A stretch of 35,992 nt of DNA, taken from NCBI GenBank assembly GCA_043805105.1, contig JAZDIG010000429.1, positions 1-35,992 of the forward strand, written 5' to 3'. This DNA is from Candidatus Glassbacteria bacterium. Its GTDB lineage: Bacteria; Gemmatimonadota; Glassbacteria; GWA2-58-10. Made by a program: the position numbers and the translations under genes. This document shows, one piece after another, positions 1-35,992 of this stretch. Position 1 is the first letter of the stretch. Each line of letters opens with the position of its first letter. The notes beneath the pieces were generated by a model. That model was not told where the DNA came from and searched no databases. It worked only from the letters and a program-made list of their open reading frames with translations.

Positions 1-505
1 GCTTTTCTTGAGGCAATGATTTGCGCAAGGGGGAAAACAAAGCGGATTCATCTGCAATCTCTTCCCTTTTTTCAATAACAATTGGCGTTATGGCTCTGAA
101 TAAATTGCGAGAATTGGTAGGAAGCCACGCCTGCTCCTTTAAAGTATCTGGAATATCAGATAGGACTTTTCTTGCTAAATCCACTGAATCTGTTGACGCC
201 AGAATGCTTCTTTTATTGTCGATAATTATGGCTTTATTAATGTCTTTTTCCCTGATTAGACCGCTTGCCAGGTTATGGAGAGTTTCCAGATCATTGGCAA
301 TGACTGGATAGGAGCTGTTATAAGCCAGGTTGTTCGCCAGAGATAAAGCCCTGATTCGCAATTCATTAAATGAGGATTGTTTATGAAATGTGAAAAACAG
401 CGCGGTAAATACTATCGAAACCAGAATCAGCGCTGAGACCGCGCCCAGAGCTGCCTTAGTTCCTAAAGAAGATTTTGGAAGTATGTTTTTAAACCTTATT
501 TTCAC
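1..505 (-). CDS. Membrane sensor protein (histidine kinase or similar), N-terminal part; runs off the window
   Basis: Not in the ORF track. GTG at 505 overlaps the upstream TGA (GTGA). Translation MKIRFKNILPKSSLGTKAALGAVSALILVSIVFTALFFTFHKQSSFNELRIRALSLANNLAYNSSYPVIANDLETLHNLASGLIREKDINKAIIID: TM helix then periplasmic sensor domain. Confidence 0.7.
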   Translation of the reverse strand, partial: MKIRFKNILPKSSLGTKAALGAVSALILVSIVFTALFFTFHKQSSFNELRIRALSLANNLAYNSSYPVIANDLETLHNLASGLIREKDINKAIIIDNKRSILASTDSVDLARKVLSDIPDTLKEQAWLPTNSRNLFRAITPIVIEKREEIADESALFSPLRKSLPQEK

Positions 506-1491
506 TGTTCAGGATTTCCCTTGCCCACGATAATTGCTTTATCTAAGATTTTGCGAGAAAAATATAGTCCCATTTTTAAGGACACTGCTTCGTTAATGTA
601 GAGAAGGACTGTGCGGGGAAATTCTCTCTGGCCTCTATTCAGGTTCTGGTTCGACAATATTTGGATTGCCAATTCTGCAGTCTGCCGGCCAATATCTTTA
701 TAATCCAATCCGATAGTCAAAGGAGCGCCGGCTACGGCGAGTTGCTCTGAAAAAGCCATAACCGGGATCCCTTTTTGGAAACATTCATGAAGAATGAATT
801 GTAAAGCATCCGGGTGATAGATATTGGCGTCAGGAGGCAGTATCAGGCCATCGATAGAAGAGATTATTTTTTTCAGCGTTAAGGGGACATCCTTGTAACT
901 GCCAACACCTGAGCCAATGAGATTGATTTTTTCTTGTTTCGAGTATTCTAAAGCGGAATTGAAAAGGTTTTCCTGCGATGAAGAGTATAGGATTCCTAAT
1001 CTGCGGACCATCGGTAGGGCTTCAAATAATATCTTAAGTTGATGTTCTATAGGAATTGAAATAGATACGCCACCAATGGGCTTCTGGGCATCTGGAATAT
1101 CGGACGGCAATCGGGTGAAATCTTCCCAGGTCATTGTGAAGACAATGGGAATTGACTCAATATGTTCCAAAGCGGACTTGGTGGCTTGAGTTCCAACAGT
1201 TACAATCAACGCCGGTTGGCTTTCCGCAACCTCTTGCCAAATTCTGGCTTCTGTTCCCTCTTTCCCTTCCAGTAACCAATTATCAATCCTGATTCGAGGT
1301 GACTTTGTCTCCACCAACACCTTGAAACCATTAGCAGCTAGACGGTATTCTGGACTCGCAGTGCTTTCGACCAACGCTATTTTATTTGCTCCAAACAAGC
1401 TTCCATATTGAGGAGAAATGCTTATTAGAGAAAATAGGGTCAAAAAAAATAAGGATGTCTTCCAACATTGAGGAAAACACAAGAAGAGCAT
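502..1491 (-). CDS. ABC-type substrate-binding (periplasmic ligand-binding) protein
   Basis: Motifs LIVTVGTQAT, IPIVFT, GGVS, RRLGILYS, DYKDIGRQTAELAIQIL typical of the ABC_sub_bind family. Start uncertain (1491 gives a signal peptide; ORF extends to 1572). Confidence 0.8.
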   Translation of the reverse strand: MLFLCFPQCWKTSLFFLTLFSLISISPQYGSLFGANKIALVESTASPEYRLAANGFKVLVETKSPRIRIDNWLLEGKEGTEARIWQEVAESQPALIVTVGTQATKSALEHIESIPIVFTMTWEDFTRLPSDIPDAQKPIGGVSISIPIEHQLKILFEALPMVRRLGILYSSSQENLFNSALEYSKQEKINLIGSGVGSYKDVPLTLKKIISSIDGLILPPDANIYHPDALQFILHECFQKGIPVMAFSEQLAVAGAPLTIGLDYKDIGRQTAELAIQILSNQNLNRGQREFPRTVLLYINEAVSLKMGLYFSRKILDKAIIVGKGNPEQ

Positions 1492-1678
1492 TTTACCAAA
1501 TTGGATTAAATTTTGAATGTAGTTTATCTGACCGGGGCTACTCATTTTGCCTAAGAGGGTCGAGATATTCACACGCGAAATTGCTGGTTTAAACTTCTGA
1601 AGCGGCGGGCGACAGGAATCACCTGTCAGCGAGACAAATTAAGTAAGCAAGTGGATTACCATTATTACTTTGATTACT

Positions 1679-1707
1679 TGATTAGCAACTCGTCTCACGT
1701 TTGTCAA
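1679..1707 (-). promoter_or_regulatory. Putative sigma70 promoter for the substrate-binding protein gene
   Basis: Minus strand TTGACA-N17-TAATCA, just downstream of the TonB-receptor terminator. Confidence 0.4.
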
Positions 1708-1753
1708 GATTAAAATTTTTCGAATGGCTGAGAGATCGTGGGAGAATGTAAAC

Positions 1754-1786
1754 AAAAAAATCGGCGCTCCAAATGAGGCACCGATT
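1754..1786 (-). terminator. Intrinsic terminator after the TonB-dependent receptor
   Basis: Minus strand AATCGGTGCCTC-ATTTG-GAGCGCCGATT hairpin followed by a T run. Confidence 0.7.
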
Positions 1787-1844
1787 CAATGATTGAGCAG
1801 ATAATATTCTACTTTAACCAATCCTATCTTTGATCACTCCTCAT

Positions 1845-3761
1845 TCAGAAATAAAAGTAAGCGCCCACCGTTATTCGTCTTTGGACGGCTTCGGAATTAG
1901 GATACTCCTGCTTGTCGTTGTCCAAGAGATTATAAGCGGCCATAAATACTTCGAAATGATCCTTTTTCGGTGAGTAGCCCAATCTCCAATCTACCCGCGT
2001 GTGGCTTGCCATCGAATTAACTTCATATAACCCCAATCTGGTCGGCACATTCCAGATCGTTTTTCCGATATAAGTTGCACCTAACGTCGTTTCAAAGCAA
2101 GAGGGTAAACTTATATTCAACCTTACACTAGCTTTATTCTTTGGCGGATACTGTTTGTTTGTAATACTATAATTATTTGTCATGTGCTGGTTACTGTAAT
2201 TAGCATTTATTTTAAGCATTGACCAAGGGAGCAGTTCAAGACTTAGCTCACTACCAATTATTTTGGCACTCCCTCTGTTATGATAAGATTTCAAGATGTT
2301 AAGTGTAGGAAAATCAAATACACCTGTTGGATCGAGAAAGATGTAATCTCTGAATTTTAAACCAAATATATCTAATTCTAGTCTCACTTTTGAGCTTGGA
2401 GATAAAACATAACCTAATTCATACGAAGTGATTTTTTCCGGCGATAACTCCTTATTTCCCACAAAGTAGATCCCATTCGGAGCTGTGTAATCAATATAAG
2501 TATTCAGGTAAGTTGGATTGCGGAATGCTTTCCCAAATGAAAACCGAAAGGTGTGATCCTGACTTAGTGAATAGACCAGATTCCCCCTCGGGCTAACATT
2601 TGTTCCCACTAATGGGTGATGATCTATTCTGGCTCCTGCGGATATGGTTATTTCAGGACTTATCTTTGATTCTTCCTGAATAAAGAAGGCGGATAAATTT
2701 TGTTCATGGCTTTCGTCCAGGATGTTTGACCGGATAGTGTTTAAACGGTAAGAAGCCCCATAAACTAAAGTGTTGCTTTCCCAAAATCGGTTCATTCCTT
2801 GAGCTTCCAGATCGAAAGTATTAAAAAAGATGTCCTCAACTACACCATAAAAAAGCGGGGCTTCTTTAAAAGTGTAAGTGTTTTCTCTTTGATCGCCCCT
2901 GTTCCAAAAGGCTTGAAGGGAGTAATGCCCATGGCTAAATCTGAATTTGCTATACGTATTTGTAGCTTTAGCTTTGTTGGGAGTATTTAAAAAAATCTTG
3001 TGGACATAACCATTATTAATTCCAGCATCGAACGAAAGCCTGGTATCGGGGGAGAACTGATGTTCAACAAGAAAATTGCCGAGAACAATCTCTGAGGACT
3101 GTTCGTCATCATTTTCAAAACTATTGATTCTTTTTGCCCCTGCAGCAAAGCGGAAACCGGTATTGCCTCTGGTCCCGCCTAATAATAAGCCTGTATTAAG
3201 ACTGGAAAACTCCCCGGCTTGGACAAATACTTGCTGCTGGGTAATCTGGTTGGAGGTCTTGGTCAGGATATTGATGACTCCGCTGAAAGCGTTGGCCCCG
3301 TAAAGGGCTGAGCCAGGGCTTCGCATGATCTCAATCCTATCGATCTGGTCAATCAGGATTGGCAGGCTTTCCCAGACGGTTCCTCCGTAATAATCGATAT
3401 AAACCGACCGGCCGTCGATCATGACCAGAACGTTATTTGAAGGAACCTGGCTAAGACCCCTGATACTCACCTCGGAATGGGAAGAGGTTATAGTCATCAC
3501 TTCGAGACCAGGAACATAACGCAGGATTTCCGGGATGCTCATCGCTCCCATGGCTTTGATTTCTTTGGCAGTAATCACAGTCATGGTAGCCGGAGCCTGA
3601 TTGACACTTTGCTCAGTTCTACTGGCCGTAACTACTTTCCCAGTTTGGTGAAACAGCATTTCCTCGGTAAACTCGGCTTGGGCGGAAACTGCCCGGGCAG
3701 ATAAAGCGTAGAATATTGGGATCAGCAAGATAAAGTAGCCGGAAGTCATTTTGGGAAGCAT
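1845..3761 (-). CDS. TonB-dependent outer-membrane receptor
   Basis: Signal peptide, plug motifs VVTASRTEQ..APATMTVIT, LRYVPGLEV, VLVMIDGRSVY, IDRIEIMRSPGSALYGANAFSGVINILTK; C-terminal YNLLD...GAYFYF. Confidence 0.93.
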   Translation of the reverse strand: MLPKMTSGYFILLIPIFYALSARAVSAQAEFTEEMLFHQTGKVVTASRTEQSVNQAPATMTVITAKEIKAMGAMSIPEILRYVPGLEVMTITSSHSEVSIRGLSQVPSNNVLVMIDGRSVYIDYYGGTVWESLPILIDQIDRIEIMRSPGSALYGANAFSGVINILTKTSNQITQQQVFVQAGEFSSLNTGLLLGGTRGNTGFRFAAGAKRINSFENDDEQSSEIVLGNFLVEHQFSPDTRLSFDAGINNGYVHKIFLNTPNKAKATNTYSKFRFSHGHYSLQAFWNRGDQRENTYTFKEAPLFYGVVEDIFFNTFDLEAQGMNRFWESNTLVYGASYRLNTIRSNILDESHEQNLSAFFIQEESKISPEITISAGARIDHHPLVGTNVSPRGNLVYSLSQDHTFRFSFGKAFRNPTYLNTYIDYTAPNGIYFVGNKELSPEKITSYELGYVLSPSSKVRLELDIFGLKFRDYIFLDPTGVFDFPTLNILKSYHNRGSAKIIGSELSLELLPWSMLKINANYSNQHMTNNYSITNKQYPPKNKASVRLNISLPSCFETTLGATYIGKTIWNVPTRLGLYEVNSMASHTRVDWRLGYSPKKDHFEVFMAAYNLLDNDKQEYPNSEAVQRRITVGAYFYF

Positions 3762-3788
3762 AAAGACTCCAAATAACTTGGAAAGATA

Positions 3789-4415
3789 TTAACTTCGAGT
3801 TTTGGATTGGAGGCCGATCAACTCATCGATGCTCTTCAATAATTCATCCGTTTTAAACGGCTTTATCAGGTATCCGTCTGCTCCAGTATTCAAGACATCA
3901 GCCTTGCTGTAAGTGGCGTAATGGGCGGTCATAGCAATGATTTTAGTATTAGTAAAAGCACTGGAGTCAGCTTTTAGCCTGCGGCAGACTTCCAGCCCGT
4001 CAATCTTAGGCATTCTGATATCAAGAATCAGTAAGTCTGGCCGGAATTCTCCCATCTTGAGAAGAACTTCGTAGCCATCATTGACGACCTCGATCTTATA
4101 TTCAGGGTATTCTCCTTGGAGAAGCTCTTTGAGTCCCTGAGCGAATTCAGGGTTATCTTCTCCGATCAGAATCTTTATTCTTCCTTTTCTTTCAAAAAAA
4201 GATTCGTTGATAGGAATGTTATTTCTCTTCAAAAAATCTTTGAAATCTTCCTTGGTTATCTTGTACCTTCCCCTAGGGTAACGAAAGCACTTCAAACGCC
4301 CCTTCTTAATCCATCTGTTGACATGGACATGCGACACTCCGCAATACCGGGCGACATCAGTTGTGGTTAATGCTCCCTCAAAAACAGAATCATTTACTTT
4401 ATTTTTCTCTTCCAC
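3789..4415 (-). CDS. Response regulator with N-terminal excisionase-type HTH and C-terminal receiver domain
   Basis: LTTTDVARYCGVSHVHVNRWIKKGRLKC (HTH_17-like); receiver ILIGEDN, DLLILDIRMPKIDG, AMTAH, YLIKPF. Probable GTG start at 4415 (ORF extends to 4517). Confidence 0.88.
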   Translation of the reverse strand: MEEKNKVNDSVFEGALTTTDVARYCGVSHVHVNRWIKKGRLKCFRYPRGRYKITKEDFKDFLKRNNIPINESFFERKGRIKILIGEDNPEFAQGLKELLQGEYPEYKIEVVNDGYEVLLKMGEFRPDLLILDIRMPKIDGLEVCRRLKADSSAFTNTKIIAMTAHYATYSKADVLNTGADGYLIKPFKTDELLKSIDELIGLQSKTRS

Positions 4416-4704
4416 TTGAGGTCCCCTTTGGTTTTTTACTTTTGTTGCTAAAAAATATAATACATATCTCGACCGCCAAGTCAACTCTTTTCTGGGATTC
4501 GAAACGCTGAGCCGCACAGGCAGGATGGATCATGGGGCGTAGCAATTTTTTCTAATCTTTGTCGGCTTGATTACAAGAACTCCTTCTACTACTAATCTGA
4601 ACGAATTTGAAGTTATATTTTATTTCACTGCATCCAAAATATTGCAAAACACACAAGATAGTGTGCAACTACTTAAGTTATTTTACTTCGCCCTATTTTT
4701 TATC

Positions 4705-4733
4705 TTGCATACTCCCTGAAATTCTTTTACATT
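4705..4733 (+). promoter_or_regulatory. Putative sigma70 promoter
   Basis: TTGCAT-N17-TACATT upstream of ATG 4790. Confidence 0.45.
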
Positions 4734-4789
4734 AAAAAGTGATTATTTAAATACTTTTTTCTTCATTAAGCCTTTTAAAAGGAATAACT

Positions 4790-5116
4790 ATGCCTGGCAA
4801 GCGCAACATCATCGACAAAAGCAAGCTCTATAAAATGGTGAAAGAAGGCAGGTCCGCACAGGAGATAATGAAGGCGTTACAAATCAAGCTGAAACACGGC
4901 TTGAAAAGCGCTTTGTTCGACCTTTCCATTGAAAAGAATTAAGTTCTTACCGTGCCCGGATTGCAAGCACGAGCGATCGGCAGCCGGAAACTCACCAAAG
5001 TTGGACTCCATGTCCCCTTCGCTCAGCTGAAAGATTACTTTGAAATCGGCGATAAATTCGAGATGGAGGTTACCAAAGAAAAGATTACTTTGGTCAAGGT
5101 TGCGGATAAGAATTAA
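4790..5116 (+). pseudogene. AbrB/SpoVT-like small DNA-binding protein with in-frame TAA at 4940-4942
   Basis: SD AAGGA, ATG 4790; MPGKRNIIDKSKLYKMVKEGRSAQEIMKALQIKLKHGLKSALFDLSIEKN*VLTVPGLQARAIGSRKLTKVGLHVPFAQLKDYFEIGDKFEMEVTKEKITLVKVADKN*. The C-terminal GDxFxxEVxxxKITL is AbrB-like; both halves are in one frame, followed by a terminator. Confidence 0.65.
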
Positions 5117-5149
5117 CCATTTGCCACTAAAATAAGTACTTCAGTTTCA

Positions 5150-5179
5150 AAAAGGCAAGGCTACGGGGCCTTGCCTTTT
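5150..5179. terminator. Bidirectional intrinsic terminator
   Basis: AAAAGGCAAGGC-TACGGG-GCCTTGCCTTTT between convergent genes. Confidence 0.8.
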
Positions 5180-5217
5180 CATTTTGGGCCATTTTTCCAG
5201 ATAACTCTAGAGATTTT

Positions 5218-5514
5218 TTACTTAGCGAGGCCAAATTTCTTTTCAAGACGACTGACGCGTTGGCGAAGTTCTGTTACCTCAACCTCAAGTTGAACCACGG
5301 TACGGAGTAATGGCGGAAGAGCAAGTTTAATTTCTCGAATTTCTGAGTGTAAAGCGTCGATGTTGTTATTGACGGCTTGGAAGCGCTGTTCCATCTCTTC
5401 CCTGAGGGCCTGAAGTTCTTTTTTTGTGGAGGTTTTCTCAATTTTGGCTGCAGTTTCTTCGAAGCCGCGCTGAATCATTTGGGCCAGTTTTTCAAGAGTG
5501 ATTTCCTTTGCCAT
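5218..5514 (-). CDS. Small coiled-coil hypothetical protein of a type common in Patescibacteria
   Basis: MAKEITLEKLAQMIQRGFEET...LRQRVSRLEKKFGL with heptad pattern; start 5514 or 5523. Confidence 0.8.
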   Translation of the reverse strand: MAKEITLEKLAQMIQRGFEETAAKIEKTSTKKELQALREEMEQRFQAVNNNIDALHSEIREIKLALPPLLRTVVQLEVEVTELRQRVSRLEKKFGLAK

Positions 5515-5521
5515 ATTCTCC

Positions 5522-5549
5522 ATTTTAGAGGATAAAGATAACTTGTCAA
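5522..5549 (-). promoter_or_regulatory. sigma70 promoter giving a probably leaderless transcript
   Basis: Minus strand TTGACA-N16-TAAAAT, then 7 nt to ATG 5514. Confidence 0.55.
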
Positions 5550-5605
5550 CTTACGATATATTATGAAGTTATTGCTTTTTGAGTTGTCTCTTTTTTTTGA
5601 CCTAT

Positions 5606-8569
5606 CTATCTCCAAATCGGGATGACTTCTTTGAGCCAAGGAGTGAAGCTTACGGAAACAATGGTTTGGAATGAATTGGTACCGTCCGCGCCGTTGCAGG
5701 TCAGGGCAAAGGTTGTAGTTTTCTGAGGCCTGACCTGGACAGAACCTTCTTTGTATCTGCTGTCTGCGGAAGGATTCAAGGAAGCGGAACCGATCCCGTT
5801 ATCAATTGAACAGCTGGTGGCATACCGGCAAAACCATTTGAGAGTTGAGGACTGGGGAGGAATGATTGACGGAGGTTCTGCTGTGAACTCGCAGCGTGGA
5901 ATTTCCGTAATCTTGACGCTGACTTCATCCGAAGCTGAACCGGCTGGATTGCTACAGGTTATTTTGTGGTTGTAGGTGTCTCTTTGGGTTCGGGTGAATG
6001 ATTCGGATCCATTAGGGAGTTTCGATCCGCTCCAATCGCCGGAAGCAGAGCAGGAATCAGCATTGGCGCTGCTCCAAGATATATCGTAATGGGCTTCAGG
6101 CGGGACCGGCGCGTCAAAGGGGAAAGAAATCATCTGGCTGGGACTGGCCCAAATATTGACTTCGGGTTTTGGCCGGGGAACTGTCACCAGACAAATATCG
6201 GATGAACCAGCGCTCTTCACGCTGACGGTTTTCTCTCCGCCGGTGTAAAATGTAATTCTGGCCGTGCTGTTTGGAGAATTGGGGACAATCGTTCCTTCGG
6301 AAACTCCCCATTCGTAATCATTATTGCCGCCCGTGGCGCTGAAAGTGATCTCCTTCCCTATTTCTGCTTCGCTTTGGGCCGGAGAACAGCTTACGGCGGG
6401 GAATTCTTCAATTACAAGCTCTTGCGGCGGCGCAGATTCTTCTTCAAAAAGATAAACCGAACAGGAGCTGGTAAGGTTGGCGCTGGATACGCTGATTATG
6501 TTCGTGCCGAGATTGTTGAAAATGGCCGAAGCGGAATTGGAAGAAATTGGAACGATGGTTCCTTCGGTCAAAACTTCCCACTTGTAAGTTCCGTTGCCGC
6601 CTAAGGCCTCCACTTCAATGGGCGTTCCGGTTTTTTGTTCAGCCAGGGAACTGGGTTTCGCTTGGCAGCTCAGGGCTAGGGTGGCCGGCGGTTGCGATGA
6701 TGGTTGAGAGAAAACAACGACAGTGCACGAAGCATCAAGCCCGCCGCTTTTGACAGTTATTATTTTTGGCCCGGATGAAGCAAAAGTTGCCGTGGCGGTA
6801 TCAAAGGTAGCCGGAATAATGGTTCCTTTCCATAGTGTATCATTCAAAAACTTGCTAAGAAGAAAATCCCAAGTGTATTTCTGGCTGTCTCCGCCTTTGG
6901 CCTGCATGGTAATCGGTGTTCCCACTTTCCGGTCCAAGATGAATTTGGGAGAAACCACATCGCAGCTCAACGGCGTTATCACCACACCAGGTGGAGGAGT
7001 CACGCAATTCCCGTCCGCGTCTTTAATCATCCCTTCCGGCACTGTTGCTTGGTTCCCGGAAATATTCGGGCAGACGTCTGATTCGCTGATGTCCACAATG
7101 CAAGCTCCAGTCATTCCAGCGCTGGAAACGTTGATTCCCTTTTTTCCAGGAGTGTTGAACATCACCACCGCTGAATCCAGAGAATCAGAAAAAACGCTTC
7201 CGTCAGGCAAAACAGACCAGGTGTATGTTCCGTTGCCGCCCGCTGCTTTGACCGCAATCTGGGTATTAGTTTTTCTGTCCGCTTCCGCCGGAGCAGTTAT
7301 CTGGCAGGTCGGAGGCGTGGGCGCCTGAACCACGTTCAAACTACAGAAAGCGCTGACTGTGGCGCCGGCAACAGTATGCGATACCGTGACGGTTTTCAAC
7401 CCGGAAGTATTGTAAACAACCGAGGCGGTATCACGAGTGGAGGTAACGCTTCCGTCTGGCGAAGAAGACCAAGCATAATAACCATTATCAAAGTCAGTGC
7501 CTAACGCTCTCATGCTTATCGCTTTTCCCGTTTCCCTGTTGGCGGACGTTACTTCGCATTCAAAGCGGGTCGCGCCGGGAGCCGGCTGGCTCACGGTGAT
7601 GGCAAAATTGGTTTCCAAAGTGCCTTTAGTTACTTTGATTTTTTTGTCTCCGGCCAAACTGAAAGCAATTTTCAAAAACGGTCCAGTGGTTATACTGGAA
7701 CCCGGAGAAACCGATTTAAAGTCAGCAGTGTTGAGATTGTTCACATACTGGCCCGCGGAATAATTGTCGGGATTGTTCGGGACATACGCTCCGCTGCCGC
7801 TTGTCAGTTGCCAGGAATAATATTCCCCTTGGGTGGGGTCCGCATTGGAAACATATAATTGAACAATCTTATTTGTTTCGGCCTGGATATTTTGGGTTAC
7901 CGGAGTTTCAGTGCGCTGGCCGTCCGTATTATCCACTTGAGCCACCGCCGGAGGAGGAGTCAGAGATATTCTTTTAACCGCCAAACCAGAAACATATCCC
8001 GGAGAAACGGAAAGTCCTATACCGACTATGACGCTGCCCGCTGGGGCTGGGAAGATAAGTTTAGGGTATTTTTCGTTTCTATTTGTGATACACGAATCAA
8101 AATATTGTTTTTTACTACTAATATCATTTAAAGGCGCATATTCCTGATAGTAACAAATAGGGGCGTTGGTATCACTGGTAATTGCCCAGTTCCAACCTGT
8201 AATAACGCTGTTAGAAATGTAGTCAGAAACTTTTTCGGCCGTCCCCGCCCCTGCTCCGCAATTTCTTTGAGTCCAATCGCTTACTTTATTGAAAATGGCT
8301 TGTCCGTTTTCAACGGGAGCGGTTTTTATATACAAAGAACAGTCCGGAAAATCTCCACCAATCCCAATTGCGGTTAGAACATGCCCAGAGACTTCAAAGA
8401 TTCCGCCTTGGTCCGCGGTTCCATTTGCCGCCGCCCAGCGAGTGTATGTTTGAGTAGTATTTGCAGCCGCAAGGGCATTACTGCTTGATAAAAGTAAAAC
8501 AACAAAAAGAGGAATTAGTATTAAAAGGACCTTTGAAAAATTGTTTTTAAAAATATTTATGTTGGGCAT
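5606..8569 (-). CDS. Large secreted/surface protein with tandem Cys-paired Ig/PKD-like repeats
   Basis: Signal peptide from ATG 8569; about six units of C..GxxIxxxAxGGNGTYxW...F.T.GxKxxxVxS...C; DVCPNISGNQATVPEGMIKDADGNCV linker; WSSANADSCSASGDWSG and STLKWFCRYATSCSID domains; ends PWLKEVIPIWR. Confidence 0.85.
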   Translation of the reverse strand: MPNINIFKNNFSKVLLILIPLFVVLLLSSSNALAAANTTQTYTRWAAANGTADQGGIFEVSGHVLTAIGIGGDFPDCSLYIKTAPVENGQAIFNKVSDWTQRNCGAGAGTAEKVSDYISNSVITGWNWAITSDTNAPICYYQEYAPLNDISSKKQYFDSCITNRNEKYPKLIFPAPAGSVIVGIGLSVSPGYVSGLAVKRISLTPPPAVAQVDNTDGQRTETPVTQNIQAETNKIVQLYVSNADPTQGEYYSWQLTSGSGAYVPNNPDNYSAGQYVNNLNTADFKSVSPGSSITTGPFLKIAFSLAGDKKIKVTKGTLETNFAITVSQPAPGATRFECEVTSANRETGKAISMRALGTDFDNGYYAWSSSPDGSVTSTRDTASVVYNTSGLKTVTVSHTVAGATVSAFCSLNVVQAPTPPTCQITAPAEADRKTNTQIAVKAAGGNGTYTWSVLPDGSVFSDSLDSAVVMFNTPGKKGINVSSAGMTGACIVDISESDVCPNISGNQATVPEGMIKDADGNCVTPPPGVVITPLSCDVVSPKFILDRKVGTPITMQAKGGDSQKYTWDFLLSKFLNDTLWKGTIIPATFDTATATFASSGPKIITVKSGGLDASCTVVVFSQPSSQPPATLALSCQAKPSSLAEQKTGTPIEVEALGGNGTYKWEVLTEGTIVPISSNSASAIFNNLGTNIISVSSANLTSSCSVYLFEEESAPPQELVIEEFPAVSCSPAQSEAEIGKEITFSATGGNNDYEWGVSEGTIVPNSPNSTARITFYTGGEKTVSVKSAGSSDICLVTVPRPKPEVNIWASPSQMISFPFDAPVPPEAHYDISWSSANADSCSASGDWSGSKLPNGSESFTRTQRDTYNHKITCSNPAGSASDEVSVKITEIPRCEFTAEPPSIIPPQSSTLKWFCRYATSCSIDNGIGSASLNPSADSRYKEGSVQVRPQKTTTFALTCNGADGTNSFQTIVSVSFTPWLKEVIPIWR

Positions 8570-8653
8570 TGCTTTAATTTTCTTCCATATATAATGTAGT
8601 GTCAAACACTATGTTTGTGGATAACTAATTATTTTGTCATTTCTGCCTTGCCT

Positions 8654-8712
8654 GTCATTCCTGCGGAAGCAGGAATCCAGAATCTGGATTCCGCATCAAG
8701 TGCGGAATGGCA
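8654..8712. repeat. REP-like palindromic doublet (GTCATTCC...GGAATCCAG type)
   Basis: GTCATTCCTGCGGAAGCAGGAATCCAG-AAT-CTGGATTCCGCATCAAGTGCGGAATGGCA: two hairpins in inverted orientation. Confidence 0.7.
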
Positions 8713-8722
8713 AAAAAGAAAT

Positions 8723-8760
8723 AAAAAAATACCCCTTAACGAAACTTCCGTTAAGGGGTA
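8723..8760 (-). terminator. Intrinsic terminator after the beta-barrel-like gene
   Basis: TACCCCTTAACG-AAACTTC-CGTTAAGGGGTA stem with a T7 tract on the minus strand. Confidence 0.85.
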
Positions 8761-8779
8761 CAAAGGAGCGGCTTGAGAG

Positions 8780-9508
8780 TTAGAAAGCCACTCCTGTCCC
8801 AACCCTGAAATTGGCTCCGTACCCTGCGAGCCAACGAACTTCCGGCGAGATTATGAAGTTCTCCACCGGAAAGATGTTCAGGCCGAACGCCGCGCCTGCC
8901 ACCGGCTTGAATTCACTCTTGGTCTGGCGAGAATGACCGCTTCCATCATCGCCAGGAAGCGGCTGGTCGCTACCAAATAAATAGGTGGTCACCGGATGAT
9001 AAAAGTACTCATAATTGGTCCGGTGTTGGGTAGCGGCGAATCCAAGAATGGCCCCGATAACCGGTTCCACAACCAATCGGGAGCCGTTTTCTGACACCAG
9101 ATTGATGTAGAGGGTCCCGGTTACCAAATGACGCGTTCCGTCTTCGGTCTTTGTGGAATAAGTCAACAGGTCATCAGGATGGATATTAAACTGTGAAATA
9201 TCCATTCCTAACTGCTCGGCGATACGGATAGCGTCTCGTCCTCTGTCATTTAGGACACGATCGTACTCCCAACCGGATTTCTCCATGGCCTGACCCATAT
9301 AGTCCAAGCCGAAGGAAAACCTTCCTTCCATGCCGAGCTTGACGCCAGCGCCGAAACTGGGTTGGCCCGTGAACTCCCATTCGTTGTAGGGGCCGGTCGG
9401 AGCCACGGACATTGAAACGTGGCCGAGGAAAGCTGTCTTGGCCTGGGCCTCGTTGTAAAGCAGTAGGCCGCCCATAAGCAGCCCGAGAGCGAGAAGCTGC
9501 CTTCTCAT
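8780..9508 (-). CDS. Secreted protein with outer-membrane beta-barrel features
   Basis: SD AAGGAGG; signal peptide ending AQA; amphipathic strands (FGAGVKLG, VAGAAFGLNIFPVENFIISPEVRW, NFRVGTGVAF) and terminal Phe. Confidence 0.7.
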   Translation of the reverse strand: MRRQLLALGLLMGGLLLYNEAQAKTAFLGHVSMSVAPTGPYNEWEFTGQPSFGAGVKLGMEGRFSFGLDYMGQAMEKSGWEYDRVLNDRGRDAIRIAEQLGMDISQFNIHPDDLLTYSTKTEDGTRHLVTGTLYINLVSENGSRLVVEPVIGAILGFAATQHRTNYEYFYHPVTTYLFGSDQPLPGDDGSGHSRQTKSEFKPVAGAAFGLNIFPVENFIISPEVRWLAGYGANFRVGTGVAF

Positions 9509-9564
9509 TTCTTCCTCCTTGTTGAGTTGTTAAAAAGCCGGAGATTGATAAAGTTCTATCAAAT

Positions 9565-9594
9565 ATTATAGATGATAATGATTATCAATGTCAA
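9565..9594 (-). promoter_or_regulatory. Consensus sigma70 promoter with a Fur-box-like operator in the spacer
   Basis: Minus strand TTGACA (9594-9589)-N18-TATAAT (9570-9565); perfect 7-1-7 dyad TGATAATGATTATCA at 9573-9587. Confidence 0.7.
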
Positions 9595-9652
9595 GAGGCC
9601 CCCTGTGGACAATTTTCTCTTCCAATTCACTGTCAAATCAGCGCCCTCAAAT

Positions 9653-9679
9653 AAAAGGAGCAGAAAAAATCTGCTCCTT
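9653..9679 (-). terminator. Intrinsic terminator after the lipoprotein gene
   Basis: AAGGAGCAGA-AAAAA-TCTGCTCCTT hairpin with T run on the minus strand. Confidence 0.7.
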
Positions 9680-9700
9680 GGAAGTAACCGATCTATGGGT

Positions 9701-10168
9701 TTAAAGAGACTTCTCAATCTGTTCGTAAAGCCAATTTTCCAACTTAGTTACAATGGCCTTATTATCCTTACTCACCTCATGCCAGGTCACTTTCTCTGAC
9801 ATTGATTCCAGCCTGCAGATAATTGCCGCCTTTGTCTTGTCCTGAGAAATTTTCTCAAGGGATATGGCATAGTTGTACCTCAGTGTGATTGAACCAAAAA
9901 GACCCAATGCCTGTAATTGAGTTGGCCCTTGAACATAATCAGTAACAATTCTCCCCCCGTCTTTGTCAGAAGAAGAAATTCCAATTCTCTCTCTTTCAAG
10001 CACGCGCATCACAGACGACCAAATTTGATCGTAAGTTGCGTCATATGTAGTGTTAGGTTGGAAGTTGGCTGTGGGTTCTGGAAACTTCGCTTTGCTGATG
10101 TTAGCACAGCCGGATAAATAACCGATCCCATAGAGACATATTATTGATGTTAAAATTGCGCACCTCAT
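9701..10168 (-). CDS. Lipoprotein, BamC-like/helix-grip domain
   Basis: Lipobox YLSG-C; YDATYDQIWSSVMRVL...ISSSDKDGGRIVTDY pattern; SD GGGAGG before ATG 10168. Confidence 0.72.
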   Translation of the reverse strand: MRCAILTSIICLYGIGYLSGCANISKAKFPEPTANFQPNTTYDATYDQIWSSVMRVLERERIGISSSDKDGGRIVTDYVQGPTQLQALGLFGSITLRYNYAISLEKISQDKTKAAIICRLESMSEKVTWHEVSKDNKAIVTKLENWLYEQIEKSL

Positions 10169-10267
10169 AGTGATCCCTCCCATTCGGAATGTCTGATGTT
10201 TGGCTTTGAAGATGACCTAAGCAAGTGGATCCCTTTTATGGCTGTCGCTATGGCATGGAATACTTAT

Positions 10268-10383
10268 TCAGAAAAAGTAAGTGATCGCAAATCCCAGCGA
10301 AAAACTGCCGTAATCTACAGGAACTGACTCCGAGCTGTATGAAGAGCCGGACTCGGAAATTTTCAAGGTGATGGTTGAATAGA
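10268..10383 (-). pseudogene. 3' remnant of an outer-membrane beta-barrel gene cut by the IS
   Basis: Frame reads STITLKISESGSSYSSESVPVDYGSFSLGFAITYFF* up to the IS end; terminal beta-signal YFF; no start codon outside the IS. Confidence 0.5.
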
Positions 10384-11409
10384 TTATTGGGGCTATGTCG
10401 ATGATTCCGGTACATACTATATTTTGTGGTCTGATAATCTACCTTGGGTGTTTTTAATTAGAGACTTCACAAGCACTGGTTTCACGCTTACAGATTGCTG
10501 AACTAAGCGGTAAAAGAGTTTGCCCCTTGAGTAAGAAGTCCTGCGATTGAAACGGAATGTGAATTCGTCCAGATAGTAAGCCAGGTGTTCATGGCTGACA
10601 GCGCCTTGATAAGTACCCAGAAGCCAACGCTTCAGAAGACTGGCGACACGATGGCAATAGGGCAACAAGTTATCCCCAAGCTGGGCATCTTTCCGGATGA
10701 CCTCGTGCTTGTATCCTTTCTGTTCAAGGCGACTGTACCCAAGCCATCCATCTGTCTGGATAAGAGTGCCAGACTCCATCATCTGTTCAAGGGCTTCCTC
10801 AAGACTAGCGGCGGAGGCATCTGGTATAACAGTCAGTCGGATTCGACCGATGCGCTTGCCATCTTTCTGGGCGGCGACCAGAACCAAAGATTTTCCCTCA
10901 GCTCCGCGTCCACGCTTTCCAATTCTTTCGCCACCAATAAATGTTTCGTCAACCTGGACAATGCCCGAAAGCCGATCTCGGCCGGGACGAACCATCGCCC
11001 GCCGCAGCTTATGCAACCAAGACCAGGCGGTGCGGTAACTACCAAGTCCGAGTGTCCTTTGAACTCCAAGCGCATTTGCGCCGTACTTCTGGCTGGTGAT
11101 CTGCCATATGGCCCGAAACCAAAGAGTAAGCGGTTTCTTCGTATCTTGAAAAATAGTGCCTGCTATGACCGAGGTCACAAGCCCACAGCCTACACATTCG
11201 TAATTCCCATTGCTCCGAATCCATGCTTTCTCACTGCCACAACGCCGACAACGGAATCCCTGGGGCCACCTGAGATTGCTCAAATAATGCCGACAGGCCG
11301 CTTCCGTTCTGAACCTCTCCTCCAGTTCAAGCATCGTTTTCGGATATTCCTCCATGAGAAGGAATACTATATGTAGTAGTCACCGCAGTCAAGTGCATAG
11401 CCCCAATAA
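10384..11409 (-). mobile_element. IS1595-family insertion sequence
   Basis: Perfect 14-bp terminal inverted repeats TTATTGGGGCTATG / CATAGCCCCAATAA extending imperfectly to about 36 bp; true ends may lie a few bp inward; no target duplication seen. Confidence 0.88.
10417..11355 (-). CDS. IS1595-family DDE transposase
   Basis: N-terminal zinc ribbon (RWPQGFRCRRCG...YECVGCG), VQVDETFIGG, IQTDGWLGY, YLDEFTFRFNRR. Confidence 0.95.
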   Translation of the reverse strand: MEEYPKTMLELEERFRTEAACRHYLSNLRWPQGFRCRRCGSEKAWIRSNGNYECVGCGLVTSVIAGTIFQDTKKPLTLWFRAIWQITSQKYGANALGVQRTLGLGSYRTAWSWLHKLRRAMVRPGRDRLSGIVQVDETFIGGERIGKRGRGAEGKSLVLVAAQKDGKRIGRIRLTVIPDASAASLEEALEQMMESGTLIQTDGWLGYSRLEQKGYKHEVIRKDAQLGDNLLPYCHRVASLLKRWLLGTYQGAVSHEHLAYYLDEFTFRFNRRTSYSRGKLFYRLVQQSVSVKPVLVKSLIKNTQGRLSDHKI

Positions 11410-11476
11410 CTTAATCTTAATATAAAATAGCCCCGGAAATCAATCCGGGATTTATTATTACAGACTATGGAATAAT

Positions 11477-12493
11477 TCAGAGAGTCCGGCCCTCGGCCTT
11501 GAGTATGGGCTTGAGGGATTTAATCAGCTCGTCGAACGCATCCGGAGTCAGCGACTGCTCGCCGTCCGACAGGGCGCGCTCGGGGTCGATATGCACTTCG
11601 ATGATCGCGCCGTCCGCGCCGCAGGCGGCCGCGGCCTTGGTCATCGGCCCCACCAGGTCGGGCACTCCGGTGCCGTGGCTCGGGTCCACGATAATCGGCA
11701 GGTGGCTCAGCTTCTTGATCAGCGGCACTGCCGAAAGGTCGAGGGTGTTGCGGGTGGCGGTTTCAAAAGTGCGGATACCGCGCTCGCAGAGGATCACGTT
11801 CGGGTTGCCCTGGCTCACGATGTATTCGGCGCTCATCAGGAACTCGTTGACCGTGGCCGAAAGCCCGCGCTTCATGAGTACCGGCTTATCGATCTGGCCC
11901 ACCTGCTTGAGCAGGGCGAAGTTCTGCATGTTGCGCGCCCCGATCTGCATTACGTCGGTGTAGCGCGCCACCAGGGGGATGTCCTGCGGCGTAACCACCT
12001 CGGTCACGATCGGCAATCCCGTGGCCTCACGCGCCTGGGCCAGGAGTTCCAGCCCCTCCTCCTCCAGTCCCTGGAAGCTGTAAGGGCTGGTGCGCGGCTT
12101 GAAGGCCCCCCCGCGCAGCAGCCTGGCCCCGGCCTTTTTCACCCGCTTGGCCGTTTCGACGATCTGGTCGCGGTTCTCCACCGAACAGGGACCGGCGATT
12201 ACCACGAACTGTTCACCGCCGAAAGCGGCCTCCCCCACCCGGACGATGGTTCTTTCCTCTTTGAGCTCGCGGCTCACCAGCTTGTAAGGCTTGAGGATGG
12301 GGATGACCGATTCCACGCCGGGGACCGATTCCAGGCTTTTCAGACGGAACTTGCCCCGCTCGTCGCCGATCGCGCCGATCACCGTGCGCTGGGCGCCGTA
12401 AATGGGATGGACCTTGTAGCCCAGCTCCCGGATACGGTCGAAAACGTGGTCGATCTGCTGGCGCGTGGCGCCCTCTTGCATGACGATAATCAT
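11477..12493 (-). CDS. aroF: DAHP synthase type I-beta with N-terminal regulatory domain (downstream copy)
   Basis: [63 protein letters not shown]. Confidence 0.95.
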
Positions 12494-12542
12494 CGGCGGA
12501 TGCCCCTTAGCCCGGCTTATTCACAAATCATCGTAAATCCTC

Positions 12543-12622
12543 GTAGGGGTGGACCCCTGTGTCCACCCGTTGTTCGGAAATTTCTCGATGGTAATCGGGC
12601 GCACACTGGGGTGCGCCCCTAC
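12543..12622. repeat. GTAG-type REP doublet
   Basis: GTAGGGGTGGACCCCTGTGTCCACCCG ... CGGGCGCACACTGGGGTGCGCCCCTAC in inverted orientation; degenerate sibling at 35034-35097. Confidence 0.75.
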
Positions 12623-12678
12623 AAAAAACTTGAAAGACAAATTTTCAATTATCCTGATTAATACTCTTTTCAGGTGAT

Positions 12679-13743
12679 TCAGGAAACCTTTTCGGCGACC
12701 AGGTCGCCCACTTCGCTGGTGCTGAAGCCCATCTTGCCGGCGGCCAGGCTCTTGATTTTATTGGCGCAGGCCCACTTGACCGCCTCTTCGATGTCCCGGG
12801 CCATGGCGCTTTCGCCCAGGTCCTCGACCATCATCACGGCCGCACAGATCGCGGCCAGGGGATTGATCACTCCCTTGCCCGTGTACTTGGGCGCGCTGCC
12901 GCCGATCGGCTCGTACATCGAAACCCCCCCGGGGTTGATGTTGCCGCCGGCGGCGATCCCCATGCCGCCCTGCACCATGGCGCCCAGGTCGGTGATGATG
13001 TCGCCGAACATGTTCTCCACCACGATCACGTCGAACCACTCGGGGTTTTTCACCATCCACATGCAGGTGGCGTCCACGTGGGCGTATTCGCGCTTGATGT
13101 CCGGGTAGTCCCTGGCGCCCACCTCGTGAAACGTGCGCTCCCAGAGGTCGCTGGCATAGGTGAGCACGTTGGTTTTGGCCACCAGGGTCAGGGTCTTTTT
13201 CCGGTCGCGCTTGCGGCAGTACTCGAAGGCGTAGCGGACGCAGCGCTCCACTCCCTTGCGGGTGTTGATCGAGGTCTGGATCGCCACCTCGTCCGGGGTG
13301 CCCTTCTTGAGGTTGCCGCCCGCGCCGGCATACAGGCCCTCGGTGTTCTCCCGCACCACCACGAAGTCGATGTCTTCCGGGCCCTTGTCCTTGATCGGAG
13401 TGTGGACGCCGGGATAGAGCTGGACCGGCCGGAGGTTGATGTAGTGGTCCAGGCCGAAACGCAGGGCCAGGAGCAGGCCCTTTTCGAGGATGCCCGGCTT
13501 GACGTCGGGATGCCCGATAGCGCCCAGCAGGATCGCGTCGAATTTTTTCAGCATCGGAATTGCATCGTCCGGCAGAATGACCCCGGTCGCCTTGTAATTT
13601 TCACCGCCCCAGTTGATCTGGGTAAAATCGAACTTCACCTTATGTTTGCCGCCGGCCGCCCTCAGTACTTTCAAGGCTTCGGCCACGACTTCCGGACCGG
13701 TGCCGTCTCCCGGAATCACCGCGATCTTGTAACTGGACGCCAT
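12679..13743 (-). CDS. leuB: 3-isopropylmalate dehydrogenase
   Basis: IAVIPGDGTGPEV, INLRP, VVRENTEGLY, NMFGDIITDLGA, EPIGGSAP; leu operon context. Confidence 0.93.
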   Translation of the reverse strand: MASSYKIAVIPGDGTGPEVVAEALKVLRAAGGKHKVKFDFTQINWGGENYKATGVILPDDAIPMLKKFDAILLGAIGHPDVKPGILEKGLLLALRFGLDHYINLRPVQLYPGVHTPIKDKGPEDIDFVVVRENTEGLYAGAGGNLKKGTPDEVAIQTSINTRKGVERCVRYAFEYCRKRDRKKTLTLVAKTNVLTYASDLWERTFHEVGARDYPDIKREYAHVDATCMWMVKNPEWFDVIVVENMFGDIITDLGAMVQGGMGIAAGGNINPGGVSMYEPIGGSAPKYTGKGVINPLAAICAAVMMVEDLGESAMARDIEEAVKWACANKIKSLAAGKMGFSTSEVGDLVAEKVS

Positions 13744-13815
13744 CTAACACTCCTCCGAATTTAGGAACCTTACGGTTGGTTAGGTCGGTCGCCTTGCACC
13801 CCCGGACAGCCGCGT

Positions 13816-14454
13816 TCAGCCTGTCGCCAGCCAGGAATGCTTCGCGTAATACTTCTTCTCGAACTCCTCTATCTTATCTGTGTATTGCAGGGTCCAGCCG
13901 ATCTGGTCCAGGCCGCGGACCAGGCAATCCTTGGCGAAAGCCGGAAAATCGAAACTGTAGGTTTTACCGGATGGAGTCAATACTTTCTGCGCGGGCAGGT
14001 CCACGGTCAGCTCGCAGCCTTGGTTCCCCTCGATCTCGCGGAACAGCTCCTCCACCTCGGCGCTTTTCAGCGCCACCGGCACCATGCCGTTCTGCGTGCA
14101 GTTGTTGAAAAAGATGTCGGCGAAACTGGGCGCGATGATACTGAGGAAGCCGTACTCCTTCAGGGCCCAGGGCGCGTGCTCGCGGCTCGAGCCGCAGCCG
14201 AAATTGTCGCGGGCCACCAGAATGCCCGCTCCCCGGTAGCGCGGCTGGTTGAGCACGAAGTCCGGGTTGGGCCGGGTTTCCTCGTCATCGAGGTAGCGCC
14301 AGTCGTGAAACAGATGCCGGCCGAAACCGGTCCGCTCGATCCTCTTCAGAAACTGCTTGGGGATGATCTGATCGGTGTCGACGTTCTGGCGGTCGAGGAT
14401 GGCCGCCAGGGCGGTATAACGGGCAAAAGGCTTCATTCTGTCCTCATTCGGCAA
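13816..14454 (-). CDS. leuD: 3-isopropylmalate dehydratase small subunit
   Basis: [46 protein letters not shown]; start 14454 or 14436. Confidence 0.96.
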
Positions 14455-14457
14455 ATT

Positions 14458-15855
14458 TCAGTTAATTTCACGCGGGTCGGTGAAGTGGCCGGCCAGGGCG
14501 GCCGCGGCCGCCATCAGGGGGCTCACCAGATGGGTCCGGCCGCCCTTGCCCTGGCGCCCCTCGAAGTTGCGGTTGCTGGTCGAGGCGCAGCGCTCACCGG
14601 GCTGCAGACGGTCTTCGTTCATCGCCAGGCACATCGAACAGCCTGCCTCGCGCCATTCGAAGCCGGCCTCTATGAATATCCGGTCGAGACCCTCCTGTTC
14701 GGCCTGCTGCTTGACCAGTCCGCTGCCCGGCACCACCAGCGCCTCGACGCTCCCAGCCACCTTCCTGCCCCGGACGAATTCCGCGGCCTCCCGCAGGTCC
14801 TCGATCCGGGCATTGGTGCAACTGCCGATGAACACCTTGTCGATCCGGATTTCCCGGATCGGCGTGTTGGGGGCCAGGTCCATGTATTCAAGAGCCAGTT
14901 CGGCGGCCCGGCGTTGGTTGGGATCGGCGAATTCAGCCGGGTCCGGCACGCGGCCGTCGATGTCGGTGACCATGCCGGGGCTGGTGCCCCAGGTCACCTG
15001 CGGCCGCATGGAATCGATTCCCATGTCGACCACTTTGTCGAAAGGGGCGTCCGGGTCGGAGGGCAGCTTTTTCCAGGCGCTCTTCGCGCGCTCGAATTCG
15101 CGGCCCTGTGGAGCGTAAGGCCGGCCTTCGATGTAGGTAAAGGTGGTTTCGTCCGGCGCTATCATGCCCGCCCGGGCCCCGGCCTCGATACTCATGTTGC
15201 AGAGGGTCATGCGGCCTTCCATCGACATCCGCCGCACCACCTCCCCGGCGTACTCGATCACGTAGCCGGTCCCGCCGGCGGTGCCGATCCTGCCGATAAT
15301 GGACAGGATGACGTCCTTGGGCCGTATGTTCTCCGGCACGCGGCCGTTGACCCTGATCTGCATGGATTTGGGCCGGCGCTGCTGAAGGGTCTGGGTGGCC
15401 AGCACGTGCTCGACCTCGGAGGTGCCGATCCCGAACGCCAGAGCGCCGAAAGCGCCGTGCGTGGCGGTGTGGCTGTCCCCGCAGACAATGGTCATCCCGG
15501 GCAGGGTGAGCCCCTGTTCGGGCATGGTCACGTGGATGATCCCCTGGCGCCGGTCGTCGATGTCGAACAGGGTGACTCCGAACTGGAGACAGTTGTCGCG
15601 CAGGGTTTTTACCTGCCGGGCGCTCAGCGGATCGGCGATGCCCTGGTCGCGGAAACGGGTAGGCACGTTGTGATCCGGCACGGCGAAGGTGTTCCGGGGC
15701 CGGTGCACCTTGCGCCCGGCCAGCCGCAGAGCCTCGAAGGCCTGGGGCGAAGTGACTTCGTGCACCAGGTGCCGGTCGACGTACAGGATGGTGATCCCCG
15801 CCGCTTCCGACACGACGTGCGAATCCCAGATTTTCTGAAACATGGTTTTACCCAT
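14458..15855 (-). CDS. leuC: 3-isopropylmalate dehydratase large subunit
   Basis: [57 protein letters not shown]. Confidence 0.97.
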
Positions 15856-15906
15856 GCGATACTCCTTGTTTCGTCGTTTTCAATACCGCTTTCCCATTCA
15901 GTCGGT

Positions 15907-17469
<1,563 letters not shown>

Positions 17470-17641
17470 TTCATGCCTCCCCGGATTTCGGGAAAAGAAA
17501 TAAAGATAATTTCAGTGTCAAATAAAGATCAGAATGAACAGCCCGGGCCTCTCCAGTCGGCCGGACGCAAGCTGGTCGTACAAAACCATCTGATCTGAAT
17601 GGCAAAATCGAACATGGCGGAAGGTCGCCTCTTGTTTGAAG

Positions 17642-18664
17642 TCAGCTCTCTCCGAGCGTTCTGCCGATTGCCCGGGCGATTATTTCGAGCTCTTTCATCA
17701 GTGTGTTGAACTGGTCCGGGTAGAGGCTCTGGGCGCCGTCGCTGACCGCTTTCGCCGGGTCGTGGTGCACCTCGATGATCAGTCCATCGGCTCCGGCGGC
17801 GATCGCCGCCCGGGCCATGGGCAGAACCTTGTCGCGGATCCCCGTCCCGTGGCTCGGGTCTGCGATCATCGGCAGATGGCTCAGCTTGTGCACCACCGGG
17901 ATGGCGCAGATGTCCATCGTGTTCCGGGTATAGGTTTCGAAGGTCCGGATGCCGCGCTCGCAGAGGATCACGTTCCGGTTGCCCCCGGAAAGGATGTACT
18001 CGGCGGCCATCAAGAGCTCCTCGATGGTAGCCGAAAGCCCCCTTTTCAAGAGTACCGGTTTGTCGATCCGGCTCAGGGCGCGCAGCAGCGTGAAGTTCTG
18101 CATGTTGCGCGCGCCCACCTGGAAGATGTCCAGAAAGGGCAGCATCGGTTCGATCTGGCTGGCGTCCATCACCTCGCTGACCACCGCCAGGCCGTGCCGG
18201 TCGGCGGCGTCCCGCATCATCTTGAGTCCCTCGACGCCCAGTCCCTGGAAACTGTAAGGGCTGGTGCGCGGCTTGAACGCGCCGCCCCTCAGGATCCGGG
18301 CGCCGCTGGCCGCCACCCGCTCGGCGATAATGTGGATCTGCTCGCTGCTCTCCACCGAACAGGGTCCGGCGGCCACCACCACCTGCCGGCCGCCGATCTC
18401 GATACCCTTTACCCGGACCACGGTGCTGGCTGGCTGGAACTGGCGGCTGGCCATCTTGTAGGGAGCGGAAATTCTCACCACCTCGGCCACGCCGTCGAGA
18501 ATTTCGAAGTCGCGGGTGTCTAAGGCGCTGGTATCGCCGATAGCGCCGATCACCGTGCGGTCGAGGCCGGTGGAACGGTGGGCGTCGAGCTTGAAGCCCT
18601 GCAGTTTTTTGATAACCGCCTGTATCTGTTCTTCGGTGGCGTCATGCGCCATGCTGATGACCAT
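17642..18664 (-). CDS. aroF: DAHP synthase type I-beta with N-terminal regulatory domain (upstream copy)
   Basis: [48 protein letters not shown]; start overlaps the chorismate mutase 3' end. Confidence 0.95.
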   Translation of the reverse strand: MVISMAHDATEEQIQAVIKKLQGFKLDAHRSTGLDRTVIGAIGDTSALDTRDFEILDGVAEVVRISAPYKMASRQFQPASTVVRVKGIEIGGRQVVVAAGPCSVESSEQIHIIAERVAASGARILRGGAFKPRTSPYSFQGLGVEGLKMMRDAADRHGLAVVSEVMDASQIEPMLPFLDIFQVGARNMQNFTLLRALSRIDKPVLLKRGLSATIEELLMAAEYILSGGNRNVILCERGIRTFETYTRNTMDICAIPVVHKLSHLPMIADPSHGTGIRDKVLPMARAAIAAGADGLIIEVHHDPAKAVSDGAQSLYPDQFNTLMKELEIIARAIGRTLGES

Positions 18665-18944
18665 CGCTCTTCCCTTCCTGCTCGGTCATTTCACGTTCGA
18701 GGCGTCTGGTTTCGTCGATAATGCGCTCGAAAAGCCTTCTGATCGCCGCATTCGACAGTGGTCCGGGATTATTCTGCTGCACGTGGTCAAAAATGAAGTC
18801 TTCCCTGTCCGGATTGTAGACCGGTGCTCCGAGTTTTTTCTTTATCAGGCCGATCTCCAGGGCGATCCTGGCCCGCTCGTTGAACATCTCGATCAGCTTT
18901 TCGTCGATCTCGTCGATCCTGACCCGCCAGTCGGAAATATCCAT
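18642..18944 (-). CDS. Chorismate mutase, AroQ type
   Basis: ISDWRVRIDEIDEKLIEMFNERARIALEIGLIKK...VYNPDRE...IRRLFERIIDETRRLE. Confidence 0.92.
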   Translation of the reverse strand: MDISDWRVRIDEIDEKLIEMFNERARIALEIGLIKKKLGAPVYNPDREDFIFDHVQQNNPGPLSNAAIRRLFERIIDETRRLEREMTEQEGKSDGHQHGA

Positions 18945-18995
18945 CGGGTGAATCCTCAGCTCGAGTCCGTGGATCCGGATTATGCACCGGATAGC

Positions 18996-19023
18996 AAAAA
19001 GCCACTATCTTGTGATAGTGGCT
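18996..19023 (-). terminator. Attenuator terminator upstream of chorismate mutase
   Basis: Minus strand AGCCACTATC-ACAA-GATAGTGGCT then TTTT; lies between the promoter and the first gene. Confidence 0.88.
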
Positions 19024-19066
19024 CGGTTTCTCGGCAAGTGCAATCTACTGTCTGCGGTGTAATCCT

Positions 19067-19076
19067 CCACTATCAC
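19067..19076 (-). promoter_or_regulatory. Antiterminator segment
   Basis: Minus strand GTGATAGTGG is perfectly complementary to CCACTATCAC (19021-19012), the 5' arm and loop of the terminator. Confidence 0.8.
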
Positions 19077-19083
19077 GCCGGCA

Positions 19084-19122
19084 TTAATTCGGAAATAGAA
19101 GGTACAAGTACAAGTAACTCAC
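19084..19122 (-). CDS. Attenuation leader peptide MSYLYLYLLFPN
   Basis: GGAG SD (19132-19129), 6 nt, GTG AGT TAC TTG TAC TTG TAC CTT CTA TTT CCG AAT TAA: 3 Tyr, 4 Leu, 1 Phe in 8 consecutive codons. Confidence 0.82.
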   Translation of the reverse strand: MSYLYLYLLFPN

Positions 19123-19178
19123 TTCACGCTCCAAACGGCTTCGAGGACACTTCAGCAGCAGATTTTCCAATTAAGCTT

Positions 19179-19207
19179 ATTTTAAGTAAACTCGTCCGTC
19201 CAGTCAA
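19179..19207 (-). promoter_or_regulatory. sigma70 promoter of the aro-leu operon
   Basis: Minus strand TTGACT-N17-TAAAAT. Confidence 0.7.
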
Positions 19208-19303
19208 GAAATTTATCGTCATTACCGGCCGCGGCCTTTAATCTGTTCCGGCCATTCCGGGTTCACAGACAAACAAAAAGCTCGAAAGCGGGCCGCTGCC
19301 GGG

Positions 19304-19798
19304 CTAAAGGGTAAACTTGCCGAAGTCCTCGGGATTCATCTTGCGCAGGGTTTCCCGCAGGACTTCCGGGTCGTATTCCTCGGTCTGGGTCACCGTTTTC
19401 GGCATGATCTTACTTGCGCTGTCCAGCAATTCCTCGCTGGTGTGGATCGGCGCTTTCATGCGCAGGGCCAGGGCGATCGAGTCGCTGGGACGCGCATCCA
19501 ACTCCAGCCGCTTGCCGTCCTGATTCAGGTAAATCCGGGCATAATAAGTATTGTCCCTGAGCTCGCTGATATACACCGATTCGAGCTGGACGCCCAGGTC
19601 CACCAGCGCCTGTTTGAACAGATCATGGGTCAACGGCCGCTTGAACTTGACGCCGGAAATCTCCATCGCAATGGCGCTCGCCTCGCTGGGACCGATCCAG
19701 ATCGGCAGAACCCGTTCGCCGTTCTTTTCCTTGAGCAGGACCACTGGTGAATTGTTTGAGCTGTCGATGCCGAGTCCGGAAATGGTCAGCTCGATCAT
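19304..19798 (-). CDS. Bifunctional nuclease family protein (DUF151)
   Basis: PVVLLKEKNGERVLPIWIGPSEASAIA, RPLTHDL, TYYARI, DARPSDSIALALR; probable ATG at 19798. Confidence 0.92.
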   Translation of the reverse strand: MIELTISGLGIDSSNNSPVVLLKEKNGERVLPIWIGPSEASAIAMEISGVKFKRPLTHDLFKQALVDLGVQLESVYISELRDNTYYARIYLNQDGKRLELDARPSDSIALALRMKAPIHTSEELLDSASKIMPKTVTQTEEYDPEVLRETLRKMNPEDFGKFTL

Positions 19799-19923
19799 GG
19801 CTTTCCCGCAATCTCTGAAAGTTAAAATCGAAAAGATGGAGTTGCGACTGCCTTTCTCCCCTACTCTCTTTGAATGTATCATCCGGCCGACAGAAATCCA
19901 AGTCCGGTACCGCGGCTTCAAGA

Positions 19924-21183
19924 TCAGGTGCCCATCGTCCAAGAGGTGAGGTACTTGACTTGTTCGGGCGTGAGCCTGTCGATACCGACTCCCATGGATT
20001 TCAGCTTCAGCTCGGCCACCCAGTTGTCGATCGAATCCGGCACTTCGTAGACCGTCGGCTCGAACTTGCCTTGGTTCTTGATCACGTATTCTGTGGTAAG
20101 GGCCTGCACGGCGAAGCTCATGTCCATCACCGATGCCGGATGCCCCTCGGCGGCCGCCAGGTTGATCAGCCGGCCCTCGCCCAGCACGAAAATCTTCCTG
20201 CCGTTTTTGAGATAGTAGGCGTCCACTTCACGGCGCACGCTCTTTTCGATCTTTTTAGAGATATTCTCCAATCCCTTGAGGTCGAGTTCGACGTTGAAAT
20301 GGCCGCTGTTGCAGACGATGGCCCCATCCTTCATCAGCAGGAAATGCTCCGGACGGACCACGTTGATATTGCCGGTGAGCGTGCAGAAGAGGTCGCCGAT
20401 CTTTGCCGCCTCCTCCATTTGCATCACCCGGAAGCCGTCCATCACCGCTTCGAGCGCCTTGATCGGGTCGACTTCGGTGACGATCACGTTGGCGCCCATG
20501 CCGCGCACCCGCATAGTGAATCCCCGGCCGCACCAGCCGTAGCCGGCGGCAACCACGTTCTTGCCGGCCAGCAGGATGTCGGTGGCGCGGATGATCCCGT
20601 CCACTGTGGACTGGCCCGTGCCGTAGCGGTTGTCGAATAAATGCTTGGTCTGGGCATCGTTGACCGCGAAGACCGGGATCTTGAGCGCCCCGTCTTTAGC
20701 CATGGCCCGCAGGCGGATTACTCCGGTGGTGGTCTCTTCCATGCTGCCCAGGATGCCGCTGATCTGCGCTGGATAATCGGAGTGGATGGTCGAAACCAGG
20801 TCGGCGCCGTCATCCATGGTCACAGTGGGCTTGTGCGCGATCGCCTTGTGGATGTGGGAATAGTAGGAGTCGTGATCTTCCCCGCGGATGGCGAACACCT
20901 GCATCTTATCGTGCTCGACCAGCGAGGCGGCGACATCATCCTGAGTGGATAGTGGGTTGGAAGCGCAAAGTACCAGGTCGGCTCCGCCGGCGATCAGAGT
21001 GCGGCAGAGGTTGGCGGTTTCGGCCGTCACGTGCAGACAGGCACTCATCCTGACACCCTTCAGCGGCCGTTCTTTGGCAAAGCGCTCCCTGACCAGCTGC
21101 AGGACCTGCATGTCGTGGTCCGCCCAGTCGATCCGCTTCTTGCCCTGGGCGGCCAGGCGGCTGTCGGCAATATGGCAATCCAT
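19924..21183 (-). CDS. ahcY: Adenosylhomocysteinase
   Basis: [71 protein letters not shown]. Confidence 0.97.
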
Positions 21184-21279
21184 GATTTCAGTTTCTCCAG
21201 ACTGTTCGAGTTAGACTGTCGGTCCGGCCGGCGCCCGGGGATTCCGGGGCGCTGAACGATCAGGCGTGGCGGCCGACTG

Positions 21280-21311
21280 AAGCCTTCAGTGAATTAAGCC
21301 TTCAGTGAATT
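21280..21311. repeat. 16-bp tandem duplication upstream of ahcY
   Basis: AAGCCTTCAGTGAATT twice in tandem. Confidence 0.85.
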
Positions 21312-21393
21312 AAAAAGAACCGGCAGTTTCGGCCGTGACATCCTGGCGTAGACTGCCGGAATAAACTGGCAAGCGGTGTGTTTCGACTGAACG

Positions 21394-22119
21394 TCAGAGC
21401 GGCTCGCTCCTGATATTAGCGTTTTCCTCATTGAGGGTGATCATTATCGAATCGCCGGCGGTGGGCAGCGCAATATCCCAGATCAACATTTCATTAGTGG
21501 AACCCGGCCGGCGAGCCTCGGCGTGCAGCCACCAGCGGCCGAAAGGCAACTGCAGTTTTTTAACCATGCAATCCTGGTCGGTGGTTTCGACTTTTGTTTG
21601 TAATTCCGGAGTAATTGTCGTCTTGAAATCGCCGAAACCCTTGTAAGCCGACTCGCTCCACTGCTGAAGCTTCATATCGTAAACACTCTTGACCTGCAAG
21701 TACTGCTCGTGAACCTGATGGCGTCGGTCCAGCATGCCCTGCATCTGCTTGTCTACTGCCTGAAAGACCGGATATTTCTTGCGATAATCGACCGACCGGT
21801 TGTCCATTTTTTCGAGCTCGTCGCGCATGCGGTCGACACTGTCGGCCACACGGGCGCTTCTGTCGAGTACTTCCTGATAGGTGGCCAGGAGAGCCATTAA
21901 ATCGGTGGAATCGGGCCGGGGTCCCGGCTTGTTGACTTGAACCAGGCTGTCGAGCACCGCGGGGTAATTGTAAGACAGGAACTCGATCTGCGTGCCCTGG
22001 CAGGGGGTGTCACTGAACGGTAGCTGCAACTCGATGAAGAAAGTCGGCCGGGTCGTACAGCCGAACAGCACCAGCATCGACAATGGCACTATCAGGTATC
22101 TGGAGAGCCCGCGGTTCAT
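21394..22119 (-). CDS. Hypothetical lipoprotein with central coiled coil
   Basis: SD AGGAGGAG, MNRGLSRYLIVPLSMLVLFG-C lipobox. Confidence 0.75.
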   Translation of the reverse strand: MNRGLSRYLIVPLSMLVLFGCTTRPTFFIELQLPFSDTPCQGTQIEFLSYNYPAVLDSLVQVNKPGPRPDSTDLMALLATYQEVLDRSARVADSVDRMRDELEKMDNRSVDYRKKYPVFQAVDKQMQGMLDRRHQVHEQYLQVKSVYDMKLQQWSESAYKGFGDFKTTITPELQTKVETTDQDCMVKKLQLPFGRWWLHAEARRPGSTNEMLIWDIALPTAGDSIMITLNEENANIRSEPL

Positions 22120-22235
22120 CGAATTCTCCTCCTGGAGCATGAGCGGTGGCCGGAAGCGCAACCTTTTCTCGGTCGCTTACTTTTTGCCGAGAAGAAAAAT
22201 TAAAGTCAGATTAATAATTCCGCTCTCGGCCGCTG

Positions 22236-22646
22236 TCAAGCATAAACATCCACGCTTCTGCCGATTCCGGCCAGGCTCATCTGCATGCTCAGCAGACTGT
22301 CCATCGCGCTGCGCGCCCTGAAGCCAGCGGCGATTGCGTAACGCACGGCGCTGTTTTCCTCGGTCTGGTACAGCCTCACCGAATAGGACTGTACCTCCCA
22401 CTGGCCTTCCATCCTGCCGAGCATCCGGCGGCCGATCTCGCTGATATGGGCGCGGTCCAGGGAAGCGACTTCCTGGCTCTGAGACACCCAGACGGCGTTG
22501 TCGGCCGGCCAATTCGATCCCGGCACAGGGCTGGCCCAGGTCGGATTGATACCACTCCCGGCAGGCAGGTAAGGCGACAGCCCCTGCGGCAGCGGCTGCG
22601 CCATTGGCTCGGAATACCTGGCCGTGGAAATCGAGCTGAGATCCAT
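22236..22646 (-). CDS. Hypothetical protein ending GRSVDVYA
   Basis: ORF with G-rich SD before ATG 22646; C-terminus resembles the GxxxDxxA ending of YjfB-like small proteins. Confidence 0.6.
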   Translation of the reverse strand: MDLSSISTARYSEPMAQPLPQGLSPYLPAGSGINPTWASPVPGSNWPADNAVWVSQSQEVASLDRAHISEIGRRMLGRMEGQWEVQSYSVRLYQTEENSAVRYAIAAGFRARSAMDSLLSMQMSLAGIGRSVDVYA

Positions 22647-22760
22647 AACCGACCCCCCGGTTGAGCTACGGTTCAGCTTCATCCAATGGTTACCGCACCG
22701 GATCGATCCGCTACGGTAACATTCAATTTACAGAATCGCTTGTAAAATTGGAAGTAATTT

Positions 22761-22787
22761 TAAAGTTTATCCCTCCGCTGCCGATTT
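22761..22787 (+). promoter_or_regulatory. sigma28 (FliA/SigD)-type promoter
   Basis: TAAAGTTT-N11-GCCGATTT versus consensus TAAAGTTT-N11-GCCGATAA. Confidence 0.7.
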
Positions 22788-22793
22788 AGTTAA

Positions 22794-22917
22794 ATGAAGA
22801 AGGAATCATAACCCAGAGCACAAATAAGCCGCTTCGCATACATCCCCCCTCTTCCGGGAACCCCAAATTGAATGCTTATTGTGCTCCAGAAGCCCGGGCC
22901 GGACGCCCGGGCTTTTC
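22794..22917 (+). ncRNA. Candidate small RNA, about 120 nt
   Basis: Between the sigma28 promoter and a terminator; stem GAGCACAAATAAGC (22816-22829) / GCTTATTGTGCTC (22874-22886) encloses a C-rich loop; only a 5-codon ORF. Confidence 0.55.
22890..22917. terminator. Intrinsic terminator, possibly bidirectional
   Basis: AAGCCCGGGC-CGGAC-GCCCGGGCTT TTC; T run on the plus strand. Confidence 0.8.
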
Positions 22918-22926
22918 AGTTACAGG

Positions 22927-23139
22927 CTAAACGAAAAGGTTCACCCGTTGTCCGATAAGGTCCCGCGGCAGCAACGAGCTGCGGCTGGCGGTCGCTCTGG
23001 CCACCGCCAGCAAGGTTTTCTTTTGTCCTTCGATCTTGGTCCGGCTGCGGCGCACCGGTTCCAGGATGCGCTCGCGGGTGCGCTGGTATTCCCCGTAAAT
23101 CTCCAGTTGCCGTGCGTGTATTGCCTGGAAATCGGTCAT
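22927..23139 (-). CDS. Small hypothetical protein ending IGQRVNLFV
   Basis: 70-aa ORF with core-like codon usage, ending at the terminator. Confidence 0.5.
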   Translation of the reverse strand: MTDFQAIHARQLEIYGEYQRTRERILEPVRRSRTKIEGQKKTLLAVARATASRSSLLPRDLIGQRVNLFV

Positions 23140-23263
23140 GGTACCGTCCGGTCAATCTGTACGGATTGACTTGAATTAATTGCCGAACCCTCATTATTTT
23201 TAACACAAACTCCGGCTGATTACAAGGTTAAAGGTATTCGCACGATAAAAGCGGGAACCGGCC

Positions 23264-23479
23264 GTGCCAAAAATCGAATTCATTTCGCCCAACTGGGAGT
23301 GCAGCCGCTGCCACACCCGGGTGAAGAAGAAAATCCGCGTCGTCGACGGCAAGCTGATGGCGACGTTTTTCTACCTGCCGCAGAAATGCGGCGCATGCGG
23401 CAAGCTGCTCGACTTTTACAAGGTGCTGGAAGACTACGATCTCGAAACGATCAAGCGGGCGGACAAAGTGCTCGTCTGA
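23264..23479 (+). CDS. Small zinc-ribbon protein
   Basis: CSRC and CGAC pairs; strong GC3 bias. Confidence 0.7.
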   Translation: MPKIEFISPNWECSRCHTRVKKKIRVVDGKLMATFFYLPQKCGACGKLLDFYKVLEDYDLETIKRADKVLV

Positions 23480-23993
23480 GGCGGTGAAACTGAAGTCCGG
23501 TGAAATAACGATGAAAGCTTGGTGGCCCGTTAATTACCGGCCAATTAGCCGGCCGGGCCGGCAAACGGATATGGATGGGGGTTGAAGTTTATGCGAACAA
23601 ATTATCGAAATTTTTCCGAGGCAGTATCGGACTCAGTCAGCTTTCATCCCGAGCGCAGCCGGAGGATTACTATTCGAGACAATGCAAGAGGAGCGTGTAG
23701 TAGCCTGGTAATTTCCATCGTGGCCCGGGGGATGATTCCGGTGGCAGGCAGGCCATTTCGAGGACCGGTGCGGGGAGATGTGCGGTGTAGTCCTCGAAGG
23801 CAACCGCCCAAGGAGCGGCGGGAAAAGACCCAAAGCCTGGATTAACTTTGTTTTCCTTTGGTTACAAATGAAACGCTTTTGGTTCTTTTGTCGCCAAAAG
23901 AACAATTAAGCCTTTTGCCGGGGAAATAGATAGACTCCAGGATAGTATTCCAATTGACATTTTTTCGTACAGTTCTGGCGGTGAGAAAAAATC

Positions 23994-24026
23994 AAAGGCC
24001 GTCGGTCACCGGGACTGACGGCCTTT
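23994..24026 (-). terminator. Terminator downstream of tRNA-His
   Basis: AAAGGCCGTCGGTC-ACCGG-GACTGACGGCCTTT hairpin. Confidence 0.7.
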
Positions 24027-24031
24027 ATTAT

Positions 24032-24108
24032 TGGGGTGAGCGATGGGACTCGAACCCACGGCCACAAGGGCCACAACCTTGTGCTCTACCAACTGAGCTA
24101 CGCCCACC
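24032..24108 (-). tRNA. tRNA-His (GTG)
   Basis: GGTGGGCGTAGCTCAGTTGGTAGAGCACAAGGTTGTGGCCCTTGTGGCCGTGGGTTCGAGTCCCATCGCTCACCCCA: cloverleaf, GTG anticodon, encoded G-1 and CCA. Confidence 0.97.
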
Positions 24109-24140
24109 ATCGATTGCAAGGGCGAAAAAATATAGCGAGG

Positions 24141-24659
24141 TCAATCTTTTCTGTCAACCCGGATCGCCGGGTCAGGCCGGCCGGCACAGCCCGCGGGCGA
24201 AGCGGCGGCGCTGTCGACTATCAGCCTGTCTCCCGGCTGGACGGTGCCTCCCCTGATTACCCGGGCGAATATCCCCTCGCGCGGCATCACGCAGTCGCCG
24301 GCCTGTTCATAAATGGCGCAGCGGGAGTGGCATTCTTTTCCGATCTGTGTCACTTCCAGCTGGGCCTCACCAAGCGTTAAGCGATCGCCTACCGACAGCG
24401 CCGGCAGATCGATCCCCTCGGTGATGATGTTTTCCGCGAAGGCCCCGGGGGATACTTCCACTCCCCGCCGGCGGATAGTTTCGATACTTTCGGCCGCCAG
24501 CAGGCTCACCTGCCTGTGCCAGTCGCCGGCGTGCGCGTCCCCCTCGATCCCCGATCCCGCCACCAGGTGCGCCGATTCGACCGGCTTCTTCTGCATCCCT
24601 CTTTTCGGACTGATACAGATCGCGACAATCTTCCCGGCTGCGCGCTGGACCATCGTCAT
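24141..24659 (-). CDS. MOSC domain protein
   Basis: GIEGDAHAGDWHRQVSLL, PGAFAENI, EVTQIGKECH..C, CVMPREGIFARV. Confidence 0.93.
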   Translation of the reverse strand: MTMVQRAAGKIVAICISPKRGMQKKPVESAHLVAGSGIEGDAHAGDWHRQVSLLAAESIETIRRRGVEVSPGAFAENIITEGIDLPALSVGDRLTLGEAQLEVTQIGKECHSRCAIYEQAGDCVMPREGIFARVIRGGTVQPGDRLIVDSAAASPAGCAGRPDPAIRVDRKD

Positions 24660-25678
24660 CCCCCGGTTGCCATCATGCTGCGGACACCCGGTTCGCGGTA
24701 GCCGGCGAGGGCCTGGTGGGAAAATAATTTCTCCTGCAGGAAGTTGGTAATCATTCCGGCGATTTCAACATCGTCCGCGCCCTTGCGCAATGGTCCCGCC
24801 AGGTCGAGCTCCTCCGGGTTGTGCAGGCAGGGTTTGAATCCGCCATCGGAAGTCAGGCGCAGCCGCGTACAGGTCGAGCAGAATTTGCTGGTGAGGGAGG
24901 TGATGAAGCCGACCCGGCCGCAGAAACCTTCCACCGTGAACCGGCGGGCCACCCCGCCCTCGGGCTCGGCGCCGTTCAGGGGAACCAACGGGTAGCTGCG
25001 ACCGATCAGGTCCTTCATGTCGAGCCAGGAGATGAAGGAATCCTGGCTCCAGCCATTGGCCGTGAAGGGCATGAACTCGATAAAACGCACTTCGAGCGGA
25101 CTGAACCTGGCGAGTTCGACGAAATCCTCCAGCTCGTCGTCGTTCACCCCGCGCATGACCACCGTATTGAGCTTCAGCGGAACGAATCCGGCCGCAATCG
25201 CCGCCTCGATTCCCGCCATCACCCGGTAGAATGCGCCCGAGCCGGTGATCTGTTCGAACCGGTCCTCGCGCAGCGTGTCGAGGCTGACGTTGAGCCCGGC
25301 CAGGCCCGCGCTTTTCAATTGCTCCGCTTTGTCCGCCAGCAGCACGCCATTGGTGGTCAGGGACACAGTTTCGATCCCGGCCACGCGGGCCAGCCGGCCG
25401 ATCAAGGCCCCGAGGTCGGTCCGGGTGAGGGGTTCGCCGCCGGTGAGACGGACCTTGCGCACTCCCATCCGGGCGAATATCCCCACCAGCCGCTCGATTT
25501 CATCCGGCTCCAGACGCTGGCCCTTATTGCCGCACAGTGGTTCGCTGCCCGCGGGCCGGCAGTACGAACAGCTCAGGTTACAATGGTCCGTAACCGACAC
25601 CCGCAGATAATCGTGGCTGCGGCCGAACGAATCCATCAGTCTGGGCAGTGTCTCCACCATCGCTACCGGGCCTGACAA
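24656..25678 (-). CDS. moaA: GTP 3',8-cyclase, molybdenum cofactor biosynthesis protein A
   Basis: DSFGR..YLRVSVTDHCNLSCSYC, RLTGGEP, RFIEFMP, CSTCTRLRLTSDG..KPCL, terminal GG; start 25678 or 25660. Confidence 0.96.
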   Translation of the reverse strand: MSGPVAMVETLPRLMDSFGRSHDYLRVSVTDHCNLSCSYCRPAGSEPLCGNKGQRLEPDEIERLVGIFARMGVRKVRLTGGEPLTRTDLGALIGRLARVAGIETVSLTTNGVLLADKAEQLKSAGLAGLNVSLDTLREDRFEQITGSGAFYRVMAGIEAAIAAGFVPLKLNTVVMRGVNDDELEDFVELARFSPLEVRFIEFMPFTANGWSQDSFISWLDMKDLIGRSYPLVPLNGAEPEGGVARRFTVEGFCGRVGFITSLTSKFCSTCTRLRLTSDGGFKPCLHNPEELDLAGPLRKGADDVEIAGMITNFLQEKLFSHQALAGYREPGVRSMMATGG

Positions 25679-25844
25679 GTTGCGGTTCCAGGATTCCCTT
25701 GTAGTAAACGCAAAATGGAAGCTCGAGGTTTCCGGACAACGGGAACTAAATTGTCCGTGTTATATATATTGTAACCTGTTTGCGATAATTGCAACAGTGG
25801 CAGGTGGGCGGATTATATTTACGGCGGACTCGCCGGAAGAAATT

Positions 25845-25877
25845 TCTCTTTTGAAAAAGAGGGGCAAGGGGGGATTT
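25845..25877 (-). repeat. Short palindromic repeat (AAATCCCCCCTxxCCCCTCTTTTTCAAAAGAG type)
   Basis: Hairpin CTCTTTT-G-AAAAAGAG next to a G run; resembles a widespread intergenic REP-like unit; single copy here. Confidence 0.4.
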
Positions 25878-25899
25878 AAGATAACACATCCATTATATT

Positions 25900-26142
25900 T
25901 TATAGGATATCCCACTCAACTGCCCGCGAAAGCATTTCCCGAAGAAAAGCTGCCTCTCTGTTAGCAGTTGCTGCCTTGACTCCTTCCTGTTTCATGCGGG
26001 CGTGCATGTAATCCAGAACAAGCTTCTTGGAAATCTGGCTTAGCTGGGTTTCAAGCGATTCAGGGCACCGCTTGACGTTCTTAAAGAAATCGTTGTATCG
26101 TGCCGCCATGCTCCTGCTCTGGTTTTTGCCGTGCCGCTCCAT
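25900..26142 (-). pseudogene. Tyrosine integrase fragment (core-binding region only)
   Basis: LSQISKKLVLDYMHARMKQEGVKAATANREAAFLREMLSRAVEWDIL, stops before any catalytic domain. Confidence 0.7.
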
Positions 26143-26162
26143 AAACTCCGGGAAGAAGTCCT

Positions 26163-26714
26163 TCAGGGTAACTCTTTAATATTAAACAGCAGTGAAACTG
26201 CCTCAAAGAAAGGGCGTTTCCGGTCAAGAAAAAAGATAAGAGTGAACAATGCAACAAGTTCCACTATCAGCACAAACACTACGAAGATCCCGAACAGGAA
26301 ACCTCCTATGTTATAGCACCGTACAAATGCCATGAACGCCTCATAGATACAGACCAGCGAAAATAAGATGGGCGCTAAATAGAGATAAGCCAAAGTGGTG
26401 AACAGCGCGGTACTGAGCGCAGTAAGTGAAATTATTCCACTGAGGGCTGCGAGCGACAGAAATGCCAAACTCGCTGCAGCTCGTGGGTCAGTAACTTTGT
26501 CCCGATTTGTCTCGACGGCCGGAGGTTTATCCTTCACGGGCGGATTCCCGGTATCTCCCCAGTACTGATGTATGACTGCCTTCGTTGTCAGTTTGTCGAA
26601 CCTCAATGCCGTGCCATAGAAAAGAACTGTGAAAACTAACATGCAAAGCATCAGTAAGAGCAAGTTTAACCTATCGTGGAACGAGAGTCTCTGGTACCGG
26701 ATAATGGTCGACAT
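26163..26714 (-). CDS. Hypothetical multi-pass membrane protein
   Basis: About four hydrophobic segments; lower GC than the flanks. Confidence 0.65.
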   Translation of the reverse strand: MSTIIRYQRLSFHDRLNLLLLMLCMLVFTVLFYGTALRFDKLTTKAVIHQYWGDTGNPPVKDKPPAVETNRDKVTDPRAAASLAFLSLAALSGIISLTALSTALFTTLAYLYLAPILFSLVCIYEAFMAFVRCYNIGGFLFGIFVVFVLIVELVALFTLIFFLDRKRPFFEAVSLLFNIKELP

Positions 26715-27070
26715 TCAATTGCCTCCTGAACTTTCCGACACTCGGGTTATGGCACTCGTCCCGTTCCGCGCGATGACAGTCCGGTCTGCAACTCGCGTTT
26801 GACCCAAATGGTAAAGTAAAGTCCGCGTAGGGAGTAAATCGATATTACTCATATCAAAGTTGATAGCGGTTATCTTAACTTGATTTTTCCATTTCGGAGC
26901 CGGGCTTTCGCTTTTTCTGATTCGAACCAAAAGTTCCTTTATCGAATTTCATGAAATATCACCTACCTTCATCAATAGTATCAAAATTTTTCGGTTCTGA
27001 GCAGGAAAAAAGAGACTATTCTCCCTCAGTTAAACCTGCAAATCAAGATTTTACGTCTGGCAACATCGCA

Positions 27071-28177
27071 TCAGCCGCCCACCATCACCGCGCGCAGCGA
27101 GTTGGCCTTGACGATGACGTGCACCTCGAGTCCCGGCTTCAGCTCCAGCTCCCTGGCCGATTCACCGGTCAGTACGGTCCTGATCTGGCGGCCCACGTCC
27201 ACCGAGACGATAGTTCTTTCCTGGTAGGATTCGAGGTCGAGCACCCGGCCGCGCCAGACGTTCCGCGAGCTCAGGCGGGGCAACTCCCCCAGCGACAGGA
27301 TAATGTCCTCTCCGCCGATAGTCACGAAGCATTTCTGGCCGGGAGAGCCGGAGGTGTCGGTGACAAATAGTTCGAGGGGACCGGAGCGCACCTGGGCGTA
27401 GCCCGCCGTCTTGTCGACCCTTTCGACCACCGCTTCAATTATCGTCTCGATCGGTCCGGCTCTCACCACCCCGGACAAATCGGCGAAAGCCGCGTGGGGC
27501 TTTTTCAGGCTCGAGATTTTTGAGTGCTTGTGATGGCGCTCGTCCACCTCGACATCGATCAGGGCCACCTGGTCGCAGATCGCCGTGATGTCGGCGAAAC
27601 TGTGGCTGACATAGACCATGGGGATCGAAAGCTCGCTCTTGAGCCTGAGCAGGTAGGCCAGGATGCGGTCGCGCAGGGCGGCGTCCAGCCCGGTCAAAGG
27701 CTCGTCCAGGAGCAGCATCGAGGGTGAAGTCAACAGCGCCCGGCCGATTGCCACCCTTCGCTGTTCGCCGCCCGAAAGGGAACTCGCTCCACGCAGAAGC
27801 AGACGGCGCAGGTCGAGCAGGTCGTAAATTTCATCCGGTTCGAGTCTCCGCTTGTCCGCCGGGGTGCGCCGGTAGCCGAAAAGCAGGTTGTCCATGACAT
27901 TCAGGTGGGGAAAAAGCAGATTCTCCTGGAATACCACCCCCAGCCGCCTCTTTTCGATCGGGACGCTGATCCCACGTTCGGCGCAGAACAGCTCGCTTTC
28001 GCCCAGGATCCGAATGTAGCCGGACTGGGGCCTGAGGATGCCGATCAGGGACATCAGGATGGTTGTCTTGCCCGACCCTGACGGTCCCACCAGCCCGGTG
28101 ACCTTTTCGCGGCTGGAGAGGGCGGCTTCGAGACTGAAGTCGCCGCGCTGGAGCCTGAAATCCATCTCGAGCGCCAT
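27071..28177 (-). CDS. modC: Molybdate ABC transporter ATP-binding protein
   Basis: GPSGSGKTT, VFQENLLFPHLNV, LSGGEQRRVAIGRAL, LLLDEP, C-terminal TOBE region (SSRNVWRGRV). Confidence 0.93.
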   Translation of the reverse strand: MALEMDFRLQRGDFSLEAALSSREKVTGLVGPSGSGKTTILMSLIGILRPQSGYIRILGESELFCAERGISVPIEKRRLGVVFQENLLFPHLNVMDNLLFGYRRTPADKRRLEPDEIYDLLDLRRLLLRGASSLSGGEQRRVAIGRALLTSPSMLLLDEPLTGLDAALRDRILAYLLRLKSELSIPMVYVSHSFADITAICDQVALIDVEVDERHHKHSKISSLKKPHAAFADLSGVVRAGPIETIIEAVVERVDKTAGYAQVRSGPLELFVTDTSGSPGQKCFVTIGGEDIILSLGELPRLSSRNVWRGRVLDLESYQERTIVSVDVGRQIRTVLTGESARELELKPGLEVHVIVKANSLRAVMVGG

Positions 28178-28872
28178 CAGCCGCCCTGCCTTTCGCCGAA
28201 CCTGGTCGTCCCCGATCTGGCGATGAGAGTTTCGCTGGCGACCAGGGCCAGGGCGCTGAGAGTCAGGGAGATGACGACCAGGCGCAACACCTCCGCCTCG
28301 TGCCCCGGAGTCTGATAGTGATGGAAGATTTCCAGCGGAATCGTCCGGTTCCCCGGCGTGCCGGCGCTGACCATCGCGGTGGCGCCGAACTCACCGAGCG
28401 CCCGGGCAAAACAGAGTACCGATCCGGCCACGATCCCAGGCCAGCAAAGAGGCAGGGTAACCGCGAAGAAAGTACGCAGGGGAGAACAACCGAGTGTGCG
28501 GGCGGTCGCCTCGAGCCGCGGATTGACGCTTTCCAGCGCCCCGCGCACCGTCCGAACCAGCAGTGGGAAACCCATCACCGCCGAGGCGATGGCCATGCCG
28601 GTCCAGGAAAATATCACCCGGATGCCCAGATCGGCCAAAAGACCGCCCAGCACGCTCTGCTGGGAAAATAGCTTGAGCAGAAGGAACCCGGTCACCACGG
28701 GCGGGATCACCAGGGGCAGGAAAACCGCGGTCTCCACCAACGCCTTGCCCGGGAACTTGCGCCGGCTCAACAGCCAGGCCAGGGCCACACCTGGAACGAT
28801 ACCCAGTACAACCGCGCAAACACCGATCAGCAGGCTGAGGAATATGGCACTGGCTTCTGGATTCTGGATCAT
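28177..28872 (-). CDS. modB: Molybdate ABC transporter permease
   Basis: LPLVIPPVVTGFLLL, ARTLG, FARALGEFGAT, TIPLEI; TGATG overlap with modC. Confidence 0.94.
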   Translation of the reverse strand: MIQNPEASAIFLSLLIGVCAVVLGIVPGVALAWLLSRRKFPGKALVETAVFLPLVIPPVVTGFLLLKLFSQQSVLGGLLADLGIRVIFSWTGMAIASAVMGFPLLVRTVRGALESVNPRLEATARTLGCSPLRTFFAVTLPLCWPGIVAGSVLCFARALGEFGATAMVSAGTPGNRTIPLEIFHHYQTPGHEAEVLRLVVISLTLSALALVASETLIARSGTTRFGERQGG

Positions 28873-28893
28873 GAGCGAAGTAACAGTTCCGGA

Positions 28894-29694
28894 TCAGGGG
28901 GCGGAGAAACCGTGCTCGGCGAGAATACGCCGGAATTCATCGCTGCCCAGAAATTTTATGAAAGCCGCCGCCTCGGCCTTATTCCCGCTCCGGCTCACGA
29001 CGCCCGCGTGGTAGGTGACAGGCGTGTGCGACTCTTCCGGGAATTCGAATGCGACCTTGACTTTCCGGCTGACTTTCGCGTCCGTGCTGTAGACTATGCC
29101 GGCCTGCACTTCACCCTGCTCCACGTACGCCGTGGCCGCGCGCACGTCCATGGCGAACACGATTTTTTCTTTGGCGAGCAAGGAATCCCAGAGGCCGTAA
29201 AAGGTCAGGGCTTCTTTGGCGTACTGGCCGGCCGGTACGTGACCCGGGTCGCCCACACTGATACGCTCCAGTCCGGGGAGTCCGGCGGCTGATCCGGGAA
29301 CTTTTTTATTCGTCGCTGAAACGATACAAACCAGCCGGTTACGGGCGAACATCAGCCGGTTGTCGTGGTCCAGCAGTTTCTTTTCATCGGCGTAGGCGAT
29401 CCACTTTTCATCGGCGGAAATGAACACGTCCGTGGGCGACCCGGCCTCGATCTTGCGCGCCAGGGAGCCCGAGGAGCCGAATTCGAATCCCACTTTCGTG
29501 CCGGTTTTCGCGGTGAAGGCCTTCCCTGCCGCTTCCATTGCCTCGGTGAGGCTGGCCGCCGCATAAACCACGATTTCTTTTTCCGCCCGCTGATTTTCAG
29601 CTCTCGACCTGCGGCCTGCGATCGCCAGGCCAATCAGGACGGCAATCATTATAGAATATGCCGCAGCCGGCAGCCATCTTTTCCCGCTTAACAT
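28894..29694 (-). CDS. modA: Molybdate ABC transporter substrate-binding protein
   Basis: VYAAASLTEA, FGSSGSLARKIEAG, DVFISAD, DPGHVPAGQYA, GIVYSTDA; SD GGAGG. Confidence 0.94.
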   Translation of the reverse strand: MLSGKRWLPAAAYSIMIAVLIGLAIAGRRSRAENQRAEKEIVVYAAASLTEAMEAAGKAFTAKTGTKVGFEFGSSGSLARKIEAGSPTDVFISADEKWIAYADEKKLLDHDNRLMFARNRLVCIVSATNKKVPGSAAGLPGLERISVGDPGHVPAGQYAKEALTFYGLWDSLLAKEKIVFAMDVRAATAYVEQGEVQAGIVYSTDAKVSRKVKVAFEFPEESHTPVTYHAGVVSRSGNKAEAAAFIKFLGSDEFRRILAEHGFSAP

Positions 29695-29845
29695 CCGGAA
29701 ACCTCCCTCGCTTATCCAGCGATTCGGATTGCCCCAATATTAATCGTTTCCCGTACGATGCGTCAATGACAAAGCGGCAGGGGCGCGGCGCGTTCACCCG
29801 GTACGATGAAGGCCGCGTCCCTGTGTGTGTTGCGGTCAGCAGAGA

Positions 29846-30535
29846 TCAGAAATAGCGCCCGACTCTTTGGAAATTTAACATGACGCTGGTGCCGATTACC
29901 GGGTCGTGGTCCCATTTGCCGGTAGCCGGCAGCTTGTCCGAACGGTACTGGAAGTAGGTGCTCAAATCGATGTTCTTGAAAAGCTGCCACTTGAAACCGG
30001 TGTTGAACCAGTTGGTGTTGTAGCGGTCACGGGGGCCGAGCGCCGAGACCTGCATCCAGAACTCGTTATAAACGTACCAGTTGCACTTGCGCCAACCGAT
30101 ATTGAAGCGGTGCGTGAGCCGCGGCCTGATCCGGATGTACTCCCGGCCCACGTTCCCGAGCTTGGCGTGTACGCGGGTGCGCAGGTCGAAGGAATTGGAA
30201 TCTTGAGTGTACAGCTTGAAGGTCGGGTCTATGAAGATGTTCTTTTCCACTTGCCACTTGCCGGGAGAACTCTCCTGCGGCTTGTAGCGGTAAAGCACCC
30301 GCAGGTCCAGCCACTTGCCGATCCTCACGCCCGGGCCGATTTCATAGCGCCACCAGTAGTAATCCTGAATGTCGTCCCTGACCCTCATCTGGTAATCCGT
30401 CATGATGTGCCAGATCGTATTGATATTGTACTGGAGCCCGTATTCTCCCCAGTGTTCGGTTTTGCCGGCGGGGAGCGACGAGGGCAGGATTGACAATGTA
30501 AGCGATACCAGCAATACAACTCCCATTCGCTGCAT
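29846..30535 (-). CDS. DUF2490-like outer-membrane beta-barrel protein
   Basis: SD AGGAGG before ATG 30535; signal peptide; Trp/Tyr/Arg-rich strands (YIRIRPRL, WYVYNEFW, NWFNTGF). Confidence 0.7.
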   Translation of the reverse strand: MQRMGVVLLVSLTLSILPSSLPAGKTEHWGEYGLQYNINTIWHIMTDYQMRVRDDIQDYYWWRYEIGPGVRIGKWLDLRVLYRYKPQESSPGKWQVEKNIFIDPTFKLYTQDSNSFDLRTRVHAKLGNVGREYIRIRPRLTHRFNIGWRKCNWYVYNEFWMQVSALGPRDRYNTNWFNTGFKWQLFKNIDLSTYFQYRSDKLPATGKWDHDPVIGTSVMLNFQRVGRYF

Positions 30536-30612
30536 TCTTCCTCCTGGAATTAATGTGGGGGTTATAGGCATAAATTTCCGGAAATAGTGCCTTCTTACAG
30601 GCAGAAACTATC

Positions 30613-30628
30613 AGCAACCAACGTGCCA
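30613..30628 (-). promoter_or_regulatory. sigma54 (-24/-12) promoter
   Basis: Minus strand TGGCACG-TTGG-TTGCT, full consensus; AT-rich tract just upstream. Confidence 0.85.
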
Positions 30629-30717
30629 GCCAGTAGGTCGATTCTGTAAGTTATTATATTTGATTAAGTTGCTAAGTAAGACTGGAGGGTGTTTCTTCGG
30701 TGAAGATTGGCGGCATG

Positions 30718-30735
30718 TGAGACAGAAATGTCCCA
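30718..30735. promoter_or_regulatory. Putative enhancer (UAS) dyad
   Basis: TGAGACA-GAAA-TGTCCCA, about 90-110 bp upstream of the -24 element. Confidence 0.5.
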
Positions 30736-30796
30736 ACCCAGATTGCAGTAATTGTTTTAAAGCTTTGAATCCCTTGGTCTAAGGTACACACTGTCA

Positions 30797-33700
30797 TTAA
30801 TTTCTCAAGATGTCCTGCGTCAGCCCATAATCCTTCATTTTACGAAATAGCGTGCGGCGCGTAATACCCATAATAGAAGCTGCCTTGCTCTTGTGCCACT
30901 GAGTCAAATTCAATGCTTCCAGAATGACCTGCTTTTCGAAGTTTTCGGTTCCTTTCTTAAGGTTGAGTGTACCGGGTCTGTATGTCCGGTGAATTGAACT
31001 TTTGATATTATTCTCGATCATTTCCTCCATCAGATCGAACTGGCCGACAGTAAGATACCTGAGAATCACATTCTGCAGTTGACGAACGTTACCCGGCCAG
31101 TCGTAATTATAGAGCTTTTCAAGAATTTCCTCCGGGATATCCGAAATTGATTTGCCGCTATGTTTCGAAACGAAATACTTTACCAGCAGGAGAATATCCT
31201 CTCTTCTCTCCCTCAGCGGAGGTAAATTAATTGGCACAATATGCATCCTGTAGAAGAAATCCGATCGCATCTGTCCATTCTTCACCCCGGTAGAAAGATC
31301 TCTGTTGGTAGCGCCGATAATTCGGACATCGTTCTTACGCAGGTCGCCGCCGCCGACAGGAGAATATCCTTCGCCTTCTACCGCTCTGAGCAGTTTGACC
31401 TGCATGCTCGAATCGAGCTCACCGACTTCGTCCAGTAACAGCGTACCACCGTCGGCAATGTCGAAAAAGCCTCTTTTATCCTCATAAGCCCCTGTGAATG
31501 CTCCTTTGCGGTAACCGAAAAATTCGCTTTCGAACAATGACGATGGGATTGCTCCACAATTTACGACAACAAACGGCTTGTTAGCTCTTTGGCTCATATT
31601 GTGGATGGTTTTGGCGACAAGCTCCTTGCCGGTACCGGTTTCACCGTAAACAATTACATTCGCGTCGCTTTTTGAAGCTTTTTCGATAAGTGTATAAACT
31701 GCTTGCATAGGAGCGCTTTTCCCTACAATTTCGCCGAAAACAGAGGATGGATGTTTATCTGCACCGGGCATCCGTTGTTCTGACTCATCCTCGACCGGTT
31801 CGCCAGCGGCGAGCTCTTTTATTATTTGTCGCGAAATATCCTGCACCGTAATCAGGTCTGCTTTGTCTCCCTGCCATTCAATTTTGCTAATATGGACTTC
31901 TGACCAGATCTCTTTATCCGTATCTCCCTGAAAGACCACCTTGATACTGCTTTTGACATCATTGGGTTGAGCCGGCGACATCAGCTTAGCAAAGTCTGCC
32001 CGGAAATCATCACGAACCAGTACCATAAAGTCTTTTTGCAGTAGATTTTCCCTGTAGTGCCCAAGCATGGAAGCGAATTGTTTATTCACAAAAACGAGTT
32101 TATCCAGTTGAATAACAGCGATCCCCGCGGCAACGTTTTCTGCAAGCACCCTGCTGAACTCTTCGGTTGCCGCCTGCTTTTCCTTGCCGAGTTTCAATTC
32201 GGTTAGATCCTTACAGATTGCCATTACGTATTCGATCTGAGCTTTTGCTCCAAATTGGGGTATAAAGCTTGCTTCGAAGTTCCGTTCCCCCAGCTTACGG
32301 GATACGTATTTTATCTCCGCGGTTTTACTTTTTCCTGTTGCAAACACTTCTTTGACGCTCTTGGCCATCTCGGGTGGCAGTACTTCCTGGAGAACCGCCT
32401 GATTTGTCTTGCCGATAAAATCGTCCCTGGATAATCCTGTAAGTTTTTCTATGATAGAATTGACGTAAACGCAGCTCAGTTGCCTGTCGAAGCGGACGAT
32501 AAGATCCGTGGCGTTTTCCGCCAATGACTCAAACGCCCGTTCCTCCCTGGTCCTTAGCTCATTCGATTTATCCTTTTCATTTTGATGCAGCCTGAGTTCC
32601 TTCATCATTTTTTCAAGCTCGCTGTTTTTCTTGTCCACTTCCTCGGTAATTCTTGATTTGTACCTCTTCCTGATTGCGACAAACACGAGCCCAACCAGCA
32701 AAATCAGAGATGATGCTTTAAATCCAGTCGTTTCCCACAATGGAGGTGTCAAGGTAAAATGATATTCTGCAGGCACTTCGCTCCAAATGCCGGCATTGTT
32801 TCTTGCTTTAACTCTAAAAGTGTATTCGCCGCTCGGTAAATGTGTATATCTCATGCTGCGTTGATTGGTTTCCTCCCAAGCCGTGTCCCAGCCATCCAAT
32901 TTGTAACTGTAAACCAACTTCTCCGGCGCGGTAAAACACAAGCTTACGAAATCGAATCTGATATTATTCCGATCATGGCTTAGCACGGCAGTCTGATTGA
33001 CCGCGAGATTCGTATCCCCTACGGTAACACTTGTTATGTACACGGGAGGCGGTGTAATATTCTCCCGATCCAATTCCGGATCGAACCTGGTTAAACCCGA
33101 TGTCGTTCCGAACCACAATTTGTTACGGCTGTCCTTAAGACACGCTCCCATGGTCATTTCGTTTGAGGAAAGACCTTCTTGAACCGAGTAAACCCTGTAC
33201 GATTGTCCGTCGTATCTGTTAATCCCTTTGCTCGTACCGATAAAAAGGAAGTCTTTATACCCGATTATGAAATAACAGAATTTGCTGGAAAGCCCGTCTT
33301 CCACAGTCAGGTTTTGAAAGCTTGCGCCGTCGAACTTACTAATTCCTTCGGAGGTGGCAAACCACAGGTGCCTCCCGCTATCCTCAAACATGTGGTATAC
33401 CTGGTTGCCCACCAGCTCATTTTCCTTGTTAAACGCATCCCATTTTGTGCCATCGAAACGGGAAACGCCATTCTCGGTGGCAAACCATAGAATGCCATTG
33501 GTAGTCTGGATAATATCGTTAACGACGCTGCCCGCCAATCCGTCTTCCACCGCATAGGTAGTCCAGCTTGTTCCGTCGTACTTCAATGCCCCGCGCTTAG
33601 AGGCGAACCACAGGTTTCCCTGGTTGTCCTCTATGATCTTATTAATCCGATCCTCTTCAAAGTCCATATTTTGGTCCACCACAACGAACCACCGCTTACC

Positions 33701-34903
33701 GTCAAACCTGCAGATACCCCCACGCTCGGTTCCGAACCAGAAATCGCCGTTACTCTGTTCCAGTATACTGGTAACGCAATTGCTGATCAGGCCATCTTCC
33801 GTGGAATACGTGCTCCATTCCCGACCGTCGAAAATACTGACTCCACCCATACAGGTTCCTACCCACAGCCTTTGCTGGCTGTCCTCGATCAGAGAGGTTA
33901 TCATATTCCCCGACAGTCCGAGGTCATATTTGTCCTCATAGACTCTATAATGGCAAAATGCTTCACCTGTTAACTGGCTTACTCCGCCGCGTTCGGTGCC
34001 AAACCACATGTTCCTTTCACGATCTTCGAAAATCGCCGTTATCCTGTTGTGAACCAGACCATTAGCCGCAGTAAAAGTTTTCCATCCCGCGCCATCGAAT
34101 TTAACCACTCCACCGCCACGCATTCCGAACCAGAGATTGCCTTTACTGTCTTCATAGACCTTTTTGACATCTCTATGTGACAAGTTGCCCTCAGCTTCAA
34201 CAATTTGCCAGTTCTCTCCGTCAAACTTGCCAACTCCGTTCACGGTCCCGATCCATAGATACCCTTTTCTGTCTTCGACAATCGAGTTGACACCATTGTC
34301 TGGCAATCCATCTTCAATCCGGTAAATGGTCCACTTATCACCCGCGAATTTGCTCAATCCCCGTTTAGTGGCAAACCACATGTTGCCATTTTTGTCTTCG
34401 ACAATCGCGTTCACATAATTGTCCACCAGCCCATCGCCTACCGTATAATGCTTCAACTGACCATCTTGCAGGCTCCCTATGCCGTTATCGGTTCCGAACC
34501 AGATATTCCCCTTCGAGTCTTCCAGCACTGCGAACACCTTGCAATTGGTGCAAGCCTGGTCGAAAATATATTTCGACCAGTTTTTTCCATCGTATTTGCT
34601 GATTCCTCTATAAGTTCCAAACCAAAACGAGCCTTCAGAATCCTGAAGGATGCAAAAGACACAATCATCGGCCAGCCCGTTGCTGGAGTTATAAACTTCA
34701 AAATCAAGACCGTCGAATCTTGATACGCCACCTCCAGTGGCAAACCAAAGATATCCCTTATCGTCCTGGAAAATCGCATTTACGGTGGATTGTGATAGAC
34801 CTTTACTGGGAGTGTAGTTACGGAATGGATATAACTGGGGAAATGCATTCGCGGCAAACGCCAGTACCATAAAATAGGTTATAACTATGTACCTGTTAAT
34901 CAT
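30797..34903 (-). CDS. Hybrid transmembrane sigma54-dependent activator: beta-propeller sensor, YYY, TM, two PAS, AAA+, Fis-type HTH
   Basis: Many GLxxNxVxxIxEDxxGNLWFGT repeats; YSYKLDGWD...YTHLPSGEYTFRVKA; PPLWET plus TM; GETGTGKELVA, ESEFFGYRKGAFTGA, LLDEVGE, WPGNVRQL, KAASIMGITRRTLFRKM. No kinase or receiver domain. Confidence 0.9.
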   Translation of the reverse strand: MINRYIVITYFMVLAFAANAFPQLYPFRNYTPSKGLSQSTVNAIFQDDKGYLWFATGGGVSRFDGLDFEVYNSSNGLADDCVFCILQDSEGSFWFGTYRGISKYDGKNWSKYIFDQACTNCKVFAVLEDSKGNIWFGTDNGIGSLQDGQLKHYTVGDGLVDNYVNAIVEDKNGNMWFATKRGLSKFAGDKWTIYRIEDGLPDNGVNSIVEDRKGYLWIGTVNGVGKFDGENWQIVEAEGNLSHRDVKKVYEDSKGNLWFGMRGGGVVKFDGAGWKTFTAANGLVHNRITAIFEDRERNMWFGTERGGVSQLTGEAFCHYRVYEDKYDLGLSGNMITSLIEDSQQRLWVGTCMGGVSIFDGREWSTYSTEDGLISNCVTSILEQSNGDFWFGTERGGICRFDGKRWFVVVDQNMDFEEDRINKIIEDNQGNLWFASKRGALKYDGTSWTTYAVEDGLAGSVVNDIIQTTNGILWFATENGVSRFDGTKWDAFNKENELVGNQVYHMFEDSGRHLWFATSEGISKFDGASFQNLTVEDGLSSKFCYFIIGYKDFLFIGTSKGINRYDGQSYRVYSVQEGLSSNEMTMGACLKDSRNKLWFGTTSGLTRFDPELDRENITPPPVYITSVTVGDTNLAVNQTAVLSHDRNNIRFDFVSLCFTAPEKLVYSYKLDGWDTAWEETNQRSMRYTHLPSGEYTFRVKARNNAGIWSEVPAEYHFTLTPPLWETTGFKASSLILLVGLVFVAIRKRYKSRITEEVDKKNSELEKMMKELRLHQNEKDKSNELRTREERAFESLAENATDLIVRFDRQLSCVYVNSIIEKLTGLSRDDFIGKTNQAVLQEVLPPEMAKSVKEVFATGKSKTAEIKYVSRKLGERNFEASFIPQFGAKAQIEYVMAICKDLTELKLGKEKQAATEEFSRVLAENVAAGIAVIQLDKLVFVNKQFASMLGHYRENLLQKDFMVLVRDDFRADFAKLMSPAQPNDVKSSIKVVFQGDTDKEIWSEVHISKIEWQGDKADLITVQDISRQIIKELAAGEPVEDESEQRMPGADKHPSSVFGEIVGKSAPMQAVYTLIEKASKSDANVIVYGETGTGKELVAKTIHNMSQRANKPFVVVNCGAIPSSLFESEFFGYRKGAFTGAYEDKRGFFDIADGGTLLLDEVGELDSSMQVKLLRAVEGEGYSPVGGGDLRKNDVRIIGATNRDLSTGVKNGQMRSDFFYRMHIVPINLPPLRERREDILLLVKYFVSKHSGKSISDIPEEILEKLYNYDWPGNVRQLQNVILRYLTVGQFDLMEEMIENNIKSSIHRTYRPGTLNLKKGTENFEKQVILEALNLTQWHKSKAASIMGITRRTLFRKMKDYGLTQDILRN

Positions 34904-35033
34904 TTAGAAATGCACTTTACAAAATTTAGTGGCCCCAAAAAGGGAAATATCCGCACAACCTGCGCTATTCTCAGATGTTACGATAGGAGCTATTGGATTG
35001 TTTACAATCCTTATCTGTCGAACATCTAATATA

Positions 35034-35097
35034 TAAGGGGCCGACCCATGTGTCTACCCACCGCTGGCGGATCCGGGCGGCACCGGGTGCGCCCCTT
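35034..35097. repeat. Degenerate REP doublet
   Basis: TAAGGGGCCGACCCATGTGTCTACCC...CGGGCGGCACCGGGTGCGCCCCTT, similar to 12543-12622. Confidence 0.6.
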
Positions 35098-35242
35098 GAA
35101 ACTATACTATTTGGGCAATGCTCGAATTACGAACACAAACTTGAGGCCCTGAAAGTAAAATACGGCGTCTCGCTTGCTGGGTTCATAAAAACGTCACCGT
35201 AATCGAGAATTAAAGCACTTAGTTCATTCGGAAAGCTCTCTC

Positions 35243-35277
35243 AAAAAAAAGCGGGGGATTCAGTGAATCCCCCGCTT
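35243..35277 (-). terminator. Intrinsic terminator after the Mo-storage-like gene
   Basis: AAGCGGGGGATTC-AGT-GAATCCCCCGCTT with T8 on the minus strand. Confidence 0.9.
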
Positions 35278-35317
35278 CATTCGAATTGGTATCTTGTCAA
35301 TCTCTGCAGATTGCGGC

Positions 35318-35992
35318 TCAGTCCTTGTAGATCCGGGTGCCCACGTGCCTGCCGTTGAGCGCCTTGGTGATGTTGCCCTTCACCAGGCCGTTTATTATCT
35401 CGATAAATTTGACGATCTTGGCCCGCTGAAGGTATTGCAGCACCACCCGCTCCACCACCAGGTCGGCGAGGTCCATCTCGAGGAGCTTACTGACCGTGAT
35501 TTCCGGGATGAATTCCGCGTCCGGGTCTTTCTTGGGATCGGCAGTGTAGAGGCCGTTTTCATCCTTGATATAAAGGACGGAATCCGCTCCCAGGAACTCG
35601 CCGGTGAGGAAGGTGCCGCTGTCGGTGCGGTTATCCGGGATAGAGCCTTTGACCGGTATCTCTTCCCAATAGGAGTAGGGCGGCATACCGATCATGATCG
35701 GGATGCAGCCCAGCTTGAAAAACAACGGCAGCATCTCGAACTGTTCCGCGTTGATATAGATGCCGCCGTGCTTGGCCAGGAGCATCTGGAGCATGCGGGC
35801 GTTCTGCAGGGCGATCGGGCCGCCCACCGCGGCCAGGAAGCCCGGGGGCAACTCCAGGTCCAGGGCGACCTGGTAGGCGTGCCGGGCGCGGGTGCCTCCC
35901 CCGCTGAAAAGCATGATCTTCTTTCCCCGGCGGCGGTTCGCGACTATCTCGTCCAGGATCGGGTAAAGCGCCGCCCGGCCGCGGTCAGTGAT
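35318..35992 (-). CDS. Molybdenum storage protein subunit (MosA/MosB-like, amino-acid-kinase fold); 5' end outside the window
   Basis: Frame open to the edge: ITDRGRAALYPILDEIVA...GGGTRARHAY..ALDLELP, LLAKHG, GMPPY..W, RTDSGTFL, KDENGLYTADPKK, NGLVKGNITKALNGRHVGT, matching recalled Azotobacter MoSto motifs. Confidence 0.8.
   Translation of the reverse strand: MTDRGRAALYPILDEIVANRRRGKKIMLFSGGGTRARHAYQVALDLELPPGFLAAVGGPIALQNARMLQMLLAKHGGIYINAEQFEMLPLFFKLGCIPIMIGMPPYSYWEEIPVKGSIPDNRTDSGTFLTGEFLGADSVLYIKDENGLYTADPKKDPDAEFIPEITVSKLLEMDLADLVVERVVLQYLQRAKIVKFIEIINGLVKGNITKALNGRHVGTRIYKD

What the first reader, a model, noticed from the sequence alone, without database searches (positions are those of the whole stretch)
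18996..19207. Dual Tyr/Leu(/Phe)-sensing ribosome attenuator controlling a combined aromatic and leucine operon
Seen: promoter TTGACT-N17-TAAAAT, SD GGAG, leader peptide MSYLYLYLLFPN (19122-19084) with alternating Tyr and Leu, Leu encoded by TTG/TTG/CTT/CTA rather than the CTG/CTC common in the neighbouring genes, a 10-nt antiterminator (19076-19067) starting 7 nt after the stop and perfectly complementary to the 5' arm of a terminator (19023-18996). A ribosome reaching the stop would mask the antiterminator; one stalled on Tyr/Leu would free it. The sensed residues match the downstream products (chorismate mutase, DAHP synthase, LeuACDB). Known: multivalent leaders such as thrL and ilvL sense residues of linked pathways. 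I know of no described leader integrating aromatic and branched-chain amino acids, so novelty is an inference.
Basis: partly seen in the sequence, partly recalled or inferred. Interest (0 to 1): 0.9.

Follow-up and report, generated by a model that had tools for sequence, protein, structure and literature searches.

The report
Tyrosine/leucine leader-peptide attenuator, aro-leu operon
A short upstream peptide rich in tyrosine and leucine codons, coupled to a terminator/antiterminator RNA switch, most likely controls an unusual operon that combines aromatic and leucine biosynthesis genes in one uncultured bacterial class.

Summary
On the minus strand lie a promoter-like site (19207-19179), GGAG, a GTG-start leader ORF (19122-19084, MSYLYLYLLFPN), a 10-nt box (19076-19067) perfectly complementary to the 5' arm of a terminator (19024-18999, T-run to 18996), then chorismate mutase, DAHP synthase, leuA-C-D-B and a second DAHP synthase. 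A covariance model finds one copy in 13 of 13 genomes of the class and none in 138 other genomes of the phylum. Tyr and Leu positions are kept through synonymous changes (84 synonymous against 7 non-synonymous pairwise differences in codons 3-8). Two antiterminator pairs covary with terminator-loop bases. The Leu codons used are rare ones.

Metagenome contigs carry the same switch core before trpE (Trp/Tyr leaders) and before a Tyr/shikimate operon (10 Tyr, 1 Leu). Interleaved Leu codons therefore occur only where leu genes lie downstream.

Not shown: expression, co-transcription, or response to starvation. A second conserved small ORF (17615-17529) before leuA suggests a separate checkpoint. 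In G000 a 5'UTR helix competes with the antiterminator in nested folds.

Verdict: a new variant of classical leader-peptide attenuation.

The parts
19179..19207 (-). Promoter-like site TTGACT-N17-TAAAAT
   Evidence: 10 of 12 matches. TTGAC-N17/18-TAnnnT lies at the equivalent place in 13 of 13 genomes of the class.
19142..19164 (-). 5'UTR strand of a predicted long-range helix that pairs with 19066-19040
   Evidence: Present in the minimum-free-energy folds. Its role is unresolved: either an anti-antiterminator or a pseudoknot partner.
19129..19132 (-). Shine-Dalgarno GGAG, 6 nt before the GTG start
   Evidence: GGAG, GGGGG or GGAGG lies at the same place in the six short-type leaders of the GTDB genomes.
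19084..19122 (-). Leader ORF GTG..TAA, MSYLYLYLLFPN (3 Tyr, 4 Leu, 1 Phe; Leu codons TTG, TTG, CTT, CTA)
   Evidence: Codons 3-8 show 84 synonymous against 7 non-synonymous pairwise differences among 8 twelve-codon leaders.
19094..19102 (-). Candidate region 1 (CCUUCUAUU, codons 7-10), able to pair with box 2
   Evidence: the 1:2 hairpin is -8.1 kcal/mol. Weak, and inferred only.
19067..19076 (-). Box 2, 5' strand of the antiterminator (GTGATAGTGG)
   Evidence: (2:3 duplex -17.5 kcal/mol).
19040..19066 (-). Spacer segment that pairs with the 5'UTR in nested folds
19012..19024 (-). Box 3, shared strand: 5' arm of the terminator and 3' strand of the antiterminator (CCACTATCAC at 19021-19012)
18996..19009 (-). 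Box 4: 3' arm of the terminator (GATAGTGGCTT), with its T5 run at 19000-18996
   Evidence: The hairpin is -17.3 kcal/mol.
18642..18944 (-). Chorismate mutase (CM_2)
   Evidence: TIGR01807, 71.3 bits against a cut-off of 69.55.
17642..18664 (-). DAHP synthase 1, with an N-terminal ferredoxin-like domain; overlaps the end of the CM gene
   Evidence: NF006421, 489.6 bits against a cut-off of 335.
17529..17615 (-). uORF2, MFDFAIQIRWFCTTSLRPADWRGPGCSF. Its first 16 residues are conserved across the class.
15907..17469 (-). leuA, 2-isopropylmalate synthase
   Evidence: NF002086, 769.9 bits against 532; TIGR00973, 694.2 against 598.7.
14458..15855 (-). leuC
13816..14454 (-). leuD
12679..13743 (-). 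leuB
   Evidence: NF002898, 525.3 bits against 393.
11477..12493 (-). DAHP synthase 2, a paralogue of DAHPS1 (52-56% identity between the two kinds in the tblastn rows)
11431..11450 (-). Terminator-like hairpin after DAHPS2; likely end of the operon

Best explanation
This is a classical ribosome-mediated (leader-peptide) transcription attenuator.

Proposed mechanism. Transcription starts about 50 nt before a 12-codon leader ORF. If Tyr-, Leu- and Phe-tRNAs are charged, the ribosome runs to the stop codon. That stop lies 7 nt before box 2 in this window, and in some genera the ORF runs through box 2. Box 2 is then masked or re-paired, boxes 3 and 4 form the terminator, and transcription ends at about 18996. 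If the ribosome stalls on the Tyr/Leu/Phe codons, box 2 stays free. It pairs with box 3 before box 4 is made, the terminator cannot form, and RNA polymerase reads on. The most effective stall sites are probably codons 7-10 (TAC CTT CTA TTT), which overlap candidate region 1. Read-through enters chorismate mutase and DAHP synthase 1 and probably continues into leuA-C-D-B and DAHP synthase 2.

The leader acts as an OR gate. Shortage of either tyrosine (or phenylalanine) or leucine opens it. That makes sense if the leu genes have no promoter of their own.

A second conserved small ORF before leuA probably adds a leu-specific checkpoint.

Shown: the anatomy, its conservation, covariation in the antiterminator, amino-acid-level constraint on the Tyr and Leu codons, and synteny.

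Inferred: translation of the leader, ribosome positions, the response to starvation, and co-transcription of the leu genes.
For: Anatomy and energies:
- All elements are in the sequence.
- Terminator hairpin -17.3 kcal/mol, 2:3 duplex -17.5 kcal/mol, both using the same 10 nt.

Distribution:
- Model R1 hits once in each of 13 of 13 genomes of the class (E 1.8e-20 to 0.058).
- It hits 0 of 138 other genomes of the phylum.

Switch geometry in all 13:
- 2:3 duplex -11.2 to -20.8 kcal/mol.
- Terminator -11.1 to -17.0 kcal/mol.
- Spacer between box 2 and box 3 of 45-49 nt.
- The stop codon lies 8-10 nt before the GATAGTGG core, or the ORF runs 9-16 nt past the start of that core.

Antiterminator pairing:
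- 88.5% of 130 cells are paired, against 28.7-50% when the partner is slid.
- Pair 53-123 is U-A in 9 sequences and A-U in 3.
- Pair 52-124 is U-A in 5, G-C in 1 (this window) and U-G in 1.
- The 3' partners of both pairs lie in the terminator loop, so this covariation is specific to the antiterminator.

Coding constraint:
- Among 8 twelve-codon leaders, codons 3-8 (Y L Y L Y L) differ by 84 synonymous and 7 non-synonymous pairwise changes.
- Leu4 is TTG in 5 and CTT in 3. Leu8 is CTT in 4, CTG in 2, CTC in 1 and TTG in 1.
- Length differences between leaders are whole codons.

Other support:
- The Leu codons in the leader are rare in neighbouring genes.
- A conserved promoter is present in 13 of 13.
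- Synteny leader-CM-DAHPS1-leuACDB-DAHPS2 is complete in 9 of 13 genomes. It is cut by contig ends in G011, G002 and G008 and by a contig break in G004. No genome shows a different order.
- On the minus strand, the scans found no promoter-like site between the leader promoter and the end of DAHPS2. The only terminator-like site between the attenuator and the hairpin after DAHPS2 is a weak 5-bp one inside leuD.

Relatives of the switch from metagenomes:
- L179: a leader with 10 Tyr and 1 Leu before CM, DAHPS, prephenate dehydrogenase, aroA, aroE, aroK, aroB and aroQ.
- L194, L201 and L222: Trp/Tyr leaders before anthranilate synthase I.
- None of these has Leu among the codons just before box 2.
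Against: - No expression data: no RNA run was listed for this stretch, so neither the 3' end at the terminator nor read-through into leuA has been seen.
- In G000, the lowest-energy nested fold of the nascent RNA (before box 4 exists) does not contain the antiterminator. It contains a 5'UTR:spacer helix instead: -40.9 kcal/mol against -35.0 with 2:3 enforced.
- The antiterminator is in the minimum-energy fold in only 4 of 13 genomes (G001, G010, G008, G004). In eight others, enforcing it costs 1.9-14.1 kcal/mol. It was not enforced for G005.
- With a 7-9 nt gap, a ribosome at the stop codon reaches only the edge of box 2 (footprint figures are recalled), and the 1:2 hairpin is weak (-8.1 kcal/mol).
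- The core of all three boxes never varies within the class, so most pairs say nothing about structure.
- The conserved uORF2 before leuA, and a terminator-like GC hairpin plus T-run after DAHPS1 in G002 (seen by eye), leave room for separate control or separate transcription of the leu genes.
- G004's leader (MWGLFITLLRYRLFRDVPCLIVR) has only one Tyr, and G005's has none of the alternation. G005's assembly carries frameshifts.
- Tyr codons are also frequent in the trpE-linked leaders, so composition does not map one-to-one to products.
- The comparison set without leu genes is small (1 CM-DAHPS locus and 3 trpE loci). It was found with a pattern that fixes the switch core.
Confidence: 0.7

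Rival explanations
1. Aromatic-only attenuator. The switch senses Tyr (and Phe) and controls only CM-DAHPS1. The Leu codons are hydrophobic filler, or serve RNA pairing (region 1 mimics CCACUAUC). leuACDB is controlled separately through uORF2 and an unrecognised promoter.
For: - The chassis is shared with purely aromatic operons.
- A conserved uORF2 sits before leuA in every genome where that sequence is available.
- CUU CUA UUU overlaps the candidate 1:2 pairing.
- In G002 a terminator-like hairpin follows DAHPS1 (seen by eye).
Against: - Leu positions are kept while their codons change by up to two bases (TTG/CTT/CTG/CTC/TTA). That fits constraint on the amino acid or tRNA, not on RNA pairing.
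- Leu codons are interleaved with Tyr only in the lineage where leu genes follow.
- The leader uses rare Leu codons.
- The scan found no promoter-like site before leuA, and in this window only 26 nt separate the DAHPS1 stop from uORF2.
Confidence: 0.17
2. Sequence-specific nascent-peptide arrest. The peptide YLYLYLLFP stalls the ribosome through contacts in the exit tunnel, perhaps with a small-molecule cofactor, rather than through scarcity of charged tRNA.
For: - There is amino-acid-level conservation, including an invariant Pro at codon 11 encoded by CCA, CCC or CCG. Pro is not a product of the operon.
Against: - The order and number of Tyr, Leu and Phe differ between genera: YLYWYLFI, LYIYYFLF, LLYYYYLLF, LFRFLYLYY. 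This fits a constraint on composition rather than on a fixed sequence.
- Leader lengths range from 10 to 50 residues.
Confidence: 0.06
3. Factor-dependent switch. A protein or other trans-acting factor binds the invariant GAUAGUGG / CCACUAUC hairpin (or the DNA palindrome), and the small ORF is secondary.
For: - The 8-nt core never varies in the three boxes across 13 genomes.
- The core recurs in distant contigs. That recurrence is by construction of the search pattern.
Against: - The three-way pairing constraint alone explains slow change in the core.
- The flanks covary as RNA pairs.
- The hairpin is followed by a T-run in all 13.
- The ORF shows coding constraint.
- There is a single copy per genome, so no regulon.
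Confidence: 0.05

Closest known systems
aroR leader of Corynebacterium glutamicum (before the aroF DAHP synthase operon)
   Same: A short leader peptide with aromatic codons (Phe-Tyr-Phe) upstream of a DAHP synthase operon. Ribosome stalling raises transcription. Source: passages of PMC11802643 and PMC4046766, both citing Neshat et al. 2014, which I did not read.
   Different: - aroR has three aromatic codons and no Leu run. Per PMC11802643 it responded to Phe limitation and not to Tyr.
- Here there are 3 Tyr, 4 Leu and 1 Phe, and leu genes lie downstream.
- Homology was not tested, because no aroR sequence was at hand.
pheL/pheA and trpL/trp attenuators of Escherichia coli
   Same: A leader ORF, control codons for the product amino acid, alternative 2:3 and 3:4 helices, and a stop codon close to region 2. 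Mechanism as described in passages of PMC11802643. Details of geometry are recalled.
   Different: - No Rfam family matches at any threshold used.
- One amino acid is sensed there; two unrelated pathways are sensed here.
- The 1:2 element is weak here, and a 5'UTR helix is predicted instead.
Multivalent leaders thrL (Thr, Ile) and ilvL (Leu, Val, Ile) of enterobacteria
   Different: Those mix amino acids of metabolically linked pathways. Here an aromatic and a branched-chain amino acid are mixed, matching a composite operon.
leuL leader of Salmonella/E. coli, with rare CUA Leu codons
   Same: Rare Leu codons are used as control codons (recalled: work of Calvo and co-workers; not read here). 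The leader here uses TTG, TTG, CTT and CTA, which together make up about 9% of Leu codons in neighbouring genes.
   Different: There are four consecutive Leu codons in leuL. Here Leu alternates with Tyr.
LtbR of Corynebacterium glutamicum
   Same: A precedent for joint control of leucine (leuCD) and tryptophan/aromatic genes (passage of PMC11802643).
   Different: LtbR is a DNA-binding repressor, not an RNA/ribosome switch.
Unnamed metagenome relatives with the same switch core (L179, L194, L201, L222)
   Same: A GATAGTGG box, a spacer, a CCACTATC-loop-GATAGTGG hairpin and a T-run, with a leader ORF rich in aromatic codons, before aromatic biosynthesis genes. There is no Rfam match for L179, L194 or L201 (L222 was not scanned).
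   Different: - Their leaders read through box 2 in the frame GAT AGT GG (Asp-Ser-Gly).
- They carry Trp/Tyr or Tyr runs without interleaved Leu.
- No leu genes follow.

Membership tests
Classical ribosome-mediated (leader-peptide) transcription attenuator | Short ORF with a start codon and ribosome-binding site in the 5' leader of a biosynthetic operon | tested here: met
   GGAG lies 6 nt before the GTG of a 12-codon ORF. An ORF is present in 13 of 13 genomes. Its start is clear (SD plus GTG or ATG) in the six short-type leaders and in G004 and G005. It is less clear in g4 (no SD) and in g3 (50-codon ORF).
Classical ribosome-mediated (leader-peptide) transcription attenuator | Cluster of codons for the amino acid(s) made by the operon | tested here: met
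   There are 3 Tyr, 4 Leu and 1 Phe in 11 codons, matched by 0 of 5000 shuffles. The residues are kept through synonymous change. The products match: CM/DAHPS and LeuABCD.
Classical ribosome-mediated (leader-peptide) transcription attenuator | Intrinsic terminator between the leader and the first structural gene | tested here: met
   An 11-bp stem with a T5 run, at -17.3 kcal/mol. A hairpin plus T-run is present in 13 of 13.
Classical ribosome-mediated (leader-peptide) transcription attenuator | Antiterminator that uses one strand of the terminator | tested here: met
   The complement is 10/10 in G000. Duplexes are -11.2 to -20.8 kcal/mol in 13 of 13. There are two covarying pairs whose partners lie in the terminator loop.
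Classical ribosome-mediated (leader-peptide) transcription attenuator | Region 1 overlapping the control codons that pairs with region 2 (anti-antiterminator) | tested here: inconclusive
   The 1:2 hairpin is only -8.1 kcal/mol in G000. In several genomes the competitor is a 5'UTR segment instead.
Classical ribosome-mediated (leader-peptide) transcription attenuator | Read-through rises when the cognate charged tRNA is scarce | not testable with these tools
   No RNA run was listed. The test needs reporter or in vitro assays.
Rfam leader families (Leu_leader, Trp_leader, Thr_leader, His_leader and the like) and T-box | Match to the family covariance model | tested here: not met
   No such family matched at E <= 10 in 18000-20000 or at gathering score in the whole window (tRNA only). 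L179, L194 and L201 also gave nothing.
Attenuators with the GAUAGUGG / CCACUAUC switch core (unnamed; defined here) | Box 2, a spacer of about 45-60 nt, a box 3-loop-box 4 hairpin with the same 8-nt core, a T-run, and an aromatic-rich leader ORF before aromatic biosynthesis genes | tested here: met
   Met by the window and the 12 other class genomes, and by L179, L194, L201 and L222. The core is fixed by the search pattern, so its invariance outside the class is by construction.
aroR-type leader of Corynebacterium | Sequence homology to aroR | not tested
The likeness is functional only.

The most novel reading that the evidence does not exclude
The operon is governed by two checkpoints in series.

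- The first leader is an OR gate for Tyr/Phe or Leu shortage. It acquired its Leu codons when leuACDB was captured behind a Tyr-type attenuator-CM-DAHPS module.
- The second small ORF (MF.FAI.IRW[FY]STTSL), which is sequence-conserved but not Leu-rich, is a new kind of regulatory nascent peptide that lets transcription or translation pass into the leu genes only when leucine is needed.

More generally, the GAUAGUGG switch would be a portable chassis whose leader codons are re-written as operon content changes: Trp/Tyr before trpE, Tyr before tyrA-aro, and Tyr/Leu before aro-leu.
Probability: 0.3. Interest if true: 0.7.

Novelty: new variant of a known kind. Interest (0 to 1): 0.55.

Why it matters
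Leader-peptide attenuation is textbook biology, but almost all described cases come from proteobacteria, actinobacteria and a few others, and they sense amino acids of a single pathway or of linked pathways. This case matters for four reasons.

- **An undescribed switch family.** The window shows a conserved switch that has no Rfam family and that my paper searches did not find described.
- **A cross-pathway leader.** The leader mixes codons from two unrelated pathways, in step with a composite aro-leu operon.
- **Natural comparators.** In relatives with the same RNA chassis, the leader carries other codon sets before other operons. This is a clean natural example of how leader codon content follows operon content.
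- **Testability.** It gives a simple system for asking whether a single leader can integrate two unrelated amino acids.

The second conserved small ORF before leuA may be a separate, less conventional regulatory peptide.

For annotation, the element marks the start of an eight-gene operon in an uncultured class.

Tried and rejected
- **Rfam.** Nothing relevant came from 18000-20000 at E <= 10 (three chance miRNA-like rows), from the whole window at gathering score (one tRNA), or from L179, L194 and L201.
- **RNA evidence.** No RNA holder was listed for 17300-19300.
- **Taxonomy.** The genome-contig scan with DAHPS1 returned only distant loci, at most 69% identity and mostly Acidobacteriota MAGs.
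- **Distant DAHPS loci.** Of those 80 loci, 48 have CM directly upstream and 0 have leu genes in the fetched flanks.
- **Leaders before CM in those loci.** My scan of the 48 flagged five loci:
  - L061, L062 and L083 (M.WWW..) are out-of-frame readings of the end of an upstream gene. I judged this by eye; I recall the motif as TrpA-like but did not test it.
  - L081 was not examined.
  - L085 (KSB1) looks like a separate, non-homologous attenuator with the leader MFAVNWFSGFYFYYFFAERRRDVG.
- **Consensus folding.** RNAalifold on six full leaders gave only the terminator and an SD-leader helix, with no covariation, because the 5'UTRs align poorly.
- **Ribosome masks.** Equilibrium folding with ribosome masks never produced the antiterminator in G000, with or without box 4. 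This shows the limits of nested equilibrium folding rather than counting against the model.
- **Other copies of the hairpin.** A search of G000 gave one extra hit with 1 mismatch, inside a 626-codon ORF. I rejected it as chance.
- **Other leader-peptide attenuators in G000.** A crude genome-wide scan gave 96 candidates. The 10 I inspected were gene ends or had no plausible context, so nothing further was found. The scan is too crude to show absence.
- **Antisense ORF.** The ORF at 18516-19241 (+) has no Pfam match.
- **Metagenome pattern scan.** It gave 79 loci:
  - 10 matched R1 at E <= 0.001: 8 of the same class, plus L179 and L205.
  - Among the other 69 loci there were 78 pattern matches, 13 of them followed by a T-run of >=4.
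  - Of those 13, L194, L201 and L222 are trpE attenuators.
  - I viewed one locus of each of three other recurring hairpin types (L157, L182, L185). These are hairpins of unknown meaning, and none of the 13 has CM, DAHPS or leu genes downstream.
  - L205's contig ends before any gene.
- **Prior description.** Paper searches found no leader combining aromatic and branched-chain codons and nothing on this switch. The library lacks most subscription papers, among them Vitreschak et al. 2004 and Neshat et al. 2014, which I did not see. Supplements were not opened.
- **Unpublished genome.** G056 is among the genomes without a match in the phylum tallies. No positive claim rests on it.
Full report
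**What is in the sequence.** The following lie on the minus strand:
- A promoter-like TTGACT-N17-TAAAAT at 19207-19179, scoring 10 of 12.
- GGAG at 19132-19129.
- A 12-codon ORF at 19122-19084 that starts with GTG, not ATG, and reads MSYLYLYLLFPN.
- GTGATAGTGG at 19076-19067, 7 nt after the stop. It is a perfect complement of CCACTATCAC at 19021-19012.
- A terminator-like hairpin at 19024-18999 (11 pairs), with five T at 19000-18996.

The promoter and terminator scans are not enriched over shuffles in the 9-kb region: 3 found against 2.6 expected, and 8 against 8.3. They are weak evidence on their own. The leader composition is not a chance product: 0 of 5000 dinucleotide-preserving shuffles matched it. 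The region folds better than shuffles (z = -2.71). No Rfam family matches.

**Genes.** Downstream on the same strand, Pfam and NCBIfam identify:
- chorismate mutase (18944-18642);
- a DAHP synthase with a ferredoxin-like N-domain (18664-17642);
- 2-isopropylmalate synthase (17469-15907);
- leuC, leuD and leuB (to 12679);
- a second DAHP synthase (12493-11477);
- a terminator-like hairpin (11450-11431).

Upstream lie a bifunctional-nuclease-domain gene and S-adenosylhomocysteine hydrolase. On the minus strand the scan reports no promoter-like site between the leader promoter and the end of DAHPS2. The only terminator-like site between the attenuator and the final hairpin is a weak 5-bp one inside leuD.

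**Conservation.** The window's genome belongs to a class that holds a single order and family of 13 species genomes in the collection searched.
- A DNA search already found the leader in seven of the 12 relatives in the family.
- A covariance model built from eight sequences (R1) finds exactly one full-length match in each of 13 of 13 genomes. E-values run from 1.8e-20 to 1.3e-5 for twelve. The thirteenth, G005, scores 0.058; it is a 76%-complete assembly with frameshifts.
- R1 finds none in 138 other genomes of the phylum.
- The exact switch pattern is in 11 of 13 class genomes and 0 of 388 others.
- All 13 have TTGAC-N17/18-TAnnnT at the equivalent distance.
- The gene order leader-CM-DAHPS1-leuA-C-D-B-DAHPS2 is complete in 9 of 13. 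It is cut by contig ends in G011, G002 and G008. In G004 it is interrupted by a contig break between DAHPS1 and leuA. No genome shows another order.
- Of 80 distant DAHPS loci from other phyla, 48 have CM upstream and none has leu genes in the fetched flank. The aro-leu fusion is therefore particular to this class among the loci examined.

**The leader is under coding constraint at both Tyr and Leu.** The leaders are:
- MSYLYLYLLFPN (this window);
- MFYLYLYLLFPT;
- MYYLYLYLLFPA;
- MLYLYLLFPI;
- MCYLYWYLFIPG;
- MFYLYLYLFIPG;
- three of 23-25 residues (..ELYIYYFLFSD.., ..QLLYYYYLLFSD.., ..ELYLYLLFSD..);
- two of 50 residues (..WYRYLYLYFAGC.., ..LFRFLYLYYAEC..);
- MWGLFITLLRYRLFRDVPCLIVR;
- MCGYLLILLPYRLPHCRSVDQ.

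Length differences are whole codons. I compared eight twelve-codon leaders: five genomes and three metagenome variants. L183 was dropped because my script had mis-registered it. Codons 3-8 (Y L Y L Y L) differ by 84 synonymous and 7 non-synonymous pairwise changes (the pairs are not independent). Leu4 is TTG in 5 and CTT in 3. Leu8 is CTT, CTG, CTC or TTG. Tyr alternates between TAC and TAT. This fits constraint on the amino acid or its tRNA, not on an RNA sequence.

The order of residues differs between genera, which fits sensing of composition better than a fixed arrest peptide. Pro at codon 11 is invariant with three synonymous codons. A Pro close to the stop may slow release; that is inference from recalled work on other leaders.

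In nine neighbouring genes, CTG and CTC make up 90% of Leu codons, whereas the leader uses TTG, TTG, CTT and CTA. This is the pattern recalled for the enterobacterial leu leader.

**The switch.**
- In G000 the terminator hairpin is -17.3 kcal/mol and the 2:3 duplex -17.5 kcal/mol, using the same strand.
- In all 13 genomes the 2:3 duplex is -11.2 to -20.8 kcal/mol and the terminator -11.1 to -17.0 kcal/mol.
- The spacer between box 2 and box 3 is 45-49 nt.
- The leader stop lies 8-10 nt before the GATAGTGG core, or the ORF runs 9-16 nt past the start of that core.
- On an alignment of the 13 (A5), 88.5% of antiterminator cells are paired, against 28.7-50% when the partner is slid.
- The eight core pairs never vary and so say nothing. 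The two outer pairs covary: U-A in 9 against A-U in 3, and U-A in 5 against G-C in this window. Their 3' partners lie in the terminator loop, so this is evidence for the antiterminator specifically.

**What does not fit neatly.**
- Nested equilibrium folding of the G000 transcript up to box 3 prefers a helix between the 5'UTR (19164-19142) and the spacer just after box 2 (19066-19040). It scores -40.9 kcal/mol, against -35.0 with 2:3 enforced.
- The antiterminator is in the minimum-energy fold in 4 of 13 genomes. In eight others, enforcing it costs 1.9-14.1 kcal/mol. It was not enforced for G005.
- The 5'UTR helix could be the element that forces termination on untranslated transcripts. Alternatively, since the order of strands is that of an H-type pseudoknot, it could coexist with 2:3. 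The tools here cannot decide.
- The classical 1:2 hairpin is weak (-8.1 kcal/mol).
- With a 7-9 nt gap, a ribosome at the stop codon only reaches the edge of box 2 (footprint sizes are recalled).

**A wider family.** A pattern scan of metagenome contigs for the switch core gave 79 loci.
- Ten match R1 at E <= 0.001. Eight of these are the same class, with the same gene order as far as each contig reaches.
- One of the eight, L218, is 95-99% identical in protein to the window. It has a synonymous TAC to TAT change in the leader.
- L179 (GC 37%) has the same three boxes and a T9 run. Its 40-residue leader, MKQIYSHNFKFTNQTVLKYYYRYYYYFSYIDSGKNPFKYI, has 10 Tyr and 1 Leu. It is followed by CM, DAHPS, prephenate dehydrogenase with an ACT domain, EPSP synthase, shikimate dehydrogenase, shikimate kinase, dehydroquinate synthase and dehydroquinase.
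- L194, L201 and L222 have the same chassis before anthranilate synthase component I. Their leaders carry ..CYYRYWWWFKTTDSG....CYWGYWYYYAYKADSG.. and ..SYGWWYYAHISDSG...
- None of L179, L194 and L201 matches Rfam (L222 was not scanned).

The switch core is fixed by the search pattern, so its constancy outside the class is by construction. The association with aromatic operons and aromatic-rich leaders is not.

Two consequences follow. First, the window's element is a member of a broader, apparently undescribed family of aromatic attenuators. The comparison set is small (four loci), and Tyr codons also occur before trpE, so the mapping of codons to products is loose.

**Second small ORF.** The 172-nt spacer between DAHPS1 and leuA holds an ORF at 17615-17529, MFDFAIQIRWFCTTSLRPADWRGPGCSF.
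- Its first 16 residues, MF(D/E)(F/L)AI.I(R/K)W(F/Y)STTSL, recur before leuA in every class genome where that sequence is available.
- Variation is mainly at third codon positions, and the tail and stop position vary.
- A 17-position profile finds it in 11 of 13 class genomes. The two misses are a contig end and a frameshifted assembly. It gives only two weak hits (E 0.005 and 0.01) in 188 other genomes of the phylum.
- It is not Leu-rich: there is one conserved Leu, usually the rare TTG.
- In G004 it stays with leuA across the contig break.

I take it as a separate, sequence-specific regulatory peptide for the leu segment. Its mechanism is open.

**Comparison with what is known.** The mechanism is that of trpL, pheL and leuL.
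- The nearest described case by function is aroR of Corynebacterium glutamicum, a Phe-Tyr-Phe leader before the aroF operon (passages in PMC11802643 and PMC4046766).
- An older claim of Tyr-tRNA-dependent control at aroF-tyrA of E. coli is cited in PMC2659441.
- Actinobacterial surveys found leaders for trp, cys, ilv and leu but none for Tyr (passages of PMC1262725).
- Joint control of leu and trp genes exists at the repressor level (LtbR).
- Multivalent leaders (thrL, ilvL) are recalled.
- Seven searches of the paper library found no leader that mixes aromatic and branched-chain codons and nothing on this switch core. The library lacks many subscription papers.

**Verdict.** The attenuator is real with high probability (about 0.9). 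I put Tyr sensing at about 0.8, Leu sensing at about 0.6, and dependence of the leu genes on this promoter and attenuator at about 0.55. It is a new variant of a known kind, of moderate interest. Interest is raised somewhat by the family-level picture of one RNA chassis with re-written leader codons, and by the second conserved small ORF.

Noticed in passing
window 17529-17615 (-): A conserved small ORF (uORF2) lies between DAHPS1 and leuA. Its first 16 residues, MF(D/E)(F/L)AI.I(R/K)W(F/Y)STTSL, are kept before leuA across the class, while the tail and stop position vary. It is not Leu-rich. It may be a sequence-specific regulatory peptide.
   Followed up: partly
window 17470-17500 (-), and the equivalent places in L028, L029, L033 and L034: A small hairpin abuts the leuA Shine-Dalgarno sequence. 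Its sequence differs between genomes but the pairing is kept: CCCG..CGGG here, CCAU..AUGG in G006, CUGGGA..UCUCAG in G007. This was seen by eye in the output and was not counted.
   Followed up: no
window ~12543-12622 (-): A REP-like inverted-repeat element (GTAGGGGCGCAC......GGTCCACCCCTAC) lies in the leuB-DAHPS2 spacer. The near-identical metagenome contig L218 has only 36 nt between the matched ends of leuB and DAHPS2. The element therefore looks like a recent insertion.
   Followed up: partly
window 10417-11355 (-): An IS1595-family transposase (DDE_Tnp_IS1595 plus zinc ribbon) lies just after the operon, with a promoter-like site of its own at 11392-11364.
   Followed up: no
L179:7325-7454 (-) and downstream: A metagenome contig (GC 37%) carries the same switch boxes. 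Its 40-residue leader has 10 Tyr. An eight-gene Tyr/shikimate operon follows: CM, DAHPS, prephenate dehydrogenase, aroA, aroE, aroK, aroB and aroQ.
   Followed up: yes
L194:157-394 (+), L201:2185-2433 (-), L222:879-1119 (-): The same switch core lies before anthranilate synthase component I, with leaders rich in Trp and Tyr that read through box 2 as Asp-Ser-Gly. There is no Rfam match for L194 and L201.
   Followed up: partly
L085:~3085-3220 (+): In a KSB1 MAG contig, CM-DAHPS is preceded by an apparently unrelated attenuator. Its leader is MFAVNWFSGFYFYYFFAERRRDVG, followed by a GCCCACTG..AGTGGGC hairpin and a T9 run.
   Followed up: partly
L157, L161, L171, L188, L206 (one metagenome assembly); L182: A hairpin (A)ACCACTATCTAAAGATAGTGGATTTTTTT recurs, with a TGATAGTG box upstream in L157. 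It occurs twice within 1 kb in L157. There are no CM, DAHPS or leu genes downstream. Only L157 and L182 were viewed, and the meaning is unknown.
   Followed up: no
window 19040-19066 with 19142-19164 (-): A long-range helix is predicted between the 5'UTR and the spacer after box 2. It encloses the whole leader ORF. Similar 5'UTR pairings are predicted in G007, G011, G006 and the g4 genomes.
   Followed up: partly
L131 (G005:C6:142000-154000): The G005 assembly shows several apparent frameshifts in DAHPS1, leuA, leuC, leuB and DAHPS2 (split tblastn rows). Its leader and uORF2 readings are therefore unreliable.
   Followed up: no
window 18516-19241 (+): A 241-codon ORF antisense to the leader and the CM gene has no Pfam match and is probably spurious.
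   Followed up: yes
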